Shown here: positions 1-64,000 of the stretch, piece after piece
How positions within the stretch are numbered: position 1 is the first letter of the stretch
How the letters are laid out: each line of letters begins with the position of its first letter
IMG/VR virus record: IMGVR_UViG_3300036818_000127
Location: 32,001 to 96,000 of that record
Origin: a virus
Reading direction: 5' to 3' (one strand)
DNA length: 64,000 nt
The notes under the pieces: generated by a model
Seen by the model: the letters and a program-made list of their open reading frames with translations, nothing else
Database searches by the model: none
Told to the model about the DNA's origin: nothing
Position numbers and translations under genes: made by a program

Positions 1-17
1 CTTCCATTTCTACCCTT

Positions 18-461
18 GTTGCATAAAAGGTATATGGTCGTATCTCTGTCGCATTTATTGTTGCATCCAAAACCATTATCAGTGTTGCATCCTGTGGTGA
101 CTGTTGCATCCCACTAAGTCCTCTGCATGTTGCAGTCAATATTACCTTGTTGTTATTGTCACATTTGCAAGCTGCATTATCCCTAACAGGAGAGATTTTA
201 TAGTGCTGCATGTCATTTCTGGTTGCATTATAGTTGCATGTACTACTTGCCTCCAGTTGCAGTTTCCCCTGGGTTATACTAGTTGCATTGTGTCACCTGA
301 TGGGATTGTGTTGCATTAATCCCCTCAAGGGACTATCACGTCAAGAAACCCGTTGCAGTCTTGTGTTGCATAGAAAGGAGTAGCAGTCTGTATAGTTGCA
401 GTATCCTCTAATTTCTGACAGTTGCATCAATCCCTAGTTGAGATTAGGATAGCATTGTTAG
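18..461 (-). repeat. tract of about 18 same-strand GTTGCA(T/G)-like motifs, irregularly spaced; decayed extension of the adjacent array
   Basis: Motifs at 18,48,60,84,103,129,171,205,222,233,256,282,310,352,365,380,395,421. Confidence 0.7.
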
Positions 462-890
462 GTTACAATTATGCCCTTTGCTAGTGCTGTTGCAATCATT
501 GGGCTAGATAACTTTCACTAGAGGGATAGAGCAAAGTTACAATCATTCCCCTAGCAGCTAGATCTCGCAACCTGTTTACACCTTCACCGATTGCTGTCAG
601 TCGCTCGCAGTTGCAATTATTCTTCCAGCAGCCAGCCATTGCAATGGAAGTACATTATATTGCAATTATTCCTCCAGCGGCCAGCCATTGCAATTAGAGA
701 AGAATAAAGGAGATGAGATGGGAAACAGGTTGCAATCATCCCCCAGCGACTAGACCCTTGCAACATGAGTTAGATGAGGGTGAGCAGCTGGCCTGGGCTC
801 GTTGCAATCATCCCCCCTGGCAACTATGCCATTGCAATCAGCATATTCTATATGATTTACAATATCATACCCATTGCAATCATTCCCCTA
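462..890 (-). CRISPR. degenerate CRISPR-like array, 35-38 nt repeats (e.g. GTTGCAATCATCCCCCAGCGACTAGACCCTTGCAAC on +)
   Basis: Repeats at 462-496, 536-571, 610-645, 659-694, 729-764, 801-838 and a half repeat from 873; spacers 39,38,13,34,36,34 nt; minus-strand 3' end GATTGCAAC. Confidence 0.75.
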
Positions 891-1092
891 TATATTTTAA
901 AAGAGCCAGCCTCAAGGGAGCCACCGCGAAGCGAGTACCCGCTAGGGTTTTGTGGCGATGTTCCTGCCAGAAAGAGTCAAGTCCCCTATACCCCTAAGAG
1001 TAATCTTCGGATCATACGGCCATTCCCCAGCAGCTCGGCCTGTAACTACTGAAGCGAACTTCGACGAGCCGAGACAATCCGAAGATTGCAAA
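873..1092 (-). ncRNA. putative structured scaffold/tracr-like RNA abutting the array
   Basis: 11-bp stem 1002-1012/1077-1087, CTCGGC/GCCGAG, GAAG-UUCG-CUUC hairpin on minus, GCCAC/GTGGC. Confidence 0.5.
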
Positions 1093-1097
1093 GCAGA

Positions 1098-1316
1098 TTA
1101 TAACACAGGTTTTCTGAGAAGTGTATCCCTTTTCTCCAATGCTTCCTTGAACATTTTCCATGCCCAACTCCGGCCAGATCCACGACTCCAGATGTCACAG
1201 GTATATGGCCTCCGGTCTCGAAGTATGGCCGTTACTCTATCGAAGTCTGCCTTCGTAAATTCGACGCATTCCTCAACATACTCATACTGCTCATTGCTGG
1301 TATTCTGCGTGTCCAT
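1098..1316 (-). CDS. hypothetical protein
   Basis: ORF track 1098..1421; start trimmed to MDTQ. Confidence 0.5.
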   Translation of the reverse strand: MDTQNTSNEQYEYVEECVEFTKADFDRVTAILRDRRPYTCDIWSRGSGRSWAWKMFKEALEKRDTLLRKPVL

Positions 1317-1719
1317 AGCCCTCATCTTTCTGCGGGATAACCTTGGGTAGTGTTTGCCCACCGAGGTAGATCCTTGCCTCTTCTTTGGCCTTATCAAATC
1401 CATTGATGAAATGCACATCACATGCCCCGCATACAGGGATTACATTTCGGTAAATTAGCCCTTGGGCACGATCAAACATGCATATCTTGCTACAAGTGTA
1501 TTTCTGGCATAAGCAGCATAGGCCGTGCCAATCACTCAAAATGCTGAGCCACTCTGGAAGGACAAGAGAGATAGGAGATACACCTTGCCGTCGCGCTTGC
1601 TGAGCCGCTGACTCCACGCGATCAAATTCCCTAAGTCGATCTTTTGAGTAGCACTTCTCGCAAAGTCCATATGCGGTACGGGATGAGAATGTAAGGCCAC
1701 AGATACAGCAAGTGCTCAT
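1291..1719 (-). CDS. Zn-binding, degenerate HNH-like protein
   Basis: Multiple CxxC pairs, NVIPVCGAC. Confidence 0.55.
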   Translation of the reverse strand: MSTCCICGLTFSSRTAYGLCEKCYSKDRLREFDRVESAAQQARRQGVSPISLVLPEWLSILSDWHGLCCLCQKYTCSKICMFDRAQGLIYRNVIPVCGACDVHFINGFDKAKEEARIYLGGQTLPKVIPQKDEGYGHAEYQQ

Positions 1720-1725
1720 AATGCA

Positions 1726-2160
1726 TTATCCAGGAGGTATGGCTTGTAGGAATTGCATAACAGGAAAGTCTACTTGGATAACTAGGTATTCATGCTCATT
1801 AAATATCTGTAGCTGACCTTCTACCTTTTGTCTCTCTATTCTTTCTCTTATCCTTTGTTTCTTGTTAGCCTCAAGTACTTCAGCATTATGTTGTCTTTGT
1901 GCTTTCCCGTGGCAACGCAGGCAAAGTATGATCAGCTCTGCTTCTGGATTAAGAGTATCATAGTTTGGATGATGAGCAGTTAAAACCACCCCTTTCTTTT
2001 TTCGTTTCTTCTTGCGGCTTTTCAGGAGGGGAAGCTGAATAATACTTGGTACCTCCCCTCGTATGCGGAGGCACTGAGAACAGAATGGTTGTAGGTTTCT
2101 CAGGTCGCGTGATCGTTCAGGAAAATTATCTGCATACCATTGCTTGCCGATTTTTATCAT
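1726..2160 (-). CDS. HNH endonuclease-like protein
   Basis: CSQC...LTAHHPNYD...LCLRCH. Confidence 0.65.
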   Translation of the reverse strand: MIKIGKQWYADNFPERSRDLRNLQPFCSQCLRIRGEVPSIIQLPLLKSRKKKRKKKGVVLTAHHPNYDTLNPEAELIILCLRCHGKAQRQHNAEVLEANKKQRIRERIERQKVEGQLQIFNEHEYLVIQVDFPVMQFLQAIPPG

Positions 2161-3260
2161 CAGTATGCTCCTGACTCCACAATGGTGTTTGTATCAATGA
2201 TCACGGAATGAGAATCAGATCTACTAACTACCTCTCTCAATACTGAGATAGCCCTTTCCATAACCTCAATACACTGTGCAGCCCTAATTCGATCATCATT
2301 CTCGAAGTTCTCTCGGTCAAGAGGGCTGGGTACTTTTCCCATAAAACCAGTCACATAGGTATATAATCCATTTGCGTCTTCGCGCCACTGTTGTCTAGTA
2401 CGTTCCTGTTGTATAAGGGCATGTCTCTCTTTGAAGCTAACACGGACCTCTTCACTAAGCTGGTCATTCTCGGCGGCTAATCTCGCAACGTGCTCCATTT
2501 TCTCTTTGAGCTTAGTCTCTTTCTCTTTGATTTGAGCTTGGGTTGCTTGCTTCTCAGTTTCGAGATCTACACCCATTTTGTCTATTTGCTTCTGTAGATC
2601 TTCTATAGTGTTCGTGACTGATTGGGGGATGACTTCCTTCTCAACTTCTACAATCTCAACTTCTGGTGTTGTTAGGGTTTCCATCTCTTGCTTCAGAGCA
2701 ATCATCTGTTTAGTAAGTTCATCTATCTCTTTTTGAGCCGCATCTTTGGAGTTGAAGAGTTGGAGCTGGGCAGCTTGTGCTTCTGCCTTTGATCTAGCAG
2801 CCTCTATTTTTGCTAGACGGACTTCTAGTTTTGCCTCTTTGATTGCCTCTTTTGTTGGGGGTAATTCACCTACGATAACCTGATCGACAACTTCTTCTGG
2901 AGCTGATGCCAACTCTCTCAGGACACTTACACCCAAAAGGGGATTTAATCCCTTTTTGTCTCCCAAATTCTTAGCAATGCTCATAAAGACTTTGGCATTA
3001 TCGTAAGATATCCCAAACTCACACTCTATCCAATCCCGAAACATCCCATGTGGTATATCCTCTTTTACCGTGATTAAGTTTTTCCCGATACTAATAATGT
3101 CCTCTGTTGTCCTCTTCAATAACCATTGCGTCTCAGCAGTCTTCTGGAGGACAAACCCGCGTCTATCTACTGGCACCTGCTCATAGTCAAACAAGGTCTG
3201 CCCAGGCTGTGTAGTCCCTGATTCATCATCAAAAAGACCTGGAAGCATATCATTACTCAT
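2160..3260 (-). CDS. DUF3102-like domain protein with coiled coil
   Basis: IISIGKNLITVKEDIPHGMFRDWIECEF signature; GGAGG RBS before MSND. Confidence 0.7.
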   Translation of the reverse strand: MSNDMLPGLFDDESGTTQPGQTLFDYEQVPVDRRGFVLQKTAETQWLLKRTTEDIISIGKNLITVKEDIPHGMFRDWIECEFGISYDNAKVFMSIAKNLGDKKGLNPLLGVSVLRELASAPEEVVDQVIVGELPPTKEAIKEAKLEVRLAKIEAARSKAEAQAAQLQLFNSKDAAQKEIDELTKQMIALKQEMETLTTPEVEIVEVEKEVIPQSVTNTIEDLQKQIDKMGVDLETEKQATQAQIKEKETKLKEKMEHVARLAAENDQLSEEVRVSFKERHALIQQERTRQQWREDANGLYTYVTGFMGKVPSPLDRENFENDDRIRAAQCIEVMERAISVLREVVSRSDSHSVIIDTNTIVESGAY

Positions 3261-4083
3261 TACCACCTCCAAGCAGAGACACAATAGGCAACTCTTCTGT
3301 CTGAGGGATATTCTTGCGGATTTCACCTACATCATCACGTATCTCTTTTGCAATGCTTTCTACGACTTCGCCCTTTGCGCTAATAATCTGCTCTTTTTCC
3401 CCTGCTGACAAATCTCTGATATCATCTTTCCCTAATCCCTGGAGTTTAAAGGCGCGATTAACGCCAGCGGCCTGCTTACCTAATGCCTCTCTATTCGTTA
3501 TAAGATTGACCATGAGTATCCTAATCGTATCATCCACAAATGTCTTTTTGCCGCTCCTGGCTTGCTCGTGCTTCTCTATTAAAATAGCATTCGTAACCGT
3601 TATATTGGCATTGTCATATACCCAGGCTCTCTGCTTTTCGCTCTTGATTAGCTTGAACTTCTCCCAACTCTCTGTGAGTATCCACTCAGCAAAAAGATCC
3701 CTTATGCGTTCTCGGACTCCTGTCAAGCGGCGCAACTGGATAGCAGCAAGCACGCTAGGATTTGTGTTAATGAACTCTTTCCATCTTCCATGTATCTCGC
3801 TTCCTTTAATATTATACGTCTTCTCTACCGTTGATGTGATGTTGCCCTTTCTGTCCCTTTTAATAATTGTCTCCATAACCTTCTGCTCTAGGGGAATATT
3901 ATTATAGAGCTGCATCTCATAGAAGGCCATCTTACAAATCCTGTCAAAGCCTTCTATTTCCTCTTTCTTCTCGCTTGCTTCAAAATCGTTGTGGGTTTCA
4001 GTAGACACTAGTGATGATATGGATAACAGATCAAGTGCTTGCATGCTGTTCATCTCCTGTGCGCTAATCAACGTTGCAATCAT
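3253..4083 (-). CDS. hypothetical protein
   Basis: 276 aa ORF; likely start 4053. Confidence 0.6.
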   Translation of the reverse strand: MIATLISAQEMNSMQALDLLSISSLVSTETHNDFEASEKKEEIEGFDRICKMAFYEMQLYNNIPLEQKVMETIIKRDRKGNITSTVEKTYNIKGSEIHGRWKEFINTNPSVLAAIQLRRLTGVRERIRDLFAEWILTESWEKFKLIKSEKQRAWVYDNANITVTNAILIEKHEQARSGKKTFVDDTIRILMVNLITNREALGKQAAGVNRAFKLQGLGKDDIRDLSAGEKEQIISAKGEVVESIAKEIRDDVGEIRKNIPQTEELPIVSLLGGGNE

Positions 4084-4213
4084 TCTCTGAATCGCGTCCT
4101 CCCGACATCAGGTACATCCATCCACATATATTTAGTATAGCACATGAATGCCATTGGCTCTTACCAGCATCATTGATCTCCCATTCTTTTTGTACTATTA
4201 CAAAGAGGTATTG

Positions 4214-4741
4214 TTACCGTTCCTCACCCTTCTTAGGCAGGTATATAGCAATTCCGCTTGTCTGGATTGGTCCTCCGTCTTTGCCAGCTAATTCAATCTT
4301 CTGCACGATGCTAGCACCTCTTGCTTCTCTTTCAGCCTCAAGCGCCAATTTCAAGAGACTTACGCTTGCAAGTGCTCCGAACTTCTCAGCCTTGATAAGT
4401 TCCTCAATCTGCTTTATTGCACGTGCTTGCTGAGTTGTACCAATCAATGCTTGACGCTCATTCATTAGGTCAACTTCCTTCTCAAGCTTCTTCATCTTTT
4501 CTTCAGCTACTTTTGCAATCTGCTCTTGATCAAATTTCTTGGCACGTGCAACCCACTGATACTTGCTACTCCATTCCTCAAGTGTTCGTAAACGCACCGT
4601 CGCTTTGCCGTCGCTTTGCCGTCGCTTTGCTTTAATGACCTCTGCAAGCTTTGTAAGCGAGCGGTCTGGTCCTAGGTAGCAATATTCTAGGAAGGCTGCA
4701 GCGGCAGGCGGTGTCTCAATTTCTTCTTTTCTGTGGGCCAT
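4214..4741 (-). CDS. phage terminase small subunit-like protein
   Basis: AFLEY..LG..RSL..LA HTH, WSSKYQWVARAKKFD, C-terminal ELAGKDGGPI. Confidence 0.7.
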   Translation of the reverse strand: MAHRKEEIETPPAAAAFLEYCYLGPDRSLTKLAEVIKAKRRQSDGKATVRLRTLEEWSSKYQWVARAKKFDQEQIAKVAEEKMKKLEKEVDLMNERQALIGTTQQARAIKQIEELIKAEKFGALASVSLLKLALEAEREARGASIVQKIELAGKDGGPIQTSGIAIYLPKKGEER

Positions 4742-4745
4742 AGTC

Positions 4746-4952
4746 TTACTCTTCTTGCTCCAGTTGTTCGAGCAACTCTTCTAGCACGTCTACCTTGGAT
4801 TGCTTCCTTGCGGCATCTAATGCATCTTCACTCATTGTTTGAGAGTCCCCTGTCAGGACAGCGAGGCCGATCTTCTTCAGCAGCTCTGATGCCTCTGAAC
4901 TGTACTGCGCCTGGAGGATATAGATCATATCAGTAAACTGTTCTTTTCTCAT
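4746..4952 (-). CDS. hypothetical protein
   Basis: ORF with RBS in operon. Confidence 0.5.
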   Translation of the reverse strand: MRKEQFTDMIYILQAQYSSEASELLKKIGLAVLTGDSQTMSEDALDAARKQSKVDVLEELLEQLEQEE

Positions 4953-5662
4953 ATTCTTTTGCTACCTCCAGAACCAGTGCATAAAAGCATACACGATAAA
5001 GTAGATAACCGTAGCTCCAACTGCAAGCCAGAATATAACCTGGAAGCATATGAGGATAGCAGTAAGGATGCCAACTCTCTTGATGGTCTTCTCTGTCCGC
5101 GCAAAGCTTCGATTGAACTGTTGTTCAAACTCTCTACCAAATGGATACATGTACTCTTTCCCTTCCTTTTAATCGGGATAGTTCTCAGTAAGTCTCTTAA
5201 CCACCGAGGTATAATGCTCTGTGTCAAGATCCCAGCCTTGTGCTTTACAGAAGAGATCAACAAGCTTGTCCATCCCATCTTCATCAAGGTAAGATAGGAA
5301 CGGGCCAGAGTCCTTTTCTGGAGCCGTTCCAACTTGTGGATAGAGAGGTCCAAGTCTGTATCATCCACAGTAAGCTTCAATCTGAACTTATCATTTTCGA
5401 GCTTTTCTGGATCGGGCTTTTGTGCATGGCAGTAAGGGCATACATTGATGATATGAGCATTGACAGTTACATCTACAGCAGGTGCATGCATCCAGAGGAT
5501 TGCTTGGGGCATACCATGGACATCAAGGTCAACAAGCCTTACATGAAAGATCTTATCAATGAATTGGCCTGTATCTGCATCGGTAATCTTGGTCTGGTAT
5601 CCTGGCCCACCGTCATTCTGGATGTGAACACGGCGCGGTGGCTGCGGCTTCTCTTCAGACAT
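4949..5662 (-). CDS. hypothetical protein; C-terminus probably frameshifted near 5315
   Basis: Strong RBS; track ORF overlaps the next gene. Confidence 0.45.
   Translation of the reverse strand: MSEEKPQPPRRVHIQNDGGPGYQTKITDADTGQFIDKIFHVRLVDLDVHGMPQAILWMHAPAVDVTVNAHIINVCPYCHAQKPDPEKLENDKFRLKLTVDDTDLDLSIHKLERLQKRTLARSYLTLMKMGWTSLLISSVKHKAGILTQSIIPRWLRDLLRTIPIKRKGKSTCIHLVESLNNSSIEALRGQRRPSRELASLLLSSYASRLYSGLQLELRLSTLSCMLLCTGSGGSKRI
4962..5150 (-). CDS. small membrane protein
   Basis: Hydrophobic C-terminal half. Confidence 0.5.
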   Translation of the reverse strand: MYPFGREFEQQFNRSFARTEKTIKRVGILTAILICFQVIFWLAVGATVIYFIVYAFMHWFWR

Positions 5663-5677
5663 GATTAATCCCTCCTT

Positions 5678-6403
5678 TTAATTCTCACGGATAGCAATCC
5701 AGCCAGCGAAATTAAGATAGCGCCAGAAACAGTCAATCTGCTGGAAACCAGCCATATGCAATAGTTCCTCATTCCACCTTGCTGTCACAGGCACAAGCAC
5801 ACCCTCTAATGAAAGCCTCTTTCGCTCAATAGCCTCTTGGGAGTAGCCATTTGTTGCCTTGAGAGCATAGTAATTCTTGACGAGCAGGGTATCAATCTCG
5901 GCGCTTGATCCCAGAAGCTTCTCAACAAGGATAAACACGCCGCCAGGGACAGTGTGCTTGAAGACCTCGCGGATGATCCGCTGGCGATACTCTATAGGAA
6001 CAAATTGAAGAGTCAGAATAGAAAGCGTGACACTTGCCTTCTCTGGCGGGTAGTCCTTCCGAAGATCAAGGGAACGGATAGAGGCATGTGGTTCTATCCA
6101 CCCATTTGAAAACCGATCACTTGCACACTGCAACATCGGCTGACTTACCTCAATCCCGACACATGTCGTCTGGTGCCAGAACTTCTCAACAAATGGAGCT
6201 AGGGCATCGCCGCGAGCACACCCAAGGTCAACAATAGCCGTATGGGGTTTCACGAAGGGAGAAGCAATATCGAACACAGATTGCCGCATCACCTCATATT
6301 GAGGGATAGAGCGAACAAGCATGTCCTCAAAGACATCTGTGACACTCTGGTCAAAATCCCATTTGGCATCTGTAGGCATGTGCCCTATACTATCTTTTGT
6401 CAT
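5678..6403 (-). CDS. cmoA: carboxy-S-adenosylmethionine synthase (CmoA-like)
   Basis: WDFDQSVTDVFEDML.RSIPQY, DLGC, TLQF, EK and NGYS.E.I..KR.SLE all match CmoA motifs, including the key Arg. Confidence 0.88.
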   Translation of the reverse strand: MTKDSIGHMPTDAKWDFDQSVTDVFEDMLVRSIPQYEVMRQSVFDIASPFVKPHTAIVDLGCARGDALAPFVEKFWHQTTCVGIEVSQPMLQCASDRFSNGWIEPHASIRSLDLRKDYPPEKASVTLSILTLQFVPIEYRQRIIREVFKHTVPGGVFILVEKLLGSSAEIDTLLVKNYYALKATNGYSQEAIERKRLSLEGVLVPVTARWNEELLHMAGFQQIDCFWRYLNFAGWIAIREN

Positions 6404-6410
6404 CGCTCTT

Positions 6411-6545
6411 TCCTACTTCAATTACTCTCTACTATTTGTAGAAAACTCTACAACTTTTTGGTTATGTACCCCAGGAAAGGGCCATACAACTAAGAGAGGA
6501 TAGATTACCCTACCTGACCATAAAACTTCCAGAATGGCACTACAG
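6411..6545 (-). repeat. dispersed intergenic repeat, copy A
   Basis: Similar to 33547-33756 and 48052-48262. Confidence 0.8.
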
Positions 6546-6938
6546 TGGCACCTGGTCCAATTGCTGGTTATACCCGTTTCTTGGTGATCTATTTGCTCTC
6601 ATAATGAGATGAGCCTCAATATCATCTGTTTGGAAGATCTCTTTTGCAAAGGCAATTGCATCCTCCTGGCTAAATTCCTTGCAAGAGCAAATATCAATAT
6701 CAACCTCGCCGTGCTCCGGCCACGTATGCAGACTAACATGACTCTCTGCAATGATGACGAATCCTGATAGACCGGAATCTGCATAGCTCGGTGTTTGGAT
6801 ATTGTAGAGGGATGCTGGGCTTACCTTCTCCATCCCGATGCGAGAGGGATACTCATCAAGGATGCGGCGCATAAGTAATTCGTTACTCAGGATAGCTCGA
6901 TCAATATCGTACATTTCTAACATTAAGTGGATGAGCAT
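6540..6938 (-). CDS. speD: pyruvoyl-dependent SAM decarboxylase family protein (SpeD-like)
   Basis: GLSGFVIIAESHVSLHTWPE self-cleavage motif. Confidence 0.85.
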   Translation of the reverse strand: MLIHLMLEMYDIDRAILSNELLMRRILDEYPSRIGMEKVSPASLYNIQTPSYADSGLSGFVIIAESHVSLHTWPEHGEVDIDICSCKEFSQEDAIAFAKEIFQTDDIEAHLIMRANRSPRNGYNQQLDQVPL

Positions 6939-6953
6939 GCTAGTTCTTTCCTC

Positions 6954-7466
6954 CTATAAAGATCCTGTCTTGAGTGCGTCGATTTTCCTCTGAAGATACC
7001 AGGAGAAAAACCCTTCATTTCTTTTTTGGAATTCAGGATCTTTCCAGGCATTGCCATCAATAGTGCCCCGACATTCAGGACTCCCACATTGACACTGCAT
7101 GCTCCAGACCCCATCATATCTCTCTGTTGTTTCATAATCGAAACATAGCTCTTCGCCTGCCAGGATATCACGGCGGGCAATGAATACCGTTTGGCCTTGC
7201 ACGCCGATATTCGGAGAGCAGCTATGATTCACCCCATAGGATTTCAGGTGGGGCACCCCGAGATAGACGTTATCACAAACATGATAGAAATTATCTGAGA
7301 TGGAGCGAGGAAAAGCATCAGTTTCCTCTTCAGTGATAATGTCCCCACCATATACAAAAGCGATTTCACCTTCTGGAATGAACTCTGTAGCAAAGAGGCC
7401 GATACCCTGGACAGGGCTGTTCTTGAATTCGCTCTTTGGCGAAAAGTAGGAATAATATTTATGCAT
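6954..7466 (-). CDS. SET/post-SET domain methyltransferase
   Basis: GIGLFA, NHSCSPN, GEELCFDY, CQCGSPECRG. Confidence 0.9.
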   Translation of the reverse strand: MHKYYSYFSPKSEFKNSPVQGIGLFATEFIPEGEIAFVYGGDIITEEETDAFPRSISDNFYHVCDNVYLGVPHLKSYGVNHSCSPNIGVQGQTVFIARRDILAGEELCFDYETTERYDGVWSMQCQCGSPECRGTIDGNAWKDPEFQKRNEGFFSWYLQRKIDALKTGSL

Positions 7467-8319
7467 TAGGAACTCCTTGGTGGATCTCACTAAAAAGACG
7501 GCGGTAAATGACAATAATTGCCTTCGCATGGCTTACATTGTACTTTGACTGAAGAAGCGTGTCATGCCACTCACGAAGTCCGCTGTTGATTTGCAATGGA
7601 CTATTTGTTCGGTACCATTTCCCACATTTCCAGAACTCAGGGAAGGCGCGGATAGCTAATCCCTTCTGGACAGGGATGTGGATATCATAGGATTTGCAAG
7701 AAAGAAGAAAGTCTATGAGGTCAGGATTGCGAAAGGAATCATAGATCTGTACCCCACATGAAAGTGCTGTTTTTATACAACTTATATCTGAACCACCTTC
7801 CCAAGCAAGCCATTCACGCCGCTTCTGCGTAAACCATTCCTCCCCATGTTCCTTGATACCTACAGAAAAAAAGCGAGATACGCCCCATAAGTCATCAGCA
7901 TTCATTGCGAATGATGCATCACGGTACCCATCATTAAAAGCTGCTTCTGCAAGATAGAGGAATGGATGCGCACATTGTATATGTATTTTTCTGAGTCTAC
8001 AGACAATTGGCAGCACACGGCGAATATCGGCAATGAGTGTTTCCTCATTCTGAGGGATTGAGACAATCGTATGGGGGATATCAAAGTACTTGCAGACAGA
8101 TCGAGAGACCTTTGCATCACTACTCTCACGGTTCCCTACCTGGAAGGTATAGCAGTGTGGTGGCTTATATCCGAGCGAGAGAATACCAGCAAGGTTTGTC
8201 ATACTATCAGTTCCGCCGCTTAGCATCAGCGGCATAGACACATAGGGCTTGATTGCCTCTTGGAACAGAGATCGGAATGTCTGCGCCTGCTGCTCTTGCT
8301 GTCTGCTCACTGCTCGCAT
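7459..8319 (-). CDS. asparagine synthetase-like ATP-dependent amide ligase without glutaminase domain
   Basis: PP-loop LSGGTDS, NADDLWG; RBS AGGAGAGG before MRAV. Confidence 0.75.
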   Translation of the reverse strand: MRAVSRQQEQQAQTFRSLFQEAIKPYVSMPLMLSGGTDSMTNLAGILSLGYKPPHCYTFQVGNRESSDAKVSRSVCKYFDIPHTIVSIPQNEETLIADIRRVLPIVCRLRKIHIQCAHPFLYLAEAAFNDGYRDASFAMNADDLWGVSRFFSVGIKEHGEEWFTQKRREWLAWEGGSDISCIKTALSCGVQIYDSFRNPDLIDFLLSCKSYDIHIPVQKGLAIRAFPEFWKCGKWYRTNSPLQINSGLREWHDTLLQSKYNVSHAKAIIVIYRRLFSEIHQGVPNA

Positions 8320-9749
8320 TGATCTAGTATCCTCTCCTGTATCGTCTTGGCTACCTTTTCCATCATCACAGGAGGCACTGCACGGCCAAGTCGCTCCCAT
8401 TGCTGTGAATAGGTCCCTGTCAGAATAAAATCATCTGGAAATGCACAGATCCTCTTCAGTTCAGCAATAGAAAATTTCCGCTTCTCAGTTGGATGGGTAA
8501 CGCCAGCAGCAGCAGCAGGTGACCATGCAGTGCCAGCAGTCTGGGTGACAGTAGGGCATGGGCCATCAAGGGGTGCTCGCTGTAGAGAGAAGTATTTTTG
8601 ACTCTGTTCTCCAGGCTTTAATTTATCCCATTCCCTGCCGATTGCAAACTTGCTAATATCAGATTCAGGCTCAACAATCTGTTCCTCTATCCAGTGTGTT
8701 CCTACTGATCCAGATAAAACTGTTGGGCTCGGCTGGTCAGTAATATCGCTGCCATTACCAAAGGCCCCGCGATCATCACGGATAGCACGGATAGGGACAT
8801 GCTGTTCCTCGATATACCATTGCTGCATTGTCGTCAAGGTCGGAGAGGGAGTATCTGTAATGTCCCCCTTGCTATATTGAGGTTGGCCTTTTGCATCATG
8901 GATCGCACGTACAGGAATAGCTTCAATAAGGCTAGAAGGGGAAAGCCCATTTCCAAATGCTGGACTTGCGCCAATAGTGCCGCTAGGTGAGGTGGATGTA
9001 TCTCTCCATCCCTCTGTCCCGAATACTGGTCCAGCGCCTTGTCTGATGATCCAGGGCAATGCCTCACGTACTGTATAGGTATAAGGAAGTGGAGCCGGAT
9101 GGGCTGGCCTTATCTTGTACTGCTCAACAAGATCATTTCTCACACCGACAAAGATAAGGCGTTGGCGCATCTGGGGGACACCGAGCCACTGCGCATCAAG
9201 GATCTTGGCCTCAACAGTATAGCCACATGATTTTAGTTCCTTCAGTATCTCTAGGAAGTAGCCTTTAGCTGTCCCCTTCACAAGCCCGCTCACATTCTCA
9301 GCAACAAATACCTTTGGCTGTAATCCCTTGAGAAGTCGTACATATTCAAAGAAGAGATCATCAACCCGCTGGCGCGTATCACTGTAATCCTTGACTTTGC
9401 CCCAGCTTGCCTCACGCTTTCCAGCAGTTGAGAATGATGCACAGGGAGGACTTCCTTCAAAGACATCAAGCTCACCCTGATTTAGATGTATAGCTTTTAA
9501 AATCTCATCTGGTTTTATTTTACGGATATCACGCGCATCAAGAATAGAATGAGGATGATTAGCTTTATAGGTATCTCGTGCTGCTGGTATAAATTCATTT
9601 GCCCAAAGAATACGGTACCCTGCAAGACGGAATCCAAGGCAACTTCCGCCACACCCTGAGAATGTACTTACAACATTACGGCCATTCCATGGTATTTGTT
9701 CTATTTCCCTCATTGAAGGGACTCTGTAAGGAGGCTTGTCTTTTATCAT
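8307..9749 (-). CDS. C5-cytosine DNA methyltransferase homolog, probable carboxymethyltransferase
   Basis: FSGCGG, GSPPC, ENV, QxRxR; motif X is GRAVPP (N to R); ATGA overlap with the ParB-like gene. Confidence 0.9.
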   Translation of the reverse strand: MIKDKPPYRVPSMREIEQIPWNGRNVVSTFSGCGGSCLGFRLAGYRILWANEFIPAARDTYKANHPHSILDARDIRKIKPDEILKAIHLNQGELDVFEGSPPCASFSTAGKREASWGKVKDYSDTRQRVDDLFFEYVRLLKGLQPKVFVAENVSGLVKGTAKGYFLEILKELKSCGYTVEAKILDAQWLGVPQMRQRLIFVGVRNDLVEQYKIRPAHPAPLPYTYTVREALPWIIRQGAGPVFGTEGWRDTSTSPSGTIGASPAFGNGLSPSSLIEAIPVRAIHDAKGQPQYSKGDITDTPSPTLTTMQQWYIEEQHVPIRAIRDDRGAFGNGSDITDQPSPTVLSGSVGTHWIEEQIVEPESDISKFAIGREWDKLKPGEQSQKYFSLQRAPLDGPCPTVTQTAGTAWSPAAAAGVTHPTEKRKFSIAELKRICAFPDDFILTGTYSQQWERLGRAVPPVMMEKVAKTIQERILDQCEQ

Positions 9750-10342
9750 TTCGGCTTTCCAGACCATTGATAGCTGCATTTTGGGCAACAGTATTCTGTA
9801 TCGATACCTTCATCATAGCTCTTGAAATCATCTGGTGATTCCCTGCCATCATCCTCCTCATCTAGATAGGCATCCCCGAGCTTTTCTAACATCTGGCGGA
9901 GTGCTTCCCCGTCCGTCCCGAGACTTGCAAGATCAAACCCCGCCTGCTCCTGTTCCTCTAAGAGCTGGGCCAGGGACAATTCATCTGGTTCAGCTTTATT
10001 CCCTAAGTGATTGTCGCTAACCATATAGCCTTTGGCGTCTAATATGCTCCACTCTGGAGGTGCGATAACAACAGCCCAGCTATTGAGGTGAGCATACTTT
10101 GCAGGGTTTTCTGCATACAGTTCTTTTGCTGCCTCAGTGATTCCATGACCAGCAAGGATAATGTACTGTTCCTCGCCGACAGCCTGCTGGACGACAATGG
10201 GGCGCACCTGCTTGTACCTCATAAGTGAGGCTTTTAGGTCTGCAATTTGAGCAGGTGGATGTTGATTGTAGTTGGCCGGATGACCTTCAAGGCTATCAAG
10301 GGTTACTCTTTTGAATTGGACCTCATTGCTTGTTGCAGGCAT
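9746..10342 (-). CDS. ParB/Srx N-terminal domain protein of the kind found in phage modification clusters
   Basis: HPANYNQH..QI..L.ASL, ILAGHG, SDN; C-terminal CPKC. Confidence 0.8.
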   Translation of the reverse strand: MPATSNEVQFKRVTLDSLEGHPANYNQHPPAQIADLKASLMRYKQVRPIVVQQAVGEEQYIILAGHGITEAAKELYAENPAKYAHLNSWAVVIAPPEWSILDAKGYMVSDNHLGNKAEPDELSLAQLLEEQEQAGFDLASLGTDGEALRQMLEKLGDAYLDEEDDGRESPDDFKSYDEGIDTEYCCPKCSYQWSGKPK

Positions 10343-10446
10343 GAATGTCTCCATTAAAACAAAAAGGACACTTTTCAACCTCATAGTATGAGGGAAAAGC
10401 GCCTGATGCATATTGCATTGTCTAAGCGTTATGTATTCTGTTTTTG

Positions 10447-10710
10447 TTAGTCTTGAGGCTGAGAAACTGCTACTCCGTTATACAAACCATACCTTTTACT
10501 TGGTCTTTTGTGTTTGTATGCTCTATTCGTTATGGAGTACGTCTTCGTACCCAGCCTCATCCCTTGGCCGTCATTCTGGAACTTAAATTCAACACGGCCA
10601 TGACCGCCCTCTCGCTCAATGAGGCGTTTACTGCTCTGGAGGTAGGCATACATCTCCAGGTCCTCATCGTTTGGTCCAGTCGGCAAGATTGAACTATTCT
10701 CTGAATCCAT
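10447..10710 (-). CDS. hypothetical protein
   Basis: ORF with RBS. Confidence 0.5.
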   Translation of the reverse strand: MDSENSSILPTGPNDEDLEMYAYLQSSKRLIEREGGHGRVEFKFQNDGQGMRLGTKTYSITNRAYKHKRPSKRYGLYNGVAVSQPQD

Positions 10711-10929
10711 TGTATCCTATTCTTCTATGCTATAGGGACAATTATTCTAATAACAATGTAACATACGTTCGATATATAAATCAAGTGGACAAGCGGACAT
10801 GACACAAAAGAAGGAAGGGGTTTACCTCTAGATACTGAAATGTGTTGAAGAAATCAGAACTACGAGGTAGTTAGGAAGTACTCGGCCACGTTTATAGTAG
10901 AATCCCCTCCTGTCATCATCATAACATAT

Positions 10930-12159
10930 CTATAGTCTTTTGTTCATCAGCAAATGGACCCTACTCTTTTCTGCTACAATTTTGGGTATATGTTTTTCTA
11001 GAGAGAGTACAGTGCCGTGCTTCTGGAAAATATATTCTGAAACATCCATGTGCTCAAATACATAGGGCTTAAATACTGTATCCGATAAGTCCTCAACAAA
11101 ATAAGCCTTACTAGGCAAGTTCTCAATAAGAAGAGTAAATAATGCAGCATAGACACCAACAATCACCTGCATGCATGTTCCATTTGTGCCATTGGCAGCA
11201 AAGTTGAGTGCTGAATTAAAGTAGTATACTTTTTTATCATCATAGTCCAAGATGACACCAATATTATCTGAACCATTGATAGGGATGAGTATATTATCAC
11301 CATGAACAAGATCTGCATGACTGACATGATGTTTCCTGCTATAGATGTCATCCATATAATCCATTGTCTTCATGTGGATGGCATAGATGAATTGAGAGGG
11401 GATATCATACTTTTGTGCAATAGATACATTTTCATCATGCAGGATAATAAGTCCTTGGGGATAGGCATCCAGTTTCATAATAGGAGAGAGAAGAGGCTCC
11501 ATATCCATTCTATGTTTCAGTCCATTAGGGAAAAGTTCTCTAAGCTGATCTCTTCCGAGCATTATCCCGCTAGGGCTGCTGACTGCCTCGACTAGGAACT
11601 CATGAATAGACCATGTGATCGTAGGCATCCATTTTTCCCGAGCAGTTGACGTATCATATTCAAAATGGATAACCTCTCGCGGGACCCCATATTTTTCAAT
11701 GCCATACTGCACCCACATATTCACAACCCCTGGATTCATTCCAGTACAGAGAATATGAGGGGCACCTGTAAGTACCTCTTTCCTATCATAGATATCACGA
11801 ATAAGCTCTAAGCAGGATTGGTCATCATTATTCATGCATGCATTGACATAAGAGACATGAGCCTTATTTGTTGCTTCTAGGATAGGAAGTGAATCAGCAT
11901 CAGTCAGGTCCAGAACGATATCAATATGATACCTTTCGAGAATAGCAACGTAGTCAGCATAATCTGAGGTAAGTTCTTTTTGTATAAATGTGTAATCTAG
12001 CTTCTTGTGGTCAAGGCGTGGATTAACAAGAACACCATTAGACATATCAAGAAGAACGACTGTACCAAACATCTCTCTATAGAAAGGCAGATAGAGAAGG
12101 ACTGCATTAGAGATACTTCCAGAAGCACCAAGCAGCAGTAGGTTTTTTATTCTACTCAA
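10930..12159 (-). CDS. homospermidine synthase / saccharopine dehydrogenase family protein
   Basis: N-terminal Rossmann LLLGASG, GMNPGVVN, EYDT, TWS..EF..E, HDE. Confidence 0.75.
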   Translation of the reverse strand: MSRIKNLLLLGASGSISNAVLLYLPFYREMFGTVVLLDMSNGVLVNPRLDHKKLDYTFIQKELTSDYADYVAILERYHIDIVLDLTDADSLPILEATNKAHVSYVNACMNNDDQSCLELIRDIYDRKEVLTGAPHILCTGMNPGVVNMWVQYGIEKYGVPREVIHFEYDTSTAREKWMPTITWSIHEFLVEAVSSPSGIMLGRDQLRELFPNGLKHRMDMEPLLSPIMKLDAYPQGLIILHDENVSIAQKYDIPSQFIYAIHMKTMDYMDDIYSRKHHVSHADLVHGDNILIPINGSDNIGVILDYDDKKVYYFNSALNFAANGTNGTCMQVIVGVYAALFTLLIENLPSKAYFVEDLSDTVFKPYVFEHMDVSEYIFQKHGTVLSLEKHIPKIVAEKSRVHLLMNKRL

Positions 12160-12374
12160 GAGCGTACCTTCTCCTTAATGATGCATGCTTCGATATCTTC
12201 TCTATTATAGAGTATTCGGTTACCGACAGGCTCAGTACGAACAGGATTTCTCTTCCTCTGTGATAGTCTCCTTATGTATTTTGGAGAGATCGGACGCTTA
12301 TATTTCAAGCTCAACAGTTCAGAGGCATCATGAGCAGAAATGTAGTCAGCAAGAGCGATGATTTTTCTTGGCAT
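12156..12374 (-). CDS. HTH DNA-binding protein (excisionase/MerR-like)
   Basis: YISAHDASELL...YIRRL...LYNREDI. Confidence 0.65.
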   Translation of the reverse strand: MPRKIIALADYISAHDASELLSLKYKRPISPKYIRRLSQRKRNPVRTEPVGNRILYNREDIEACIIKEKVRS

Positions 12375-12526
12375 GCAATGTATCTCCTGGCATATATCTA
12401 GCTCTTTCTAGTATATCACAAAAAAGAGGGGCCTAGGACACATAAAAGGCTTGACACAAGGAGTCCTAGGATGTAAAATGAGAGGGTCTAGGTACCGATT
12501 ATTTAAGATAATCAGTATCCAGACAA

Positions 12527-13549
12527 ATGGAGGTACTCATGGAATATGAAGTTATCCCTGTTCATTCCACTCTTGACCAAGTTGGGCAAAGTGAGAATGT
12601 CATCTCAGCAAACAATGCTTTTAAGGACTATCATGACAGGATAGACCCAAATACTTTTGCACGTCAAAGTTATGACATGGCACTCTTTTGCGCATTTATT
12701 GCAAGCAAGAAAGTGCTAGTAGACAAAGATGAGCTATTATCCAGTCCCAGAGCATGGTTAGATATCACTCACGGAATGATTGACAGCTTTGCAAAATGGA
12801 TGATAGAAGAAGGCTTTGCTATAGGCTCAATAAATATACGTTTATCTACTGTAAAGACGTACTTCAAGCTTGCTTCTAGAGCAGGCTATATTCAACCTGA
12901 TGAAGCAGTAAAAGCCCATTTTGTAAAAGGGTACAGCTACAAGCAAGGGCTAAACGTTGATGAACGAAGGGAGATAAAGCGCAAGGATAAGAGCAAGAAA
13001 GCTGAGCCCATACCATTAACAAAAGAGCAAACGGATCTACTTAAAAAGCATCCAAATACACCACAAGGGCGACGTGATGCCTTGCTTATGTGCTTGCTCT
13101 TAGATCATGGTTTACGATGTGGGGAGGTTGCAGACCTTACACGTGCCAATATTCAACTTACCTCTGGAATACTTACCTTTCATAGGGAGAAAACCAAAGA
13201 AGAGGATAAGCATAAACTCACGAATGATACATTGGTTGCCCTCATGAGGTACTTTGAAGTCTACCATCCAACTGGCAAGCTCATAGCTGGCAGCCATAGG
13301 AGCGGCCAACTTATGGGGGAAATGAGCAGAAGAGCCATAACTAAGCGTGTACAAGTCTTAGGGGAGCAGATACTTGGGATAAAGAATCTCTCAGCGCATG
13401 ATTGCAGACACGCTTGGGTGGAAGCTGCCATACGAGGGGGAACCAATATCAAGACGCTCCAACAAGCGGGTGGCTGGTCAAGTCCCGCTATGCCACTGAG
13501 ATACGCCGCAAAGGCTGAAATTTCAAATGAAGGAGTAAAACTAGGATGA
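12527..13549 (+). CDS. tyrosine recombinase/integrase
   Basis: HGLRCGE, K, HDCRH, GW, catalytic Tyr in PLRY. Confidence 0.92.
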   Translation: MEVLMEYEVIPVHSTLDQVGQSENVISANNAFKDYHDRIDPNTFARQSYDMALFCAFIASKKVLVDKDELLSSPRAWLDITHGMIDSFAKWMIEEGFAIGSINIRLSTVKTYFKLASRAGYIQPDEAVKAHFVKGYSYKQGLNVDERREIKRKDKSKKAEPIPLTKEQTDLLKKHPNTPQGRRDALLMCLLLDHGLRCGEVADLTRANIQLTSGILTFHREKTKEEDKHKLTNDTLVALMRYFEVYHPTGKLIAGSHRSGQLMGEMSRRAITKRVQVLGEQILGIKNLSAHDCRHAWVEAAIRGGTNIKTLQQAGGWSSPAMPLRYAAKAEISNEGVKLG

Positions 13550-13887
13550 ACCAACCAAATGATGACCGCTTCAAGAAGATAGAGGAACGCATTGACAAAC
13601 TGGAACAAGAGAATACAAAGAGCATAGAAGCTGAGCGGCTCCTGCTCCGGCTATCAAGGATGCATGACGTGAACGTAAAGGAACTGCTCGCCCTTTGCGG
13701 AAGGATCGATCTTGATACAGGAGATGCACGCGAGCGATTTGACGTGATTGAGAGGACTCTTTTCGATCATGGGAATAAGCTTGACAGAATAGAGGAACAC
13801 CAGTTCAAGCAAGATGACAGGCTTGGCAGGATAGAGGAATTGCTTGTACAGTTGGTTACTAGACTACCACAGCCAGAGGGGGAATAG
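13546..13887 (+). CDS. coiled-coil hypothetical protein
   Basis: Heptad-like repeats, ATGA overlap. Confidence 0.6.
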   Translation: MNQPNDDRFKKIEERIDKLEQENTKSIEAERLLLRLSRMHDVNVKELLALCGRIDLDTGDARERFDVIERTLFDHGNKLDRIEEHQFKQDDRLGRIEELLVQLVTRLPQPEGE

Positions 13888-14005
13888 GGAGATTGACAGA
13901 CTATCTAGTCTAAAATATACTTTTATTATCAAACAAAAGTACAGGTCCACCTAGCTCTTGTTTTGCCGCCAGAGAGAAGGCGGCAAATTTCTTGAAAGGA
14001 CAGCA

Positions 14006-14512
14006 ATGATTGATGAATTCCTAGAAAATGCTAAAAATGGAGAGCATGAGGCGCTGAGTGAGATCTATCGGCATTTCTTTCCTAAGATATTTCATTTTAT
14101 CCTAAAAAGGGTGGGTTTTCATGAAACAGCAGAAGATCTCACCTCAGAGGTTTTTATTCAAATGCTCAAACATATCCGTCTATTTAAATCAGAAAATGCT
14201 ATGGCGTTTCACAAGTGGCTTTATCAGATTGCGAGGGCAGTGATAGCAGAGCATTACAGAAAAAGAAAAGATATACTCTCACTTGAACAGAATGATGAGA
14301 GCATCTTCGATGAAATCGCCCAGCATGAGGCATGGCTGGATCTTGTCCAAGGAATCAACAAGCTCCAAGACTCGCACCGTCAACTCATTATCGACCGCTT
14401 TATTTTAGGGTATAATCAGGCAACCATCGCAAGGCTTACAGGAAAGAAAGAGGGTACAATTAGAGTAACTGAATATCGTGCAACACAAAATCTACGAAAA
14501 TTGATACGTTGA
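14006..14512 (+). CDS. ECF-family sigma-70 factor
   Basis: AEDLTSEVF, WLYQIAR, region 4 HTH. Confidence 0.9.
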   Translation: MIDEFLENAKNGEHEALSEIYRHFFPKIFHFILKRVGFHETAEDLTSEVFIQMLKHIRLFKSENAMAFHKWLYQIARAVIAEHYRKRKDILSLEQNDESIFDEIAQHEAWLDLVQGINKLQDSHRQLIIDRFILGYNQATIARLTGKKEGTIRVTEYRATQNLRKLIR

Positions 14513-14633
14513 GAAGGCGGGTTTTATTTTTTTGTTTCAAGAGAAAGCCGCTCGCAGGCAAAGTTGCCAGTACCACGAGCGGCCATATTGTGATCTCCCC
14601 AGACACAATAATATCAGGATACATTATAGCATA

Positions 14634-14780
14634 CTACCTTTTTAGGATGTCCTCTGGGATAGAGAACAGGCCGAGCTGGCCCCGACAGTAGATCTCAGGG
14701 TCTATCGGTCGGGCATTTTCCAGGACAAGCCCATAAGGGCCACAGAACCAAGGATCATCACTCTCTGTCACAGCAGTCGC
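14634..14780 (-). pseudogene. C-terminal remnant of an ASCH-domain gene
   Basis: Translates AVTESDDPWFCGPYGLVLENARPIDPEIYCRGQLGLF with no matching N-terminus. Confidence 0.6.
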
Positions 14781-14822
14781 ACCACACAAGCTCTCGTACA
14801 ATTTTTTCACAGATATCGCACT

Positions 14823-15047
14823 TCATAGTCCCTCACTTAGTACATTCTCTAGTACTAACTGTACTGCATTTTTCTTATCCCAGAGCTTCGCCAGCATACG
14901 GGCATGATCAGCTTTCTCTATAGCATCTGTCTCTTTTTGATAGAGACTCTCAACCCTCCTGATTTCATATTCATATACCCATAGCTGAGATCGAATAAGA
15001 TCCTCTAATGAAAATGGCATTACTGTTTCCTCCATGCCAAGTCCCAT
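14823..15047 (-). CDS. hypothetical protein
   Basis: ORF in operon. Confidence 0.5.
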   Translation of the reverse strand: MGLGMEETVMPFSLEDLIRSQLWVYEYEIRRVESLYQKETDAIEKADHARMLAKLWDKKNAVQLVLENVLSEGL

Positions 15048-15361
15048 TGTGTACTAAGAGTCTGCTTTACAAGATTATATGCATAGGGACTAGATCCGCC
15101 ATAGACCCAGAACCTTGAAAAGTGTACTGGTACCCATCGGCCTTCTTCATGGTCCCGACCAGCTAAGAAGTTTACCTCTGTCCCATACTCATCTATATAG
15201 TGGTACTGAGCGGGGAGTAGATAGGTGGAACTAAATTTCCTAGCTGCTGCCTGGAAACTCAGATGGAATCCGAGAGTTTCCAGTAGTGCGGTCACCTCCC
15301 TGACTGGAGGACATGTTCCACAAAATGCATCCAGATTAGCAAGGGTTGCTGTTTTGATCAT
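15020..15361 (-). CDS. hypothetical protein
   Basis: GGAGG RBS. Confidence 0.6.
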   Translation of the reverse strand: MIKTATLANLDAFCGTCPPVREVTALLETLGFHLSFQAAARKFSSTYLLPAQYHYIDEYGTEVNFLAGRDHEEGRWVPVHFSRFWVYGGSSPYAYNLVKQTLSTQWDLAWRKQ

Positions 15362-15369
15362 GGTACCTC

Positions 15370-15762
15370 CTATTCATCTCCGTGATAATCAGTTTCGTTG
15401 TAACATTCATAAGCACTAGACAAGTCACGTTCCCATGCTGCCTCATTAGCATCTTTCATATCCGCCAATGATACAGGACTTTCTGCTAGTTGCTCTTCTA
15501 TTCTATGAGTCAGATAGCCCATGAGAGCGGAGTCTATATGAAAATCATGTTGACTTCCATGCAACTCATCGTCCTCGAAGTCCTCTGGGGAACCATTATA
15601 GTCATTATAACTCTTCATGAGGGCACGACGGTCTTCTAGGGCGGGCACCGATTTCGTCAGATCAAAATCATTGCAACCGTGATTACTAAAGCTATCTGAA
15701 GCAAGCTTTAGGAGTTCTATGAGAAGCTTCGCCTCAGCATCGGTAAGTGTAATGTTATGCAT
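15370..15762 (-). CDS. hypothetical acidic protein
   Basis: RBS, operon. Confidence 0.6.
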   Translation of the reverse strand: MHNITLTDAEAKLLIELLKLASDSFSNHGCNDFDLTKSVPALEDRRALMKSYNDYNGSPEDFEDDELHGSQHDFHIDSALMGYLTHRIEEQLAESPVSLADMKDANEAAWERDLSSAYECYNETDYHGDE

Positions 15763-15765
15763 TGC

Positions 15766-16002
15766 TTACTCCTGCCTCTCAAAAGACCCTGTTTCAACAA
15801 AGCTTTGGAGGTATGGCAAAAGTGCTGCAACCTGCTCTCGCGAAAAGTGGGTAAAGGGCGCATGGAGGCTAATGTTGTCCTCTTCTCTTATCGCACACCG
15901 TAAAGAGTCTTTTTGTGCAACTATAGTGAATTTCTCATTATAGTTGGCTATAAAGGAAATGTACTGATCCCCAGTGGGGGAAACGCCTGTTTCAATGTTC
16001 AC
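15766..16002 (-). CDS. hypothetical protein
   Basis: ORF in operon. Confidence 0.5.
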   Translation of the reverse strand: MNIETGVSPTGDQYISFIANYNEKFTIVAQKDSLRCAIREEDNISLHAPFTHFSREQVAALLPYLQSFVETGSFERQE

Positions 16003-16078
16003 TTTGTTTCTCTTTTCTTGAGCCGTGATCTTTTTCTCCTGTGGGGCTTGTTAGGCCCCACTACTAACTAACTATCCT

Positions 16079-16510
16079 CTAGCTAAAATCAGAAGCACTG
16101 TAACGATGTATGGAAGTTGAACTTTCACATTCAAAACAGTAGTAAGTGTCATCTCCTGGAACCATATACATCCCGTGAGAATTGGATTGATTGTTCATAT
16201 CATCATTCCACTCGTCCCAATTCATAGCATGCCCACATTCAAACAGAACAGTACGATTGCCGAGTGGATTGCTCTCCCAAAACCTCCTGACTATGAGTCT
16301 CCCCTCTTCTATGCGGTCTAGCTCATTAGCAGTAAGTCTCATGCTGCTTGAGGATATCTCGCCCCGACTATCAGCACATACAATATGGATACCCTCTCGG
16401 GTAATCTCTGCAATGGTGGAGCTGACCTCCATAGTGCTCGTATTAAGGCTTTCACGAAGCCTCAAATACAAGATGCCTCTTTCAAAACTGATGATATGTC
16501 TCTCGTTCAT
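16079..16510 (-). CDS. hypothetical protein, possibly Zn-binding
   Basis: ECGH...CFEC. Confidence 0.55.
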   Translation of the reverse strand: MNERHIISFERGILYLRLRESLNTSTMEVSSTIAEITREGIHIVCADSRGEISSSSMRLTANELDRIEEGRLIVRRFWESNPLGNRTVLFECGHAMNWDEWNDDMNNQSNSHGMYMVPGDDTYYCFECESSTSIHRYSASDFS

Positions 16511-16516
16511 TTGTTC

Positions 16517-16714
16517 CTACTTTCCTGTAAATTTCACATTATACACATGAGGGCTCAAGATATTGACCTTTTGCTCAAGCCCATCTCTATCTATGAAAAC
16601 TACGATTTGAGTATCATATGCGCCAATCTTCACTTTTCCACCTAGAGAGAGGACTTTTCCACTCTCTTTGACATACCTTCCGGTCTGCGTGTATGATCCG
16701 TGTGTAATCCTCAT
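16517..16714 (-). CDS. hypothetical protein
   Basis: GGAG RBS. Confidence 0.55.
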   Translation of the reverse strand: MRITHGSYTQTGRYVKESGKVLSLGGKVKIGAYDTQIVVFIDRDGLEQKVNILSPHVYNVKFTGK

Positions 16715-16728
16715 TTTAGTTGCTCCCC

Positions 16729-16941
16729 TTATGACTCTCGAAGTGCTACTTCAATAGTCATCAAAGACTGAACCTGATGGTAGAGGTCCATACTTTTTGT
16801 ATGTGCTGCTACCCATCCATTTTTGTTGATTAAAGAGTCTGTTAGATCTCGCTGAAGATCTAATGCTTTGTTCAATGCTGAGATTGTATTGAGCAAGGAC
16901 AATCTCCCTACTCCTATTGATGAATCTATCCTATAAAACAT
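16729..16941 (-). CDS. hypothetical protein, paralog of 27074-27307
   Basis: SLLNTISAL.KAL motif. Confidence 0.55.
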   Translation of the reverse strand: MFYRIDSSIGVGRLSLLNTISALNKALDLQRDLTDSLINKNGWVAAHTKSMDLYHQVQSLMTIEVALRES

Positions 16942-16967
16942 TGATTTTTCCTTTACTGTTTCCTAAC

Positions 16968-17267
16968 TTACTGAATACGGGCAGAAAATCCGCGTTTCGC
17001 TGGGACATAGGTCAATGTCCATCCGCTTGAAGTAAAGAGATTTCTGATTGTCATATACTGACTTGCTGCTTCGCTAACTGTGAGATTGTATCTCTGAATG
17101 TAACTCTGATTTCCTCTCATAACCTCATGACAGATTGCTACCCAAGTGAGCCACTGCTGAAGATGTTTTTGACTCCAACTTCGTGTAAACTCTTTATGAT
17201 CTTTTGCTACCTCATACTCAAGCATTGATGTAACTGCTTCTTTGGTCCATGCTAATGGTGCTTTCAT
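16968..17267 (-). CDS. hypothetical protein, first gene after a repeated promoter
   Basis: RBS and promoter at 17321-17349. Confidence 0.6.
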   Translation of the reverse strand: MKAPLAWTKEAVTSMLEYEVAKDHKEFTRSWSQKHLQQWLTWVAICHEVMRGNQSYIQRYNLTVSEAASQYMTIRNLFTSSGWTLTYVPAKRGFSARIQ

Positions 17268-17320
17268 TTTGTTTTTCCTTTGCTATTTAACTAACTTGAT
17301 TAACTTCTTGATCTACTAGA

Positions 17321-17349
17321 AGTATATCATATCTTCCATAAACTGTCAA
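17321..17349 (-). promoter_or_regulatory. repeated sigma70 promoter TTGACAgtttatggaagatatg(c/a)TATACT
   Basis: Consensus -35, 17 bp spacer, -10. Confidence 0.85.
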
Positions 17350-17384
17350 GGGTTTGAAGGGCAATTTATGGAAGATATGCTCTT

Positions 17385-20300
17385 TTACCATAAATTGGTT
17401 TGAACGGCTGCTGCTACCTTTTTAGCTTTCCGTGTCCTCTTCAAGGCATCTCGCTTAGCCCTCAGAGCTGCCCAGGGGTCCTGAGTAAGTGCTACTGGTA
17501 TGATTATCATGGGCTCAACTGATCCCTTCAATGGCTCTGTGGTAATGTCTCCTGCAAGTGGTATCTCCATATCCTCCTGCTCAGGATCGGCATCGGCTGT
17601 GATGTATTCATTCCGTGCAAGGGCTGCTTCCTCAGATGCTTTGAATTGCCTCTGGAGTTCTTCGGCCTCGGCCATCAGGTCGGCTGTGTTATTTTTCCCG
17701 CTATCAAGGGCTTCCTTGACCTGTCGGGCAAGGGCAATTGAGAAGCTACTATCGCTGTCCCCTTCATCTACTCCAAAGGAGACAAGTCCCTCTCCTGGTA
17801 GCTGGCCCTCAACCATAAAGGCAGTTTCCATCTTCCGTGACATTAATAACAAGAGACGCTGCTCCATTGTCGGGTAGACTAATATGATGACCTTGGTGTG
17901 CTTTGTCTGCTTTGGTCTATGTATCCTTCTAAAGGATTGCCGCATCTGGGATGTCGATGTCGGGACCTCAGAACAGATAATCGTGTGGAAGTCTATTAGG
18001 TCGAGACCTACTTGGACCAGGGCGCTATTGCAGATAAGAACATTGCATCCGTTCTCGACATGCTTCTTGAGTACTGCTTCCCTTCCTAATGTATTACCTG
18101 ATCTCAGGATAGCAACCTGGGGGATGTTCCCATTGCGAGGGCGGACGTGAGTCTCTATCAGGGACTTATAGCGGGGCTGGATATCATGCTCCCCTGTATT
18201 TTCGCAGTAGATGATAACCTTTCTGTCCTGCTCCAGCTCCCCTTGGATAATGTCAATTATCCTTTGCTCTTTGGGATAGATCTCTGACTCATCGAGCTTC
18301 CTAGCCGTTCCAAGAATGTAGCCTGTCTTTTTGACTGAGCAGACAGTCTCTTCAAAGGGCATATTAGGGTAGCGCCTCAAACATTGGAACCAAGAACCTA
18401 ATGCCCTCTTATCCCCTAGTACTAGCATTGCAGCTAACTCAGCAGTGATTGTACTCTCAAACGATTTATATGCTTCTTCCAGGGGTCCCGACATTGGAAT
18501 GATGTCTACCTCTTCAGAGTAGGGAGGTAAGTACGGGGCCACATCTTTAAGCTCCAGGAAGGCAGATCGTTCAAACAAAGGCGGAAGGCCATTCGGTGAG
18601 AATGCGGCCATCTCATGTTCTTCTCCACGACCGCTGGACTTTTTCTTGCTTATAGCTCCATCTCCGCCGCTATCTAAGTCATCCTTCTTTTCCTTAATCA
18701 CAGTTTTTCTGGCTCCGTACCGATCAACCCATTCCCTCATGCCATCATAAGAGAATTGCTGGCGGACATCTGGATTAATACTCCAGGCGAAGGGGAATAA
18801 TGATGAGGCATACCCATTACATAAGGTCCCCGTTAGACCTAAGTAGGATTCGCATGCTCCCATCAGGGAACGTCGGGCAAAGTCGAGGGCTGTCCCCTCC
18901 TTCCCTTGGTGGATCTCATCGCTGATCAGGAGTTTGAAGAAACCTGAATGAAACTTTCTAATATAGTCGGCCACGCTGAACCGTCGAAAGCTGGTATCCT
19001 TGACAGTCTTAGGGAGACTTCCAAGGCTGTCTGGAAGAGGGAGGGCAACTACTGCATCGCCACTTCTCAATACTGACTTAGGCTCAAAGTCCTTCCCTGT
19101 CGTGTACTGCCATAAGGGACCACCGCAGGAACCGCACCATCTCTTTTTGTGCTTTTTAGCACTGATCCACAATTCTTGTTCAGTGACGTAAGCTCCTTCA
19201 TCCTCATCCATCTCTTCTTCTATTGAAGAGAGGGCTTTTCCATTTCGCTTCTTGCGTGCTATCTGATCCTTTTTTCTTTTGTAGTCAGGATTGCTTTTCA
19301 TTAAGCGATCAATGCGTGCCTGATCCTTTACAGGAGCAAAACAGCTCGGGCAGCATGGTGTCAATCTAGGAAGTTTCGTTTCCTCGTCATGCTGTACTGC
19401 CACCTTTCCATTCGCATCTAGTGTTCGCATTGGGGAAAGCCGATATGCCAACGTCCAGGCCATACTCAACTTGGCCGTCCCATTAGGGATAATGACTAGG
19501 TGACATGGCTTCTGAGGAAGTGGGCGACCATGCAATTTTGCTTCATCATATTGCTGCCGCCAGTCCTGGAGTTCATAGTCAATCCTTTTGATAACCCTCT
19601 CAATACATCCGACTGCCGACAGTTTCTCGCCTCTCCAGAATGGATCAAATTGCCTTAGCTCTCTTGACTTCTCAGGAGTATCAATTCTCTGAACAACAAT
19701 CGCATGGACATTTGGGATAGTATCCTCTGCCTCGCGTTTCCATTTGTACGCGATGATCTCTGGGACCATCACGACAGCTGGGGAAAGCTCAATCTTCTTA
19801 GCTGTTGAGGGAAGCATGTCAGCACAGCCATTCAGGTCCATATCCCCTAAGAAGAGGGTGGATAGGGATAAGTAGGTCTTGCCAGTCGCCATCTCGGCGA
19901 TCTCACCGACCCTATTCATAGGAGCATGATCTTTCCCTCCGACCATTGCATTCACAATAGCAAGGATAAAGCCTTTCTGTCTACCGAGCGGTTGACGTAG
20001 CATCCGAGAGAAGGCGGCGTTGGCCCAGGGGACTTGAGACGGGCTGTGATAGAGCGGGGGATTGCTCTCTAACAGCTTCTCTGTTAGGGCTCCACCAAAG
20101 TTATCCAGGAAGGAACGAAGAGACATTGTTTCATGGGGAATGCTGAGCATCCCGACCATTGGCCCTGTTTCAATCCTGATAAGCTGACCGAGGGTATCAC
20201 CTTCTGTCATATCGATACACCAGAGGGATGACTCGAAGCTATCACGTTTCTCTGTGATGATATTCTCTTCATCTTCAGAGACCTTGGTCACTTTGCGCTT

Positions 20301-21383
20301 TCTTGAGAAGCCCTTTACAACTACTGTACGGCCATCTTTACCTACAAGATAGGCCCCATTGACTATTCCAGCAGCAGCCATGATGGCCCGATGCCCATCT
20401 TTAAGTGGCTGGACGGGCCGACCAGAGGCATTGCCTCTATCTTGATCAGACGGCCAGTGAAGAGCCTTATATTGCAGTTTGCTATAGACCCCATTCGCTG
20501 GAAGGCTAGCACCCTGCGGAACTGCAAGGAGTGCAGCAGCCTCTTCTGGATCGAACCTGCTCGGAGACCAATACTTGATAGCAGATCTTGCTATGGGGAT
20601 AGAATACTGTCCATATCCATCACTCCGTGAAGTCACAGCCTCGATGGGTGAAATGTCATCATGGGGGTTATCTGTTGTGCCAAGCTCAATGAGGACTTTC
20701 TCTGTAGACCGATCTGATCGCTGGCCGAATCCCTTCTGGGCAATCACGACGACCTGATCAAACATCTCAAACATGGGGACAGGCTTCTCTTTGTTCTCTA
20801 CCATCTCAGGCGTGGCAAAGGGAGTATCAGGGAACCGCAGCACCTTGATGTCGGTGTACCACTGAGAAAGATATGATGCCCCTTTCTCAACGATCCATTG
20901 TGGGACAATCCAAATCAGGACCCCGCCAGGACATAATTTCTTCGTAGTTCGTCTGAGGAAAGTCAATTCTAGCCGCTCGCCGCCGGACTCTTTGTCCCAA
21001 TCATATGGCGGGTTTACGAATGCCAACTGGAACCCGCCATCAAGAGAGTCCCCGCTAGAGATAAGAGACTGGAAGAATGATGCATGCAGGACATCATCTA
21101 GAACTTTCCTCGCAGCCTTTACCCGCGAGATATTGGGCTCGATGCCATGGGTGAGGACTTGAGGGAATGTGTGACAGTAGTGCCACATCTGCTGAATGTG
21201 CTCTCTGTATTCCTTGGCGAGAAGTTCTAAGGCTCTCCCCTTGCCTGCACATGGATCAAGAAACCTCATCTCTTGAGCATCCCCTGATGGGTAGCGGCAA
21301 CTGAGGTATTGAGCTATCATCGATATAACTGGCTCAGGGGTTGGGTAGTACAACCCTTTGACCTGTGATTCTGTCCTAGGCAT
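17385..21383 (-). CDS. adenine methyltransferase-like (DUF6094-like) / SNF2-type helicase fusion
   Basis: DPCAGKG, NPPY; TGKT, DEIH, C-terminal GLDL...RIHR. Confidence 0.8.
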   Translation of the reverse strand: MPRTESQVKGLYYPTPEPVISMIAQYLSCRYPSGDAQEMRFLDPCAGKGRALELLAKEYREHIQQMWHYCHTFPQVLTHGIEPNISRVKAARKVLDDVLHASFFQSLISSGDSLDGGFQLAFVNPPYDWDKESGGERLELTFLRRTTKKLCPGGVLIWIVPQWIVEKGASYLSQWYTDIKVLRFPDTPFATPEMVENKEKPVPMFEMFDQVVVIAQKGFGQRSDRSTEKVLIELGTTDNPHDDISPIEAVTSRSDGYGQYSIPIARSAIKYWSPSRFDPEEAAALLAVPQGASLPANGVYSKLQYKALHWPSDQDRGNASGRPVQPLKDGHRAIMAAAGIVNGAYLVGKDGRTVVVKGFSRKRKVTKVSEDEENIITEKRDSFESSLWCIDMTEGDTLGQLIRIETGPMVGMLSIPHETMSLRSFLDNFGGALTEKLLESNPPLYHSPSQVPWANAAFSRMLRQPLGRQKGFILAIVNAMVGGKDHAPMNRVGEIAEMATGKTYLSLSTLFLGDMDLNGCADMLPSTAKKIELSPAVVMVPEIIAYKWKREAEDTIPNVHAIVVQRIDTPEKSRELRQFDPFWRGEKLSAVGCIERVIKRIDYELQDWRQQYDEAKLHGRPLPQKPCHLVIIPNGTAKLSMAWTLAYRLSPMRTLDANGKVAVQHDEETKLPRLTPCCPSCFAPVKDQARIDRLMKSNPDYKRKKDQIARKKRNGKALSSIEEEMDEDEGAYVTEQELWISAKKHKKRWCGSCGGPLWQYTTGKDFEPKSVLRSGDAVVALPLPDSLGSLPKTVKDTSFRRFSVADYIRKFHSGFFKLLISDEIHQGKEGTALDFARRSLMGACESYLGLTGTLCNGYASSLFPFAWSINPDVRQQFSYDGMREWVDRYGARKTVIKEKKDDLDSGGDGAISKKKSSGRGEEHEMAAFSPNGLPPLFERSAFLELKDVAPYLPPYSEEVDIIPMSGPLEEAYKSFESTITAELAAMLVLGDKRALGSWFQCLRRYPNMPFEETVCSVKKTGYILGTARKLDESEIYPKEQRIIDIIQGELEQDRKVIIYCENTGEHDIQPRYKSLIETHVRPRNGNIPQVAILRSGNTLGREAVLKKHVENGCNVLICNSALVQVGLDLIDFHTIICSEVPTSTSQMRQSFRRIHRPKQTKHTKVIILVYPTMEQRLLLLMSRKMETAFMVEGQLPGEGLVSFGVDEGDSDSSFSIALARQVKEALDSGKNNTADLMAEAEELQRQFKASEEAALARNEYITADADPEQEDMEIPLAGDITTEPLKGSVEPMIIIPVALTQDPWAALRAKRDALKRTRKAKKVAAAVQTNLW

Positions 21384-21395
21384 GACTTATACTCC

Positions 21396-21755
21396 TTATT
21401 TCACGCTGTATGTGTTTGAAACTGCATCAAAGGAAAATACTACAAATGACTGACGTGAGAACCTGACTATTTTGCTTATATGTTCCTGATAATCACTACC
21501 TGTATCGCCATCCCGTTGGACCCTATCAAGTGTCTGGCAAAGCTCATTAAGAGCATTCTTGAGATCTTTTATGGACCTTGCATACCATTGACGAAACCCC
21601 TTTGTAGTCTCTGGGAATGTACAATAGCCGCTCTCTACAAGGCTCTTGCGGATACTCTCAATTGCACTTGATATTTCTCTGTTTGATCCTTTTCCGTACT
21701 GCTTTTCTAAGGCATTGATCTCTTTTACCAGTTTTGCAACTTCTGTTTTATTCAT
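21396..21755 (-). CDS. hypothetical protein
   Basis: Follows repeated promoter. Confidence 0.6.
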   Translation of the reverse strand: MNKTEVAKLVKEINALEKQYGKGSNREISSAIESIRKSLVESGYCTFPETTKGFRQWYARSIKDLKNALNELCQTLDRVQRDGDTGSDYQEHISKIVRFSRQSFVVFSFDAVSNTYSVK

Positions 21756-21805
21756 TTTTGCTTGCTCCTTTGATACTAACTTGACTAACTTCTTGATCTA
21801 CTAGT

Positions 21806-21834
21806 AGTATAGCATATCTTCCATAAACTGTCAA
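21806..21834 (-). promoter_or_regulatory. repeated promoter copy
   Basis: Exact 29-mer. Confidence 0.85.
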
Positions 21835-21873
21835 GCATAAAAGAGGTATTTAGGGCAATGTTTGGAAATAAGA

Positions 21874-21904
21874 AAAACTGGAGCAAGTATCGAACCTGCT
21901 CCAG
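21874..21904 (-). terminator. intrinsic terminator, near copy of 31866-31899
   Basis: CTGGAGCA...TGCTCCAG plus U-run. Confidence 0.7.
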
Positions 21905-21912
21905 GATGGGGG

Positions 21913-22689
21913 TTATGCGGCGACTTCTTCCCTGCTTCCCTCTCTGATGTATAATGAGAGGTCTTTCATTATCTTCTCAAGATCTGGGAAGCAGAGATAG
22001 GCGGAAGCTACTAGTGAGCTGGTTCCATCTGGAGTAAAGGCCCAGACTTCCAGTTCCTCTATCTCTGGGGTTTTAAGGGCACGATCCCAAAGGAATGGTG
22101 CCCACTCATCAATCAGGGGAAATGGACATCTCTTGTCCAAATAGGAGAGGTGAAGCTTGCTGGCCTCTTCTCCTGGAGGGACCATCATAAAAAAGATCGG
22201 TCGGCGATCAATCACGCGGGCCACCTTCTCCGACATCTCGCCTTCCTTTGAAGCCACCTGCCGTAGCTTCTTACTGCCCCCATCTTGGGGAGTAACCTTC
22301 TTGACCTTGATAGCCTGCTGGGGGTCCCAAAGAGAAATGGCGTTGCTTTCAACTAGGGCATGGATTGCCTTGTTGGTCCCAAATTCCGCAAAAGAGCAGG
22401 ACCAACTTGGAGACATCCCAGGCATGCGCCCACTTCGATGCATGAGAGCAACTGGCCCGAGATCTTCGATATAGATCTCTCTAATGGATGGCTGGCTCAC
22501 CAATCCTGCAAAGATAGCATTCAGGCTTGATCCACTACCCTTCGGGCCAAACATTGAGAGGTAGTATAGCTCGTGCCTTCGTGTATCATCCTGCATGGTT
22601 TGCCTCTCCTTAGAGAAGATAGCCATATTAATGTATGCTTGAAATTGTGCTGACCCTTTATCGAATAGGGTGATCTGACGTACTGACAT
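21913..22689 (-). CDS. hypothetical protein
   Basis: 258 aa ORF, GGAGG RBS. Confidence 0.65.
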   Translation of the reverse strand: MSVRQITLFDKGSAQFQAYINMAIFSKERQTMQDDTRRHELYYLSMFGPKGSGSSLNAIFAGLVSQPSIREIYIEDLGPVALMHRSGRMPGMSPSWSCSFAEFGTNKAIHALVESNAISLWDPQQAIKVKKVTPQDGGSKKLRQVASKEGEMSEKVARVIDRRPIFFMMVPPGEEASKLHLSYLDKRCPFPLIDEWAPFLWDRALKTPEIEELEVWAFTPDGTSSLVASAYLCFPDLEKIMKDLSLYIREGSREEVAA

Positions 22690-22736
22690 GTGGTACCTCC
22701 TAGGGGTATCCTGAGATACCCCATCACATAAAGCAT

Positions 22737-23378
22737 TTAAGCCCCTTTACGGTTCGCTTGCACTCTCTTATTTAGTTCCGCTATAAGCTTTACCATATCC
22801 CCAAAAGACAATCCTTCTAAATCAACATCAGGTAAATTAAGCATCTGATGCAGCTTTTTTACGCTCGCAATCTGTTGAACCGTAGCTGGTGCTTCTGGAT
22901 CATAGGAGGGCTTGCGTTCTTGACGTTGAACAGGAGCATCGGCCAGCCGCTCGCCTTCCTCTAACTCATCGCCGCAAAACTGAGTTCCATAGCCTAGCCC
23001 GACTAGAGCCCTGCCGATGGCACCTGTCTCTGCCTTCTCTAGGTAGTCAGGGAAGCAGGCCGCATTCTCGGTTTTAGTGCCTGTTGAGCTACCTCCCTTG
23101 CCGTCGGTAACTATTGCCCTAAAGACTGCAACTCCACGGGCTTTCTTGATAACCTTGTCATAGCGGCGCTTCTCATCATTCCAGACACTAACCTCAGTCT
23201 CACACTCTTCCGAGCGATTGAGATCGAGTAACTCAGTCGTGATTGTGCCCTCTGGACATTGCTCTCTAAACCATACCAATCGCCACGCAACGGGGAGGTA
23301 GTCCTTGGGTCCCTGCTGAGACTTGAGCTGAATGATATGAGAATTAGGGTTGAACACTTTATCAATGGTAGTATTCAT
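22737..23378 (-). CDS. Sak/Rad52-like single-strand annealing protein
   Basis: YLPVAWRLVWFRE, EKAETGAIGRAL. Confidence 0.7.
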   Translation of the reverse strand: MNTTIDKVFNPNSHIIQLKSQQGPKDYLPVAWRLVWFREQCPEGTITTELLDLNRSEECETEVSVWNDEKRRYDKVIKKARGVAVFRAIVTDGKGGSSTGTKTENAACFPDYLEKAETGAIGRALVGLGYGTQFCGDELEEGERLADAPVQRQERKPSYDPEAPATVQQIASVKKLHQMLNLPDVDLEGLSFGDMVKLIAELNKRVQANRKGA

Positions 23379-23807
23379 ATCGTCCTTTCTGGAGACCCAT
23401 TCCCTTCAGGGATTGGGAGGAAAGAAACAGCCCGCAGGCTGGATCTATACTGTTCTGTTGCTAGTCCCTTGCGGGAGGGCCTTTTTAGGAGAAAGACCCA
23501 GAAAACTCTTGCTCGATTGCGAGCCGCCGTGTCTAAGCACGGGTGATATGACCCTTCGAGATGGCAATACAGGCATAGGTCCGAGACCGTCTGCTTCGGC
23601 GTGGCAGGTAGTGGTTTAGACTAGGGTGGCATCCAAACATACTTTCGCTACTTCCACTAGCACATAAGCCTGTGGGTTCGCTATTTCTTAGCCCGTATCG
23701 CTGCTGCTTGTGCGGTGAGTTGCCTCTCCGACCAAGCCCTCTAGACAGGAACTTACGTTGCGCTAGCCGTTTCGCAAGCCCCTAGGATTTATCCAGGGGT
23801 TCTTGAC
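23379..23807 (-). mobile_element. non-autonomous IS200/IS605 element carrying a standalone omega-RNA (resembles an IsrB-type scaffold)
   Basis: Minus strand begins GTCAAGAACCCCTGGATAAATCCTAGGGGCTTG and ends TTCCTCCCAATCCCTGAAGGGAATGGGTCTCCAGAAAGGA; same end as 60399-60821. Confidence 0.75.
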
Positions 23808-23867
23808 TATTTTCTGATCCTTCTCTTTGGGAGGGCTCTTTGACGAATCCTCCCGACAATATACTGC

Positions 23868-24284
23868 TTACTCTATTACTATTCCTTTTCCAGAGACCTC
23901 TTTCCCGATCCACTCAAAAGGTGTCTTGATCGAGAAGCCTTGAGTATCCGCGATGCCCCTGGAAAAGTAGAGAACCTTGTCATCAACTAGCCGCGTCACC
24001 TGCAGCCTCTGATTGACAGGCAAACCATTTTTCCCATTTCGATAGCTAATCCACCGGATGTCCTCTACTTTATAGAGGATGCAGCCGACTTCTAGAATAT
24101 CGCCGACTACTGCCTTGTAGATACTGCTGCAGGTCGGCTTTATTTTCTTCTGTCCTTTTGGGGCAATGATCATTAGTCCTGTGCCGCCGCATCCATAGCA
24201 GACAGTTCCATGCCTTAAGTTAAAACTGTATGATCCAGAGCCATGGCACCGTGTGCATTCTTTTGTGTTAATGGTAGCAATCAT
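23868..24284 (-). CDS. CxxCxGxG zinc-finger protein
   Basis: CTRCHGSG, CYGCGGTG. Confidence 0.65.
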   Translation of the reverse strand: MIATINTKECTRCHGSGSYSFNLRHGTVCYGCGGTGLMIIAPKGQKKIKPTCSSIYKAVVGDILEVGCILYKVEDIRWISYRNGKNGLPVNQRLQVTRLVDDKVLYFSRGIADTQGFSIKTPFEWIGKEVSGKGIVIE

Positions 24285-24359
24285 TTTGTTTACTCCTTAT
24301 GATATACTTCCTTCACTATGGGAAGGTATGCTACTTATTTCTCTTGTTTACTAGTAGTA

Positions 24360-24388
24360 AGTATAGCATATCTTCCATAAACTGTCAA
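24360..24388 (-). promoter_or_regulatory. repeated promoter copy
   Basis: Exact 29-mer. Confidence 0.85.
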
Positions 24389-24529
24389 GTGTTTTAGGAT
24401 GGATATCAGGCAATATTTTATTCTTTCACAAAACTGATGCAGGAACATCACGCCTTGACAAGGATACTATAACCAGCTAAACTTATACTATATCTTCCAT
24501 AAACAGTCAGGAGAGAGAGAAAAAAACAT

Positions 24530-25303
24530 ATGCAAGAAGAAATAGTTACACCCATCCCCAAGGACCATCTAGCACTACTGTCAGGTATGTCCTTGTCATG
24601 GATACGCATACTCATTGACAGAGGAAGCCTTCCAGCACTGAAGCTTGTCCAGGATGAAGAGACATTAGAGAGTATCCTCGTGCCTTATACTCCGCGTGTC
24701 AAAAAGGCAAAGCCCCAAAGTTTATTCATCGCACCGGATGTGGCTGCGGAATATGTCCAGATACATCGGACAACAGCACATCATATAAAGCAAGGGGAAA
24801 TGGTTACTCCAGTGCCGCTTTCCCATCTTTCAAAGCGTGTAGGGATTGGAGTAGAATCGCTCTATAATGCTATCGATCACGGGAACCTCCAGGCAGTAGA
24901 GTTTGTTTTCGATGCAGATCTACTCTCTTCAAGTCTAGTGCTGTATGTACCCAATTCAGAATCTAGACAGGGGAAAGCACTGTATGTTCTACCTGCTGAA
25001 GCAAAGCGATTTGTTGAAGCAAAACAGCAGCAGCATGCCAAGTTTCTAGCATCCAGGCACACTGAGCCCATGGATATAAATCCTGGATTTGAGCAAGAAG
25101 TCCTGAAAGCAGCGCAGGCTGTGAAGCAAGAACATCCGCAGGGGATAGTTGAGAGGAAGAAAGTCCAGGAGAGGATGACGGTGCCCTCTTATGGAAAGGA
25201 ACAGATAAAAGCTATTAAATATATCATGGATCAGCACCTTAATGAGTTTCCGCCACCGAGACGTGGGCCTTATACATTCCTGGCAAAGAAGGAGGGAGAA
25301 TAG
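24530..25303 (+). CDS. putative DNA-binding regulator with a tandemly duplicated wHTH-like domain
   Basis: Internal repeat VTP.P..HL...G......ID.G.L.A; operator-like motif at 24490-24509. Confidence 0.55.
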   Translation: MQEEIVTPIPKDHLALLSGMSLSWIRILIDRGSLPALKLVQDEETLESILVPYTPRVKKAKPQSLFIAPDVAAEYVQIHRTTAHHIKQGEMVTPVPLSHLSKRVGIGVESLYNAIDHGNLQAVEFVFDADLLSSSLVLYVPNSESRQGKALYVLPAEAKRFVEAKQQQHAKFLASRHTEPMDINPGFEQEVLKAAQAVKQEHPQGIVERKKVQERMTVPSYGKEQIKAIKYIMDQHLNEFPPPRRGPYTFLAKKEGE

Positions 25304-25304
25304 G

Positions 25305-25652
25305 ATGCCATTCTACGCCCCAGGTGGACTCAAAATTTACATCCAGGCTATTCTTCAAGAGGGCCTGGATTTTGAGACCGAGCTACCTATAAACTTCCCG
25401 CGAAACCTTGAGAGCCTAGAGGAGCTTCGCGTGATTCATTCTGCGATGATCAAGAAACAGAAAGAGGTCAGTAACCTCTATAACTACCTTATTCTCATTA
25501 TCGACTCTCATAACCGAGGGGAGTATATCGGTTCTGTTATTGAGTATATACTTTCCACCAAGCATATCCAGGCAGTCAAGGAATATCTTGGAAAGCTTCA
25601 GCTCTGGACAAAAGAGCTAGAGGACAGAATTAGAATACTAAAGAGCATGTAA
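25305..25652 (+). CDS. hypothetical protein
   Basis: RBS GGAG. Confidence 0.5.
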   Translation: MPFYAPGGLKIYIQAILQEGLDFETELPINFPRNLESLEELRVIHSAMIKKQKEVSNLYNYLILIIDSHNRGEYIGSVIEYILSTKHIQAVKEYLGKLQLWTKELEDRIRILKSM

Positions 25653-26372
25653 ATCCTGCTGGAGTGCTGCCCAATTGATAGCATTAGGGGCCACTCCATT
25701 TGCAAAGAAGTCTAGAGAGAGTACCCCATAGGACTCATCGCAATACTGGCCCCAGAAGCTCCAGGTCATCTTTTTAAGAGCACCCCAGGTAACTACCGTC
25801 AGATAATGAGAGTCCCAGGCCACCACGTTGCAACAATGTCCGCCCCAACTTCCAGGGGCTCCTCTTCCATGTGGTCCACCGCTAGGCACAGCCCAAATAG
25901 CCTGACTCTCTGCTGAGATGGGGAGGGCAAGCCCGATGTATACGCCGCCAAACAAGTAGACTGCTGCCTTGATATGAGTATGATTGGTCGGCTCTAAGGC
26001 TACATATGAATCAATCTTGCGGCCAGCGATTCCTGTATGCCTCCAATAATTGAGCACATCTAAGCAGTATGCGCCATTGTCATTGGCACCTGTCTGGGGG
26101 TTGTAGCCGCTAACATCGGAGTAGGCTTTAATGATGTCGCTATCTGAGGGGATGATCTCAGTACTGGCGTTAGCAGTCCATGCCTCTTCCATGTGAGCAC
26201 TAGAAGAAATTGTGCAGCAGCCCAGACGGTCATTGGCGAGCATGTTCCAGGTCGAAACCTTTGGGCTCCAGTCCTTTTGAGCAGGGATTGGAGGTAATGC
26301 CTCGGGGCGAAGGTAGTTAGCAAGCTGAAGAGTTCGGTGGTCGTGTTTCGTTGGAAGTTTTCCAAGTTTCAT
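25638..26372 (-). CDS. papain-like cysteine peptidase homolog
   Basis: NDRLGCCT catalytic Cys region, WGGHC, VTWG. Confidence 0.65.
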   Translation of the reverse strand: MKLGKLPTKHDHRTLQLANYLRPEALPPIPAQKDWSPKVSTWNMLANDRLGCCTISSSAHMEEAWTANASTEIIPSDSDIIKAYSDVSGYNPQTGANDNGAYCLDVLNYWRHTGIAGRKIDSYVALEPTNHTHIKAAVYLFGGVYIGLALPISAESQAIWAVPSGGPHGRGAPGSWGGHCCNVVAWDSHYLTVVTWGALKKMTWSFWGQYCDESYGVLSLDFFANGVAPNAINWAALQQDLHAL

Positions 26373-26460
26373 CAAAATTCTCCTTAGATACAATGTTAGA
26401 ACAAGTCATCCTAATTGTATCATGACTTGTTCTAACATGTCAGGGAGAAGGGATAAGCGC

Positions 26461-26730
26461 CTATGACATTTCTTCGTAGGCTTGCCACGCCTGATCAACT
26501 TGGATGCGGAGCAGACCAATGGAATATTCTACTTTTGCAATTTTTCGATTGAAGGGCTCCCAGGCAGCGCAGATAGCCTGAACCTTCTCATCAACAGAAC
26601 CCTTACAAGTAATTCTTGCTGTCCTTGCAGCATCCTCACCAGCGATTTGAAGCCTCTTCATTTCTTCTTTAGCCATGCTCAAGGACTTAAGTGCTGTCTG
26701 GTATGCATAATAAAGTGTTGTTACGTTCAT
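26461..26730 (-). CDS. hypothetical protein
   Basis: AGGAG RBS. Confidence 0.55.
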   Translation of the reverse strand: MNVTTLYYAYQTALKSLSMAKEEMKRLQIAGEDAARTARITCKGSVDEKVQAICAAWEPFNRKIAKVEYSIGLLRIQVDQAWQAYEEMS

Positions 26731-26780
26731 TTTTGTTTTCTCCTAAGAAAGAGGGAAGGGAATACCCTTCCCAGATGATT

Positions 26781-27059
26781 TTACTGATGTCTACGCTCAT
26801 CGTTGTAGAGGATATCTTCAAGCTCGGACTCATCATAGTCAACACCCGTCCTTAAATCATACACAACATCCTCATCCTTCTCTTCTTCTCTTCTCAGAGA
26901 AATTACTGATCTCTCAAGTCCTGACTTTACAAAGATGTTCCAGTACTCATCGCTACCTTCAACAAGAACGGTATCAAAAACATTTTCGCCACCTACAGCG
27001 ATCTTTCGTAGTTGCCCTGCTACCAATTCAGCAGTTTCTTGTGTGTGTCGTTTTACCAT
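26781..27059 (-). CDS. hypothetical acidic protein
   Basis: AGGAG RBS. Confidence 0.55.
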   Translation of the reverse strand: MVKRHTQETAELVAGQLRKIAVGGENVFDTVLVEGSDEYWNIFVKSGLERSVISLRREEEKDEDVVYDLRTGVDYDESELEDILYNDERRHQ

Positions 27060-27073
27060 GATATTTTCTCCTT

Positions 27074-27307
27074 TTATGATTGCAGTCCTGCTGCAACTAT
27101 TTCCATAGCCTGGATTTGATCCCTAAGCTTACTAGCCTCTACATAGGCTTCGATATACGCATCGCCTGTTGGATTTTCGATGAGCGACTGCTTTATCTTA
27201 TTTTGATACTCTAAAGCCTTCCCTAAAATGCTGATCGAGTTCAGCAAAGATGCTAGGCTATGCTCGCGGAATGCAAGGACTCCGCGCTGTAGGTCGTCAT
27301 TTTTCAT
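27074..27307 (-). CDS. hypothetical protein
   Basis: AGGAG RBS; paralog of 16729. Confidence 0.55.
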   Translation of the reverse strand: MKNDDLQRGVLAFREHSLASLLNSISILGKALEYQNKIKQSLIENPTGDAYIEAYVEASKLRDQIQAMEIVAAGLQS

Positions 27308-27572
27308 AGTATTTTCTCCTTTATTTACTGCTCTAAACAATTCAAACAAAGCTCACGATTTTCATGGGATCTATAATGAAGGCTGCATTTTGAACACTGG
27401 CGGGCTGCACCATGTATTCTTATCTGCAATTCCTCTGCCTTGGCTGCTTCGCGCTCTTTCGCGGCTTTCCTCGATGCCCTCATGGCTTTCTGCACTGCGG
27501 GGGACATTGAGTTTTCTGCCGCTTTTGCCTGACGGGCTGTTACTTGTTTACTCCTTCATGTGTACTTGATAT

Positions 27573-27722
27573 TTACTGATTGTTTGATCTAGACAAATAC
27601 ATGTCTAGATATGCATCCATTGCATCGGACAACTCCTGCTGCAACTCTTCCAGTGTGAGCAGCCCCCATTCCCAAAGGTCCCAAGTGGTATAGGTGGTAA
27701 CTGCATTATATGTAACTTCCAT
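27573..27722 (-). CDS. small acidic protein (MEVTYNAV...), not in the ORF track
   Basis: AAGGAG RBS after repeated promoter. Confidence 0.45.
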   Translation of the reverse strand: MEVTYNAVTTYTTWDLWEWGLLTLEELQQELSDAMDAYLDMYLSRSNNQ

Positions 27723-27772
27723 GATTGCTTACTCCTTGTTTACTAACTTGTTTAACTTCTTGATCTATAATA

Positions 27773-27801
27773 AGTATAGCATATCTTCCATAAACTGTCA
27801 A
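27773..27801 (-). promoter_or_regulatory. repeated promoter copy (divergent pair)
   Basis: Exact 29-mer. Confidence 0.85.
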
Positions 27802-27918
27802 GCTTTTTATGGTGAATACTAGCCAGTTTCCTACTCCTATAGAATACTCACCTAAATGCATCAATTCTTCTTATTTTTAGCCTTCTATAGGAACAATTTT
27901 AAACTGGACCCAAAACCC

Positions 27919-27947
27919 TTGACAGTTTATGGAAGATATGCTATACT
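27919..27947 (+). promoter_or_regulatory. repeated promoter copy (divergent pair)
   Basis: Exact 29-mer. Confidence 0.85.
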
Positions 27948-27996
27948 TTCTATAGATCAAGAAGTTAAACAAGAAGTTCTAAAGGAGCAAACAATC

Positions 27997-28314
27997 ATGG
28001 CAACCAATAAAACCATCAAAGTCGGAGAGATGTCGGATACCGGAATACTTGTAACAGCAGCACGCGAATTTGCAAAAACATATGGGCAAGTGAAAGAGGA
28101 TTGGGAAAAAGTTGAAAACCTGTATACTTTCTATAAAAAGGAAATTGCAGACAAGCTTATAAAAGAGCAGCTGGGAGAGGACTATCTCCTAGATATTGAA
28201 GAGTGTAGAGAGTACCTTGCAGGTGAAGAAGAATGGGATGCAGAACAAAGGAATAGAGAAGCAGAAAAAATGTATCATTCAGTATATGAGTCTCTTGGAG
28301 TGATTGAAGGCTAG
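27997..28314 (+). CDS. hypothetical protein
   Basis: AAGGAG RBS before MATNK. Confidence 0.6.
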   Translation: MATNKTIKVGEMSDTGILVTAAREFAKTYGQVKEDWEKVENLYTFYKKEIADKLIKEQLGEDYLLDIEECREYLAGEEEWDAEQRNREAEKMYHSVYESLGVIEG

Positions 28315-28320
28315 GTTAGT

Positions 28321-28372
28321 AGACCAGAGGTACTAGGGAAACTTAGTACCTGGGGCTTGCTAAGTGAGCAAG
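28321..28372 (+). repeat. 52-bp perfect direct repeat, copy 1 (double hairpin)
   Basis: Identical to 29587-29638. Confidence 0.9.
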
Positions 28373-28397
28373 GATATCAAGAAGGGATTATACTTTT

Positions 28398-28679
28398 ATG
28401 ACTGGTCATGATTTAGCACAGGTTATCATTTGTATTCAGGAATGTAAGTCCCAGGGCATACGATGTGAGGTTACTCCCTCACTCGTCTTTGGGATGGCGA
28501 GTGTTATTGATCCAACAGTTACGATGGAGCAGTGCAAGGAAGCTATTGAAGTATCAGTACACGGCCATGAAGCAGAGTGGGACAAAAAGGTAGACGACGC
28601 TGAAAAAGCTGAGTATCAATCTTGGCTTGATAGAGGCGAGGCTGAATACGACAATACAAGCTGGTGGCGATACAGCTAG
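28398..28679 (+). CDS. hypothetical protein
   Basis: ORF. Confidence 0.55.
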   Translation: MTGHDLAQVIICIQECKSQGIRCEVTPSLVFGMASVIDPTVTMEQCKEAIEVSVHGHEAEWDKKVDDAEKAEYQSWLDRGEAEYDNTSWWRYS

Positions 28680-28772
28680 CAGACAACTGCACCAGGAGCA
28701 ATTCTTAGTACAAAGGCTACCTCATACTAAGAATTGCTAGGTAGGTAAGAACAAAAGAAAGAGAAGTCTTCG

Positions 28773-29546
28773 ATGAGTAATATCCCATACAAGCAATGCA
28801 CAGGACCTTGCAGACAAGAATATCCTGCAACTACTGAATATTGGTATTCTGAAAAAAGGTCAAAGGATGGATTCAGAAACAGATGCAGAAAATGCATAAA
28901 ATGGCATCAAAAAGAATACCAACAACAAACAGAAGTCCAGGAGCAAAAAAAAGATTATAACAAAGAGTACTATGGTAGACCAGAAGTTAAAGAACAGCGT
29001 AAGGAGTCCTTCAAGCAATACAGCAAGGAGTATTATAGCCGTCCAAAAGTTAAAGAACAGCGTAAAAAATATTACAGCCGCCTAGAAGCAATAGAACAGC
29101 GCAAGGAGTATTATAGCCGTCCAAAAGTTAAACAACATAAAAAGGAGTACAACAATCGTCCAGAAGTACAAGAACGACATAAGGAGTTCTTTAAACAATA
29201 CGGCAAAGAGTACCGTAATCGTCCAGAAGTACAAGAACGTCTTCGTGTACATAGGATTAATCGTCGGGCACGCGAACATTCTGTTTTAGGAAAACATAGT
29301 CCTCAACAGATTAAAAATCAACTTAGGCATCAAAAACATAAATGCTACTATTGTCATAAACGTTTACGGAGGACTAAGGGAAAGTATGTTTATCACATAG
29401 AACATACTTTCCCTTTAAGCAGGGTAGCAGGTACTACTATACCTGCTAACAGCATTGAGTACATAGTGTTAGCTTGCCCTGCTTGCAATTTAAACAAAGG
29501 AGACAAATTTCCATGGGAGTATCCAGAAGGGGGAAGACTACTATAA
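28773..29546 (+). CDS. HNH endonuclease with internal KEYYSRPEV repeats
   Basis: CYYC...HIEH.FPLS...LACPACNLNKG. Confidence 0.85.
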   Translation: MSNIPYKQCTGPCRQEYPATTEYWYSEKRSKDGFRNRCRKCIKWHQKEYQQQTEVQEQKKDYNKEYYGRPEVKEQRKESFKQYSKEYYSRPKVKEQRKKYYSRLEAIEQRKEYYSRPKVKQHKKEYNNRPEVQERHKEFFKQYGKEYRNRPEVQERLRVHRINRRAREHSVLGKHSPQQIKNQLRHQKHKCYYCHKRLRRTKGKYVYHIEHTFPLSRVAGTTIPANSIEYIVLACPACNLNKGDKFPWEYPEGGRLL

Positions 29547-29586
29547 GGAAGATAACCAATAAATACAGAACAGGTAATCACTTATC

Positions 29587-29638
29587 AGACCAGAGGTACT
29601 AGGGAAACTTAGTACCTGGGGCTTGCTAAGTGAGCAAG
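29587..29638 (+). repeat. 52-bp perfect direct repeat, copy 2
   Basis: Identical to 28321-28372. Confidence 0.9.
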
Positions 29639-29665
29639 ATTATCTTACTTAAAGGAGCACAACCC

Positions 29666-30328
29666 ATGGCAACCGATACCAAACTAGTTCTCTCAAAAAT
29701 CAAGAAGTTGCTGGCGCTATCAACCTCCAGCAACCCTAATGAAGCGGCAGCGGCAGCGGCGAAAGCCCAGGAGCTGCTCATGCTCCACAATCTTAGCATG
29801 AGTCAGATCCAGACACAAGAGCCATCTAGCTATGAACAGACATTCTTAAATCTAGGTAGGAGTATCTGGAAGCGAGTGCTGCTTTCAGTTATTGCACGAA
29901 ATAATTTCTGTGAAGTAGTCTATACTCCCTCCAAGGCGGAGTCTGCTCTCATTGGTGAGGCGCACAATCGTGAGGTGGTGACCTACCTCTATCACTATCT
30001 CATCGGGCAATTAGAGCCAATGGCAATAGACGCCTATCACCGATCTCTTTCATCTATGCATGCCAAGAGCTGGCTTGATGCCTTCTATATGGGAGCTGCC
30101 ACAAGTATCGACCATCGATTGGAGGAACAGCAACGAGAAATGGAAGCCGCATCAAATGCATGCAAGGCTCTTATTATCAGCAAGGATGCAGAGTTAAAAT
30201 CTGCAATGCGACATTTCTACCCACAAACTAAGAATGGAAGCTCGAAGCGGATAAGAAGCAAAGATGGCTACTATTCAGGCCAGGAGGCAGGCAGAAAAGT
30301 AGCACTCAACCGAGGGATTGAGGCATAG
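29666..30328 (+). CDS. DUF2786 domain protein
   Basis: KIKKLLALS.S.N.NEA..A..KAQELL. Confidence 0.85.
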   Translation: MATDTKLVLSKIKKLLALSTSSNPNEAAAAAAKAQELLMLHNLSMSQIQTQEPSSYEQTFLNLGRSIWKRVLLSVIARNNFCEVVYTPSKAESALIGEAHNREVVTYLYHYLIGQLEPMAIDAYHRSLSSMHAKSWLDAFYMGAATSIDHRLEEQQREMEAASNACKALIISKDAELKSAMRHFYPQTKNGSSKRIRSKDGYYSGQEAGRKVALNRGIEA

Positions 30329-30420
30329 CAAGAAGGCGATAAGACTTCTAGGTCTTCAGAGCACTCATAATGCTCATCGCCATTTAAAATTATTCAACGG
30401 AATATTCACCCATAAGGGGC

Positions 30421-30449
30421 TTGACAGTTTATGGAAGATATGATATACT
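30421..30449 (+). promoter_or_regulatory. repeated promoter copy
   Basis: 29-mer, 1 mismatch. Confidence 0.85.
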
Positions 30450-30492
30450 TACTAGTAGATAAGAGTACTACTAGTAAACAAGGAGATTTGAA

Positions 30493-30852
30493 ATGGCGAT
30501 CAACTACTTCTATCAGTCAAGGGTGCTAAAGGAATTAGTCATAGATGAGGATGAAAAGGGCGTATTTATAACAATGCCCTCTGAAAGTGAAAAGGGTGTA
30601 TTTCACATTGTTAGGTGTATAGAGGACGGCAGAGGAATGTATGTTGATAGATGCGACTGTACTGGCTACAAATACAAGAGATATTGCCAGCACTGCACGA
30701 TTGTCTCAGAGTATTGGGAGGGCATCTACAAAAAGTCTTCTCCGGCCAAAGAAGAGAAGGTTGTTGGGCTGGAGGTAGTGGACAACAAATCAGAAGATTG
30801 GACAAAGGAAGCTCCACTTGGAGGGACCAGAAAGTATAGCTTGCTTAGATAG
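30493..30852 (+). CDS. SWIM zinc-finger protein
   Basis: CDC..Y.Y...CQH. Confidence 0.7.
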   Translation: MAINYFYQSRVLKELVIDEDEKGVFITMPSESEKGVFHIVRCIEDGRGMYVDRCDCTGYKYKRYCQHCTIVSEYWEGIYKKSSPAKEEKVVGLEVVDNKSEDWTKEAPLGGTRKYSLLR

Positions 30853-30881
30853 CAAGCTATAGAGGGAAAGGACACTTCAAA

Positions 30882-31250
30882 ATGAAACAGTTACTTGGAG
30901 TTGGGCTGCTTAGCTGGCCCCGATATGAGCGAATGTCAGGAAGGTACGGGCTAGTGGCCCTATTCCGGCCTGGAACTGAGGGTGAAGATGGTCTGCAAGG
31001 GTATCCCTTGAATACAGAGACCATCGCCCTCATAGTAGGAAATCGCGGTTCTCTTATTGCAGTCCTGGATGGTCAAGAGATTGACCTTGGTTCAGGCAAG
31101 CTATTTACTGAGTTTCAGTATGACATCATCTATGTCGGATTGAAGCCTGATGAGCCTAGAGAAGAGAACTGGCTCAACGTCGATAACCTCTACAAAGTAG
31201 ATGGGATCATGCATCACCGAACAATAGAGCTATACTTCCAACCAAGATAA
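30882..31250 (+). CDS. hypothetical protein
   Basis: RBS. Confidence 0.55.
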   Translation: MKQLLGVGLLSWPRYERMSGRYGLVALFRPGTEGEDGLQGYPLNTETIALIVGNRGSLIAVLDGQEIDLGSGKLFTEFQYDIIYVGLKPDEPREENWLNVDNLYKVDGIMHHRTIELYFQPR

Positions 31251-31284
31251 GCCATCTACTGAAAAATTGGAGCAGGGAAATTAC

Positions 31285-31497
31285 ATGTTCAAACACGTTA
31301 TATGGCTTCTCACCATTGCAAAACGAGATGTAGCAAGAGAGTGGATCAAACACAATTTTGATGTATTCACGGACGAGGCTTTCGTCCTCTCGAAGATCTA
31401 CACATTCTATACAGCCGCTTCTCTCAACGAGGAGCAAGTAGCCCAGATTTCAAACATCGTAGGGCTTGAAGAGCATTTCTTAAATGAAGAAATGTAA
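31285..31497 (+). CDS. hypothetical protein
   Basis: ORF in operon. Confidence 0.5.
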   Translation: MFKHVIWLLTIAKRDVAREWIKHNFDVFTDEAFVLSKIYTFYTAASLNEEQVAQISNIVGLEEHFLNEEM

Positions 31498-31508
31498 AGG
31501 AGCAACAC

Positions 31509-31826
31509 ATGTACATTGATTATAACGGCAGGGAAATCGAGGACTTGGAAATGGAAAACATGAGACGAGATGCAAGAGAGGAGCAAAAACAGGAGCAACA
31601 CTCCACTATGATGTGTAATGATGGGACACAGTTAACGTTTTACACCTCAAACGGCTTTTTAGTCATAGCACGCCACGATGGTGAATTGCTACTTAGTAGT
31701 TATACCATCACACTTGCAACTGACGAGATCAATGAGCTTCAAGTATTCCTGGCAAGTCTGGTAGAGACTGATCCAGAAGAGTCGGACCTGGAATACAAAG
31801 AACTAGTTGATCTTGAAGGCGGATGA
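31509..31826 (+). CDS. hypothetical acidic protein
   Basis: AAGGAG RBS. Confidence 0.55.
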   Translation: MYIDYNGREIEDLEMENMRRDAREEQKQEQHSTMMCNDGTQLTFYTSNGFLVIARHDGELLLSSYTITLATDEINELQVFLASLVETDPEESDLEYKELVDLEGG

Positions 31827-31939
31827 GCCTAAGAACTACCTAGAGAATTAGTAATCTATACATCAACTGGAGCAGGCTTGCTACTTGCTCCAGTTTTTTG
31901 TTGCCTTCAAATATTGCCCTAAATACCCCTTATAGCTGC

Positions 31940-31968
31940 TTGACAGTTTATGGAAGATATGCTATACT
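31940..31968 (+). promoter_or_regulatory. repeated promoter copy, preceded by terminator 31866-31899
   Basis: Exact 29-mer. Confidence 0.85.
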
Positions 31969-32016
31969 TACAGTAGATCAAAAGTTAGTCAAGTTAGTAT
32001 CAAAGGAGCAAATCAA

Positions 32017-32352
32017 ATGACAGTACTTACTACCCCAACTACTATTCAGCGCATGTGGGATACCAAAGTATCTCAGTGTCCACGAAACAAAACTACCATG
32101 ATGGTAGCAATCCCCAGTCGTAACATCGCTAGCGGCGAGTATGTAAGCAGCTATGGATCTGGGCAGTCCCATAGTGATATCTTCTTCAAGTACATGAATT
32201 TCCGCAGGCAGCAGGAGGCGGAAATCACTACTCAGGTGGTGGTGGATAACATCATTATCACTGTCCACTATAAAGGAAAATTAGGGAAATATAACATGGA
32301 AGAAATCAATCTCTTCTGCCAGAAGGGGTTTATTAAGGATATATCCTACTAA
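32017..32352 (+). CDS. hypothetical protein
   Basis: AAGGAG RBS. Confidence 0.55.
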   Translation: MTVLTTPTTIQRMWDTKVSQCPRNKTTMMVAIPSRNIASGEYVSSYGSGQSHSDIFFKYMNFRRQQEAEITTQVVVDNIIITVHYKGKLGKYNMEEINLFCQKGFIKDISY

Positions 32353-32398
32353 AATTAATGAGGGGAGATTCATTTCTCCCCTCAAAAGGAGAAACAAA

Positions 32399-32608
32399 GT
32401 GAAATATAAAGTAATGTTCAGCTCAGTCGATGGGGCTGGCTACATCAATCAAGAGAACCGAGCACCAGGGGCTCCTGAGATCCCAAAGAAGTGGGATACG
32501 AAGGCGGAAGCGCAAGCAGTTGCTGCCCAGCATAATGAAGACTGCAAAAAGGATAATAACCCTTGGGGGTATAGATACTCAGTAAAAGAAGATCGGTATA
32601 TTAGGTAG
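32399..32608 (+). CDS. hypothetical protein
   Basis: AAGGAG RBS, GTG start. Confidence 0.5.
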   Translation: MKYKVMFSSVDGAGYINQENRAPGAPEIPKKWDTKAEAQAVAAQHNEDCKKDNNPWGYRYSVKEDRYIR

Positions 32609-32657
32609 TCGGGGAACCACAAATTCCCCTAGTCCCGCAAGGGAAGGAGTATTTAAA

Positions 32658-33083
32658 ATGCCACGACGCGATAGAGAGCACAGAATGAGCTTATCTGAAG
32701 CCCAGCGTATTAGGACCCAGATGGTCCGAGACTCTGAGCAGATAGCGCGAGATCACAAAGAACAAGAGGAAAGAGAGCGAGAGCTAAAGGATTATGAGCT
32801 AGAGATTAGCATCTCTACTCCCTATGACAGGATCGACGAAGAGATGGCCCGCTTCTATCCAAACATTTGCCCCGATCCCTACTGGTGCCTCGGCGCTGAC
32901 AGCAACAACTATTATGAAGAGGATGAGGTACCAGAGGGCGGGTATATAGAGACTGAAGAGAGCATGCAGCAGATTGCGGAGGTGGGCAGCAAGGCCAATA
33001 AAGAATGGCAAGACCACCTGGAGCAAATGAAAAAAGAGCCCTGGTTTAATGAGCTAGGGGATTTAGATGAGCACCCGTTCTAA
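32658..33083 (+). CDS. hypothetical acidic protein
   Basis: AAGGAG RBS. Confidence 0.55.
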   Translation: MPRRDREHRMSLSEAQRIRTQMVRDSEQIARDHKEQEERERELKDYELEISISTPYDRIDEEMARFYPNICPDPYWCLGADSNNYYEEDEVPEGGYIETEESMQQIAEVGSKANKEWQDHLEQMKKEPWFNELGDLDEHPF

Positions 33084-33462
33084 TTTTCAAGAAAGGCAAA
33101 AACTAATGCTACACATGGACAGATACATTAATCCTGAGCATAAAGACATCAATGATTTCATTGAACTTGAAGGTGGGCTTATCGCTCATCGTTACGACAT
33201 CATTTCGACCAGCCGTGTATGTTATGCAGTCTATGAGCGATCTGCACTATTCGCAGGCAAGCATACTAGCTTCTTGAGTAACGAAAAGTACGGAGTAATG
33301 GGAGATATTACAACCCGAGAGCTGCCAGCAGAACTGGAAGCCATGCGTCCTGGAAGTCAGGAGAGGTGCCATGCAGTTAATGCTTGGCATCGAGAGCTAG
33401 AGGCTTTAGCTGAAAAGTGCATTCGCAGTGCATTTTCAGAAGATTTTATAGTAGGGACCTAA
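33067..33462 (+). CDS. hypothetical protein
   Basis: ORF; likely start 33106. Confidence 0.5.
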   Translation: MSTRSNFQERQKLMLHMDRYINPEHKDINDFIELEGGLIAHRYDIISTSRVCYAVYERSALFAGKHTSFLSNEKYGVMGDITTRELPAELEAMRPGSQERCHAVNAWHRELEALAEKCIRSAFSEDFIVGT

Positions 33463-33546
33463 CAACTCCCTTAGCACCGAAAGAGGGAAGATGAGCTGTT
33501 TTTCATCTTTCCTCTTCTTTTTGTTTGGCTTTTTTAAACTACCCTT

Positions 33547-33756
33547 TCCTACTTCAATTTTTTTCTACTATTTCTAGATTTTTCTACAACTTTTTGGTTA
33601 TAGAGCCCAGGAAGGGGGCATACACCTAAGAGAGGATAGATTACCCTAGTAGGCACTAAAACTTCCAAAATGGCACTACAGGCCCATCTGAAGCACATGC
33701 TGGTTTTGCCGCTCTTATGCATCCCTTTCCTCTCAAAACAAGGTCAATTGTTCTAA
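33547..33756 (-). repeat. dispersed intergenic repeat, copy B
   Basis: Reverse complement of 48052-48262. Confidence 0.85.
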
Positions 33757-33770
33757 ATTCCCCCTCACCA

Positions 33771-34637
33771 TTAGGATACATTGATGCGCAGCATCCGGCC
33801 AGCTCCAGACTCAACCTTCGAGACCTTTAGATACTCCCGCTCAGAAAAGATATCTCCAGTTTGTTTGGCTGACAGGATTACCAGACCAACATTCTGGAGC
33901 TGCCGCATGATTCCAACAATCTGGCTTGGTCGAACACTATGGCCGTGGAGAGCAAGAAGACTACTCACCTCATGTAGCGTTATGCCCAGACCTTCAGAGG
34001 GTAGCATATGAAAAATAGTTTCTGCCATCTTGCGTTGCCCAGCATTGCTGCCTAGTTGATATACATCAGCAGTAGGGGACAGCCCCCACTTCCCTAGAAA
34101 ATGAACATCAAACTGACAATCATCATCTCCCTTCTGCATACAGGCTATCTCTTGGACAGCAACCACCTCACTATACTTCTTACCTGCACCTTCAATGGCA
34201 CCATAGAGGATAGGGCAGAGATGACGATGGCTATCATAGATGATGTGGATACCGAGCCCAGTGAGAGGTTCATATTGAAAAAGGGGTGGAACAATCTCTG
34301 ATGAGGCATGATTTAGCTGCTGATGGGCCATGCGCATCGTGAGGAGAAGATCTCTTGCACTATGAATGCCCTCTAGGAGATGAGAGCAAACATGGCTAGT
34401 AAAATTATTTGTAATAAAGTATTCTCCATACAGATACAAGAGAATACTAGGTGCAACCCCAGTTACTTTTGATGTGGCAGTAACTCCCTTCAACAATACC
34501 TCATCAGGATAGGTGCGAGTAACCAGCGGGATGTCCGCACCTGTCCCTGCTATTGAACTTCGATATATTCCAAGTGCAACCTCGCCGTACCTATCTGCTA
34601 GAAACTTCTCCCAGGTCGCAAAAATAAGACCATGCAC
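33771..34637 (-). CDS. H-NOX (heme-NO binding) plus V4R domain protein
   Basis: HGLIF N-terminus, proximal His in MAHQQL, PPLF, YxSxR (YDSHR), CMQKGDDDC. Confidence 0.8.
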   Translation of the reverse strand: MHGLIFATWEKFLADRYGEVALGIYRSSIAGTGADIPLVTRTYPDEVLLKGVTATSKVTGVAPSILLYLYGEYFITNNFTSHVCSHLLEGIHSARDLLLTMRMAHQQLNHASSEIVPPLFQYEPLTGLGIHIIYDSHRHLCPILYGAIEGAGKKYSEVVAVQEIACMQKGDDDCQFDVHFLGKWGLSPTADVYQLGSNAGQRKMAETIFHMLPSEGLGITLHEVSSLLALHGHSVRPSQIVGIMRQLQNVGLVILSAKQTGDIFSEREYLKVSKVESGAGRMLRINVS

Positions 34638-34717
34638 GTCTGCTACCTCCATTGGCTCATACTGCTAACAAAAACTATGTTACACAGGAATTATACACTC
34701 CTGTGTAAGCTATAGTA

Positions 34718-35788
34718 TCAGAGGATGTCAATACCTAGCTGATTGCTAGCCATTGAAGGACAGAAGAGCGGCAACGTAAAATAGAAGCTACTCCCTTCTC
34801 CCTCTATCCCGCTCGATTCAACCCAGATTTGTCCGCCCATGTTTTCTACCATGCGGCGGCAGTTGTACAGGCCAAGTCCCGTCCCGTCAACATGCCTTTC
34901 ATCATGCAGTCGTGAGAACTTCTGGAAAAGCTGACTGGCCTTCTCTGGGTCAATTCCATATCCTTGATCTTTAATGCAGACACAGGCGGCACCTTCATTG
35001 ATGCCAATCTTAACAGAAATAGGCGTCCCTTTGGCTGCATACTTGAATGCATTATGTAAGAGGTTACGTAGCACACGCTGGACCTGCGTAATATCGGCTA
35101 GGACTTCTACTCCTGTCGGGATATGAAGATCAACAAGGGGATGTTCAAAGGTGTAAATATATCGAAGCAGTTCTTTTACCACTTGGTCAAGATGGAATGC
35201 TTCTAGCTGAGGCGGGGACACATCATCGATGGCAGTCATAGCATCTCGAATATTTGAAGTAAGCCGAGCAACCTCATCACAGCTATAACTTGCCTGATCA
35301 AGAAACATTTGCTGCTCAGGAGCAGAGAGCTTTGCCCCATACTCTCTCAAAATACCGATTGACCCAATTGCCGTCGTCAATGGTGTCCTCATGTCATGAT
35401 TGAGGTTTGCTAGGAACTGGTCCTTGATCTGGTGAAACTCCTGTAGTCGGTCCATGGCAGATCGAAATGCTCCAATGGAGATAACGAGGATGAGGTCCGT
35501 GACTGTCCCTGAAATGAAAACGGCCAGGACATGAATAGACCATCCCTGATATACGGTGAGCAATACTATATGTATCCACAGTAGTCCCCACTCAAGAGCC
35601 AGTGCTTCTTTCCAGCTAAAGACCCAGCAGATGAACAATCCAAGGATCAGTAAAATAGAGGAAAAACCCCAATCGTGAAGAGAAATAATAAATGCTTCTT
35701 CTATGATAAATATGAAGATCGCACTGAAGAAGCGAACACATATAGGCAATTGACGCAAATATAGAACATGATTTCTAATGGCGTCCAT
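34718..35788 (-). CDS. membrane sensor histidine kinase
   Basis: TM helices, HDMRTPL, NAFKY, DQGYGI, GTGLGL. Confidence 0.92.
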   Translation of the reverse strand: MDAIRNHVLYLRQLPICVRFFSAIFIFIIEEAFIISLHDWGFSSILLILGLFICWVFSWKEALALEWGLLWIHIVLLTVYQGWSIHVLAVFISGTVTDLILVISIGAFRSAMDRLQEFHQIKDQFLANLNHDMRTPLTTAIGSIGILREYGAKLSAPEQQMFLDQASYSCDEVARLTSNIRDAMTAIDDVSPPQLEAFHLDQVVKELLRYIYTFEHPLVDLHIPTGVEVLADITQVQRVLRNLLHNAFKYAAKGTPISVKIGINEGAACVCIKDQGYGIDPEKASQLFQKFSRLHDERHVDGTGLGLYNCRRMVENMGGQIWVESSGIEGEGSSFYFTLPLFCPSMASNQLGIDIL

Positions 35789-36004
35789 ACTACCTCCCTA
35801 TTAAATTTCTTCTTGAAAAGTACCATTGTTCAGTATACTACAGATATGCAAATATAGAACTAATCTATGTATTGTTCAGCTTATCACTCCAGTTTTAATA
35901 CTCCTATCTGCATCTAAAATCCCTTGATCATAAGTATACTATATATAGGCCCGAATTGGCCCTGTAGAAAGAGAGGCAATTCTTGTAGAGTAGCACCTAT
36001 CGAC

Positions 36005-36241
36005 ATGAAGGATAGATACGTGCTAAAGATCCTTTTAGGCCAACGGATCAAGCAATTGCGAGAAGAGCGCCACATAACACAAGAAGACCTTGCTGACTTA
36101 ATGAAAGTAGAGAGTGATCGACAGGTCCGCAAGTGGGAAAGTGGAGAGAGATTTCCAAGTCCCACTCACCTTGTTGCGCTAACGAAAGTTTTTAAGATAC
36201 GTGTCAGAGACCTCTTTGACTTCCCTGACTCGGACCTTTAG
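36005..36241 (+). CDS. XRE-family HTH regulator
   Basis: GQRIKQLREERHITQEDLA...WESG.RFP. Confidence 0.85.
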   Translation: MKDRYVLKILLGQRIKQLREERHITQEDLADLMKVESDRQVRKWESGERFPSPTHLVALTKVFKIRVRDLFDFPDSDL

Positions 36242-36252
36242 ATGTGGCCCTA

Positions 36253-36892
36253 CTACTGCAACTCTTTAATTCCCTTAATATTTAATTTGTCAGTATCCCT
36301 ATACCTACGAATTGCAGCAGGCAAGTTTGGCTCCGTCCTAGGTGACGCAAGGGAGGAATCAGCACTACGCGGTAGGCGTCTTGGGGTATGATTAAATGTG
36401 CTAAAGGCAGCAACTGCCTTATTGACTGCATCTGGAGGTTGGTGCCCAGACAGTGCCCATAGCGCCTGGTACATCTCTTCAGTAAACACAGGCATCTCTA
36501 GTCCCTTCCACTCAAAATACCTCTTGATTTCCTCATTATTATAATGCTCTTCAATAACGGAAATCCAGATATACGTCTGGATATAGCTTGGTCTCTGGAC
36601 CCCTATAATGACACGTGATACTGCCTGCTGGAGCATCGAACTTTGCTCCTCTTTCGGAAGAGTCCCTTCTTCCAGCATCTGCTCATATCGTTCTTTCCCA
36701 TACTTCCTAATCATCATCTCATTATACATTGATTGCCCTTTATCTGCTAACCACGGCTGATTCATGCCAGCCGCCTCACAGAATTGGCGCATAAGAGTAC
36801 CAAACCTCGGAATTGGCTTTCCATTGATTAATTCGTGCAGATACCGAGGACCTTGGCTTTTTGATGTATCATCGCTCACTTTAATCTCATCC
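36253..36892 (-). CDS. hypothetical protein, possible HTH regulator
   Basis: Track ORF 36253..37137; start trimmed. Confidence 0.5.
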
Positions 36893-37018
36893 ATTTCAGT
36901 TGGTCTAAAATTCTCTTGACAATAGAACCACTTAAATACTACAATGCGGAAACTTACACAGATGGTCTGTGTAGGGTGGCTCACATACGTTGATGGAATT
37001 ATAGCATAATCGTCAACG

Positions 37019-37495
37019 GTGCGTCTATTTTGTCGTGGACTTTGTGGGGTTGTTATGGTTACGTTTTTTGCCAAGCCCAAGCCGAGAATTGAAGATGATG
37101 ATCTGCTCAGGGAAGTCATCCGAGATATCTCAGGCACTACATACTTTGATCCGATCAGCGATCCGCCAACCCAGGAACTTCAGGCCATCTCGATAGGATT
37201 GCGTCACACGAACACAACCCGATATCCTATCATCTCTAAAAGTCCTTGGCCGTTGGAACATATGTTTGCTGCTGTCTGTGCCCATATTCGACCACGAGCA
37301 CCAGTCCCACGCTACATCATACTCCCTGACGTGGCATACAGAAAACACCTGGAAGATGTCCTGACACCACGGCCTTTTGACGGTCTCTTTCTCTTTCAGA
37401 TCTCAGGTATGAAGAGACCCTTTCACATCTTAGTCTATAGAGATGTCGAACTGAATACAACCCTACCACCTAATGTTATTTTGTGTATCAGCTAA
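37019..37495 (+). CDS. hypothetical protein
   Basis: ORF. Confidence 0.5.
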   Translation: MRLFCRGLCGVVMVTFFAKPKPRIEDDDLLREVIRDISGTTYFDPISDPPTQELQAISIGLRHTNTTRYPIISKSPWPLEHMFAAVCAHIRPRAPVPRYIILPDVAYRKHLEDVLTPRPFDGLFLFQISGMKRPFHILVYRDVELNTTLPPNVILCIS

Positions 37496-37514
37496 CGGAA
37501 AGGAAAGATTGGAG

Positions 37515-37934
37515 ATGTCTATACAGAGACCCGCGCCATTCAGTCACCTCGCAGAGCTAGAGAAGCTTGTAGAGAACAGGAATGAAAGGCCCACACGGGC
37601 CATGCCAGCAGTGACAGCAAAGAGACCTGCTCGTGCGCTTATTCCACCAGGATACTGCAACCCCACGCTGAGCCCCTATGTCTTGATCATTGCGGCCATC
37701 ATTGAAAACAGACGATACATGTATGGACCAGTCCTTCCGAAAGCCCTCTATGTTACGAGCGAGATCCTGGAGCAACTATCAAAGGACATAATGCATTGCA
37801 CAGGCCAGGATTTTAATGGGCATTCAATTCCATTTACCCTATTTGATGGGAAAATAGTACACATCCCTGTATTCTCCGCAAGGAAAGGGGATGGTGTTAC
37901 TGTTCCGAAACATACAGTATGGTGTGCAAACTGA
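37515..37934 (+). CDS. hypothetical protein
   Basis: ORF. Confidence 0.5.
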   Translation: MSIQRPAPFSHLAELEKLVENRNERPTRAMPAVTAKRPARALIPPGYCNPTLSPYVLIIAAIIENRRYMYGPVLPKALYVTSEILEQLSKDIMHCTGQDFNGHSIPFTLFDGKIVHIPVFSARKGDGVTVPKHTVWCAN

Positions 37935-38201
37935 TACAGAAAGAGGTAAAAAGTGCCTTGGTATTTTATAGCACTCTGCTCCTTTTTTATAGCTATTATA
38001 CTAACTAATGCATGCATATGTATCTTTCATCCTTTTATAGAATACATGAGGGATGAGCTTGACATACAACAATTATTGCATGAGTGGAAGGATAGGGACT
38101 TATGAGGGAGATTTTGAGCATTCTCTTCGTTACAGCAATCTTTGCTGCTATCACTACAGCATGCATGATCTTGGTACATTAGGAAAGGGAAATAGCACAG
38201 G

Positions 38202-38522
38202 ATGCTAGAACAGAAAACAAGACAAGAACCAAATCTGTACAGGCCGACAGCATTGCGTATTTATTTACGGCTAGTTAGGCACATTGACTATGTACAGAGG
38301 TATCCATGCAACTACTGCTATGCTCGTGGGACTTCTCTTATCATTCAGGGAGATGCAGAGGCGCACATCCAAGAGATTGCAGGAAGAGACTTTGACCACA
38401 TTCATTTCGAGACAGTCGTAAGGGACTTGGAACATTTCGGACTTATCATACATAGCAATATTCGGATGGGACTGCATGAGCTTGCACTCCTGTATAGCAT
38501 GAGAGGAATGAGACATGGATGA
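38202..38522 (+). CDS. hypothetical protein
   Basis: ORF in coupled operon. Confidence 0.5.
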   Translation: MLEQKTRQEPNLYRPTALRIYLRLVRHIDYVQRYPCNYCYARGTSLIIQGDAEAHIQEIAGRDFDHIHFETVVRDLEHFGLIIHSNIRMGLHELALLYSMRGMRHG

Positions 38523-38868
38523 GACCACTACCCAGCAAGAGAACAGCAACCTCTGCCAACAGTGCGGAGGGACGAGGCGCATCGTCTACACCATGGGATT
38601 TGAAGAGGGAAGACCCCGAGATCTACGAGCTGATCCTCCCACATTCCTTAAATTATGCCCAGGACATCCTGCCCAGACAGAAGATTCACAAGAAGAAACG
38701 CTAAGCAATGAGCAACGCTACTCTATCCTGAAGCTCAAACAGCGCATCGTTGACCACTTTCTTGCAGAAATAGAGGCATTCTATACAGTCCACCCAGGTC
38801 TACGAATAACATGGGATTTTACTATAGATGCGTTCACCAGAGAAGAAAAGGGAGAAAAGGATAGCTAA
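38515..38868 (+). CDS. hypothetical protein
   Basis: Overlapping operon. Confidence 0.5.
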   Translation: MDETTTQQENSNLCQQCGGTRRIVYTMGFEEGRPRDLRADPPTFLKLCPGHPAQTEDSQEETLSNEQRYSILKLKQRIVDHFLAEIEAFYTVHPGLRITWDFTIDAFTREEKGEKDS

Positions 38869-39242
38869 TGCAGCAGTTTACGAAAATGCCGCAGCACAAT
38901 ACCCACCCTAACTATGGAGACAATTTCCATATTAAGGATGAAACAACAGATACATCCATGCATTCTATGTCTGATTGGAAGCCACAGCAGCAGCCTATAG
39001 CACCTTATCCTGAGAATTGGCACAAGCAAAATGCTGCATGGCAACCGCCCTATCCAGAGCACTGGAATAAGCAGGATACAAGTCCCATGCATCGGATTAT
39101 TCTCCCTAGCATAAAGCATTACCCAATCTTGCCGCCTGCGCCTACCCTAGTCGGCTATCTCGTTATCTGGGCATGCTGTGGGTATACCGTATTTATTATT
39201 TTCTGCCAGCTACTTCGAGCGTTTCCACAGGCTATCAAGTAG
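38868..39242 (+). CDS. hypothetical protein with C-terminal TM helix
   Basis: PYPExW repeat, hydrophobic tail. Confidence 0.5.
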   Translation: MQQFTKMPQHNTHPNYGDNFHIKDETTDTSMHSMSDWKPQQQPIAPYPENWHKQNAAWQPPYPEHWNKQDTSPMHRIILPSIKHYPILPPAPTLVGYLVIWACCGYTVFIIFCQLLRAFPQAIK

Positions 39243-39254
39243 AAAGGATATTTC

Positions 39255-39611
39255 ATGAGTAACAATGATATAACAGCAAGGTGCCATGCTGCACTCAATA
39301 GACTATCTAAATGGAAGTCAGTTTTTACAGGCTGGCAATTAGGGACGGTTCCGCTCGGGTATGCTCCAGGTGATGCTGTGCGAGACCACCGAGAGACAAC
39401 GCTCTTACTGCGAGCAGAAAATTCAACACTCCTTGGACTATGCATTCGCAAGGGACTCTTTACAGAGGATGAGTACCACCTAGCTCTTGCTAAGGAAGCA
39501 GAACAGCTTTCAAAGGACTATGAGAAGAAGTTTCCAGGGATGAAGGCAACAGACATTGGAATGCAATTCAACGCACAAGCAGTAGAGACGATGAAGGACT
39601 GGTTGCCGTAA
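39255..39611 (+). CDS. hypothetical phage protein
   Basis: RBS, ORF. Confidence 0.6.
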   Translation: MSNNDITARCHAALNRLSKWKSVFTGWQLGTVPLGYAPGDAVRDHRETTLLLRAENSTLLGLCIRKGLFTEDEYHLALAKEAEQLSKDYEKKFPGMKATDIGMQFNAQAVETMKDWLP

Positions 39612-39612
39612 G

Positions 39613-39897
39613 ATGCTATTCGATAAAGACAAGAAGGTCGTGATTGAGTATGAAGCTATCCGTGCTGCTATTGTGCTCGATGCCATCATGACCCGCATGG
39701 AAACCGTCATAGAGGACACATCGATAGAGGGTGTCTGCAAATATCTCATCCTAAGAGATTTAGGACAGGAGATAGTTGATCAGCTCGTGCCAAGGGGCGA
39801 GCAAGAAGCATTTCTACGAGAGCTACTTCAAAATGAAACAATACTCTCCGCATTGAGGAAAGAAAGAGGGGAGAAAGGTGGAACATCTCAAGATTGA
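39613..39897 (+). CDS. hypothetical protein
   Basis: ORF. Confidence 0.5.
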   Translation: MLFDKDKKVVIEYEAIRAAIVLDAIMTRMETVIEDTSIEGVCKYLILRDLGQEIVDQLVPRGEQEAFLRELLQNETILSALRKERGEKGGTSQD

Positions 39898-40267
39898 AAT
39901 CAATGAGCAGTTCGCACGGAAAAAGAACATATTTGACCTTGGGGACGGCATGAGCATCATCATCACCCCACTTGAGCTTGACGAGCATTATTGGATCTAT
40001 CGCGTCAAGCTCTTTGAAGATCAGGCAATTATTGCTTTTCCCAAGTTCTCTACCGTCGCCATCGGTTTCGCCCAGGAGGCTGACTGGAATACCAATCTTC
40101 CTTATAGGTGCAATGCAGAGATGATCTACAGCCATATCAAGCATAACAAGAAGTATAAGGAGATCACAGACGGTGATTGTTTAGCAGCAATCAAGCTTAT
40201 CCAGCGAACTATAGCGGCTATAGGAGAAGCAAAGGAGCACTATGAGCACAAAGATCCAGGTTATTAA
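39878..40267 (+). CDS. hypothetical phage protein
   Basis: ORF. Confidence 0.55.
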   Translation: MEHLKIEINEQFARKKNIFDLGDGMSIIITPLELDEHYWIYRVKLFEDQAIIAFPKFSTVAIGFAQEADWNTNLPYRCNAEMIYSHIKHNKKYKEITDGDCLAAIKLIQRTIAAIGEAKEHYEHKDPGY

Positions 40268-40883
40268 TCCCTTCTGGCAAGAAGTCCAAGCAAATCTTGC
40301 AGTTGCCCGTGAGTATGACTACAGGTGGGTTATCAGCAACTCAGAACTGCGAGATAAGTGTTGCAGGATGTATGCCTGGGCTATTCCTGATCCTATGTCT
40401 GTCATCTTTGTTGCTCAACAGCTTGGCCCGCGAGCTATTGAGATGGGGGCTGGCACTGGCTACTGGAGCTGGCAGATTTCCCAGCTCGGGGTTGATATCC
40501 TGGCCTATGACAAAGCACCTCCGGACAAGATCCCAAATGACTTCTTTGCTCCCTATTCGGAGGTCCCATCCAAGAGCCTAGTCAAAACATGGCACCCTGT
40601 CCAGCTAGGAAGCATTGAAGTCCTGGCTGAGCATACTGATCGAACATTGCTTCTCTGTTGGCCGCCCTATGCAACTGATTTTGCACATCAGTGCCTCAAA
40701 GCCTACCAAGGCAATCGACTTGTCTTCATCGGCGAAGGGTGCGGTGGGTGTACTGGAGATGATAATTTCTTTGCACTTCTAGACAGGGAGTGGGAAGAAG
40801 TAGCAGAGCATAGCATACAGCAATGGAGATATATCCATGATGGCATCACAGTCTATGAGAGGGGAAAAGAAGAAAATGAGTAG
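40242..40883 (+). CDS. class I SAM-dependent methyltransferase-like protein
   Basis: EMGAGTGYW, AYD, LCWPPY. Confidence 0.75.
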   Translation: MSTKIQVINPFWQEVQANLAVAREYDYRWVISNSELRDKCCRMYAWAIPDPMSVIFVAQQLGPRAIEMGAGTGYWSWQISQLGVDILAYDKAPPDKIPNDFFAPYSEVPSKSLVKTWHPVQLGSIEVLAEHTDRTLLLCWPPYATDFAHQCLKAYQGNRLVFIGEGCGGCTGDDNFFALLDREWEEVAEHSIQQWRYIHDGITVYERGKEENE

Positions 40884-41018
40884 TTATTGGATCGATGTAG
40901 CAGGAAAAGCTATTGTGGCTATAGGGTTTGTTTTCTGCGGAATTGGGGTACTATACAATGTTACTAAGTTGTTCATTGCATTAGTCCTAGAGGCTGTAGA
41001 AGGTACTGAAGAGGAACC

Positions 41019-41321
41019 ATGCCACGACGACGAAAAAAAGGATATATTCGCGGGAAGCCGCTAAGCGAACGGGAAAAAGAAACAGTTGGATTGCTCGCAC
41101 TTGGCCTGGAATATTCCCAGATTGCGAGAAGTATGCATGTTAGTACAAATACTATCAAAAATCACCTGTGGAGCATCCGGTGTAAGACGGGTATCCAGAG
41201 TCGAACACTCCTAGCATTTTATGCCTATGCAAGCGGGATCGTGAGCAAAGATGAGATCAAAGGAGCAATGAGGTGGGAACGGAGGCTCAATCCTCTTGTG
41301 AGGAAAGAGAAGGAAGGGTGA
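41019..41321 (+). CDS. LuxR-type HTH regulator
   Basis: LSEREKE...LA.G.....IA..M.VS.NTIK.H. Confidence 0.85.
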   Translation: MPRRRKKGYIRGKPLSEREKETVGLLALGLEYSQIARSMHVSTNTIKNHLWSIRCKTGIQSRTLLAFYAYASGIVSKDEIKGAMRWERRLNPLVRKEKEG

Positions 41322-41644
41322 CGAGAACAGCAATCGGACCATTATCATCACCCAGGTCCCTTGAGCACATTCAAAGATCATAGTGTGTGGATAGTAGCCA
41401 TAGTATAACAAACTCATGTATCGAAATCAAGATGTCAAGCGGGGCTAATCCCAAAGTACTAGAAGGAGCAAAGTGATGTATACAAATCTTTACACAAGAA
41501 TAGCAATATCTAGGCATTGCATAAAGCAAGTAGAAACTGGTCATATTAAGGCATCTAACCTATTGCAATTTTTGCAATTCTGTAGTATAATAGAATTATT
41601 AGAAACGTTGTACATACTAGATAGACCAGAAGAAAGGGAAAGAG

Positions 41645-41857
41645 ATGGCGATAAACATGCAAGAAAAACTCTATACTCCAGAAGAGATTGGAGAGATGTT
41701 CCGAGTCTCGCCGGATACTGTCATGCGGCTGCTGAGAGAGAAAAAGATGAAGGGTACCAAGTTTGGGGGACAGTGGCGTGTTGCCGAGAAGGACCTAGAA
41801 GCATATGTAGCAAAACAAGTCAACATTCAGGAAGAGGGTCAACAAGAGAACAAATAA
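41645..41857 (+). CDS. excisionase-like HTH_17 protein
   Basis: YTPEEIGEMFRVS..TV.RL...K.GGQWRV. Confidence 0.85.
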   Translation: MAINMQEKLYTPEEIGEMFRVSPDTVMRLLREKKMKGTKFGGQWRVAEKDLEAYVAKQVNIQEEGQQENK

Positions 41858-42112
41858 AAAGAGCCGGAAAAATCCGGCATGTTACAACAAAAAGGTTATT
41901 AGCAACATTCAGTTTATCCCCTAGACGGTCGGCAAAACTTATAAGGGATGAACCTGGGGGTACTTGACGCCCCGATGATCTTAGTATAACCACTCCATCC
42001 TAAAAAAGCAATGGTTTTACACAAGAAATCATCGGACTGCAAGAAAGAAAGAAAGTGTGTTTATGCATCTTAATCTCATAATGTATCAAAGTAGCATGAG
42101 AGGGTATAGTCA

Positions 42113-43483
42113 ATGGCTATAGGCAAGGATATGTCATCACCTTATGAAAACGCACCAATTATTGAACAGGCCATGCAGTGGATTCTTGATGATTTGCTCT
42201 CAAAGAATAGACAGCCCTCACCAGAAGACCTGGAAGCAATCCCACAAGGTGAGGGGACAGAGATCATTCAAGCGATCAGTGAGGCATTTGAAAAAAACCG
42301 AGAGATTGGTGCCCACAAGGTCTGGAATGCGCTGTGCAAAGACATTGATGAGAGGAATAAAGCAGCTAGCAAGAAGGGCAACTGGCTCAAAGAACTAAAA
42401 GCACGACCCGTCCCTCCAAGGGACGGGGATGAGACAGCAAGCCCGCCTGTAAAGGAACGTCAGTACCCACTACAGCCGCTTAGCTACTTCAAAAACAAGC
42501 CCAAGCGAGATTGGGGAGTTGATCAGATCATATTCAATCGCGGCTCATCGATTTTCATTGGAGACAGTGGGAGTGGAAAATCTACATTTGTACTGAACAT
42601 GTTCCTAAGTCGCGCATGTGATGTCTACTTCATTAGTCGTCCGACCAAACCAGCTTTTCTCGTCTGGATTGCAGGAGAGAGTGCCGATGAACTCTATCCT
42701 AGAGTGAAAGCCTTTTTAGCATGCCACAATATCCCAGAAGATGAACTAAAGAACTTCCTTGCATTAGATGGGCGCATGCCATTTAACAATGTTACTGAAG
42801 TCTTAACCTTCATAGAAGAAGTAAAAGAGCAGCTAGCAGAAATAGAAGTAACACCAGAAACACATTCCATTGTCTTCGTATTTGATACCTATGCAAAGTG
42901 TACGCCAGGGTCAGATGAGAACAATACCCAGGAAACAAAAATCATTACAGAGTCAATTGACTCCATTGTTAGAGAGTTTCAGTCACACGTAGCAATCATC
43001 CACCACGTAAATGCACAAGGTAAAATAAGAGGTAACGGTGCATTTAAAGCTTCTGTAGATACTGTCTGGCTCGTGACCAAAGACGGCGCAAATATGAAGC
43101 TTCACTGTGAAAAAATGCGAGGGACACGGGAGCCTGATGACTTCACGGTAGAGGTTCGCTCTATCCTTATCGATGAGAGTGCTATCAGTGCCCCTGATAG
43201 CACGGCACCTGTCATCTTTCCTAGCAATGCAAGTGCTGAGAGCTTTATCCCCAAAGCACAGATGCAGATGTTACACCTTCTTAACTCAAAATCACAACTC
43301 ACAAGCGGGGAGTGGCAGAAACTTTGTGAAGATGAGCACACTATCTCACGTCCTACATTCCACAGACACTTGAAGCTTCTCTTAAAAGAAGAACTTATTA
43401 ATGGTCCTGCTGAAGAAGATAAAGAACAAGGCAAGAAAGTATATTACTCTTTATCCCCGAAAGGAGTCTTACTGCTTGGATAA
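42113..43483 (+). CDS. AAA_25/RepA-like helicase with C-terminal wHTH
   Basis: GDSGSGKST, FVFDT, DEN, IIHH, RG. Confidence 0.85.
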   Translation: MAIGKDMSSPYENAPIIEQAMQWILDDLLSKNRQPSPEDLEAIPQGEGTEIIQAISEAFEKNREIGAHKVWNALCKDIDERNKAASKKGNWLKELKARPVPPRDGDETASPPVKERQYPLQPLSYFKNKPKRDWGVDQIIFNRGSSIFIGDSGSGKSTFVLNMFLSRACDVYFISRPTKPAFLVWIAGESADELYPRVKAFLACHNIPEDELKNFLALDGRMPFNNVTEVLTFIEEVKEQLAEIEVTPETHSIVFVFDTYAKCTPGSDENNTQETKIITESIDSIVREFQSHVAIIHHVNAQGKIRGNGAFKASVDTVWLVTKDGANMKLHCEKMRGTREPDDFTVEVRSILIDESAISAPDSTAPVIFPSNASAESFIPKAQMQMLHLLNSKSQLTSGEWQKLCEDEHTISRPTFHRHLKLLLKEELINGPAEEDKEQGKKVYYSLSPKGVLLLG

Positions 43484-43489
43484 TCTAGT

Positions 43490-43832
43490 ATTAGTAGTCT
43501 CATTGTGGGATTTAGGAGTGAGACTAGTTTTCCGAAGCAATCAATATATGCATGGGGCTGGATGTCGTGTATTTTCGGTAACAGTAAATAAAAAGAGTAT
43601 GGGCATAACTGTTAAATCAAGTATAAAGGGTAGTAATGTACATGGAAAACTAGTCTCACTAGTATCAAAGTGGTCTCATGATACTAGTGAGACTGGCACC
43701 TACAAAACTAGTCTCACTAGTATCACTACTACTAAGTAGTGATACTAGTGAGACTAGTTGGTCGGCAAGCTCAAATGAACAGAAAAACTAAGCTAAATTT
43801 GATTTTGAGAGTGAAACTAGTGAGACTAGTTT
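43490..43832. repeat. iteron-like ACTAGTGAGACTAGT repeats in both orientations; candidate replication origin
   Basis: About 7 copies between helicase and primase. Confidence 0.65.
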
Positions 43833-43851
43833 GTGAGAGAGGCAAAGACAG

Positions 43852-45081
43852 ATGGAATCTAATCTTCTTGCAGAGATGCAAAATGATGGGTACAGCGGAA
43901 AGCGTAAGGCAACAACGAGAGGTGGGGAATGGCATGGACCTTGTATCTTGCCAGGGTGCAGCGGACTCGGCAAGGATAGATTAAGGGTACAGCCTAATCA
44001 CGGACCCTATGGGTTTTTTGAATGCAGAGTGTGTAGCGAGAGCGGCTCACTAGTGGACTACCTAATACTCAAGAGGGGACATACTAAGCACCAAGCCCTT
44101 GTACAGGCAGGTTGGAAGCCCAAGGATGGGAGTGAGCCGCAATTTCTTCTCCCTAAAAATGTGCTCACTGGTGATGCCTACCTAAGACATTTAGCGCCGC
44201 CTCTAGTATGGCAGGCACAGGCAAAGGTCTTTGTTGAATACTGCACTAGTGTCCTCTGGGGGGATAAAGGACAACAAGCATTAGACTATCTGCGGGGACG
44301 TGGGCTAACAGACGAGATCATCAAGATGGCACAGATAGGATACAATCCTGCAAGGTTACGCCAGTCGGCGGAAAAGTGGGGGCGCAAAGAGCATGGATTT
44401 CTGGCGGCAGGTATTACGATCCCATGGTTTGTCGGGGAAGGTGAATTGTGGAGGGTGACTATCCGCGATGAGAAGATAGCAGATGGCGAGGGGCGCTACA
44501 AGCAAATAGCAGGCAGCTCTAATGGGCTCTATCTCTCTTTTACCCTCAGCTATGATCGACCCGTGGTATTAGTGGAAGGGGAAATCGATGCACTTTCTAT
44601 TGCTCAGGAGTGTGGACATGATGTTTCAGTATGCGCAACTGGAGGAACCATCGGGAGTCACTCAGCTAGATGCCTCGGCGCACTTGCAGGGAAGGACCTT
44701 GTACTCATTGCATTTGATGCTGAGGAAAGAGGCGATAAAGCATCAGATTGGTGGCTCAACCGACTAGAGAATGCGCAGCGGCTCCGACCGTTCTGGAAGG
44801 ATGCCAATCAGATGTTGCAGGAGGGTGTGGACTTGCTAGAGGATTGGATACTGCCGAGACTTGAGTCTATTCTCTATGGTCCTAGTCCTATACCTACTCC
44901 CGAGAGCAGTGATGTATGCAAAGGATGTGGGTGTCCTTTCCCGTCATTTGAGGGCTGGGAACCTGAGAATATTCCAATGGATGATGTTATGAACTTTGAC
45001 CCTGAAGATGGTGAAATGTACTGTGAAAAATGTAGGCCAGGCCTTTTTGAACAAGTATGCGAATTAGCACAAGCATCATAA
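43852..45081 (+). CDS. DNA primase (Zn finger + TOPRIM)
   Basis: GPC..PGC...CRVC, YLRGRGL, VEGEIDALS, FDAEERG. Confidence 0.85.
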   Translation: MESNLLAEMQNDGYSGKRKATTRGGEWHGPCILPGCSGLGKDRLRVQPNHGPYGFFECRVCSESGSLVDYLILKRGHTKHQALVQAGWKPKDGSEPQFLLPKNVLTGDAYLRHLAPPLVWQAQAKVFVEYCTSVLWGDKGQQALDYLRGRGLTDEIIKMAQIGYNPARLRQSAEKWGRKEHGFLAAGITIPWFVGEGELWRVTIRDEKIADGEGRYKQIAGSSNGLYLSFTLSYDRPVVLVEGEIDALSIAQECGHDVSVCATGGTIGSHSARCLGALAGKDLVLIAFDAEERGDKASDWWLNRLENAQRLRPFWKDANQMLQEGVDLLEDWILPRLESILYGPSPIPTPESSDVCKGCGCPFPSFEGWEPENIPMDDVMNFDPEDGEMYCEKCRPGLFEQVCELAQAS

Positions 45082-45093
45082 GGAAAGAGCAAG

Positions 45094-45429
45094 ATGAGCA
45101 AACGAAAGAATTTACACCTTCTTAGGGTTGGAAAGATAAAACAATCCTTTACAGGGTTGATTGAGAGTATCTCTGATCAAGACCGCTTATGGTTTGAGCA
45201 ACATCCTAGTAAAGATCAGTATGTGCGTGATTATAAGGCTGGAGAGTTTAAAGATCAGACACCCCCTATGAATACACAAGTTCTAGTCACAAAAGTTAGT
45301 GCAGATGTAAGAGTCCGCACAGTTATCCCCTATGATGTTGCGGATTTATCTCAGTCAGGTATGTACATATTCATACCTGAGGTAGAAGAAATAAGAGATA
45401 AGATGGGCCATATAAAGTTTGAAGAGTAG
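45094..45429 (+). CDS. hypothetical protein
   Basis: ORF. Confidence 0.5.
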   Translation: MSKRKNLHLLRVGKIKQSFTGLIESISDQDRLWFEQHPSKDQYVRDYKAGEFKDQTPPMNTQVLVTKVSADVRVRTVIPYDVADLSQSGMYIFIPEVEEIRDKMGHIKFEE

Positions 45430-45458
45430 CGTGTCATATAGCCAAAGGATACAAGGAA

Positions 45459-45761
45459 TTGATAACAAGAGAGCAAGCACTTAGTGCACTAGCGCAACAC
45501 TATGATTTATCGTTAATGTATGAATTAGAACCAAGTAGGACAGAGTTTCTAGTTGATTTAGCATTTGAGTGTATTGCAATGGAAGAGTCAAAACAGTCTG
45601 CTCTTGAAGGTCTCAAGATGTATGCAACTCGACTCGTTGGCCGAAATGCTATATGCCCAGAGCTTCGGACAGCCGCATATGAGAGATTACTATATAGCTA
45701 TCTCGACTGGTTGTTATCACCTTCAGAGTTGGAGGGTATAGGTCAGGAGCAAGCCTCCTAG
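45459..45761 (+). CDS. hypothetical protein
   Basis: ORF. Confidence 0.5.
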   Translation: MITREQALSALAQHYDLSLMYELEPSRTEFLVDLAFECIAMEESKQSALEGLKMYATRLVGRNAICPELRTAAYERLLYSYLDWLLSPSELEGIGQEQAS

Positions 45762-45785
45762 TGGAAATGTGTAGAGTATAGCTGC

Positions 45786-45814
45786 TTGACAGTTTATGGA
45801 AGATATGCTATACT
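45786..45814 (+). promoter_or_regulatory. repeated promoter copy driving DNA polymerase
   Basis: Exact 29-mer. Confidence 0.85.
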
Positions 45815-45843
45815 TAAAAGAGAGATAAGAGAAAGGACTTCTG

Positions 45844-47859
45844 ATGATAACAAAAAAAGAGAAAGACCTCGAAAAACTGGCACTATGGAATAACCCGATG
45901 AGAGCAGCTTTTGAGCCACGAACAGAACGTCATATTGTGGCGGCCCCCTCGAATGTCGAGACTACTGAAGAAGCTGTCAACCCTGCTGACCATCCTGTTA
46001 TAGAATCGCACTCTTCTGTATGTGTCTCAACTCCAGAGCAGGTCCATGATATTGCACAGCAACTTCAAGGCAATGCTACCTATGTTATGGACCTGGAGAC
46101 GACAGGGTTAAACCCTCGACAGAACAAGATCATTACCATAGCATTCGGTACTCCTGATCAGGTCTACATTATTGATGTGAGAAGGTTTCATTCAGCTTCA
46201 GAGAGTCTTCGAACTCTCTGGTGCGAGGCATTGCAGAGGCTCTTTCACCGAGAGGATATTGTGTGGGCTGGGCATAACCTGAAGTTCGACTGGTCTTTCG
46301 TGGCTGTCCAGTTCGGGGTACGGATGAGGCGGGTGTATGACACGATGATAGTAGAGAAGCTAATTCACAATGGCGCGAGGGTTTCTGCATCCCTCAAGAA
46401 TGCCGCCGCTCGCTATGGTATTGCTGTCTCGAAGGAAGAGGTCAACTACTTCATTGGTCTGGACCAACGCCCGAAAGAGTGGTCAGCGCCAATCCCTCCT
46501 GCCCAGATCACCTATATTGAACAGGACATCATTGTCCCCCACCAGCTTATAGCTTCCCAGCAGGTAGAAATAGATAGGCAGTCTTTGGGCCAAGTTATTG
46601 AACTTGAGAATGCTGCCCTCCCAGCAATAGCTTCTATTGAAGTCAATGGGCTACTAGTGGATGTTGCAAGGTGGCGCCATATCCTGGAGGCAAAGCTGGC
46701 CAGGAAAGAAAAGTTAGAAGGGGAATTGAAATCCGTCTTATCAAATGCTCTTGCAGATAAGGCAGAGCAGGATACTGACGGTAAACTTTTTTCAGTACGT
46801 CCCGACATCCATATCAACCTAGGCTCGCGCGATCAGCTTCTCTCAGCACTGGCATGCCTTGGTGTACGGGTAGATGATACGAAAGCCGAGAGCCTAGAGG
46901 AAGTAAAGGGTCAACATGATTCTGTGGGCCAGCTATTAGACTGGAAGAACCTTGAAAAGTTCATTACTGCTTTCGGAGACTCTGTTCTCGGGAAAGTTGA
47001 AGAGGATAGCCGCATCCATGCCACCTTTGAACAGCTAGGAGCAGTGTCTGGTCGGATCATCTGCCGAGATCCAAACCTCCAGCAGATACCTAAGTCCAAC
47101 AATCATGATGAGGATATCCGTAGTTGCTTCGTGGCCCCATCTGGATACAAGTTCTTAGTAGCGGACCTCTCTAACATCGAACTGCGCATCCTGGCCGAGG
47201 TATCTGGTGACCCTACCATGCTCCGCTTCTTTGATGAAGGAAAGGACCTTCATGCAGAAACAGCGAGGCTTATGTTCAAGCTTGGCCCTGATGTTGATAC
47301 CAAGAAGCACTTGATCAATGGGGTAAAGGCTAGGGATATTGCTAAGACCATCAACTTTGGGATTGCCTATGGTATGGGTCCTGGAGGGCTGGCGGCACGT
47401 ATCGGAGTTGATCCCGATGCAGCTAAGAAGCTTCTCTCAACATACAAAGAGACATACAAGGGAGTAGTCACATACCTAGACCAGTCATCACGGGAGGCAA
47501 TTAATCAGAAGTATGTCACCTCCCTCTCCGGCAGGCGCAGGACCTTTCTCCCAGAAACTCTTGCTGATAGGCAGTCACGCGGAGAGGCAGAGCGAGCTGC
47601 AAGAAACCACCCGATCCAGGGAGCCAATGCCGATATCCTTAAACGAGCATTGGCACTACTCTCTGAACAATTGCCAGAAGACGTGCATATAGTGCTTACT
47701 GTACATGATGAAATTTGTTTAGAGGCACCAGATATTAAAGTAGAGGAAGCAACCAACATCTTAAAAGAGTGCATGATGCAGGCATGTAGGAAGTTTTTAC
47801 ACAGGGTAGAGATACCAGAGATTGACGTATTAGTAGCAGGATACTGGATCAAGGGTTAA
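45844..47859 (+). CDS. polA: family A DNA polymerase with 3'-5' exonuclease
   Basis: DLETTG, HNLKFD, PNLQQIP, ADLSNIELR, AKTINFGIAYG, VHDE. Confidence 0.95.
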   Translation: MITKKEKDLEKLALWNNPMRAAFEPRTERHIVAAPSNVETTEEAVNPADHPVIESHSSVCVSTPEQVHDIAQQLQGNATYVMDLETTGLNPRQNKIITIAFGTPDQVYIIDVRRFHSASESLRTLWCEALQRLFHREDIVWAGHNLKFDWSFVAVQFGVRMRRVYDTMIVEKLIHNGARVSASLKNAAARYGIAVSKEEVNYFIGLDQRPKEWSAPIPPAQITYIEQDIIVPHQLIASQQVEIDRQSLGQVIELENAALPAIASIEVNGLLVDVARWRHILEAKLARKEKLEGELKSVLSNALADKAEQDTDGKLFSVRPDIHINLGSRDQLLSALACLGVRVDDTKAESLEEVKGQHDSVGQLLDWKNLEKFITAFGDSVLGKVEEDSRIHATFEQLGAVSGRIICRDPNLQQIPKSNNHDEDIRSCFVAPSGYKFLVADLSNIELRILAEVSGDPTMLRFFDEGKDLHAETARLMFKLGPDVDTKKHLINGVKARDIAKTINFGIAYGMGPGGLAARIGVDPDAAKKLLSTYKETYKGVVTYLDQSSREAINQKYVTSLSGRRRTFLPETLADRQSRGEAERAARNHPIQGANADILKRALALLSEQLPEDVHIVLTVHDEICLEAPDIKVEEATNILKECMMQACRKFLHRVEIPEIDVLVAGYWIKG

Positions 47860-47868
47860 GTAGTAGAA

Positions 47869-48075
47869 ATGATCATTGAAGTCTTACGCGCACCAAAAAG
47901 AGTACTGTATCATCAGGAATGCTATGTAGAGCAGAAAGATGATACAGTATATGGTGTACTAAGACTTCGTGATGGGGGTAAGTGTGTAGCCTGCGGGAAG
48001 GTCATAGCAGCCGGCCCACATTCTCGTAGGGAGGAAGAAATCCCCGCCAAGTTAGAACAATTGACCTTGTTTTGA
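47869..48075 (+). CDS. small Zn-binding hypothetical protein
   Basis: HQEC...CVAC. Confidence 0.45.
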   Translation: MIIEVLRAPKRVLYHQECYVEQKDDTVYGVLRLRDGGKCVACGKVIAAGPHSRREEEIPAKLEQLTLF

Positions 48076-48262
48076 GAGGAAAAGAGATGCATAAGAGCGG
48101 CAAAACCAGCATGTGCTTCAGATGGGCCTGTAGTGCCATTCTGGTGGTTTTATGGTCAAGTAGGGTAATCTATCCTTATCTGGGTGTATGGCCCACTCCT
48201 GGACTCTACAACCAAAAAGTTGTAGAAAAATCTAGAAATAGTAGAAGGAAATTGAAGGAAGG
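48052..48262 (+). repeat. dispersed intergenic repeat, copy C
   Basis: Matches copies A and B. Confidence 0.85.
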
Positions 48263-48753
48263 TGGCAATGACTAATAGTCAATTATCAGGGCGTGAAACT
48301 GAGGTACTGCAACTTGTAGCGCAAGGTCGTGATGACGATGACATTGCTAAGATCCTTGTGCTTAGCGCAAACACAGTACGGGCACATCTAATGAATATCC
48401 GAAAAAAGCTTGGATACAAAAAGTGTTCGCATAAAGAAGCTGGATCAATACGCGTGAGATTGACTATCTATGCATTAGAATCTGGCATAGTGAAGCTGGA
48501 GGGAATTTCCATGGAAAAGAACTATACACCAGAAGAAGAGCAGCGTATTCGAGAACTAGTACAACAGATAGAAATGAACTTCAATGCCTTTGGTCCGATG
48601 CTCGAAGAGTTATTTACCATCTATGAAGGCTATGAAGAGCATCATGTAAAGACACTGCAATTATTGCTAGAAGCGATGAATGAGGTAAACTTCGTAGAGA
48701 TACAGCGAGGCATTAAAAAAAAGGAGAATTCGCAAGATGACCGTTTATGTTGA
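48262..48753 (+). CDS. LuxR-type HTH regulator
   Basis: LSGRETEVLQLVAQG....IA..L.LS.NTVRAH. Confidence 0.85.
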   Translation: MAMTNSQLSGRETEVLQLVAQGRDDDDIAKILVLSANTVRAHLMNIRKKLGYKKCSHKEAGSIRVRLTIYALESGIVKLEGISMEKNYTPEEEQRIRELVQQIEMNFNAFGPMLEELFTIYEGYEEHHVKTLQLLLEAMNEVNFVEIQRGIKKKENSQDDRLC

Positions 48754-49054
48754 TGAACTGATGAGCTGTCTGCCTACTAGAAAATGGCCCTACAAGAAAG
48801 CATGCCATATGCGAGCAGACACAGAAGATGAATTGCATACCTTTGCTGCAAAGATAGGATTGAAGAGAGAATGGTATCAGAACCATCACCGAAATCCTGT
48901 TATGTGGCATTATGACCTTAATGCAGGGAAGCGAAAGGAGGCCATACAAAAGGGAGCCAGGGCTATCACGTGGCGTGAAATGGCGGCGATGATTACTGGA
49001 AAACCTCCATACAATCCAGATCTAGAGACAAAAGAGAAAGGGGGAACTCCGTGA
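48737..49054 (+). CDS. DUF4031 domain protein
   Basis: VYVD...CHM.AD..DELH.FA..IGL.R.W.Q...HYDL. Confidence 0.85.
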   Translation: MTVYVDELMSCLPTRKWPYKKACHMRADTEDELHTFAAKIGLKREWYQNHHRNPVMWHYDLNAGKRKEAIQKGARAITWREMAAMITGKPPYNPDLETKEKGGTP

Positions 49055-49464
49055 CACCAGCAGCAGTTATTGCTCGCATCAAAAAGTCAGGACTGCTCAA
49101 TATCAGCTACATGCGATACAATCCGCCGCTTGTTGTAGATGATGTGGCATATCAGTGCTCATTTGGAGTAAGTCTCCATGTCGAAAAGAAATTTGGCACG
49201 AGAATCCAATGTGATGCGATCCTCGTAGAAGCTCTAGGATCGATGTCAGGGCGTCAAGCCCAGCAGAAGATAGACGTATGCAAGAACCGCATGGAAACGG
49301 CAGCTATGACCGATCAGGGCTCTCTTAACTATGGTGTAAGAGAGAAGGTCAGTAGTCCTGCTGGGAAGGCGGTAAAGAAAGCCGACCCAACTGAGGTTCA
49401 ATTGAAGAAGATGCGGAAGCGCGGCCAGCAACTTGCTAAGACAATCCAGTATCCTGCGAGATGA
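49051..49464 (+). CDS. hypothetical protein
   Basis: ORF. Confidence 0.5.
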   Translation: MTPAAVIARIKKSGLLNISYMRYNPPLVVDDVAYQCSFGVSLHVEKKFGTRIQCDAILVEALGSMSGRQAQQKIDVCKNRMETAAMTDQGSLNYGVREKVSSPAGKAVKKADPTEVQLKKMRKRGQQLAKTIQYPAR

Positions 49465-49476
49465 AAGAGGTGAGAT

Positions 49477-49755
49477 ATGAGCGAACAAAACAAGCCACTT
49501 TTGATGAATAGCCGTCTTGAAATCCCATTTGGCATTCCCGATCATAAAGGAGATGTCGTCCTATCAAGAAAAGCGGCAGAGGAATTAGTACAGAGGTTCA
49601 AAGAAACAAGGGAGATAGACATCGAGCATGGCGGGACGTTCAAAATACTGAATGTTTTTCTTGAGTACAACCTCAATGACCAGGACATAGGTGAGATCGT
49701 GGTGTCTGGAGAGTTCCCGATCATGCTGCCGAGGGTTGACGAAGGGGAGTTCTAA
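49477..49755 (+). CDS. hypothetical protein
   Basis: GAGG RBS. Confidence 0.55.
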   Translation: MSEQNKPLLMNSRLEIPFGIPDHKGDVVLSRKAAEELVQRFKETREIDIEHGGTFKILNVFLEYNLNDQDIGEIVVSGEFPIMLPRVDEGEF

Positions 49756-49764
49756 TGGTGAGGC

Positions 49765-49802
49765 AAAAAGGAGGGATAGCATCTAAACTATCCCTCCTTT
49801 TT
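49765..49802. terminator. bidirectional terminator
   Basis: AAAAGGAGGGATAG...CTATCCCTCCTTTT. Confidence 0.85.
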
Positions 49803-49813
49803 ATGCATCAAAA

Positions 49814-50072
49814 ATTGCAGTACCCTCAAGGCGGGTCGATGGATTGCAACTCGACAGGAATGCGCGGCCAGGTCTCTAGCATGATCAATTGCAGTACCCT
49901 CAAGGCGGGTCGATGGATTGCAACTGGAATATCCTCTCCAGTAGATATCAACATACATCGGATTGCAGTACCCTCAAGGCGGGTCGATGGATTGCAACTT
50001 AGAAAGTCATTCGAGAGACACTTCCCTGATTTTGTATTGCAGTACCCTCAAGGCGGGTCGATGGATTGCAAC
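49814..50072 (-). CRISPR. CRISPR mini-array: 4 identical 37-nt repeats (ATTGCAGTACCCTCAAGGCGGGTCGATGGATTGCAAC on +), 3 spacers of 37 nt, no cas genes
   Basis: Repeats at 49814, 49888, 49962, 50036; leader-like sequence on the right. Confidence 0.97.
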
Positions 50073-50243
50073 TGCCGCAGCATATAAATCTTGAAAGACC
50101 CTACCACTCAACTTTTATCGCATGAGCCCTCTCTTGATCTTCTCAGCGCGGTGATTTCTTTTGTTTTGCTAAGGAAAAGCATACCAGATCTGTCAAGTTT
50201 CGCAAATTGGTTTTTGTTAAAATATGGCGTCGATTTGCGAGGA
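50073..50243 (-). promoter_or_regulatory. putative CRISPR leader
   Basis: AT-rich noncoding DNA with TTCGCAAA / TTTGCGAG motifs. Confidence 0.5.
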
Positions 50244-50618
50244 TCAATATCCCCTATGTTCCTTGTATTCTAGATACTGCCTCTTAACCTCATTGACTAT
50301 GTTTTGTTTGACCTCATCATCAGTTACATTTTTCTCTCTAATGATCTTTTCTGTCATTACTTTTACTTCTATTTGCCCCAAAGCATCAAGGTCACTAAAC
50401 CCCCACTTTACAGCATAATCGCTAAAAACCTGCTCCCGCTCCTGTTTTTCCTTTGCGAAGACATTTTCTGAAGGCATAGTAGCCTTTTTTGTCTGGATGA
50501 TCTTATTGTATGTCATCACCTCAATTTTATCAAGACGCTGTTCTACTCCCGTCAGACGGTCTTCCTGTTCTACAGCCTTGTACCCTTGAAGATAGCGATA
50601 TTCTTCTTCGTGATCCAT
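50244..50618 (-). CDS. hypothetical protein between the two repeat arrays
   Basis: AAGGAG RBS before MDHEEE. Confidence 0.6.
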   Translation of the reverse strand: MDHEEEYRYLQGYKAVEQEDRLTGVEQRLDKIEVMTYNKIIQTKKATMPSENVFAKEKQEREQVFSDYAVKWGFSDLDALGQIEVKVMTEKIIREKNVTDDEVKQNIVNEVKRQYLEYKEHRGY

Positions 50619-50721
50619 AGTTTTCTCCTTTGTGTATACAAAAAACCCACAGAACCCTAGTATACTCCCACTGATCAACATCGAAATTCTTGGCAGTGAG
50701 TTCTGAGGGTAGGGTAAAAAG

Positions 50722-50753
50722 AAAGAGGGATAGTGTAGATGCTATCCCTCTTT
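50722..50753 (-). terminator. terminator, inverted near-copy of 49765-49802
   Basis: GAGGGATAG..CTATCCCTC. Confidence 0.8.
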
Positions 50754-50758
50754 AAATA

Positions 50759-51017
50759 TACCCTCAGATGGATCGATGGAAATGAAAAGTATTAGTCACC
50801 TAATTCAGTTGCAGTATCCTCAGATGGATCGAAAAGTAAATCTGAACTATCGACTAAAGTAGTTGCAGTACCCTACCAACGGGTCGAATTGGTTAAAGTA
50901 GAGAGTATACCCCTATACAGTTGCAGTACCCTCTAACGGGTCTAAGTGCAGAAAGCGAGTATCAAACATATGAATACCGTTGCAGTATCCTAGCTCGGAT
51001 CAACAGAGCTAGGATAC
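50759..51017 (-). CRISPR. array of truncated, divergent CRISPR repeats (Racr/crlRNA-like)
   Basis: GTTGCAGTA(C/T)CC units at 50808, 50862, 50920, 50979 and a partial unit at 50759; period 54-59. Confidence 0.8.
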
Positions 51018-51047
51018 CAGCACTCCCTCTATCTGTCAAGTCGGATT

Positions 51048-51344
51048 CTATAGTTCCTCTTCATAGGCAGTTCGCAATGGCTGCAATGACTCCTCATACT
51101 GAGAACGTAATTCCTGCTCAGCATCCTCTCGTGTCTTGAATGGCCCTTGGTCTTCTCCCTCGGAATAGAGGCCATCCTTAGTCCCTCGCTGGTAGCCGTA
51201 CCATCCATCATCCTGCTGAAATGTCACCATCTCAATCCCGTCTTGCCCACCACCCCAGCTTAGCGGACCAGGGATACCTACAGGGGCTTTCTCACTCAGT
51301 TGAACAATTTCTAAGGTCTGCTTTCTCATCTCTTCATTTGCCAT
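51048..51344 (-). CDS. small acidic hypothetical protein
   Basis: ORF. Confidence 0.55.
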   Translation of the reverse strand: MANEEMRKQTLEIVQLSEKAPVGIPGPLSWGGGQDGIEMVTFQQDDGWYGYQRGTKDGLYSEGEDQGPFKTREDAEQELRSQYEESLQPLRTAYEEEL

Positions 51345-51395
51345 GATTCTTTTCGCTTTCTTTCTAAAACTAAAACTACCTAGCTACTATTCTAC

Positions 51396-51743
51396 TCAGG
51401 AATCCCGCAGGGAATGCGGTTTTTTCTGTGACTTTTTGTTTCCCTCTTCGATGCGTACTCCATCCTCATCGAAGAGGTCCCAGGGATATGTATTTTCAGA
51501 GACACTAAGAGGTGTAGGTTTGAGCATCGATACGTTTCGCTCATGCCATGCTTTTGCCTTTGCGATATCCTCTTCTGTGGCAGGTGCTAAATCCTCGCTC
51601 TCGTATTCATAGGTACCGCCTGTGTGCAGCAAGGTTGCGAAGATCTTCTTATCCTGGATACGCTCTACTCTAGCGCAAACAGTACCACCAATAGCATCAA
51701 CGATTTTAACAATTCGTCCGATTTGATAGGTTATTTCTGACAT
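51396..51743 (-). CDS. hypothetical protein, SH3-like N-terminus
   Basis: AGGAGG RBS. Confidence 0.55.
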   Translation of the reverse strand: MSEITYQIGRIVKIVDAIGGTVCARVERIQDKKIFATLLHTGGTYEYESEDLAPATEEDIAKAKAWHERNVSMLKPTPLSVSENTYPWDLFDEDGVRIEEGNKKSQKKPHSLRDS

Positions 51744-51901
51744 GTTACCTCCTATATCTTATGCAATCGATAATCTCAAACAGTATAAATACTCCTACTA
51801 CAGCAAGAGCAGCTATCGTCCCTAATTGTCCCATTTGTGCTATCTCCTCTGCAAAACTGTCTAGGAATATTCCAAAAATATTCCTGGACCAATTCCCAAG
51901 C

Positions 51902-52306
51902 TCATCCAATATCCGTCAGCAGATCATCGAAGTAGCGGAAATGGGTACCGAGCCTTTGGAGTATTTCCTGATCACCTTCGACCTCTTGGTAGAGATCATA
52001 CTCTGGACTGTCGAGCATATCAAGCACTCGTTGTGGACAGGAAGTATGTAGTTGTTCAGTTTGCTTCTGGCAAAGCCTGTACCGACATCCAAGTTTTGGA
52101 TGTTTCTCTACAACTCCAGCATCAATTAGCTCTTTGAGGGCATCATCATACTGTGTCCCTGGGATGCGACAGTCAAGCTGCCCTCTATCAACTCCAAGCT
52201 TATCGCAGATCGTCCACCCTGCAATATAGGAGCCTTTCGGTGGCATCGTACTTGAGACGATAACCCCTAACATGTTCTGGGCAATAGGACTAAATTGTTC
52301 GCTCAT
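51902..52306 (-). CDS. hypothetical wHTH-like protein
   Basis: ALKELIDAGVVEK. Confidence 0.5.
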   Translation of the reverse strand: MSEQFSPIAQNMLGVIVSSTMPPKGSYIAGWTICDKLGVDRGQLDCRIPGTQYDDALKELIDAGVVEKHPKLGCRYRLCQKQTEQLHTSCPQRVLDMLDSPEYDLYQEVEGDQEILQRLGTHFRYFDDLLTDIG

Positions 52307-52542
52307 TTCTGGAAAACCCTTTCTTGTAGTGATAGAGCAGCAAAGAGACCCTCTGCCTCTTCAATAATTATCTGCTGGAATTCCGACGATTCCCCTGCTT
52401 CATCGCAGGTAGCGCGAAAATCAGTGCCTATATCAAAGAAGTGCATCGTTGCTGGCGATTGGCGCATCCAGATTGGATACCTAGAAAGATCTTCTTTAGG
52501 CACTTCTTTACCTAAAAGATCGATAAGATTATTGTCACTCAT
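52303..52542 (-). CDS. hypothetical protein
   Basis: Start MSDNN, ATGA overlap. Confidence 0.5.
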   Translation of the reverse strand: MSDNNLIDLLGKEVPKEDLSRYPIWMRQSPATMHFFDIGTDFRATCDEAGESSEFQQIIIEEAEGLFAALSLQERVFQK

Positions 52543-52561
52543 TCCTTTTCCTTTATACCTT

Positions 52562-52948
52562 CTACCTGCATTCAGCTTCCTTGCTCTGTGCAATAGATAT
52601 AGCCTTTTGCACCTTTTTATTAAGGGTACGGTATCGGCTAACTTCCTTTTGCCATGTTTTAACGGGCCAAGCTTCTTTACTCCCCTTGGTTGATTGAATA
52701 GAGGGTATGAGGCCGCTATGCATTTGAGCATATAAAGCTCGGATATGCTCAGGAGCATAACCAATACTGCCAAAATACTTATCATGGTCACCGATGATCT
52801 CGAATGCTTGCAATGCTAGGACTTCATATTCCTGTTCACATTTGCCAAATTCATCTATGGCATCTACAATCTCTTCATATGCATATCGTGTCAATCCTGC
52901 TGCAAGAAATCGAGCATGAACATCTCTCTCAGGGACCTGTACGGCCAT
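52562..52948 (-). CDS. hypothetical protein
   Basis: First gene after repeated promoter. Confidence 0.6.
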   Translation of the reverse strand: MAVQVPERDVHARFLAAGLTRYAYEEIVDAIDEFGKCEQEYEVLALQAFEIIGDHDKYFGSIGYAPEHIRALYAQMHSGLIPSIQSTKGSKEAWPVKTWQKEVSRYRTLNKKVQKAISIAQSKEAECR

Positions 52949-52992
52949 TTAGTTTCCTCTTTCTTTACTAGTAGCCTTCTTGATCTATCCTA

Positions 52993-53021
52993 GGTATAGC
53001 ATATCTTCCATAAACTGTCAA
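52993..53021 (-). promoter_or_regulatory. repeated promoter copy (divergent pair)
   Basis: 29-mer, -10 is TATACC. Confidence 0.8.
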
Positions 53022-53129
53022 TACTTTTCACTATGAATATTCCCTCATTTCAAAATATCCCTAAAACTGCCTATAGCATACCAGGCAGGTCCAGTTTTGT
53101 GTAGCACTAAATATTCACCCTCAAACCTA

Positions 53130-53158
53130 TTGACAGTTTATGGAAGATATGCTATACT
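53130..53158 (+). promoter_or_regulatory. repeated promoter copy (divergent pair)
   Basis: Exact 29-mer. Confidence 0.85.
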
Positions 53159-53203
53159 TAGGATAGATAAGAGAGTACTACTAGTAAAGAAAGAGGAAAC
53201 CAA

Positions 53204-53581
53204 ATGACACAGTTACTTACCGAGCAAGAAGTTGAAGTCATGAGTGAAGAGCTTAAAATTATCGCCCTTATCTTCACCGAAGACTATTGGGGAAAAGATC
53301 CAGAAAAAACAAAGTGGTATGAAAGCGATCCCGAATATAAGGGGTACATCGCCCAGCATGCTGAAATATATCGAACACTCCTACATGATGGCAATAGAAA
53401 GGAAGAGATTAGAAGGGAGAATAAAAGGAAAGAAAAGAGAGAAAGTAGAAAAGAGTATATAAAAGGTATTCATGCCCTAGGCTTGACAGTTGCAGAGGTT
53501 GAGCATCCATACAGTCAGGCAGCGAGGGATGCCTCTCTAAGGAGAGAAATCCGAAGCGAAGCATATGCAAACAGGTACTAA
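53204..53581 (+). CDS. hypothetical protein
   Basis: RBS. Confidence 0.6.
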   Translation: MTQLLTEQEVEVMSEELKIIALIFTEDYWGKDPEKTKWYESDPEYKGYIAQHAEIYRTLLHDGNRKEEIRRENKRKEKRESRKEYIKGIHALGLTVAEVEHPYSQAARDASLRREIRSEAYANRY

Positions 53582-53608
53582 AATTAGTACCTAGAAAGGA
53601 GCAACAAA

Positions 53609-53818
53609 ATGCCACAGAAACAGAAAAACCCTCTTATAGGTGAAAACATTCTTTTCATTAGCGCAGCACTTCACAAAGGATGCGTAAATGATAAGGAAGA
53701 GGGTATTGAGATTTGGACAGCAGATGGAGAGTACCTTGTATGTGTAGATAATATTGTAACACATGTTGTGAGTGACCGTAGGGATGCATTGGCTTACTAC
53801 GGTGAGTACTTCGGATAA
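53609..53818 (+). CDS. hypothetical protein
   Basis: AAGGAG RBS. Confidence 0.55.
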   Translation: MPQKQKNPLIGENILFISAALHKGCVNDKEEGIEIWTADGEYLVCVDNIVTHVVSDRRDALAYYGEYFG

Positions 53819-53829
53819 GGAGGTAGATC

Positions 53830-54030
53830 TTGAGAAAGCTACAAGTAAGTACTGAGTACCAGTACAAGTCTAACGGGAAAGAGTACTACAAGGTTTACAT
53901 GAGTAGGGCTGATGGATCAATGGTAAAAGGCACTCGAACACTTGGTGCCTTTACTGGATCAAAATTGAAGCAAGTCCAGAAGGATATGCAAGATAACATC
54001 AACCGTGGCGCTTGGAGCAATAGGGAGTAA
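53830..54030 (+). CDS. hypothetical basic protein
   Basis: AAGGAGG RBS, TTG start. Confidence 0.5.
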   Translation: MRKLQVSTEYQYKSNGKEYYKVYMSRADGSMVKGTRTLGAFTGSKLKQVQKDMQDNINRGAWSNRE

Positions 54031-54372
54031 GGAGTTTTGTTCTTATCTATCCCTTATCTGCTATAATTCTATATAATTTCCATATCTCGAACTGATTCTG
54101 GGAATGCTTACACCGCAAGAACGGGCACAGTTCGAGAGTGAGTTACAAGTCAGCATCAATCACTGGCTTGCTAAGAAGGCGATGTAATATGCTGAATGAC
54201 AGAGAAGAAGTTACGCCAGCAAAGGCATTAGATTATATCCTCCTTCTCATGGATCGAGTAAGGAAAGCACTTGACCTTCCTCAGCCTGAACGAATGATGG
54301 TCCTAGCAATCATGAATGACTGGATGAAAGAGGCTGTTGCGATGCTTGAAGCAGCAGTAGAACAGGAGAATA

Positions 54373-54675
54373 GTGATAGAGATGATAGCGCAAAATCGTG
54401 AAGAAGGTGGAAGGCTTGTTCGGCTGGCTTGGATACGCTGGGCCAAGCAGCAGCCTGACCCCAAGTTTTCCTGGCTCGTTGAGTGGGATGATCCTCGATT
54501 TCCAGAGGCAGACAGGGAGGCTGATCGACAGATTTGGGATGCAATTGTTGCCCCATACAATGAATCAGTTGTAGCTCTCATAGCTGAGAATCAGCAGCTA
54601 CGAAAGGACCTTGATAAAGCAATAGAAGCTCAGTATAGGCTAGAAAGATTGCTAGAGGAAAAGGATCAAGCATGA
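54373..54675 (+). CDS. hypothetical protein
   Basis: ORF in operon. Confidence 0.5.
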   Translation: MIEMIAQNREEGGRLVRLAWIRWAKQQPDPKFSWLVEWDDPRFPEADREADRQIWDAIVAPYNESVVALIAENQQLRKDLDKAIEAQYRLERLLEEKDQA

Positions 54676-54857
54676 GAGATGAGATAATCCTTGCACTAGC
54701 AGGGTCTCTTGTGCTAGCAGCTCTCTCAATGCTAGCACTTTTCTCGCCAAAAGTGCAAAGCTACAAGTATATTAATCAGTGTTTAGTAGCAATGATAGTC
54801 TATATTATCATTGCTACTTTTGTCATGGTTTATGCATGGTATACAGTAAAAGCCTAA
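54672..54857 (+). CDS. small two-TM membrane protein
   Basis: Hydrophobic, ATGA overlap. Confidence 0.5.
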   Translation: MRDEIILALAGSLVLAALSMLALFSPKVQSYKYINQCLVAMIVYIIIATFVMVYAWYTVKA

Positions 54858-54875
54858 AGAGTAGGGAGGATAAAA

Positions 54876-55163
54876 ATGGATTGCTCTTGTGCCACTTGGT
54901 GTGGAAGTCCTTGTTATTATCTGAAACTAGGAGACATAAAAGAACTGCCTGAACTTGCTGCGTCAATCCACATGCGCCACGTGATCCTGTGGACAAATGG
55001 CATGTGTATGGTATTTGATGATAGGGGTGAGCAGATGCCGTATTACCAAGGCAGATTTGATAATAGGGCACAGCGCATCAATAATGTATTTCGTGGCGAG
55101 TGGGAGTATGGAGACTGGAATAGGGGTATCTTGAGTGGTGTGCCATTAGAGCTAAAGGCATAA
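54876..55163 (+). CDS. hypothetical protein
   Basis: GGAGG RBS. Confidence 0.5.
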   Translation: MDCSCATWCGSPCYYLKLGDIKELPELAASIHMRHVILWTNGMCMVFDDRGEQMPYYQGRFDNRAQRINNVFRGEWEYGDWNRGILSGVPLELKA

Positions 55164-55318
55164 GTCTATCTAGAGAAGAAACTGCTAATCTTGCAATGGA
55201 GATTAGCAGTTTCTTCGTTTTTGGCACACTTGTTCGTTGACTTGCTGATGAGGTAATGGTAGGTTGATGAGTAGATGCGTGCACGCATGCATGCATACTT
55301 TAATAGATGGAGGATTAA

Positions 55319-56143
55319 ATGCCTGTTAAAAAAAGAACAAGAGTATGGACGTTCCTAATCCGCAAAGGGGGTTCGGGCAAAACAACATCTGCTGTGAACT
55401 TTGCGACAATACTTGCATGTATGCATAATCGCAAAGTCTGCTTAATCGACTTAGATCCACAGGGTAATTCCACTACCCACCTTGGGATTAACCCAGAGAT
55501 ACTTCCTACCTCAGTAAATACCCTCTTTACAGAGATTGGAGTTGACCCCCATTCTGTCGTGCAGCCTGTTTTGTTTACCGTCAGCAACAAGGGCTATTCA
55601 ATTGGTGTCATTCCTGCCAAGCGGGACCTAGATGAGACTGACCTCAGTATGAAGGCAACGCAGGTAGGGTTACTCAAGCCAATCATCGATGCACTCTCTG
55701 AAGATTGTGATGATATCGTGATTGATACGCGACCCACGCGGAGCATGCTGACTATTAGTGCTCTCATTCCAGCTACCCATGCCATCATCCCTATGGAAGC
55801 TGGCGTTTTTGCCCTAGATGCGCTCAAGGACACTGAGCAGGATATCAATAATGTGAGGCAAGGGCTTAATCCAGGATTGAAGCTCGTAGGTATTCTACCG
55901 ACGCGGGTACGTGAGAGCACAAATCTATCTAGGGTTATCTTAGGAGAGGCTGCGAAGGGATTTGATCATCTACTCATGCGCTACCAAGAGAAGGGAGAAT
56001 CGCGGTTACTCCTGATCCATGATAGCGTTCGTCTCGGTGAAGCTCCAGCCTATGGACTTCCTGGAATAGCCTACGACCCCAAGAGTCCAGCTGTGCAGGA
56101 TTACATCAAGTTCACGGAGGTACTCCATGCCCAAGAAACCTGA
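55319..56143 (+). CDS. parA: ParA/Soj family partition ATPase
   Basis: KGGSGKTT, IDLDPQGN, IDTRP. Confidence 0.93.
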   Translation: MPVKKRTRVWTFLIRKGGSGKTTSAVNFATILACMHNRKVCLIDLDPQGNSTTHLGINPEILPTSVNTLFTEIGVDPHSVVQPVLFTVSNKGYSIGVIPAKRDLDETDLSMKATQVGLLKPIIDALSEDCDDIVIDTRPTRSMLTISALIPATHAIIPMEAGVFALDALKDTEQDINNVRQGLNPGLKLVGILPTRVRESTNLSRVILGEAAKGFDHLLMRYQEKGESRLLLIHDSVRLGEAPAYGLPGIAYDPKSPAVQDYIKFTEVLHAQET

Positions 56144-56732
56144 CCTCAGTAAGGCATTCGGCGAGCGATTTAAGACAGAGGAGAAAGTAGACGTGCAGGA
56201 CCCTATAGCTGCTGCCATGCAGGCAACAAAGGATGCAGAGAAGGATGCAATCCTTCTGGCTGGGTTGCCTGAAAACAAGGATGCACGCATGCATGCGTAC
56301 ACGTCAGATGTGATACCTGAAAGCATGAATGTATCCATAAATGAAGGCCCGCCAGCAGGGAGGCAGGCAAGAAGGAAAGTACCTACGCCAGCACGTGAGC
56401 AAGCAAGCAAGACTGAAAGCAAACCTACACGGAAGCCTGCTAACCAACAGGAAAGCAAGGATGAAAACGAGCAAGCAGACATAGATAAAGGAGTACTAGT
56501 AGACATGCTGTATGATCAGATCCAGCAGAAGAAACACTTATCTAATGGATCATTTCGCTATCGAGCAGATGAGCTGGAGAAGCTAGAGGCTATCTATCGG
56601 GACCTTGATAGGGCAAAGCCTGGTCGCATTAGCAAGAATGATATTGCGCGGCTGGCACTTATCGCCTTCTATGAGGACTATGAGCAGAATGGGGATGAGA
56701 GCATACTGGCACAGGTATTTAAACGCATGTAA
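56127..56732 (+). CDS. putative centromere-binding partner of ParA (RHH-like C-terminus)
   Basis: Overlaps parA; disordered N-terminus, ISKNDIARLAL. Confidence 0.6.
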   Translation: MPKKPDLSKAFGERFKTEEKVDVQDPIAAAMQATKDAEKDAILLAGLPENKDARMHAYTSDVIPESMNVSINEGPPAGRQARRKVPTPAREQASKTESKPTRKPANQQESKDENEQADIDKGVLVDMLYDQIQQKKHLSNGSFRYRADELEKLEAIYRDLDRAKPGRISKNDIARLALIAFYEDYEQNGDESILAQVFKRM

Positions 56733-57034
56733 GCATGCATGCATACTAGAAAGGGTACTAACCTACATGAATATCCTCCAATTTGGTATTGACCTGGGCC
56801 ATACCATTGCCCACACTGATTGCCCAAATCCTAATGACCTCCGTGAGAAAGCACGGAAGATCATCGAAGCTCTTGGGCTCACCTTGAATGTTGATGAAGA
56901 TCCTACATTCTTAATTGGGCTGGGCGTTGGACTTGCAGATCGACATAGGGAACCACTCGGTGAGGTTGCGCTAGATCTGATGGGAGAGTCTGGGCTACAA
57001 AATGGAGATGACTCTCTTTAGAAAGGAAGTATGT

Positions 57035-57307
57035 ATGCCAGAACTTATTCGTACCAAGTGTAATACAGGCCAACTGGTTATCACTGACAAAGCCATTCGT
57101 CTTGAGACCAAATGGATAGGACAGTCAACACGTATGCTAGCTCGTGAAAGGATTATTGGTGTCGATATTATGCCCTATCCGAAAGTGCTTGGACTTGGTG
57201 GAAAGAAGGCAGACTTGACGTTCTACGGACAGGGAAATGAAACCATTAAAGTTCAGATTGTTGATATTAAAGTTGCGAGGCAGATCGTAGAATTGCTTGG
57301 GTACTGA
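57035..57307 (+). CDS. bacterial PH-like domain protein
   Basis: GQLVITDKAIRL. Confidence 0.5.
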   Translation: MPELIRTKCNTGQLVITDKAIRLETKWIGQSTRMLARERIIGVDIMPYPKVLGLGGKKADLTFYGQGNETIKVQIVDIKVARQIVELLGY

Positions 57308-57502
57308 GGTAGGGGACAGACAGGCTTGCAGTAAGCCCTATCCTTGTTGTAGAGTATGAGGGATGCCTATCGTGAATAGTTTTTTGAAAGGAGAGAGTCA
57401 TTATTTGATCTGAGGGGAAACAGAGTTTCGTTGATCAAGCCTGGAAGAAACCCATCTCTTCCAGGCTTCGCTTTTGTTATGGGTGCTGGGCTTGCCACTC
57501 TC

Positions 57503-58135
57503 TTAGAGCTTGTTTACAGGGCTGTTGACCATGGCATCATACTTTACTCCATCAAGGATACCAAGTTCGCGCTGAGGATCATAACGACCAGCTCTTGCAA
57601 TTCCATGATCATCCGTGTAAGAAATTAATATCCGTGTTCCTCTAGGCTCTACACCATTTATCTTATATGGTGGGTATGACCCACTGCTTATGTAGTCACC
57701 AGGAATTACCTGACTTGCTAGTTTCATGATCAAGCAAGCCTCTACTAGCCTCAAAGTCTCTTCTCTTTTCTGAGTGTCTTTGCCTATGGATACAACGTGA
57801 GAAGTAGGCGGTGCAAGCATGCTAACCGGATTGCAAGGAGTTAGTTGGATATTGAGTAGCTGACATCCTTGATCGAGATAATACTGCACCCAATACTTCT
57901 CACGTGTATATGCGGCATTCTTGCCATCATACACAATCTCTATGATCTCAAAAAGAGGTTCTAGTTCTAAAGCGGCAAGTTCCCGCATCCACGCATCTTT
58001 GCCCTGGTTAGTCCCATCTAAAATCTTGTGCCGATCAAACCTTGCATTAGGATTATTTGTCATCCCAACATACCTTGTGCACAGGACTATATCTGAGTTA
58101 CGGGGGTCTTTCCATCGGTAGATGAAGTGTATCAT
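57503..58135 (-). CDS. GIY-YIG nuclease domain protein
   Basis: FIY...DPR...YVGMT.NP.AR..RH, E..W. Confidence 0.75.
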   Translation of the reverse strand: MIHFIYRWKDPRNSDIVLCTRYVGMTNNPNARFDRHKILDGTNQGKDAWMRELAALELEPLFEIIEIVYDGKNAAYTREKYWVQYYLDQGCQLLNIQLTPCNPVSMLAPPTSHVVSIGKDTQKREETLRLVEACLIMKLASQVIPGDYISSGSYPPYKINGVEPRGTRILISYTDDHGIARAGRYDPQRELGILDGVKYDAMVNSPVNKL

Positions 58136-58158
58136 GTGTTTCTCCTGCTCTATGTCTG

Positions 58159-58971
58159 CTAGGCTTGCGCTTCTCGCAGAGCATCTTTATGATCCATTGC
58201 AAAATCTAATCCTGACATCTTTACATCAATGATAAAGTTGATATTCCCGCCTCCAGGTTCGATTTCAGTAAATCCAATGTGGCGCATTAGTCCGATCCCG
58301 TCTTTTGTATCAGATCTTGCTGCTAGCATGTTAACAGGTATGCCTCTTTGCCCGAGATTGACAATGTGTCTAAACATTCCTCGAATAAGGATACTTCCCC
58401 ATTTTCTTCTATTTGCTTTTGCTAACCCGATATCATTAGATGCCAAACCAAGCAACCATAAGTTAGCAGCCTTGCCTGTCTCAAAGGGAAGTACATCTTC
58501 AACATCAATCACTCCAAAGTTTTGACTTCTGTCCAGTTTAAGTAACCACCACATCTTCTCTTCTGTAATATTCAGGATGAAAATGCATCCTCTTACTTTT
58601 CCGCGACTATGTACGACAAAACATGATTCTGGATTTCTCTCCAGCCAAGCATTTCTTTTTGCTGAAGTATCATCCCCTCCCCATATTTTTCTAAGCAAGG
58701 CAACAATTTCAGGCATATCCTCTGGAGTTGCGGGGCGGAAAAGAGTAGGAAGGGCTTGATCTTCTGATTTCCGTTTCTCATCATTCCACTCTTTGATGAG
58801 CTTGTCGATATCATCTATCTTGTAGAAACCTTGCTTCTCTCCAGGTTCTACAAGACGCTCAATTTTCCCCTCTTTAACAAGGCCGCGAAGCCTACTATCA
58901 TTGATGTTTCCAAGTTTTCTTAGGGCTACGGCGGCTCTGCAATAGCCTTTGGGAGGTAGTCCTCTAGTCAT
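58159..58971 (-). CDS. HTH plus GNAT-fold protein
   Basis: N-terminal HTH, FRPATPEDM, G..LMRHIGFTE. Confidence 0.65.
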   Translation of the reverse strand: MTRGLPPKGYCRAAVALRKLGNINDSRLRGLVKEGKIERLVEPGEKQGFYKIDDIDKLIKEWNDEKRKSEDQALPTLFRPATPEDMPEIVALLRKIWGGDDTSAKRNAWLERNPESCFVVHSRGKVRGCIFILNITEEKMWWLLKLDRSQNFGVIDVEDVLPFETGKAANLWLLGLASNDIGLAKANRRKWGSILIRGMFRHIVNLGQRGIPVNMLAARSDTKDGIGLMRHIGFTEIEPGGGNINFIIDVKMSGLDFAMDHKDALREAQA

Positions 58972-59157
58972 TAGTGTGGCCGATCCTTTCTATGTATTAG
59001 CCCAATTGTACTTTAAAATTTGCAAGAAAGCAATCAATGAAGACTTGAAAAAATGAAAGATTGAAACCCTTGACAAACCTGATCCTATAAAGTATAATAA
59101 TTTTGTAGTTAAGGATTTTAAATAAAAGTCTTGTTTGAAAGTAAGGAGGCGATTTGT

Positions 59158-59388
59158 ATGGCAGTTGTAATGAACAGCCAGTTGCTCCTGCTTAGGAAGC
59201 AGTTGAAAGTATCAAGAGAAAAATTAGCACGGAGGACTGAATCGGTATCTTCTGGAACAATCAGAAATGCTGAGGAAGGTAAAAGGATAGTGGTCTCGAA
59301 TGCTAATCAGATACACCAAGCAATAAATGAGCTGCTTCAAGAAGCTGGCATGCAAAAAGTGGACACTTTAGGTTTATCTTTGTACTAA
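59158..59388 (+). CDS. XRE/Cro-like HTH protein
   Basis: LRKQLKVSREKLA...VSSGTIRNAEEG; divergent from 58971. Confidence 0.7.
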   Translation: MAVVMNSQLLLLRKQLKVSREKLARRTESVSSGTIRNAEEGKRIVVSNANQIHQAINELLQEAGMQKVDTLGLSLY

Positions 59389-59563
59389 TGTTCTTGTTAG
59401 CTAGTAGGCATAGTTCTACTGAGTAGTGAATATTTACAACTGAATAGTGCAGCTCTCAGCAGTCCTACTAAGGTATATCCCTACAATGCTCGACCCAGTT
59501 AGCAGCGAGACACGACTTGTCCTGGTGAAAAGGTTCGGATTAAGAGAGAGAAGCACAAAACAT

Positions 59564-59660
59564 GGGGATGATTGGTTTGACAAGCATGAACAGGGCCAAC
59601 CGTGTCACGGCGCTATCTAGAATTGCTTGACGGGGAGTTCAATTCTCTCCCATCTCCACC
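59564..59660 (+). ncRNA. miniature tmRNA-like RNA (tRNA-like domain with about 40 nt internal segment)
   Basis: GGGGAUG/CAUCUCC acceptor stem with G3-U, GGUUUGAC, AAGCA/UGCUU helix, GAC, GGGGAG-UUCAAUU-CUCUCC T arm, ACC end. Confidence 0.75.
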
Positions 59661-59711
59661 GATGACAATGTTATGTCATCAATACTTATAGTGAGCAGAA
59701 AGGTACAATAT

Positions 59712-59921
59712 ATGCCTGCCAATTATTCTGAATATTCTGCTGAGGTACGTATTGCAGCTCGTGGCCTTGCAGATGGCAAATTCAATGTGGCATTCTCGCA
59801 AGACCCCAATGCCTTTACATTAGCTGAAGCTGAGTATGATCGTCTCATGCAGGATTATATTCAGCACGGCGAAAACTCTGATCTGGCTAAGGCTGCCAGA
59901 GAGAGAAATATCGAATTGTAG
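59712..59921 (+). CDS. hypothetical protein
   Basis: RBS AGAAAGG. Confidence 0.5.
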   Translation: MPANYSEYSAEVRIAARGLADGKFNVAFSQDPNAFTLAEAEYDRLMQDYIQHGENSDLAKAARERNIEL

Positions 59922-60201
59922 TGCATCATTTAGTAACAAAGCATCCAGGAGCATTAATGTATCCTAAAATACACAAGCGTATCTTTTACGCCATTCTCGT
60001 AGCTTTTGTATGTGAGATGGCTGGACGTACAGGTAGGGTTGTATCTGTAGTTTCTCGTTTAGGTAGTATCGTCAAAAGTAGAGTGTAGTGTAAGACGGCC
60101 TGCTCATTGCCAAAGGAGTCCAAGCCGGAGCAATGAGCAGGTTTTTCACCCATACAAGTATAGGCTATTCCTAGAATACCACAGCCCGGAAAGGACTTCT
60201 T

Positions 60202-60411
60202 ATGAAGTGCCACATATGCCTGCGAGAGCAAGGCATCATCCCATCTCAACATGACAATGACCAGCACACCCTATGTGATGAGCATAGAAATGAGGCAGCA
60301 TCAACCTTTTATGTCGGCAAGCTTGCAAGAGAGCAGGCAGGTCGCTTATATGCAGGACATCACGATCTGAATAGGCTACTTCGATTGGTGGGTAGACAGT
60401 CAGGGACCTGA
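60202..60411 (+). CDS. small Zn-binding protein; last codons supplied by the inserted element
   Basis: CHIC...CDEH. Confidence 0.5.
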   Translation: MKCHICLREQGIIPSQHDNDQHTLCDEHRNEAASTFYVGKLAREQAGRLYAGHHDLNRLLRLVGRQSGT

Positions 60412-60821
60412 TCCCTTAAAAGGGATGGGCTTGTAGAGATGGGGGTAGTTTTTGCCCGTCTTCTCTCTAGCTTCACCTGACCAGACCCAGCCAGGGCTGT
60501 TCCTAGAAGGCTCATAGAGAGCGGGAAACAGCTATCGGGCTACGTTAGAGGCGAAATTAGGTACCATAGGATGCGAGGGCCAGTCCGATGCTCTACGGTT
60601 GCAGGTTAAACAGGTTTACGAGGGTTAGTGCCAGTGCTTGCAACGACAAACCGCTTTCTAACTTCGTCGAGGCCCCCATTACCTGGGAAACCAGTGGGGT
60701 TTAGCCGTTCCGTCATAAAACGGCTCCCCGCAAGGGGATTACTCCTAAACTAATCCAGCCTGCGGGCTACTTCTTTCCTCCCAACCACTAAAAGGGAATG
60801 GGTTTCCAGAAAGGATAACTG
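60399..60821 (+). mobile_element. non-autonomous IS200/IS605 element carrying a standalone IscB-type omega-RNA (HEARO-like)
   Basis: GTCAGG...CCTGACCAGAC closing stem, CTACGTT, GGATGC..GCCAGTCC, GGTTAAACAG, GTCGAGG..CATTACC; terminal hairpin shared with 23379-23807. Confidence 0.85.
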
Positions 60822-60956
60822 ATGAGAAAGTTTTTAGCATGGGTCATCCATAGATTATCAGATAGGTGCGGTACTTGTGACTACTACGAATGTTCATATT
60901 GTTCTGCATGCCATAATCCTGATTGCTCATCGTATAGGGAGTGCTTTTACCGATGA
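60822..60956 (+). CDS. 44-aa Cys-rich protein, not in the ORF track
   Basis: MRKFLAW...CGTC...CSYCSAC; RBS and ATGA overlap with the next gene. Confidence 0.5.
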   Translation: MRKFLAWVIHRLSDRCGTCDYYECSYCSACHNPDCSSYRECFYR

Positions 60957-61156
60957 GCCAACAACAAGAGCCTCTCCAAGAGGGGGATACCGTTGAGGTT
61001 TTCGGAGATCGCCGCACGTGGCTTAACGGCCTTCAAGGGAGGGTCTTTGATATTATCGGAGACCGCATACACATCTACTTTGAAGGTGCGATCGCTGCTG
61101 AGAAGCAGGTAGTTGTCCTTCGCAAGAATGTCAGGAAGGTAAAACGTGAACTTTGA
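60953..61156 (+). CDS. KOW/SH3-like small protein
   Basis: LQEGDTVEV...G.QGRV. Confidence 0.55.
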   Translation: MSQQQEPLQEGDTVEVFGDRRTWLNGLQGRVFDIIGDRIHIYFEGAIAAEKQVVVLRKNVRKVKREL

Positions 61157-61424
61157 GCTAATGACAAATGATGAGATTAGGGATCTCATCATTGATACCA
61201 TCGATGCAGGGGAATATCGGAAGCGCCAGGAATTATGGGCACCGTTGATGCTAGATGAAATGCCTCCGCTGCCTCAACATATAAACAAGGCAATGGAAAG
61301 GCGCGAGCAGATTGGGAACATCGCTCGCGGGATCTACCGTCAGACGGGGATTACCCCGACAAATGAGGATATTCAGAAAGCTGTAGCGCGTGGCATGGCA
61401 TTGATTGAAAAGCTAGAGAGGTAG
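61146..61424 (+). CDS. hypothetical protein
   Basis: ORF in operon. Confidence 0.5.
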   Translation: MNFELMTNDEIRDLIIDTIDAGEYRKRQELWAPLMLDEMPPLPQHINKAMERREQIGNIARGIYRQTGITPTNEDIQKAVARGMALIEKLER

Positions 61425-61428
61425 CAGA

Positions 61429-61644
61429 ATGGGAAAAGAGATATTCCCTACTATGAATGAAATCCCCCAAAGCATGCAGGACACGCTGGAAATAGCATGC
61501 AAGGCTATCGAGTGGGACGAGAAGGAAGTGACATCGGAGGCTGTAGCGCAGCATATACGTCAGCACTTGTGGCACCGTGAGCAACCACTTCCTTCCCTTA
61601 TTAAGGTTTTTGTAGACAATTGGCATAGCCCAGCAACTATATAG
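61429..61644 (+). CDS. hypothetical protein
   Basis: GAGG RBS. Confidence 0.5.
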   Translation: MGKEIFPTMNEIPQSMQDTLEIACKAIEWDEKEVTSEAVAQHIRQHLWHREQPLPSLIKVFVDNWHSPATI

Positions 61645-61663
61645 AACAATAGGAGAATTGAAC

Positions 61664-62371
61664 ATGAGCGCAAAGTTTCGGAATGTCGGCCCTGAGTCGG
61701 CAATGCCTGGAGGAGGCTCTGAGAATGGTCATTTTGACCCACGAGCCACCCACAAATTTACTGTAGATGAAGAGGAGGGCACCCTGGACAACATGGCCTA
61801 TGAGGGTGCTGCTGCCCAAAATCCGATGGTGAAACTGGTCATCGGATTTGCTCAGGTCATATGGGGATGTATCTCGAACTGTATTCAGGTTGCCACATCC
61901 AGTATGGCATGGCTGTCTATGATCACGGCACAGCCTGCATTTAATAACATCCCTGACTTTCTCATGTCTCCGTTTGCATGGAAAGTCACAATTGCACTTG
62001 TGATGGGCATTGCACCTCAAGTGTTGTTGCATATGCACAGCCAGCCTATCACGGATACCTGGATGCGACTGAAAAACATGCAGAATTTTCGGGTTAAGGC
62101 ATTCAGTAGCAAGATAGAAGTCAAGAAGGTGCTTAATGCGCGAGCATTCCTGGGCTATGTTGGTCTCGGAGCGGATGTAGTGAGTGATGCCACATTCGTC
62201 AATCTCTTCACGGAAAACATTCTTGCGATCATCTTCTGGATGTTTGTCCTTACTGGATGCAGCACCATCTGTATGTACGACGGTGCGAATAAGGTATGGG
62301 GCGCATTCGAGGATTACAGGGATTATAAGCATTATCATAATATGCATGATCCTAAGAAGGAGAAGCAATAA
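61664..62371 (+). CDS. multi-pass membrane protein
   Basis: About 4 hydrophobic segments. Confidence 0.65.
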   Translation: MSAKFRNVGPESAMPGGGSENGHFDPRATHKFTVDEEEGTLDNMAYEGAAAQNPMVKLVIGFAQVIWGCISNCIQVATSSMAWLSMITAQPAFNNIPDFLMSPFAWKVTIALVMGIAPQVLLHMHSQPITDTWMRLKNMQNFRVKAFSSKIEVKKVLNARAFLGYVGLGADVVSDATFVNLFTENILAIIFWMFVLTGCSTICMYDGANKVWGAFEDYRDYKHYHNMHDPKKEKQ

Positions 62372-62372
62372 G

Positions 62373-64000
62373 ATGCATCAAGGAGGCTCAACTAAATCAT
62401 ACATCTCTTTCGGTTTGTTTGTTTTACTTGTTGGTATTCTGTCCTCTGTTTTTGCAAGAAAGGGGACAAATGCCGTTGCTTGGCTCGTGATTGTGATACT
62501 TGCAGTTGTGTTTATTACACCAATTGTTTTCAAACACACGAGAAAACACTGGAATAGAGCGATCACGAGTAGGCCTTCTAAGCTTGATTTTGCTTTGGCC
62601 CCAAGCGGCCATAGGCGTGCTCGCTACCTAGAGACCAATGAAGAGTACGCTGCACAAACAGTTGTTATCCCGACTCCAAACAGGCCCTTAATCCCTGATA
62701 CGGTTGAAGTCCCTGATCAGAGAACACTTGCTGCTGCTTACCAGTCTACGGTATCGGCTCCATACTCTCGTAGCAAGCAACTCTATGAAATGACCCAAGG
62801 TGGTAGTCCTAGTCCGTCGAGGGCAATGGTCCCTGTAAAATCCCAATCTGTCGAATCTATTCAACAGAGGGATAACCCTAAGCTGCATCTTGCGCCGAAC
62901 TGTACACCTTATATTGACGATATTCTTGGACATGCCATTCTCGGCGTCGGAATGAGAGGAAGTGGAAAAAGCTCACTAGCCGCACTAATCATCGAGGAAG
63001 TATGCCAGCATCACATTCCTGCGCTCGTGTGTGATCCAGAAGAAGAGTACGTCACATTACCATCAGTCCTTCGAGAACGGTGTGTGATCGCTGGCCCCCC
63101 GACCTGGGGTGAAAAGTGGCGATATCAAGATCTATATTGGGAAGTTACCGAAGAAAATGCGGCAGAGGTTGGGTACCTGATCTTAGATGAAGGATGGCAA
63201 GTTGTTCTGCAAGTCGGTGCATATGAAACACTTGAGCTTGCAGCAACAATCATGGTCAGTGTGATTAAAGGGATGTTTGCATGGGCAGATGATCATGATC
63301 CATGCAAACGGGTGCCTTGCCTTATCTTCCTGGATGAGGCGCAGTACTTCCTTCCACAGAATGAAACAGTCTCTTCTATTGCAAAAGAAGAAGCAAATAG
63401 CTTGCTCAAGATTTTTATGGATGTGAATGCGCGTGGGCGCAAACGTGGGCTGACTCCAGCCATCTTCACACAGCGAATAGCGCAAGTCAGGAAAGAAGTC
63501 ATTGCTGGCTCGGAGATTTACTTTCTCGGCAGGCAGACTATGGACAATGATGTCAACCGATATATAGACATTGTAGGAAAAGGAAAACTTGATCCTTCAG
63601 TAGTGCAGACATTGCCACAAGGAGACTTTGCGGTGTTTGAAGGTGGCGAAGTGTTCATTACCCATATGAACAAACGAAAATCAGAGCACCGGAGCAATAC
63701 CCCCAAGCATGCACAAGCTATTGAGAGGTATGCAAACAAGCCAGTTGCCACGAAAAAGTTTCGCTCGGTCCAGACGACATTGCTTGATGAGTATGAAGGC
63801 ACTGATCCCAGGGATGAAGACATTAACGAGAATGAAGGCTATCCCTTCTCTCCAAGTAGAGACACTGGTACAGGTGAAAACAAAATCAGCGGACAACCGA
63901 AGACACCCGATCTTATTGTGCTAGGCAAGGACCCCATATCAGGTAACCCTGTGCACACGACCAGACAAGGATTTAATGTTGCTGTCAAGCTACGCAAGGC
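62373..64000 (+). CDS. membrane-anchored HerA/FtsK-family ATPase, runs off the window end (absent from ORF track)
   Basis: Two N-terminal TM helices, Walker A GMRGSGKS, Walker B IFLDEAQ, RGRKRG, TQR. Confidence 0.85.
   Translation, partial: MHQGGSTKSYISFGLFVLLVGILSSVFARKGTNAVAWLVIVILAVVFITPIVFKHTRKHWNRAITSRPSKLDFALAPSGHRRARYLETNEEYAAQTVVIPTPNRPLIPDTVEVPDQRTLAAAYQSTVSAPYSRSKQLYEMTQGGSPSPSRAMVPVKSQSVESIQQRDNPKLHLAPNCTPYIDDILGHAILGVGMRGSGKSSLAALIIEEVCQHHIPALVCDPEEEYVTLPSVLRERCVIAGPPTWGEKWRYQDLYWEVTEENAAEVGYLILDEGWQVVLQVGAYETLELAATIMVSVIKGMFAWADDHDPCKRVPCLIFLDEAQYFLPQNETVSSIAKEEANSLLKIFMDVNARGRKRGLTPAIFTQRIAQVRKEVIAGSEIYFLGRQTMDNDVNRYIDIVGKGKLDPSVVQTLPQGDFAVFEGGEVFITHMNKRKSEHRSNTPKHAQAIERYANKPVATKKFRSVQTTLLDEYEGTDPRDEDINENEGYPFSPSRDTGTGENKISGQPKTPDLIVLGKDPISGNPVHTTRQGFNVAVKLRK

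Follow-up and report, generated by a model that had tools for sequence, protein, structure and literature searches.

Genomic setting of the locus

The analysed stretch of 64,000 bp, referred to here as the window, covers bases 32001–96000 of a virus record with a total length of 109,417 bp (IMGVR_UViG_3300036818_000127). The two ends of the record overlap by 127 bp, which suggests a circular assembly path. Terminase, portal, PolA, primase, integrase and ECF-like sigma factor genes were identified in this phage. As the named homologs of its proteins come from Ktedonobacteraceae, Tengunoibacter or Dictyobacter, the host probably belongs to the Ktedonobacteria.

A tyrosine integrase (340 aa) and, after it, an ECF-like sigma factor of 184 aa that has regions 2 and 4 are encoded at window 12527–14512 on the plus strand. 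The sigma gene, beside the integrase at 13958–14512, is the only one in the phage with both regions; the phage is probably temperate and would bring its own sigma factor. Consecutive minus-strand genes of the modification type (window 5678–12159) encode a CmoA-like methyltransferase, an Asn-synthase/QueC-like ligase, a C5 cytosine methylase and a saccharopine-dehydrogenase-like protein, a set that hints at DNA hypermodification. Rfam gave a HEARO (IscB omega-RNA) match of 102.9 bits at window 60399–60682 on the plus strand. Downstream of it, an intact ORF of IscB size was absent and just fragments of 41–92 aa were found before 61658; it is possibly a stand-alone or decayed IscB element.

The following features were identified at the left end of the window, where all the surrounding protein genes lie on the minus strand and the cassette is placed between terS-side genes and terL:

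1–461, minus strand: mini-repeat field of about 40 units, about 25 of them inside the window and the others in the 572 nt beyond its left end
462–872, minus strand: array body, with repeats 837–801, 764–729, 694–659, 645–610, 571–536 and 496–462
462–496 (35 nt), 536–571, 610–645, 659–694, 729–764 (36 nt each) and 801–837 (37 nt), minus strand: full repeats
872–838 (35 nt), 800–765 (36 nt), 728–695 (34 nt), 658–646 (13 nt), 609–572 (38 nt) and 535–497 (39 nt), minus strand: spacers
873–888, minus strand: handle-only first unit GGGGAAUGAUUGCAAU, 17 nt past the scaffold, matching the handle consensus at 15 of 16 positions
905–1092, minus strand: scaffold (tracrRNA-like) RNA, based on paralogy, a four-locus alignment and covariation
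1097–1105, minus strand: extended −10 element TGtTATAAT, read from the sequence, with a putative start at about 1089–1092

Anatomy and strand of the array

The repeats at 462–890 constitute a real CRISPR-type guide array. Six divergent repeats of 35–38 nt and one half repeat had been predicted there, and all were recovered, the six with lengths of 35–37 nt and the half repeat being the handle-only unit at 873–888. Within the 64 kb, the 15-mer TTGCAATNATNCCCC was matched 10 times when up to 2 mismatches were allowed, compared to 2.2 expected matches, and 7 of these 10 fall in 462–890; none of 100 shuffles reached 10. The repeats, of about 36–37 nt, alternate with unique spacers of similar size, and the gaps from left to right are 39, 38, 13, 34, 36 and 35 nt. 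The predicted spacing of 34–39 nt therefore holds for five gaps but not for the 13-nt one, which separates two near-identical repeats (610–645 and 659–694, 94% identical).

Both ends of the repeats carry a TTGCAA-like sequence, and a terminal stem of 6–8 bp closes every copy. Aligned on the minus strand, the repeats start with RTTGCAA, continue with a variable interior and end in a GGGGRAUGAUUGCAAY handle. Pairwise identity reaches 0.78 for the 5′ end and 0.79 for the 3′ handle versus only 0.38 for the interior, so that the repeats are not near-identical within the array and the original prediction of conserved TGCAA-like ends with internal variation is borne out. The last repeat of the array is irregular. 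Tandem Repeats Finder called nothing over the array, which fits the divergence that had been described.

Divergent repeats, a single 13-nt spacer and an irregular last repeat are also what a decaying relic could look like, namely a non-working duplicate of the effector-linked scaffold and array (described below) in which divergence is ordinary erosion. We consider this unlikely. Erosion would strike all positions, whereas identity here is confined to the repeat ends, a pattern unlike uniform erosion and the one expected if selection acts only on the handle, the part that remains in a type V crRNA, and on the hairpin-closing 5′ RTTGCAA.

The array reads best on the minus strand, behind its own scaffold RNA, since the scaffold folds better there and its G·U pairs and cUUCGg loop exist on that strand only. 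Thus, the reading strand is opposite to the one originally assumed, as indicated by the scaffold fold, the covariation, a conserved promoter and the minus-strand orientation of the protein genes around the cassette, and the plus-strand reading was rejected. We also rejected promoters internal to the repeats, which would start RNAs after the handle: promoter-like pairs (TTGCAA-17-AATAAT) were counted 5 times against 2.9 in shuffles, and are most simply a by-product of the resemblance of TTGCAA to TTGACA.

Scaffold RNA and promoter

Window 914–1103 has a paralog on the opposite strand at genome 106826–107091 (75–84% identical), which directly adjoins the only Cas12f-like gene of the phage. The scaffold alignment was made from four loci: the window cassette, the effector-linked cassette of the same phage (genome cluster C) and two related soil-metagenome contigs, L008 and L010. 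Its RNAalifold consensus fold reached −31.6 kcal/mol on the minus strand versus −17.5 kcal/mol on the other. The consensus comprises 36 pairs, of which 19 are compensatory (double changes), and 96.5% of the cells are paired. Not one of 500 shuffles reached any of these measures, while slid partners paired in 33–54%. About 30 G·U cells would become A·C on the opposite strand, and the 5′ hairpin is closed by a cUUCGg tetraloop. The repeats had been taken for tracr-dependent ones, and a tracr-like scaffold RNA with folding backed by covariation does adjoin the array.

When folded alone, the window scaffold was no better than shuffles (z = −0.8). No Rfam family matched the scaffold, and its core was absent from the bacterial genomes of a 185,579-species collection. 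The helices of the window scaffold are nevertheless kept by compensatory changes relative to the paralog, which speaks against a relic.

At three loci (L008, L010 and genome cluster C), a sigma-70 promoter matching the consensus at 11 of 12 positions (TTGACA-17-TATACT) was detected immediately before the scaffold, on the same strand as the scaffold and opposite to the effector gene. The window scaffold lacks a good −35 and was not called by the promoter scan. A promoter weaker than at the three other loci is a point in favour of decay.

An unpaired conserved loop reads GUAGUUACA in the window copy and GUAGUUGCA in the other three copies. The loop GGUAGUUGCA is complementary to the handle UGCAAC, and we infer an anti-repeat pairing between the two. 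The window loop, GUUACA, fits two UUGUAAC handles and mismatches (C·A) the five UUGCAAY handles, and this G-to-A change could likewise be counted as decay. TGTAAC handles were not enriched in the window cassette (p = 0.55), nor was the covariation of the loop A/G with the handle TGTAAC/TGCAAC significant. Since the loop mismatches the majority of the handles, the window guides might depend on the scaffold of the other cassette; alternatively, the mismatch could be accommodated. Positions 546–561 of the repeat 571–536 recur almost unchanged in the scaffold as the segment AGCUGCUGGGGAAUG, which suggests a common ancestry of repeat and scaffold.

The adjoining mini-repeat field

Past the last full repeat, the array gives way to a field of much shorter units, each consisting of (A)UGCAAC and roughly 13–36 nt of unique sequence, typically about 15 nt. 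Viewed on the plus strand, these are about 40 copies of GTTGCA[TG] spaced by 11–69 nt, all on one strand, from window position 460 to 572 nt beyond the window start. Handles of intermediate length are few (e.g. GGGAUUGAUGCAAC at 421–434), and conservation across the field fades to (A)(A)UGCAAC. Over the 1.5-kb field TGCAAC occurs 31 times on one strand versus once on the other, a strand-specific retention that erosion of a relic would not be expected to leave.

Fields of the same kind with other spacers lie upstream of the scaffold in genome cluster C (about 70–90 units, of which a GTTGCA[TG] count gave about 75), L008 and L010. Between the two fields of the phage and across phages, 2–4 mini-spacers per field pair are conserved in register, compared to 0.05–0.45 expected; one of them matches at 14 of 14 positions between the window cassette and L008. 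Their order between fields is not kept. This in-register conservation argues for selection of at least some units as units. Protein-binding iterons, Chi-like sites or an origin were considered for the GTTGCAT field and set aside, as it is always co-oriented with the array and the scaffold and its motif complements the scaffold loop.

The Cas12f-like effector and its cassette

No effector is encoded in the window, as had been noted, and a distal Cas12f/TnpB-like protein had been proposed to serve the array. The search for tnpB/cas12 in the rest of the record revealed a single gene of this kind, at genome 105024–106715, encoding a 563-aa protein with a Cas12f1-like TNB domain and a Cas12f fold. 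It lies about 35 kb from the array around the circular map and 72 kb from it on the linear record. We take this protein to be the putative partner of the window cassette, so that a host effector, the other option proposed, need not be invoked.

By sequence, the protein is closest to Cas12f, which PADLOC matched at 1.6e-21. With NCBIfam models it scored 69 bits for Cas12f2 (cut-off 450) and 59 bits for CasX (cut-off 200), both far below cut-off, while a sequence search of PDB gave CasX at 1.7e-19 and Cas12f at 7.8e-18. Its AlphaFold2 model (pLDDT 85) superposed over the full length on AsCas12f with a TM of 0.65–0.69 (target-normalised) and on PlmCasX with a TM of 0.59 (query-normalised). The N-terminal part of about 300 aa is unrelated by sequence to Cas12f.

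Two RuvC residues were identified, D346 (RuvC-I) and E432 (RuvC-II), and an intact D-E-D triad was not found. The column of the RuvC-III Asp is occupied by G521 in the phage protein, by Y in its three closest relatives and by D in 18 of 22 family members; the nearby D519 is not conserved among close relatives. Its nuclease activity is probably impaired or lost. With Gly in place of the usual Asp of RuvC-III, the effector most likely binds a target and does not cut it.

The effector-linked cassette (genome 105024–109290 and 1–604) also contains a conserved HTH_17 neighbour, a divergent consensus promoter and a scaffold. Its scaffold carries a 78-nt insertion and extra hairpins, and its field comprises about 70–90 (A)TGCAAC units over 2.8 kb, spanning the record ends. 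The neighbour of the effector is this HTH_17 protein and not a sigma factor, the ECF-like sigma gene being about 59 kb away. Searches across the 109-kb genome matched neither Cas1 (PF01867) nor Cas2 (PF09827). A TnpB omega-RNA of the IS200/IS605 type, which would overlap or follow the tnpB 3′ end within a mobile element present in several copies, was considered and rejected: the scaffold precedes the effector gene and diverges from it, the protein is single-copy and the synteny is fixed in related phages.

Related contigs

No relatives were found in IMG/VR, GTDB genomes or INPHARED by protein, scaffold pattern or DNA. Homologs of the effector were found in 8 soil-metagenome contigs, the only ones detected. 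Five of these (L007–L010 and L013) encode effectors 60–67% identical to that of the phage (tblastn) and share the layout and flanking genes of genome cluster C. The shared gene order is a homolog of a 229-aa ORF, a GTTGCA field of 40–60 units, a non-coding stretch of about 200–400 nt, the effector and the HTH protein. Layout and gene order are conserved in contigs with effectors of 63–67% identity. Three related phage contigs are laid out as mini-repeat field, array (where present), scaffold, divergent promoter and effector. That the effector-linked cassettes of the relatives show the same "degenerate" style is a further argument against reading the window cassette as a relic.

L008 and its near-duplicates L009 and L013 carry seven slightly differing 37-nt repeats with a regular period of 73–75 nt. 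More distant homologs are found in L014 (28% identity), with a canonical array of 37-nt repeats, and in L012 (34% identity), with degenerate repeats of about 17 nt and spacers of about 20 nt. The spacers of L008 and L014 did not match the phage genome. In L012 (VFSW01096607.1, 2400–3200), the effector homolog is followed by a GC-rich structured stretch on the same strand and then by about 25 GGGCGYGUGGGAUGAGG-like repeats. Hence, short-repeat arrays recur in the protein family of the effector with a different handle.

Spacer origin and possible targets

Only one of the five long spacers has a traceable origin, through a match in the phage itself:

765–800, minus strand: spacer 2, with 29 of 36 ungapped identities to genome 54934–54969
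22934–22969, plus strand: the self match of spacer 2, inside ORF 22737–23378 (minus strand, 213 aa, SSB-like, PF27148 / phrog_27776)

The match of 29/36 compares with a maximum of 25 over 400 shuffles and a binomial expectation of 9e-7. The SSB-like ORF belongs to a large family of phage genes with 3,419 homologs, and its distant homologs in the records of Thermus phage P23-45 are annotated as ssDNA-binding protein. In the gene frame, spacer 2 reads DELDEGEQLAWAP where the gene of the phage reads DELEEGERLADAP, and 4 of the 7 mismatches fall at third codon positions. Because the mismatches are codon-patterned, we infer that spacer 2 derives from a homologous phage SSB-like gene and not from regulatory DNA.

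At this site the family motif is DELDEG[DE]R[LI]ADAP, and two residues that do not otherwise vary in the family are changed in spacer 2 (R to Q, D to W). Three consecutive mismatches occupy positions 5–7, the would-be handle-proximal seed. Both departures would fit two readings, an unseen divergent rival phage as source, or drift or escape from self-targeting. Spacer 2 may have decayed instead of fitting a target that still exists, and its changes at invariant residues of the source family are counted among the points for a relic.

Screening of the other spacers, long or mini, against the phage genome by exact words and Hamming distance gave chance-level matches. The array had no match in INPHARED and PLSDB, and spacer 2 had no exact match in IMG/VR. 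For four of the five long spacers and for all mini-spacers, no target was detected in the phage, INPHARED or PLSDB, a result that decay would also explain. Two spacers had been described as resembling regulatory DNA; they have no matching target in the phage, and the spacer that could be traced (800–765) comes from the middle of a coding sequence and not from a promoter or RBS. The suggested comparison of spacers with phage genomes was productive for spacer 2 only, whose hit is to the SSB-like gene of its own phage, and yielded nothing in INPHARED or PLSDB. At least one guide goes back to an SSB-like gene in a related phage, and so the guides are probably aimed at rival phages, or at foreign or host DNA of another kind, and not at the promoters of the phage.

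The original prediction also proposed a guide set for gene regulation. On this reading, the guides would lead a Cas12f-like protein that binds without cutting to promoters or genes and tune the expression of the phage or its host; the match of spacer 2 to the SSB-like gene would then be a regulatory site. The missing RuvC-III Asp makes a mode of action by binding or regulation plausible, and that part of the proposal stands. Short guides of about 15 nt favour binding over cleavage in Cas9 and Cas12, and guides of this length are found in the adjoining field. The 29/36 self match is in line with the proposal, as is the regulation of transcription by nuclease-dead Cas12f homologs (PMC13472631). 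On the other hand, the remaining spacers, long or mini, match the phage no better than chance, the self match lies mid-gene with mismatches at positions 5–7, where Cas12-type R-loops start, and its codon-patterned mismatches suggest a homolog as origin and not a tuned self site. We regard self or host-gene regulation as an improbable function of these guides.

Comparison with known systems

The system most resembles type V-F1 (Cas14a / Un1Cas12f1, AsCas12f). The predicted likeness to type V repeats is supported by the termini, which are those of Un1Cas12f1 (GTTGCA...ATGCAAC, then the guide), as taken from the sgRNA in bioRxiv 10.1101/2022.10.20.513037. A repeat of 36–37 nt starting with GTTGCA and ending in (A/T)TGCAAC, a guide presumably 3′ of it, a miniature effector with the Cas12f fold and a long, structured helper RNA whose gene adjoins the array are common to both. 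Unlike in type V-F1, the phage repeats are non-uniform, with just a handle as the first unit and with further units whose handles measure 6–7 nt. The effector also differs, scoring below the family cut-offs, with some 300 unrelated N-terminal residues and without the canonical RuvC-III Asp; adaptation genes are absent, and the carrier is a phage with two cassettes of the system.

Two further repeat clusters were observed in the window. At 49813–50072, four identical 37-nt repeats with a 74-nt period (ATTGCAGTACCC...GGATTGCAAC on the plus strand) enclose three unique 37-nt spacers without a match in the phage. This array is canonical-looking, with V-F-like termini, and has no scaffold or effector nearby. 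At 50803–51000, four to five shortened units with a period of 56–59 nt represent a truncated form of the 49813 repeat; on the minus strand, they show a co-varying 4-bp stem (ACCC/GGGT vs ATCC/GGAT) followed by ACUGCAAC.

Nuclease-dead derivatives of Cas12f and TnpB for transcription control have been described as dCas12f-sigmaE (PMC13472631) and TldR (bioRxiv 10.1101/2023.11.30.569447), and a scenario of minimisation to a half-DR plus tracr places a half repeat close to a tracr-like RNA (PMC10691335). The phage system is like these derivatives in its impaired RuvC, the half repeat near a tracr-like RNA, the multiple guides and the lack of an adaptation module. It differs from dCas12f-sigmaE in that an HTH_17 gene, and no ECF sigma gene, is beside the effector, and from the dead derivatives in general in having tandem guides behind one scaffold instead of duplicated whole omega-RNAs, and in being carried by a phage.

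Cas12r of Thermus Lalka phages (bioRxiv 10.64898/2026.04.20.719267) and the mini-arrays of viruses (PMC11656645) are likewise phage-encoded and without adaptation genes, with spacers directed against other mobile elements. Those systems have uniform repeats and active nucleases, in contrast to the handle-sized repeats and the probably inactive nuclease of the present phage.

CRISPR repeat-like RNAs, or RNA anti-CRISPRs (bioRxiv 10.1101/2023.03.03.530964), share with the present units their degenerate or stand-alone form and partial self matches. By analogy, the units could be decoys that mimic host Cas12f repeats and soak up the host effector or tracrRNA; the array is phage-borne, cas1 and cas2 are absent, and the many handle-only units could titrate an anti-repeat. 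Such a role is highly improbable. RNA anti-CRISPRs of this kind mimic the repeats of a host without a cognate effector in the phage, whereas the present array comprises about 7 + 40 units and comes with a scaffold and a cognate effector from the same phage. A matching effector and two scaffolds with a complementary loop are thus supplied by the phage itself, the spacers are of normal length and one is of phage-gene origin, and no bacterial genome of the 185,579-species collection has the scaffold core. In the papers that could be searched, we found the related concepts (half-DR minimisation, dCas12f-sigmaE, phage Cas12r) and not the present architecture.

Proposed model

Taken with its paralogy and the layout of its relatives, the array at 462–890 is probably the full-repeat part of a second, effector-less guide cassette of the phage Cas12f-like system, an account that we hold with reasonable confidence. 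The analysis showed the anatomy and strand of the array, the structure and paralogy of the scaffold, the layout kept by related phages, the effector fold and the source of spacer 2; the steps that follow are predictions. Transcription would proceed from right to left from the extended −10 at about 1100, giving a putative transcript with a scaffold of about 190 nt, the handle-only repeat, six repeat-spacer units and about 40 minimal units, each of (A)UGCAAC and roughly 15 nt. In the expressed and processed RNA, the repeat 3′ handle UGCAAC would pair with the scaffold loop GUAGUUGCA, and the sequence 3′ of the handle would serve as the guide, as in Cas12f. The protein partner would be the only Cas12f-like protein of the phage (563 aa), whose gene adjoins the paralogous cassette at genome 105–109 kb; with Gly at RuvC-III, it would bind the target and most likely leave it uncut.

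A bolder proposal goes with this account, and we offer it tentatively, at rather less than even probability. One transcript may record a stepwise reduction of the repeat, from the 36-nt repeat to a 16-nt handle and then to a 6–7-nt handle, leading to a compact multiplex DNA-binding system. The reduction could be possible if the scaffold supplies the rest of the repeat in cis, as the likeness of its shared segment to repeat positions 546–561 would allow. Together, the two cassettes would provide more than 100 very short guides for a non-cutting Cas12f-like protein. With these, the temperate phage would silence genes of its host or of rival phages, or perhaps switch genes on with its own sigma factor.

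Implications

An array that standard CRISPR finders would reject thus appears as a working-looking part of an RNA-guided system, in which ordinary Cas12f repeats are linked to handles of 6–7 nt. If these handles are functional, they would set a new lower bound for the guide repeat of type V and could serve as a template for multiplex arrays with very densely packed guides. The locus also adds a phage-borne, probably nuclease-dead relative of Cas12f with an unusually large guide repertoire, and spacer 2 gives a first clue to the targets of this repertoire, pointing to a conserved replication (SSB-like) gene of related phages. If the stepwise reduction of the repeat is true, the phage would carry a natural, extremely compact multiplex DNA-binding system.

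Follow-up and report, generated by a model that had tools for sequence, protein, structure and literature searches.

The DNA of phage phiW-14 contains alpha-putrescinylthymine, a polyamine-decorated thymine. In phage SH-Ab 15599, the DNA carries alpha-1,3-diaminopropanylthymine (abbreviated alpha-dapT), a precedent for phages that put polyamines on their DNA and reprogramme polyamine supply (PMC13458397). On cytosine, the enzymes CmoA, CmoX, and CmoY of Synechococcus phage S-B43 give 5-carboxymethylcytosine (5cxmC) along with 5gcxmC, the amide it forms with glycine (Yang et al., Nat Commun 2025, PMC12783734). The S-B43 paper is silent on genes for polyamines, SET proteins, or decarboxylases, and it leaves "alternative amine substrates" open (PMC12783734). 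Finally, phage and virus genes for polyamine metabolism (SpeD, SpeE, and HSS) have been interpreted as raising free polyamines for replication, and none was reported within a DNA-modification operon (Li et al., PNAS 2023, PMC9992855).

Here, we analyzed a stretch of 64,000 nucleotides (the window) from a complete 109-kb phage (IMG/VR record IMGVR_UViG_3300036818_000127), which carries a tightly packed row of genes on the minus strand, from 12374 to 4949, in the order orf72, HSS-like, orf87, ParB-like, CmoX, CmoY-type ligase, SET, SpeD, CmoA, and orf237, followed by terS (Table 1). All seven genes named in an earlier note on this DNA were found, in the same orientation, and the partial translational coupling it had described was borne out: the CmoX ATG at 9749 overlaps the ParB stop, the CmoX stop overlaps the ligase ATG at 8319 by 13 nt, and the ligase stop overlaps the SET ATG at 7466 by 8 nt. 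The orf72 stop also overlaps the TTG start of the HSS-like gene. Gaps of 15 nt lie between SET and SpeD and between CmoA and orf237, and a 136-nt spacer, which had no match in Rfam, separates SpeD from CmoA; the 167-nt repeat to which this spacer belongs has a second copy at 33544-33710. The row does lie upstream of terS as had been stated, but terS (phrog_6299, 4214-4741) is not the ORF adjoining CmoA, as two ORFs without known function (4949-5662 and 4746-4952) intervene, the former, orf237, having no usable match in the atlas search. The module has a conserved place, marked by terS, directly upstream of the genes for packaging, and the related phage contigs L005, L006, L008, and L109 share this order.

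Table 1. Features of the gene row and its surroundings (window coordinates)
Feature	Coordinates	Strand	Match or remark
orf72	12156..12374	-	First gene of row; weak HTH_17 match (PF12728, E 0.011, below cut-off)
HSS-like NAD-dependent amine oxidoreductase, 409 aa	10930..12159	-	Weak Pfam Sacchrp_dh matches
orf87	10447..10710	-	Function unknown; no match in Pfam, NCBIfam, or PHROG
ParB-like (ParBc) protein	9746..10411	-	phrog_620, 7e-22
CmoX-type DNA cytosine C5-carboxymethyltransferase	8307..9788	-	PF00145, 8e-59; probable start ATG 9749
CmoY-family ATP-dependent amide ligase, 286 aa	7459..8319	-	PF00733, 3e-7
SET-domain methyltransferase, post-SET Cys cluster, 170 aa	6954..7466	-	PF00856, 9e-14
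Class 1b pyruvoyl S-adenosylmethionine decarboxylase (SpeD) homolog	6540..6938	-	PF02675, 1e-24
Spacer, 136 nt, upstream of CmoA	6404..6539	-	Within 167-nt repeat
CmoA, carboxy-SAM synthase homolog	5678..6403	-	TIGR00740, 1.7e-41, below NCBIfam trusted cut-off
orf237	4949..5662	-	Function unknown, 15 nt downstream of CmoA; no family match
Terminase small subunit (terS)	4214..4741	-	phrog_6299, 3e-17

Judged by homology, the core of this row (CmoA, CmoX, the glutaminase-less ligase, and the ParB-like protein) is the already known 5-carboxymethylcytosine system. A phage trio of CmoA, carboxymethyltransferase, and amide ligase, which the earlier note had mentioned, is indeed published (PMC12783734), and the characterized S-B43 enzymes have their homologs in the window CmoX, ligase, and CmoA, which are clustered, as in S-B43, with a ParBc protein. 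CmoA matched E. coli CmoA (4GEK) over its full length (3e-30) and is 54-64% identical to the CmoA of syntenic phage loci. The top PDB match of CmoX was by far SpCmoX (8YF3, 3e-68; M.HaeIII only 8e-30); its motif IV reads GSPPC and its motif X reads GRAVPP, the Arg of which aligns with R350 of SpCmoX, and both defining features (SPPC and Arg) are thus present. The ligase, an Asn-synthase/PP-loop protein with the PP-loop SGGTDS and no glutaminase (GATase) domain, is a full-length homolog of SpCmoY (26% identity, E 5e-17; profile probability 99.8%). The locus differs from S-B43 in that the ligase falls in a separate clade (support 100/100) that it forms with three metagenome proteins, CmoX has a TRD-like insert in duplicate and is longer by 120 aa, and the gene order has changed, with SET and SpeD between the ligase and CmoA and the HSS-like gene upstream. 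The ParB-like protein is likely an accessory or activator of DNA-modifying enzymes; ParBc commonly neighbours CmoX (PMC12783734), and phage 5mYOX enzymes have ParB as an activator (PMC13229309). By homology to the S-B43 enzymes, CmoA would convert SAM and host prephenate to carboxy-SAM, and CmoX, with Arg replacing the motif-X Asn and probably assisted on double-stranded DNA by the ParB-like protein, would transfer the carboxymethyl group to cytosine C5. The ligase would then adenylate the new carboxylate of 5cxmC and form an amide with a primary amine.

What is newly described here is a variable slot between the ligase and CmoA, with polyamine genes in the window and in L109 (IMG/VR contig IMGVR_UViG_3300026516_000166, uncharacterized). 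Related phage contigs retain the order ParB, CmoX, ligase, slot, CmoA, and terminase, while the slot content differs: it is empty in L005, holds a DegT aminotransferase in L107, an aminotransferase and an inositol-1-P synthase in L006/L119 and L007/L008, a fusion of AdoMet_dc and Spermine_synth (SpeD-SpeE) in L109, and SET and SpeD in the window; in three contigs (L102, L108, and L120), CmoA directly follows CmoX. L109, whose CmoX is the closest to that of the window among full-length matches (63%), has the order ParB, CmoX, ligase, polyamine gene, CmoA, terS, and terL, and its fusion ORF is translationally coupled to the ligase by a 13-nt overlap; it differs from the window in its slot gene, in an additional 311-aa ORF before the ligase (weak OCD/mu-crystallin match), and in the absence of both SET and HSS-like genes from the record. 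The neighbourhood survey proposed earlier returned SpeD in a second Cmo operon but not HSS or SET, neither of which was found beside cmoA, cmoX, or the ligase in any other element examined. The idea that the amine comes from the additional genes gains comparative support from the varied amine-metabolism genes in the slot, and it is weakened in that HSS-like and SET genes were seen beside cmo genes only in the window operon.

Since polyamine genes lie within the Cmo operon of this phage and of one other, the modified base is probably an undescribed one of polyamine type. We favor, with a rough probability of 0.55, a reading in which the whole row is a single operon for post-replicative cytosine hypermodification of phage DNA: the phage would make or boost a polyamine, the ligase would amidate it onto 5cxmC, and SET would N-methylate it. 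Gene position and the comparison of loci suggest that the amine is a polyamine-type molecule rather than glycine, with its supply secured by the phage. SpeD may provide decarboxylated SAM (dcSAM) for aminopropylation by a host spermidine synthase, the HSS-like enzyme may turn putrescine into homospermidine or a related aminobutylated amine, and SET could N-methylate an aminobutyl (lysine-like) amino group of the polyamine, before or after ligation. The expected product, a cationic polyamine amide of 5cxmC, would hide the base from nucleases and neutralize DNA charge. As in the polyamine-thymine phages, a host-type polyamine would be placed on a pyrimidine C5 substituent after replication, with the phage securing its supply; however, those phages modify thymine, start at 5-hydroxymethyluracil, use a diamine DNA transferase (DADT), and reprogramme host genes for the polyamine, whereas here cytosine, an amide ligase, and phage-encoded enzymes would be involved.

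Several observations speak against this polyamine amide. The HSS-like gene is separated from the core by an 87-aa ORF (orf87) and a 219-nt gap, only SpeD recurs in the second Cmo operon, the window and L109 ligases do not group together in the tree, and ligases of this family are also found with no cassette at all (L004, L005, and L010). Neither a spermidine synthase nor an ornithine decarboxylase was found in the phage, so that dcSAM has no phage-encoded user. SpeD is also a common stand-alone auxiliary gene of phages, and both SpeD and HSS genes are documented in that role (PMC9992855); because none of the best 80 viral loci by SpeD similarity had cmo genes nearby, SpeD is usually free-standing, and even in S-B43 a SpeD gene lies some 36 kb away from the cmo genes. 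These findings, together with the absence of HSS-like and SET genes from other cmo loci, would fit two unrelated functions that merely adjoin, in which the amide of 5cxmC is made with an amine that is common in the host, such as glycine or another amino acid, or with ammonia, while the SpeD, HSS-like, and SET genes are ordinary auxiliary metabolic genes, raising polyamines to serve replication, translation, or the packaging of DNA, with a protein as the substrate methylated by SET. We consider this unlikely, although by no means negligible, given that SET and SpeD are wedged between the ligase and CmoA, that the same slot in L109 holds polyamine genes coupled to the ligase, that the remaining slot contents are aminotransferases, and that the ligase clade follows the cassette type: all three ligases linked to an aminotransferase group together (98/99) and the window ligase belongs to another clade (100/100), both clades lying outside SpCmoY.

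The SpeD sequence looks like that of a true AdoMet decarboxylase rather than an ornithine decarboxylase. It matched T. maritima AdoMetDC (1TLU, 6e-11) with ESH...HTWPE...C conserved, retaining Ser, His, and Cys as well as the Pro of HTWPE, a mark of true AdoMetDC (PMC10407285). SGLSG-x-V...ESH...HTWPEH is also present in the SpeD domain of the L109 fusion, yet that domain and the window SpeD are only 33% identical, which suggests two separate acquisitions. The SET protein keeps the NHSCxPN, GEELxFDY, and CxCGSxxCRG motifs, and its closest structures, by sequence and by fold, are the lysine methyltransferases ASH1L, SETD2, and MLL; this likeness to lysine N-methyltransferases fits a putative N-methylation of an aminobutyl tail. 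Its PDB sequence matches also include BurB (2e-7), a SET-domain enzyme that can methylate free methionine, which it binds via main-chain atoms (PMC12542666). Together with the dcSAM that lacks a phage-encoded user and with the adjacency of SET and SpeD, both of which handle SAM-like sulfonium chemistry, this raises the idea that SET makes S-methylmethionine as BurB does, that SpeD decarboxylates it to 3-dimethylsulfoniopropylamine, and that the ligase couples this amine to 5cxmC. Taken jointly, these three steps seem very improbable, as BurB is weaker by sequence than the lysine methyltransferases and not among the top 50 fold matches, SpeD has the complete AdoMetDC central motif, and L109 couples SpeD with spermidine synthase, pointing to dcSAM.

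The HSS-like protein, for its part, is probably a homospermidine synthase. It belongs to a divergent family of ~410 aa with 16-18% identity to crystallized HSS, whose profile matched HSS 6y87 (4e-9) and in which six HSS active-site residues are retained, the family-invariant N142/E167/W183/E191/H241/E243 aligning with N162/E210/W229/E237/H296/E298 of B. viridis HSS. An AF2 model (pLDDT 88.7) matched CASDH and HSS in Foldseek at about 1e-18 to 1e-19. HSS chemistry is aminobutyl transfer to a primary amine (PMC13625781), and thymidine hypermodifications are, as a rule, tailored post-replicatively on DNA (PMC8989533). The ligase might add a simple diamine or amino acid, with the HSS-like enzyme aminobutylating the DNA-bound chain and SET, which resembles enzymes acting on polymers, methylating its lysine-like tail; by chemical reasoning, a putrescine amide has a 4-aminobutyl tail that is an isostere of the lysine side chain. 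Such tailoring on the DNA appears improbable, since both phage proteins, HSS-like and SET, are typical of cellular families (50-67% identity) and carry no recognizable DNA-binding extension, and the EamA or MFS transporters that adjoin cellular HSS-like genes suggest free small-molecule substrates.

Members of DPANN, CPR, Verrucomicrobiota, and Planctomycetota encode homologs of the HSS-like protein with 50-58% identity. The database call of 380 aa was rejected because its ATG start leaves out the Rossmann motif GASGSIS (aa 11-17), which precedes it, and the start must therefore be the TTG at 12159. A SET gene lies within about 2.2 kb of the HSS-like gene in 5 of 80 cellular loci, and these neighbours, together with the transporters, point to a small-molecule product.

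Only one natural 5-carboxymethylcytosine (5cxmC) system, that of Synechococcus phage S-B43, appears in the searchable literature, where no paper links 5cxmC to polyamines. Yang et al. (Nat Commun 2025, PMC12783734) showed that in this phage CmoA generates carboxy-SAM, CmoX makes 5cxmC, and glycine is attached by CmoY, a ligase resembling asparagine synthetase. CmoX is a C5-methyltransferase homolog recognized by its SPPC motif and by Arg350 replacing M.HhaI Asn304, and ParBc proteins often lie next to the system (PMC12783734). When this "carboxyl handle" was reported in December 2025, glycine was the single known amine, and the authors ask which others phages attach (PMC12783734). From sequence comparison, we favor, with a probability of roughly 55%, a reading in which the phage described here supplies a polyamine through its own genes and ligates it onto 5cxmC, a SET-domain protein adding N-methylation.

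The window spans bases 32001-96000 of an IMG/VR virus record that is complete at 109,417 bp and carries direct terminal repeats. On the minus strand, a single dense gene row runs from ~12,500 down to terS (see table), its genes being assigned to families by Pfam, NCBIfam, and PHROGs. Three junctions overlap (ParB/CmoX, CmoX/ligase by 13 nt, and ligase/SET), and two gaps measure 15 nt. The row claimed in the earlier note is present, after minor correction of gene starts and of which ORF is terS. The database call of the homospermidine synthase (HSS)-like gene, 380 aa from ATG 12072, is without the NAD-binding GASGSIS, and a TTG at 12159 restores this motif (window 12072-12159). orf237 had no match in Pfam, NCBIfam, or PHROGs families and no usable atlas match.

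Positions of features in the window and in the compared loci (L-numbers, loci from the scans)
Feature	Sequence	Position	Strand
orf72	window	first gene of row	-
HSS-like gene	window	10930-12159	-
orf87	window	between HSS-like and ParB-like	-
ParB-like gene	window	9746-10411	-
C5-MTase (CmoX)	window	8307-9788	-
CmoX extra region	window	~8660-8920	
PP-loop ligase	window	7459-8319	-
SET	window	6954-7466	-
SpeD	window	6540-6938	-
CmoA	window	5678-6403	-
orf237 and orf68	window	between CmoA and terS	-
terS	window	4214-4741	-
Tyrosine integrase	window	12527-13549	+
Sigma-70-family factor	window	13958-14512	+
167-nt repeat, copy 1	window	6408-6574	
167-nt repeat, copy 2	window	33544-33710	
293-aa ORF	window	33771-34652	
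29-nt promoter copies	window	17321, 21806, 24360, 27773, 52993	-
29-nt promoter copies	window	27919, 30421, 31940, 45786, 53130	+
ORF with tandem repeats	window	28773-29546	
39-nt tandem repeats	window	28897-29239	
356-aa membrane protein	window	34718-35788	-
CRISPR-like mini-array	window	49811-50073	
HEARO RNA	window	60399-60682	+
Aminotransferase-type slot genes	L006	10806-13741	
Aminotransferase-type slot genes	L008	10740-12808	
Aminotransferase-type slot gene	L107	826-1971	
311-aa ORF	L109	6632-7567	
Cellular HSS-like/SET pair	L037	5481-8122	
Cellular HSS-like/SET pair	L055	5977-8820	
Cellular HSS-like/SET pair	L042	5977-7732	
Cellular HSS-like/SET pair	L040	3750-5522	
Cellular HSS-like/SET pair	L027		

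Judged by sequence alone, the CmoA/CmoX/ligase core of the window is a member of the published 5cxmC system. The phage trio of CmoA, carboxymethyltransferase, and amide ligase named in the earlier note is indeed published (PMC12783734), and the window's enzymes match it. The window's CmoX carries GSPPC in motif IV, aligning with the SpCmoX motif in structure 8YF3, and the Arg of its GRAVPP aligns with the GRMVPP Arg that is residue 350 of 8YF3. In SpCmoX, this Arg (R350; N304 in M.HhaI) binds the carboxymethyl group (PMC12783734). Among solved methyltransferases, 8YF3 is far the best match (3e-68, against 8e-30 for M.HaeIII). The window's CmoA matches TIGR00740 at 1.7e-41, with 142 bits against a 193-bit cut-off, matches E. 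coli CmoA over its whole length (4GEK, 3e-30), and is 28% identical to SpCmoA, while the ligase has no glutaminase domain and aligns over its full length with SpCmoY (26% identity, E 5e-17, hhalign probability 99.8%). CmoX is ~120 aa longer than SpCmoX; the extra region holds a ~35-aa TRD-like segment (xPxRAIxD...DITDxPSPTxxx) twice in tandem and a third PxPT(V/L)T motif. The CmoX proteins of two scanned loci (L005 and L006) align across it, and the tandem segments may serve more than one target sequence.

Beyond this core, the row contains SpeD, the HSS-like gene, and SET. We read SpeD as probably a genuine class 1b AdoMet decarboxylase rather than a putrescine-forming derivative, because its central motif and HTWPE are kept, as in the SpeD domain of a fusion protein encoded by L109 (IMG/VR contig IMGVR_UViG_3300026516_000166). 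It aligns with T. maritima AdoMetDC (1TLU) with an almost identical ESH...HTWPE...C central motif, and the self-processing Ser and catalytic His and Cys, named as S63, H68, and C83 in T. maritima (PMC10407285), are kept. A conserved Pro separates true AdoMetDC from arginine-decarboxylase derivatives (SpeDA), and ornithine-decarboxylase derivatives (SpeDC) differ at four central-region positions: Gln, Thr, Phe, and Tyr (Li et al., PMC10407285); we infer that this Pro is the one in HTWPE. As a query, the window's SpeD recovered the bona fide S-PM2 and phiYS40 SpeD. Given the motif, these matches, and no pelagiphage among the tallied organism names, we judged it unlikely that SpeD is an ornithine decarboxylase feeding HSS. 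Searches of the phage for SpeE, ODC, MetK, and chorismate mutase, as other dcSAM users or sources of putrescine, SAM, or prephenate, were all negative.

The HSS-like protein is a probable homospermidine synthase (EC 2.5.1.44). It belongs to a ~410-aa family with 50-58% identity, spread over DPANN archaea, Patescibacteria, Verrucomicrobiota, and Planctomycetota, whose relatives are named "homospermidine synthase" in JGI annotation. In its N-terminal Rossmann motif, GASGSIS (aa 11-17), G11, A12, S13, and G14 are family-invariant. Identity to crystallized HSS is 16-18%, and Foldseek scored carboxyspermidine dehydrogenase (2e-19) and HSS (1.5e-18) alike; the catalytic domain of the family profile aligns specifically with HSS. 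In the profile alignment to 4XQ9, the family-invariant N142, E167, W183, E191, H241, and E243 pair with N162, E210, W229, E237, H296, and E298 of the B. viridis enzyme, which are its active-site residues. E210, W229, E237, and H296 are the subjects of a PDB variant series.

The SET protein keeps the NHSCxPN SAM-binding motif, the catalytic Tyr in ELxFDY, and the post-SET Cys cluster (26-sequence alignment), and its nearest relatives by sequence and fold are the lysine N-methyltransferases MLL, ASH1L, and SETD2. In cellular genomes, a SET gene lies within ~2.2 kb of the HSS-like gene in 5 of the best 80 loci, from four different lineages, and the two are directly adjacent in L037, L040, and L042. 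These pairs occur in DPANN, Patescibacteria, and Deltaproteobacteria, in two cases with an EamA transporter alongside; cellular HSS-like genes also have EamA or MFS transporter genes as neighbors and, in one instance, a SpeD homolog. Perhaps such pairs serve a methylated polyamine. Since the pairing occurs outside phages, HSS-like and SET are suggested to act on a free small molecule; tailoring of the amine while it is on DNA strikes us as improbable. BurB, a methionine methyltransferase with a SET domain (PMC12542666), suggests another route, to a sulfonium amine via SET and SpeD, but we retain a BurB-like role for SET as a low-odds rival only and regard the route as very improbable.

In the polyamine pathway that we favor, CmoA would convert SAM to Cx-SAM, CmoX would convert cytosine to 5cxmC, and the ligase would adenylate the carboxylate and join it to an amine, all by homology to characterized enzymes. 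Position and comparison point to the genes between ligase and CmoA as the amine supplier, with spermidine as the predicted amine in L109. The window's amine would derive from dcSAM, which SpeD would make for a host aminopropyltransferase (the phage lacks one), and from the HSS-like enzyme, which would convert putrescine to homospermidine. SET would then methylate an aminobutyl amino group, which is like a lysine side chain, either before or after ligation.

The earlier note expected the polyamine genes to co-occur with the trio in related elements, and here the outcome was mixed: a SpeD-spermidine synthase fills the L109 slot, but HSS-like and SET genes were found beside cmo genes in none of the other loci scanned. 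Scanning IMG/VR with the HSS-like protein or the ligase as single queries gave no matches, so that profile scans were required; the best 80 loci were taken from each scan, and a metagenome scan by ligase profile, swamped by the generic PP-loop pattern, yielded 2 loci. No HSS-like or SET relative among these IMG/VR loci was next to cmo genes, neither gene occurred in the best 80 CmoA loci, and cmo genes were absent from the 80 viral loci whose SpeD is most similar, 10 of which contain SpeE. SpeD and HSS genes of viruses have been described as boosters of metabolism (PMC9992855). The polyamine genes could then be unrelated auxiliary genes, making the locus one more member of the published system. 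We consider this unlikely in view of L109, whose slot holds a single 381-aa protein with AdoMet_dc (4e-14) fused to Spermine_synt_N and Spermine_synth (2e-34), the ORF sharing its first 13 nt with the end of a ligase gene that is itself intact. Among full-length matches, L109 also encodes the closest relative of the window's CmoX (63%). The two SpeD domains are only 33% identical, which suggests that the polyamine insertions arose separately; as a scan query, the fusion protein matched itself only. Between CmoX and ligase, L109 has a 311-aa ORF that weakly matches ornithine cyclodeaminase/mu-crystallin (E 0.003, below cut-off); it may encode a further NAD-dependent amine enzyme within a cmo operon.

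A pattern not expected beforehand, which speaks for a link between the accessory genes and the cmo core, is that a ParB-CmoX-...-CmoA-terminase module recurs across otherwise unrelated phages with variable content. CmoA directly follows CmoX in many (L102, L108, L120); in phages with a CmoY-family ligase, the ligase-CmoA stretch differs from one to another and is empty in L005. L174 has a glutamine-dependent AsnB instead. The slot contains a DegT/DnrJ-type aminotransferase in L107, joined by a myo-inositol-1-phosphate synthase homolog in L006/L119 and L007/L008; a UDG-like protein also occurs among slots of this type, which point to a 5cxmC amide of an amino sugar or aminocyclitol. When 35 ligases were placed in a maximum-likelihood tree, the three linked to aminotransferases all fell into one supported clade (98/99), the window's ligase groups with three metagenome sequences (100/100) outside the SpCmoY branch, and the L109 ligase stands alone on a long branch, again with SpCmoY outside. 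Because related rows share labels, the tree is suggestive of ligase/cassette co-evolution, not proof. It seems that the amine is specified by a small cassette between ligase and cmoA, one class of which is polyamine biosynthesis. A more detailed version is tentative, and we would not bet on it at even odds: a plug-in operon, ParB-CmoX-ligase-[amine cassette]-CmoA, in which the cassette sets the cytosine's amine, giving an N-methylated spermidine- or homospermidine-type 5cxmC amide in the window (SpeD, SET, HSS-like), spermidine in L109, and amino-sugar or aminocyclitol amides in L006, L008, and L107.

This variable amine cassette is the broader lead, and the window, L109, and the aminotransferase loci together offer a testable answer as to which amines phages attach. 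Polyamine-bearing thymines such as alpha-dapT are known; they depend on other chemistry and host supply (PMC13458397), whereas the window has phage-encoded polyamine genes. If true, the plug-in version would give the first polyamine-bearing cytosine and the first SET-domain enzyme acting on a polyamine or DNA-tethered amine. Confirmation would (i) extend the list of natural DNA bases by a cationic polyamine-cytosine that may be methylated, (ii) connect the polyamine genes of viruses, hitherto interpreted as boosting metabolism, with DNA chemistry, (iii) establish a non-protein substrate for a SET-domain enzyme, and (iv) provide ligase variants with new amine specificities for use in enzymatic DNA labeling.

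The SpeD-CmoA spacer is filled by one copy of a 167-nt direct repeat (81% identical) ending at the CmoA start codon, the other copy following a 293-aa ORF; an Rfam search of the spacer repeat gave no match. A 29-nt promoter of the sigma-70 type (TTGACAGTTTATGGAAGATATGCTATACT) occurs in ten near-identical copies distributed over both strands, with none expected by chance. None of the phage's consensus promoters is inside the modification operon, whose transcription may therefore work in another way. The ten copies show that the host is bacterial. An archaeal-virus origin, hinted at by the DPANN homologs of the HSS-like protein, was rejected because of them and because the HSS-like family is widespread in bacteria too. 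At the DNA level, a search against isolated phages found no relative. Beyond orf72 and divergent from the modification operon lie genes for a tyrosine integrase and for a sigma factor of the sigma-70 family (regions 2 and 4). This phage probably has a temperate life cycle and supplies a sigma factor of its own.

Several other features were observed in the window. Just after a terminator-like hairpin lies a CRISPR-like mini-array with four copies of a 37-nt repeat (ATTGCAGTACCC...GGATTGCAAC) and three 37-nt spacers. A full-length HEARO RNA (RF02033) scored 102.9 bits, above the gathering score; HEARO RNAs are associated with HNH-endonuclease/IscB-type elements. Seven 39-nt tandem repeats inside one ORF encode a repeated KEYY-x-RPE-type peptide. 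Finally, two phage "kinase" families (phrog_857, 1.5e-38; phrog_10912, 1.6e-35) were hit by a membrane protein of 356 aa, and its C-terminal half is histidine-kinase-like, which is unusual in a phage.

Follow-up and report, generated by a model that had tools for sequence, protein, structure and literature searches.

Introduction

The DNA cytosine C5-carboxymethyltransferase SpCmoX, from Synechococcus phage S-B43, was described in December 2025 (Yang et al., Nat Commun 2025; PMC12783734). The wild-type enzyme accepts carboxy-SAM (Cx-SAM) only. This cofactor is produced by the CmoA of the phage, and an asparagine-synthetase-like ligase, CmoY, couples glycine to the newly introduced carboxylate (PMC12783734). 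In the 1.9 Å structure with Cx-SAM (PDB 8YF3) Arg350 touches the carboxymethyl group and binds the carboxylate of the cofactor; it superposes on Asn304 of M.HhaI, and the authors liken it to the substitution in engineered M.MpeI N374K. The SpCmoX R350N mutant is dead both with SAM and with Cx-SAM. With the SPPC motif and an Arg at the Arg350 position as search criteria, the same study found 5,615 CmoX candidates, often adjoined by genes for CmoA, a ligase and a ParB-domain protein; its ligase loci number 2,251 (PMC12783734).

Phages also encode polyamine enzymes, including AdoMetDC/SpeD, SpeD derivatives that are ornithine or arginine decarboxylases, and homospermidine synthase (HSS) (Li et al., PMC9992855, PMC10407285). 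In bacteria, the combination of a SpeD homologue and HSS without a spermidine synthase was associated with SpeD homologues that are ornithine decarboxylases, clustered with HSS (Li et al., PMC9992855, PMC10407285).

Here we describe a candidate cmoX gene and its neighbours in a 64,000-nucleotide window, which corresponds to bases 32001-96000 within a virus record of 109,417 bp that has direct terminal repeats and is rated complete.

Results

A CmoX-type gene in the window

The predicted CmoX-type DNA cytosine C5-carboxymethyltransferase gene is located at 8307..9749 on the (-) strand and codes for 480 residues from ATG 9749. The open frame extends without interruption to TTG 9788 (493 aa), but ATG 9749 is the probable start of cmoX; it shares the sequence ATGA with the TGA stop of the upstream ParB-like gene, and alignments with relatives start at residues 13-18 of ORF 8307..9788(-). 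The product matches PF00145 (7.8e-59) and TIGR00675 (4e-53), and cmoX is the only PF00145 gene of the whole phage genome. C5 motifs I, IV, VI, VIII and X are all present in the translation, as FSGCGG, SPPC, ENV, QMRQR and GRAVPP respectively. The best PDB match of the window protein is SpCmoX (8YF3), by sequence (3.4e-68) as well as by family profile (7e-92). A Foldseek search with an AlphaFold model, in which the catalytic core is mostly at pLDDT >90, also gives 8YF3 as the top match (E 3.6e-27), followed by HaeIII, DNMT1 and HhaI.

Motif IV (S113-P114-P115-C116-A117; 9438..9452(-)) contains the catalytic Cys116, followed by an Ala where the canonical residue is Gln, and SPPC is invariant in both family alignments (A1 and A2). 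Residues F43, E65, F66 and D87 lie in invariant columns of A1 and correspond to F25, E47, F48 and D69 of SpCmoX with a constant, ungapped offset of 18; the same offset places Cys116 opposite Cys98 of SpCmoX, inside SPPC. Every named Cx-SAM contact of SpCmoX is thus kept in the window protein.

The motif X Asn of C5 methyltransferases is replaced by an Arg in this protein, as the original prediction had proposed, and alignment with HaeIII, DNMT1 and Arg350 of SpCmoX confirms the substitution. The reverse complement of 8368..8400 reads QQWERLGRAVP in the frame of ORF 8307..9788(-), near its 3' end, and motif X (QQWERLGRAVPP; 8370..8405(-), residues 462-473 in ORF numbering) includes Arg469, with the codon CGT at 8384..8382(-). 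This is residue 469 when counted from TTG 9788 and residue 456 when counted from ATG 9749, and we use the former numbering throughout. In an HMMER alignment LGRAVPP of the window protein is paired with IGNAVP of M.HaeIII, with the Arg opposite the Asn. A profile built from 39 relatives aligns over the full length, as a single domain, with both HaeIII and DNMT1 and places the family sequence lgRavPP opposite GNAVP and GNAVPP respectively, and Arg469 lies opposite Arg350 of SpCmoX in an alignment with no gaps. The protein does not end at motif X, as had been supposed; a further 20 residues, VMMEKVAKTIQERILDQCEQ, follow AVPP, up to the TGA at 8309..8307.

Among the related loci 73 of 82 retain the Arg, as do 78 of the 138 diverse representatives that could be scored, these being taken from the best 150 of 29,431 matches. 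Because the Arg is retained in both collections, and is always accompanied by cmoA in the set of related loci, we exclude chance as the explanation for its presence.

Arg-type and Asn-type relatives

The set of related loci consists of 80 loci from viral contigs together with those of S-B43 and Streptomyces phage TurkishDelight, and the motif X residue is Arg in 73 and Asn in nine of these 82. The gene is complete at 78 loci, and profile searches of these detect cmoA at all 69 Arg loci and at none of the nine Asn loci; a ligase gene is present at 45/69 and 0/9 of the same loci respectively. In a quick maximum-likelihood tree of the locus set, all Asn rows fall into a single group (SH-aLRT 86) within the Arg rows, and the perfect split between Arg with cmoA and Asn without it therefore counts as one observation and not nine, since the Asn rows represent a single event on the tree. 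Close relatives of the Asn type share 43-52% identity with the window protein.

A wider sample was taken from 1.8 billion cluster representatives, among which 29,431 matches were found (E up to 0.001); the best 150 of these, as diverse representatives, were aligned with the window protein and SpCmoX to give 152 rows, with Arg in 78 and Asn in 60. The two types differ in the residue that follows the catalytic Cys. This residue is Ala or Ser in 72/78 Arg rows and Gln in none, whereas among Asn rows it is Gln in 47/60 and Ala or Ser in none; the canonical enzymes HaeIII and DNMT1 read PCQ at this site. In M.HhaI, Gln82 and Asn304 are neighbours close to the methyl group that is transferred, an arrangement that would fit a joint reshaping of the pocket in the Arg-type enzymes. 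The best tree of the wider sample has at least nine Arg/Asn changes, with only two independent contrasts on well-supported branches; the co-variation of the pocket is thus a strong raw association for which a sign test is powerless, because only two independent pairs are available on supported branches. The main text of PMC12783734 contains no mention of the residue after the catalytic Cys.

Organization of the neighbouring genes

The genes of the block are all on the (-) strand, and from the ParB-like gene to the decarboxylase-like gene they are overlapping or near-adjacent. A promoter and terminator scan of 4000..12700 gave sites no more numerous than in shuffles, and the operon boundaries are therefore drawn from gene spacing only.

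The block opens with a gene for an NAD(P)-dependent enzyme of the HSS/carboxyspermidine dehydrogenase (CASDH) superfamily (10930..12159(-); best sequence match, by profile, HSS 6Y87, 1.5e-09). With a model of this protein (pLDDT 89.9), Foldseek finds CASDH 8H4Z and HSS 6Y87 equally, both with a TM of ~0.7. There are hundreds of homologues at ~50% identity, many of them in DPANN archaea, and the JGI label is homospermidine synthase. The ParB-like gene upstream of cmoX (9746..10411(-); phrog_620, 6.8e-22) has counterparts on 74 related loci and is thus a common CmoX companion, in keeping with the association of ParBc with CmoX already noted (PMC12783734).

Downstream of cmoX is a gene for a predicted CmoY-like ATP-dependent amide ligase (7459..8319(-)), which has the synthetase domain of asparagine synthetase only, with the PP-loop SGGTDS, and is without a glutaminase domain. 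It matches PF00733 (2.6e-07), its family profile aligns with residues 207-451 of AsnB 1CT9 (1.2e-10), and it belongs to phrog_26038, which is listed as of unknown function in PHROG. The most likely start of the gene is ATG 8319, which is preceded by an AGGAG-type ribosome site; a start at ATG 8400, which opens the overlapping ORF 7459..8400, was rejected in its favour, and the gene call in the sequence collection is also of 286 aa.

The next gene codes for a SET-domain methyltransferase (6954..7466(-); PF00856, 9.2e-14) and starts at an ATG inside the end of the ligase gene, the overlap being 8 nt. The protein matches the SET plus post-SET region of KMT2A (1.2e-10) and belongs to a small bacterial SET family. 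It is followed by a gene for a class 1b AdoMetDC/SpeD-like pyruvoyl decarboxylase (6540..6938(-); PF02675, 1e-24; T. maritima AdoMetDC, 6e-11). This protein keeps the ESH cleavage site, the HTWPE motif and the Cys, and scores 69.2 bits with TIGR03330, for which the cut-off is 75.65; its substrate may be SAM, ornithine or arginine.

A gene for CmoA, the predicted carboxy-SAM synthase, is located at 5678..6403(-), on the same strand as cmoX and four genes downstream, which bears out the linkage to cmoA that the original prediction had invoked. The protein matches TIGR00740 over its full length (1.7e-41; positions 13-238 of 239) with 142.5 bits, below the equivalog cut-off of 193.3, and also matches phrog_4752 (4.3e-70) and E. 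coli CmoA 4GEK (3.4e-30). An unknown ORF and then the small terminase gene (4214..4741(-)) lie beyond cmoA.

We found no spermidine synthase in the phage genome, and a self-contained SpeD/SpeE pathway is therefore excluded here. Neither the HSS-like protein nor the SET protein matched a PHROG family, indicating that genes of both kinds are rare in phages.

Comparison with described systems

The window and S-B43 have the same three enzyme types in one block, and their CmoX proteins share SPPC, the pocket Arg and the cofactor residues. Identities are 39-42% for CmoX, 28% for CmoA (3e-27 with the assayed SpCmoA) and 27% for the ligase (7e-17 with SpCmoY), and the gene order differs. The window CmoX is also larger, with 480 residues compared to 372 in SpCmoX. 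The ParB-type neighbour of the window cmoX is as in many of the 5,615 published candidates. The window operon is accompanied by SET, AdoMetDC-like and HSS/CASDH-like genes, and the CmoX paper makes no mention of polyamine, decarboxylase or SET genes (PMC12783734).

The closest full-length relative from an isolated phage is TurkishDelight gp123, which has 47% identity over 97% of the query and reads GRAVPP. It is grouped with gp124 and gp125, with two ParB-like genes upstream and ligase and CmoA-like genes downstream. The TurkishDelight ligase carries a glutamine amidotransferase domain, the ammonia type of PMC12783734, whereas the window ligase is without one. TurkishDelight also has no polyamine-type genes, and its enzyme has one fewer copy of the duplicated target-recognition segment than that of the window.

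Engineered M.MpeI N374K and the M.MedI variants resemble the window enzyme in having a positive side chain at the position of the motif X Asn and in their use of carboxy-SAM, which for the window enzyme is predicted. Compared with M.MpeI N374K, the window enzyme has a natural Arg, has Ala and not Gln after the catalytic Cys, and is paired with a dedicated phage CmoA. With the systems described by Li et al. the window shares class 1b SpeD-like and HSS-type genes without a spermidine synthase, but its genes sit within a DNA-modification operon and its HSS-like protein resembles CASDH equally.

A duplication in the target-recognition region

The variable region of the window CmoX is ~110 residues longer than that of SpCmoX, and the additional residues include a tandem duplication (8676..8918(-)) of segments I291-H330 and V331-I371, each with a DITDxPSPT motif. 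The two segments are identical in 20 of 44 aligned columns (z = 12.4), a score reached by none of 1000 shuffles. The motif is repeated at the canonical position, where PCPTVTQ lies opposite PSPTLTA of SpCmoX. Third and fourth copies of the repeat were considered and rejected, as only the short PxPT motif recurs (z <1). Relatives have between 0 and 4 PxPT motifs, with the number tracking the length of the region (r = 0.76), and several have regions of similar or greater length. The model of the target-recognition region is of low confidence (pLDDT <50).

Bacillus phages SPR, phi3T and H2 encode multispecific C5 methyltransferases that reportedly contain tandem target-recognizing domains (Wilke et al. 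1988; Gunthert and Reiners 1987). Like the window enzyme, these methyltransferases have one catalytic core and several consecutive segments in the variable region, although they transfer methyl groups; the likeness drawn here is one of arrangement. By analogy, we conjecture that the duplicated segment could make the window CmoX multispecific.

Gene content from the ligase to cmoA

The nearest CmoX relatives, at loci L018, L008 and L046, are accompanied by ligases with a glutamine amidotransferase domain (the ammonia type of PMC12783734); the window ligase falls in a glutaminase-less group, in which its 24 closest relatives have 33-61% identity. Its relatives in viral contigs are, at nearly every locus recovered, next to cmoX and cmoA. 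Viral contigs were also scanned by pattern, with the window ligase or the HSS-like protein alone as query, and yielded no relatives; scans of metagenomes and genomes with the ligase alignment gave only one new informative locus, L118.

In the window, the SET and AdoMetDC-like genes occupy the stretch that separates the ligase gene from cmoA, and the HSS/CASDH-like gene opens the block. Loci L088 and L090/L091 have in this position a DegT-type aminotransferase gene and a myo-inositol-1-phosphate-synthase-like gene, and L089 and L118, the latter on a Rubritalea MAG contig, have the DegT-type aminotransferase gene alone. On the 68-kb high-GC phage contig L029, the position is taken by a gene for an AdoMetDC-spermidine synthase fusion (PF02675, 3.6e-14; PF01564, 1.9e-34). 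With these differing contents, the stretch resembles an exchangeable slot for amine-supply cassettes.

Discussion

The window enzyme has every sequence feature by which the CmoX family is recognized. We consider it very likely that it is a CmoX that uses CmoA-made carboxy-SAM to give 5-carboxymethylcytosine, with a CmoY-like amide ligation to follow. From homology, residue equivalence, fold and gene linkage we infer the cofactor, the product and the ligation step as follows. The phage CmoA (5678..6403) would make carboxy-SAM from SAM and prephenate. CmoX would flip the target cytosine out, Cys116 would attack C6, and the carboxymethyl group of carboxy-SAM would be transferred to C5 to give 5-carboxymethylcytosine, with Arg469, in place of the motif X Asn, holding the carboxylate of the cofactor. 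The glutaminase-less CmoY-like ligase (7459..8319) would most likely adenylate that carboxylate and then join an amine to it. Weighing against this scheme are the modest identity to SpCmoX, the score of CmoA below its equivalog cut-off, the single tree event behind the perfect association with cmoA in the locus set, the mere two well-supported contrasts of the wider sample, and the low confidence of the modelled target-recognition region.

The switch from SAM to carboxy-SAM that the original prediction had deduced from the Arg is supported by the match to 8YF3, the equivalence to Arg350 and the retention of the cofactor contacts. To call the substitution direct evidence of the switch was too strong, because the case for the window enzyme is built on homology and gene context. 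The deduction is correct, yet it rediscovers a published enzyme class. In addition, an R-to-N revertant, which had been suggested as an assay, would not simply restore methylation, because SpCmoX R350N is inactive with both cofactors.

An alternative is that the window protein works with SAM as an ordinary C5 methyltransferase and tolerates the Arg as a variant without consequence for its choice of cofactor. This would accommodate the intact catalytic motifs and the existence of close Asn-type relatives, but SpCmoX with the same Arg refuses SAM (PMC12783734), no Arg is found without cmoA (0/69 loci), and the neighbouring pocket position changes along with the Arg; we regard this explanation as very improbable. 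We give even less credence to the idea of a relic, decayed or non-catalytic, that binds DNA. The unusually long, internally duplicated and poorly modelled target-recognition region might point to this, but the reading frame contains no interruption, all catalytic and cofactor residues are retained, the model of the catalytic core is mostly of high confidence, and several relatives have target-recognition regions that are as long or longer.

The nature of the amine is a separate question. Gene context suggests that the amine joined to 5-carboxymethylcytosine is a polyamine, a proposal that we consider quite possible although a little short of probable. The published CmoA-CmoX-CmoY scheme would in this case be extended, and we propose only tentatively that the product is an amide with putrescine, homospermidine, spermidine or a related amine. 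Supply of this amine would fall to the AdoMetDC-like and HSS/CASDH-like enzymes encoded alongside, and the SET enzyme might N-methylate it. The main rival reading, which we likewise hold to be possible without being probable, is that the ligase adds glycine or another amino acid as in S-B43, or nothing, and that the SET, AdoMetDC-like and HSS-like genes happen to be located nearby as ordinary auxiliary polyamine genes, providing for example more free polyamines for replication or for packing of extra-negatively charged DNA. SpCmoY, the sole assayed ligase of its kind, takes glycine (PMC12783734), and AdoMetDC is the commonest polyamine gene in phages (PMC9992855); we find it in 135 phage records, most of them from cyanophages. 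The lack of a spermidine synthase in the phage genome is also consistent with an auxiliary role, and with the ligase of the other polyamine-linked locus the window ligase shares 35% identity, no more than with the aminotransferase-linked ligases (34-37%). However, it is between the ligase gene and cmoA that the SET and decarboxylase-like genes are found, overlapping or 15 nt apart; the corresponding slot of a second, unrelated high-GC phage is occupied by an AdoMetDC-spermidine synthase fusion, and that of other loci by different amine-forming enzymes; the rarity in phages of HSS-like and SET genes also argues against chance auxiliary neighbours. The new element of this locus may be the amine added by the neighbouring genes, and not the Arg.

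The motif X substitution is the published CmoX signature, and the window enzyme adds one more diverged member to this class, from an uncultured 109-kb phage. The Asn-type relatives, which lack cmoA and the ligase gene, together with the Gln versus Ala/Ser position, could guide the engineering of carboxymethyltransferases, and the co-varying second pocket position may help to explain why the single R350N mutant of SpCmoX is dead. Variable, modular target-recognition regions may broaden the sequence range of the modification. The polyamine-making genes embedded in the operon of two unrelated phages are a candidate for the 'alternative amine substrates' left open by the study of S-B43 (PMC12783734), and if the exchangeable cassette is real, it predicts a family of different cytosine amide hypermodifications.

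Residues associated with the motif X arginine

In alignments of CmoX relatives, the residue directly after the catalytic cysteine co-varies with the motif X residue. This position is Ala117 in the window CmoX (9438..9440, minus strand) and goes undiscussed in the CmoX paper's main text (PMC12783734). In an alignment of the window protein and SpCmoX with the best 150 of 29,431 hits, arginine at motif X is accompanied by PC(A/S) in 72 of 78 rows and by glutamine in none; asparagine at motif X is accompanied by PCQ in 47 of 60 rows, and by alanine or serine in 0/60.

Nine close relatives on viral contigs (loci L009–L012, L014–L016, L082 and L083; 43–52% identity) have GNAVPP or GNSVPP in place of GRAVPP, and form a single group nested among the Arg-type enzymes. 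Both cmoA and the ligase gene are absent from all nine loci. This Asn-type group looks like a natural reversion to, or retention of, methyl transfer inside the CmoX radiation.

Within the target-recognition region of the window CmoX, a segment of about 40 residues is duplicated in tandem (8676..8918, minus strand), with DITDxPSPT in both copies. Among CmoX relatives the number of PxPT motifs ranges from 0 to 4 and rises with the length of this region, and the window enzyme may be multispecific.

Genes in and around the modification block

The homospermidine synthase (HSS)-like protein (10930..12159, minus strand) belongs to a large family of approximately 400-residue proteins that is frequent in DPANN archaea and is labeled homospermidine synthase by JGI. 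The fold of the window protein is equally close to carboxyspermidine dehydrogenase and HSS. Its TTG start includes the GASGS nucleotide-binding loop, which is missing from the shorter, 380-residue version in the public collection (P0026).

A 237-residue ORF (4949..5662, minus strand) with no match in Pfam, NCBIfam or PHROG separates cmoA from the small terminase gene. A 340-residue ORF (12527..13549, plus strand) is divergent from the block and adjoins TTGACA-17-TAAAAT (12451..12479), the region's best promoter-like site.

Other loci differ in what occupies the slot that separates the ligase gene from cmoA. In L029 (IMGVR_UViG_3300026516_000166), a viral contig, one ORF (11369–12514, plus strand) encodes an AdoMetDC domain fused to spermidine synthase between the CmoY-like ligase gene and cmoA, with large terminase and portal genes directly downstream; in this locus cmoX is separated from the ligase gene by an ORF that weakly resembles ornithine cyclodeaminase. 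In four further loci (L088:10806–13245, L090:10740–12808, L089:826–1971 and, on a Rubritalea MAG contig, L118:5340–6518) the slot contains a DegT/DnrJ-type PLP aminotransferase, accompanied in two by a myo-inositol-1-phosphate-synthase-like gene. These occupants hint that the ligase may use amines of the amino-sugar or aminocyclitol type.

Follow-up and report, generated by a model that had tools for sequence, protein, structure and literature searches.

A phage-borne omega-RNA-only derivative of ISC-type transposons inserted between the ribosome-binding site and the start codon of a phage gene

The window, by which we mean the whole stretch of 64,000 nucleotides that was analysed, comprises bases 32001-96000 of the complete, 109,417-bp record of a soil phage with direct terminal repeats. 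On its minus strand, a 138-aa gene is followed by a 429-bp segment without any protein gene, running from GTCAAGAACCCC at 23807 to ...CCAGAAAGGACGAT at 23379, and then by ATGA, the start of a 213-aa gene. The features of this locus, together with those of a sister element at 60.4 kb, are the following (window coordinates):

24360-24388, minus strand: promoter-like site with 11 of 12 consensus matches (TTGACA, 17 nt, TG-TATACT, the TG being an extension)
23808-23827, minus strand: upstream flank, the guide portion of the omega-RNA, read directly (its 20-nt length is an assumption taken from DtIsrB); contains the native Shine-Dalgarno (SD) sequence AGAAGGA at 23818-23824
23379-23807, minus strand: whole non-autonomous element, 429 bp, without a protein gene, from GTCA... 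to ...GACGAT
23775-23807, minus strand: right end in the sense of the transposase (TnpA), read directly, with TEM TGAC (GTCA, 23804-23807) and a hairpin at 23779-23799
23775-23778, minus strand: right-end 'guide' tetranucleotide CAAG (CTTG), read directly
23543-23807, minus strand: IsrB-type omega-RNA scaffold core (HEARO-like), aligned end to end with Rfam RF02033, model positions 1-211
23451-23542, minus strand: 3' stem-loops outside the Rfam model, defined by alignment, compensatory changes and comparison with the 60.4-kb element
23443-23451, minus strand: chimera junction, placed by alignment with C497/C234 and with the IscB-type omega-only elements L007/L009
23428-23441, minus strand: terminator-like hairpin CAGCC-TGCG-GGCTG, then TTTCTTTCC
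23396-23417 (within 23392-23417), minus strand: left-end hairpin CCCAATCCC/GGGAATGGG, from folding
23392-23395, minus strand: left-end tetranucleotide TCTC (GAGA in the TnpA sense), from a covariation table and manual reading
23383-23390, minus strand: SD-like AGAAAGGA, 4 nt 5' of the ATG
23375-23378, minus strand: ATGA, at once the TnpA target (TCAT on the plus strand), a TAM of the IsrB type and the codon at which the 213-aa gene starts
22737-23378, minus strand: 213-aa phage gene, start ATGA
60399-60821, plus strand: sister element, IscB-type and omega-RNA-only, with a kindred end; ATGA at 60822-60825

The limits of the element can be fixed to the base. Homology with six copies in a Ktedonobacteraceae metagenome-assembled genome (MAG) starts precisely at G23807 (GTCAAG...), and the 3' boundary, 23379, is the point at which an end shared with the 60.4-kb element stops before a variable flank. 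Imperfect subterminal hairpins lie near both ends (23396-23417 and 23779-23799); there are no terminal inverted repeats and no target duplication, the flanks AAAATA and ATGAAT having no repeat in common. The upstream flank terminates in AGAAGGATCAGAAAATA, with the end of the 138-aa gene further upstream, and the reconstructed empty junction of the phage locus reads ...CAGAAAATA|ATGAATACT... (AAAATA|ATGA). An initial annotation made from the letters alone had placed a mobile omega-RNA-only element at exactly 23379-23807, and the boundaries, the MAG copies and a match to the HEARO RNA family bear this out; the siting that it described, exactly between the native SD (AGAAGGA/AAAATA) and the ATGA start, can be read directly. 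A single-protein viral scan for an empty-site allele of the phage locus returned no relative, and a profile scan gave homologues just 53-65% identical, too distant for a nucleotide-level empty site. It is thus confirmed that the segment 23379-23807 derives from ISC-type IS200/IS605 transposons and is non-autonomous, with the omega-RNA gene and both ends retained and the nuclease gene lost.

The gene behind the element had been labelled a recombinase, a label that we could not sustain: its 213-aa product has no Pfam-A, NCBIfam or PDB match, and its PHROG matches lack an assigned function. Many phages carry homologues of it (precomputed PF27148); homologues at 70-75% identity exist, and 74-75% is reached in Ktedonobacteraceae MAGs. 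The homologues in other phages lack an insert, and their ATG is preceded by an SD at 6-10 nt; in the present phage the native SD has been shifted 429 bp away, and AGAAAGGA stands at the tip of the element, at the short spacing of 4 nt from the ATG. The motif of the proposed replacement ribosome-binding site is present at 23390-23383, and it may have a role in translation; other RNA-only copies either retain AGAAAGGA or have GGAGG in its place, which suggests selection for an SD. Further along the same strand, 17385-21383 encodes a 1332-aa ORF with a DUF6094 methyltransferase-like N-terminus and a helicase C-terminal domain.

Against RF02033, the core at 23543-23807 scores 33.9 bits (E 6.8e-5), below the gathering score of 83, and the 60.4-kb copy scores 102.9 bits. 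The phage RNA resembles HEARO in aligning over the full model, in its GUCA...P1 start and in having RRXRR genes adjacent in its relatives; it differs in its score and in that the phage copy itself has no such gene. The Ktedonobacteraceae MAG holds 24 HEARO matches, and its low-scoring ones (38-58 bits, also sub-threshold) are the copies of the 23.4-kb scaffold, at least six in number and 82-90% identical. Scaffolds that are 82% (L038/L039) and 67-68% (L040/L041) identical adjoin RRXRR-only IsrB ORFs downstream. In an alignment of nine IsrB-type scaffolds, to whose consensus and structure the phage copy conforms, 28 of 76 consensus pairs show changes on both sides, although the nine are related by descent and the compensatory pairs are therefore support and not a formal test. 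A hairpin insertion in the phage scaffold recurs in C423, the closest MAG copy (90% identical, cut by a contig end), and the stem-loops at 23451-23542 are closed by a CCCGCAAGGG hairpin common to both scaffold types. Because the scaffold recurs before IsrB ORFs and its pairing is conserved, the low Rfam score points to divergence, as opposed to chance or decay, and the phage RNA probably belongs to a divergent, IsrB-linked HEARO subfamily. The different, IsrB-type core recognized by the initial annotation accords with these MAG copies that precede RRXRR-only ORFs.

All-against-all comparison of the MAG copies sorted them into full-length and short forms. Full-length copies of the 60.4-kb type encode a 475-aa protein with RRXRR and HNH (NCBIfam IscB NF040563, 453.8 bits), and those of the 23.4-kb type encode 385-aa proteins with RRXRR only and no HNH, that is, IsrB. 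The short forms (370-490 bp) retain scaffold and far end and have no ORF; at least eight are IscB-type and three IsrB-type, and they exceed the full-length IscB copies. Of each type, the phage carries one RNA-only element. Multiple MAG copies have unrelated flanks, and the IsrB element C145 has an orthologous empty site, ...AGGAGAAGATAA|ATGAGT, in a relative (the 6-phosphogluconolactonase site). The idea of a separate, new family of guide-only mini-transposons does not survive these comparisons: the elements are deletion derivatives of ISC transposons, and the MAG also contains their full-length parents, which match them in scaffold and end.

The full-length IsrB ORF extends to the end of the transposon, and its stop codon is the TGA of the target (L028/L029) or TG|A (L033/L038). 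In L038/L039 and L040/L041 of MAG G001, it is the target (ATGA, or TG|A) that supplies the stop of the IsrB ORF, which creates a stop/start overlap with housekeeping genes.

The end that the two phage elements have in common, noted initially as about 60 bp, is 89% identical over 62-63 nt (23379-23443, minus strand, against 60754-60818, plus strand; E 1.4e-17), and these are its only two copies in the 109,417-bp genome. Outside the phage, one Ktedonobacteraceae MAG has five copies of it and 20 soil metagenome contigs contain it too, both after IscB genes and directly after omega-RNAs. The IsrB-type homology of the 23.4-kb element stops after AACAGAACAG (about 23451) and an IscB-type end follows from (T)ATAGATCCAGCC, in the order terminator-like hairpin, TTTCTTTCC, hairpin CCCAATCCC/GGGAATGGG, TCTC and AGAAAGGACGAT; in full-length elements the terminator-like hairpin lies directly 3' of the IscB stop codon. 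The IsrB-type elements of the MAG terminate in ...GGGGTCTCCTAGGCCGACAAG|ATGA or ...GGGGTATCCACAGGTCGAGTTTG|ATGA. The phage element is thus a chimera, an IsrB-type scaffold having been joined to the end, about 65 bp long, of IscB-type elements. Such hybrids could arise by nested insertion followed by deletion, the first step of which is represented by L154:1869-2440 (WNEZ01131897.1), an IsrB-type RNA-only element at an ATGA 12 nt upstream of IscB-type terminal hairpins.

That scaffolds can be swapped was part of the initial annotation, and a kindred end with both scaffold types does exist in other genomes: in G033, the IsrB-like scaffolds of L174, L183 and L186 have ends of matching architecture, the SD-like motif included. 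The combination of the same end with a different scaffold is therefore real and recurrent, and reflects recombination inside one transposon superfamily. A strict dichotomy of type-1 and type-2 ends was dropped, as these IsrB-like scaffolds bear SD-carrying ends.

The sister element at 60399-60821 is 89% identical to the metagenome copy L167 and interrupts an ATGA stop/start overlap (...AGA CA|A TGA). ORF 60202-60411 now terminates three codons into this element, and a 44-aa Cys-rich ORF begins at 60822.

Both phage elements are flanked by ATGA. In the MAG the flanks are ATGA (11), ATGG (7), GTGA (4) and ATGT (1), metagenome copies mostly adjoin ATGG, and in the two relatives G002 and G033, ATGA flanks 11 of 13 copies. 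Taken as RTGR, the flank accounts for 22 of 23 elements in the MAG, 2/2 in the phage, 14/14 distinct metagenome elements and 11/13 in the two relatives, about 49 of 52 overall. Tabulating the tetranucleotide downstream of the shared end, and comparing its bearers with isrB loci, as had been suggested from the outset, revealed both an RTGR bias and omega-RNA similarity in relatives. HEARO elements have been reported adjoining ATGA or GTGA. The ATGA rule of the initial annotation holds as a description of the flank. It cannot stand as a new rule, since target and TAM had been published (PMC4810608; PMC9581776) and the family-wide sequence is RTGR: the targets given for ISC elements are N|ATGA, GT|GA and GT|GG (PMC4810608), and the TAMs of IsrB are NTGA, NTG and NTGG (PMC9581776).

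What appears to set the choice within RTGR is the tetranucleotide immediately 5' of the end hairpin, taken in the sense of the transposase from a manually corrected table. GGGA goes with ATGG (CCAT); GAGA, GATA and GAAA go with ATGA (TCAT); GAAG and GATG go with GTGA (TCAC). The tetranucleotide tracks the flank in 24 of 26 elements (the exceptions are L021 and L028), and covariation is seen at positions 1, 2 and 4 and not at position 3; one GGGA family is found at ATGA as well, as a G-T wobble would allow. The right end follows the matching rule, CAAG with TGAC. In IS608, a guide tetranucleotide 5' of the hairpin reportedly pairs with the cleavage tetranucleotide, the combinations being AAAG/TTAC and GAAT/TCAA. 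The present ends are similar in that the 4 nt by each hairpin covary with the flanking 4-mer and a distance of 17-19 nt separates the hairpin from the cleavage site on the left, as is said of IS608; they differ in that the targets are TCAT, CCAT and TCAC, not TTAC, and in that the rule is here read from sequence alone. The TCTC/GAGA at 23392-23395 matches such IS608-type recognition and would specify the ATGA flank, and the family-wide target RTGR (ATGA, ATGG, GTGA) is probably set by the transposon-end tetranucleotide. The 23.4-kb end and the commonest ATGG-type end differ by a single base of the tetranucleotide, so that a natural data set is at hand in which one base change at a transposon end accompanies a change of target (ATGG against ATGA), giving a readable targeting rule for the ISC lineage.

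Kapitonov's insertion inside GTGA, a boundary of the GT|GA type, was considered and is disfavoured; it would alter only the first base of the rebuilt start codon. Three points speak for N|ATGA: the first base covaries with the tetranucleotide of the end, GTCA suits the cleavage motif of the right end, and the empty orthologue has ATGA.

Many of these targets are start codons. In the MAG, 10 of the 11 ATGA-flanked elements adjoin an ATG with which a long ORF (93-504 aa) starts, and Pfam matches are present in 8 of these 10 ORFs. About six are true gene starts by Pfam, the domain being matched from model position 1-2 onward and starting within 6-23 residues of the ATG; the supported starts are those of a MiaB-like protein, Asd, 6-phosphogluconolactonase, Xaa-Pro peptidase and DAG kinase, with an M16 peptidase less tightly placed. 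In G002 and G033, gene starts underlie only 4 of 11 ATGA-flanked elements, among them L186, precisely on the GAPDH start codon (MKIGINGFGRIGR), and L183, where the gene for a signal-peptide protein starts. For IscB-type copies, the share on start codons is 3 of 11 in the MAG, and in metagenomes it is about 9 of 14. Set against the background of the phage genome, where about 64 of 1371 ATGA sites resemble gene starts, the enrichment is large; with 10/11 in the MAG and 4/11 in G002/G033, it is not a rule. Of the start-codon targeting that the initial annotation proposed, the strong association in relatives is upheld; a targeting mechanism is not, as many related copies stand on ATGR sites that open no gene.

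The tendency is probably best explained by ATGA specificity combined with retention in transcribed, non-disruptive positions: insertions inside genes would be lost, and ATGA would be frequent where genes start and where a stop overlaps a start. The guide of IscB/IsrB elements is located just beyond the end of the transposon, on the upstream side of the scaffold (Meers 2023 preprint, 10.1101/2023.03.14.532601). With the guide outside the element, the RNA needs read-through transcription, and external transcription has been argued from orientation bias (Meers et al., 10.1101/2023.03.14.532601). At the phage locus, the candidate promoter at 24360-24388 could drive the 138-aa gene and then guide and omega-RNA, and the terminator-like hairpin at 23428-23441 may lower read-through into the 213-aa gene. 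Elements precisely between the SD and the ATG of housekeeping genes (GAPDH, asd, pgl, miaB-like) suggest how an external guide gets transcribed without killing the gene on which the element has landed.

Several aspects of this system are already published, namely elements reduced to an omega-RNA, the site that they target and their dependence on external transcription. Omega-RNAs delimited by the right end, omega-RNA-encoding PATEs and transcription that originates outside the element have been described (Meers 2023, 10.1101/2023.03.14.532601), as have standalone omega-RNAs (Altae-Tran 2021, as cited in PMC9581776). ISC1 and ISC2, the IsrB- and IscB-encoding IS200/IS605 family (Kapitonov et al. 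2016, PMC4810608), have the same 5'-GTCA start, subterminal hairpins and absence of target duplication, insert in the same N|ATGA, GT|GA and GT|GG fashion, are mobilised in trans by Y1 TnpA and are plentiful in Ktedonobacter; the phage element, in contrast, has no iscB or isrB, is of IsrB type at its RNA end and of IscB type at its far end, and is phage-borne. With PATE-like minimal IS200/IS605 elements and standalone omega-RNAs it shares the lack of a protein, the two ends and an omega-RNA reliant on a nuclease encoded elsewhere; however, the PATEs of Geobacillus are described beside insertion sequences that mostly encode TnpB, whereas the phage element is of HEARO/IsrB type, phage-borne and start-codon docked, with an SD-like tip. 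New are the phage location, the chimeric build, the readable end/target code of the lineage and start-codon docking with an SD or stop/start coupling. Guide-RNA-only OMEGA elements thus invade phage genomes, and shared transposons tie a complete 109-kb soil phage to Ktedonobacteraceae.

The phage genome has no Y1 TnpA and no RRXRR (IscB/IsrB) protein, so movement and use of the guide would need host enzymes; the Ktedonobacteraceae MAG has two Y1 TnpA genes. In all likelihood, the 23.4-kb segment is a PATE-like, non-autonomous ISC-type IS200/IS605 element, in which an IsrB-type omega-RNA gene lies between TnpA-recognisable ends and is recombinant with an IscB-type left end. Such an element would have entered the phage in a Ktedonobacteraceae host by the action of the host Y1 TnpA, in trans, on single-stranded DNA. 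It would have integrated immediately 5' of ATGA because the GAGA by its left-end hairpin pairs with TCAT, and would have come to lie between a phage gene's SD and its ATG, a position in which read-through from an upstream promoter would transcribe flank (the guide) and scaffold. The omega-RNA could then load a host IsrB in trans and nick element-free sites that combine the guide match with the ATGA TAM, which would favour retention of the element or homing into co-infecting relatives, and AGAAAGGA at its tip would restore translation of the displaced gene. Several observations count against this reading: the scans gave no empty-site allele of the phage locus, the HEARO score falls far short of the gathering threshold, the terminator-like hairpin could end transcription ahead of the 213-aa gene, the SD spacing is short, and, in exact searches of IMG/VR, neither the shared end nor motifs of the IsrB-type scaffold core were found in any other contig.

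Could the segment instead be an inert relic, a dead and tolerated fragment, immobile and with an inactive RNA, whose downstream gene was spared by chance? It encodes neither a nuclease nor a transposase, its ends come from two lineages, the phage has only two copies, and the many relatives on non-gene ATGR sites imply that such elements persist without obvious function. Yet both end hairpins, both pairings of tetranucleotide and cleavage site and the RNA pairs have stayed intact, G033 repeatedly shows chimeric architectures of a similar kind, and the excess of omega-only over full-length IscB copies in the MAG suggests that these forms are still moving; we therefore consider a relic unlikely. 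Domestication by the phage, either as a 5' leader regulating the 213-aa gene or as a decoy or hijacker RNA for host IsrB/IscB, would suit a 5'-UTR position with a terminator-like hairpin and an SD, but is highly improbable, since the insert is at this locus in no related phage examined, its sequence is simply that of a host transposon family and IscB and IsrB are not, to our knowledge, defence proteins.

An extension of the transposon reading, which we offer as a tentative and rather doubtful proposal, is that the lineage may have evolved a form of 'polite docking'. ATGA would serve as start codon, as TAM and as the stop of full-length IsrB, the tips of IscB-type and RNA-only forms would carry an SD, and the RNA-only form in the phage would act as a nuclease-free homing drive that uses host IsrB or IscB to nick co-infecting, insert-free genomes.

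Some metagenome contigs with sister elements share a phage gene, and such insertions may therefore be common in this phage group. In three soil metagenome contigs (L167, L150 and L166), which have a gene in common with about 101.1-101.6 kb of the phage genome, IscB-type ends adjoin the ATGA with which a small HTH gene starts. L167 is RNA-only, L150 and L166 are apparently full-length, in a view limited by contig ends, and L166 has a second scaffold just downstream.
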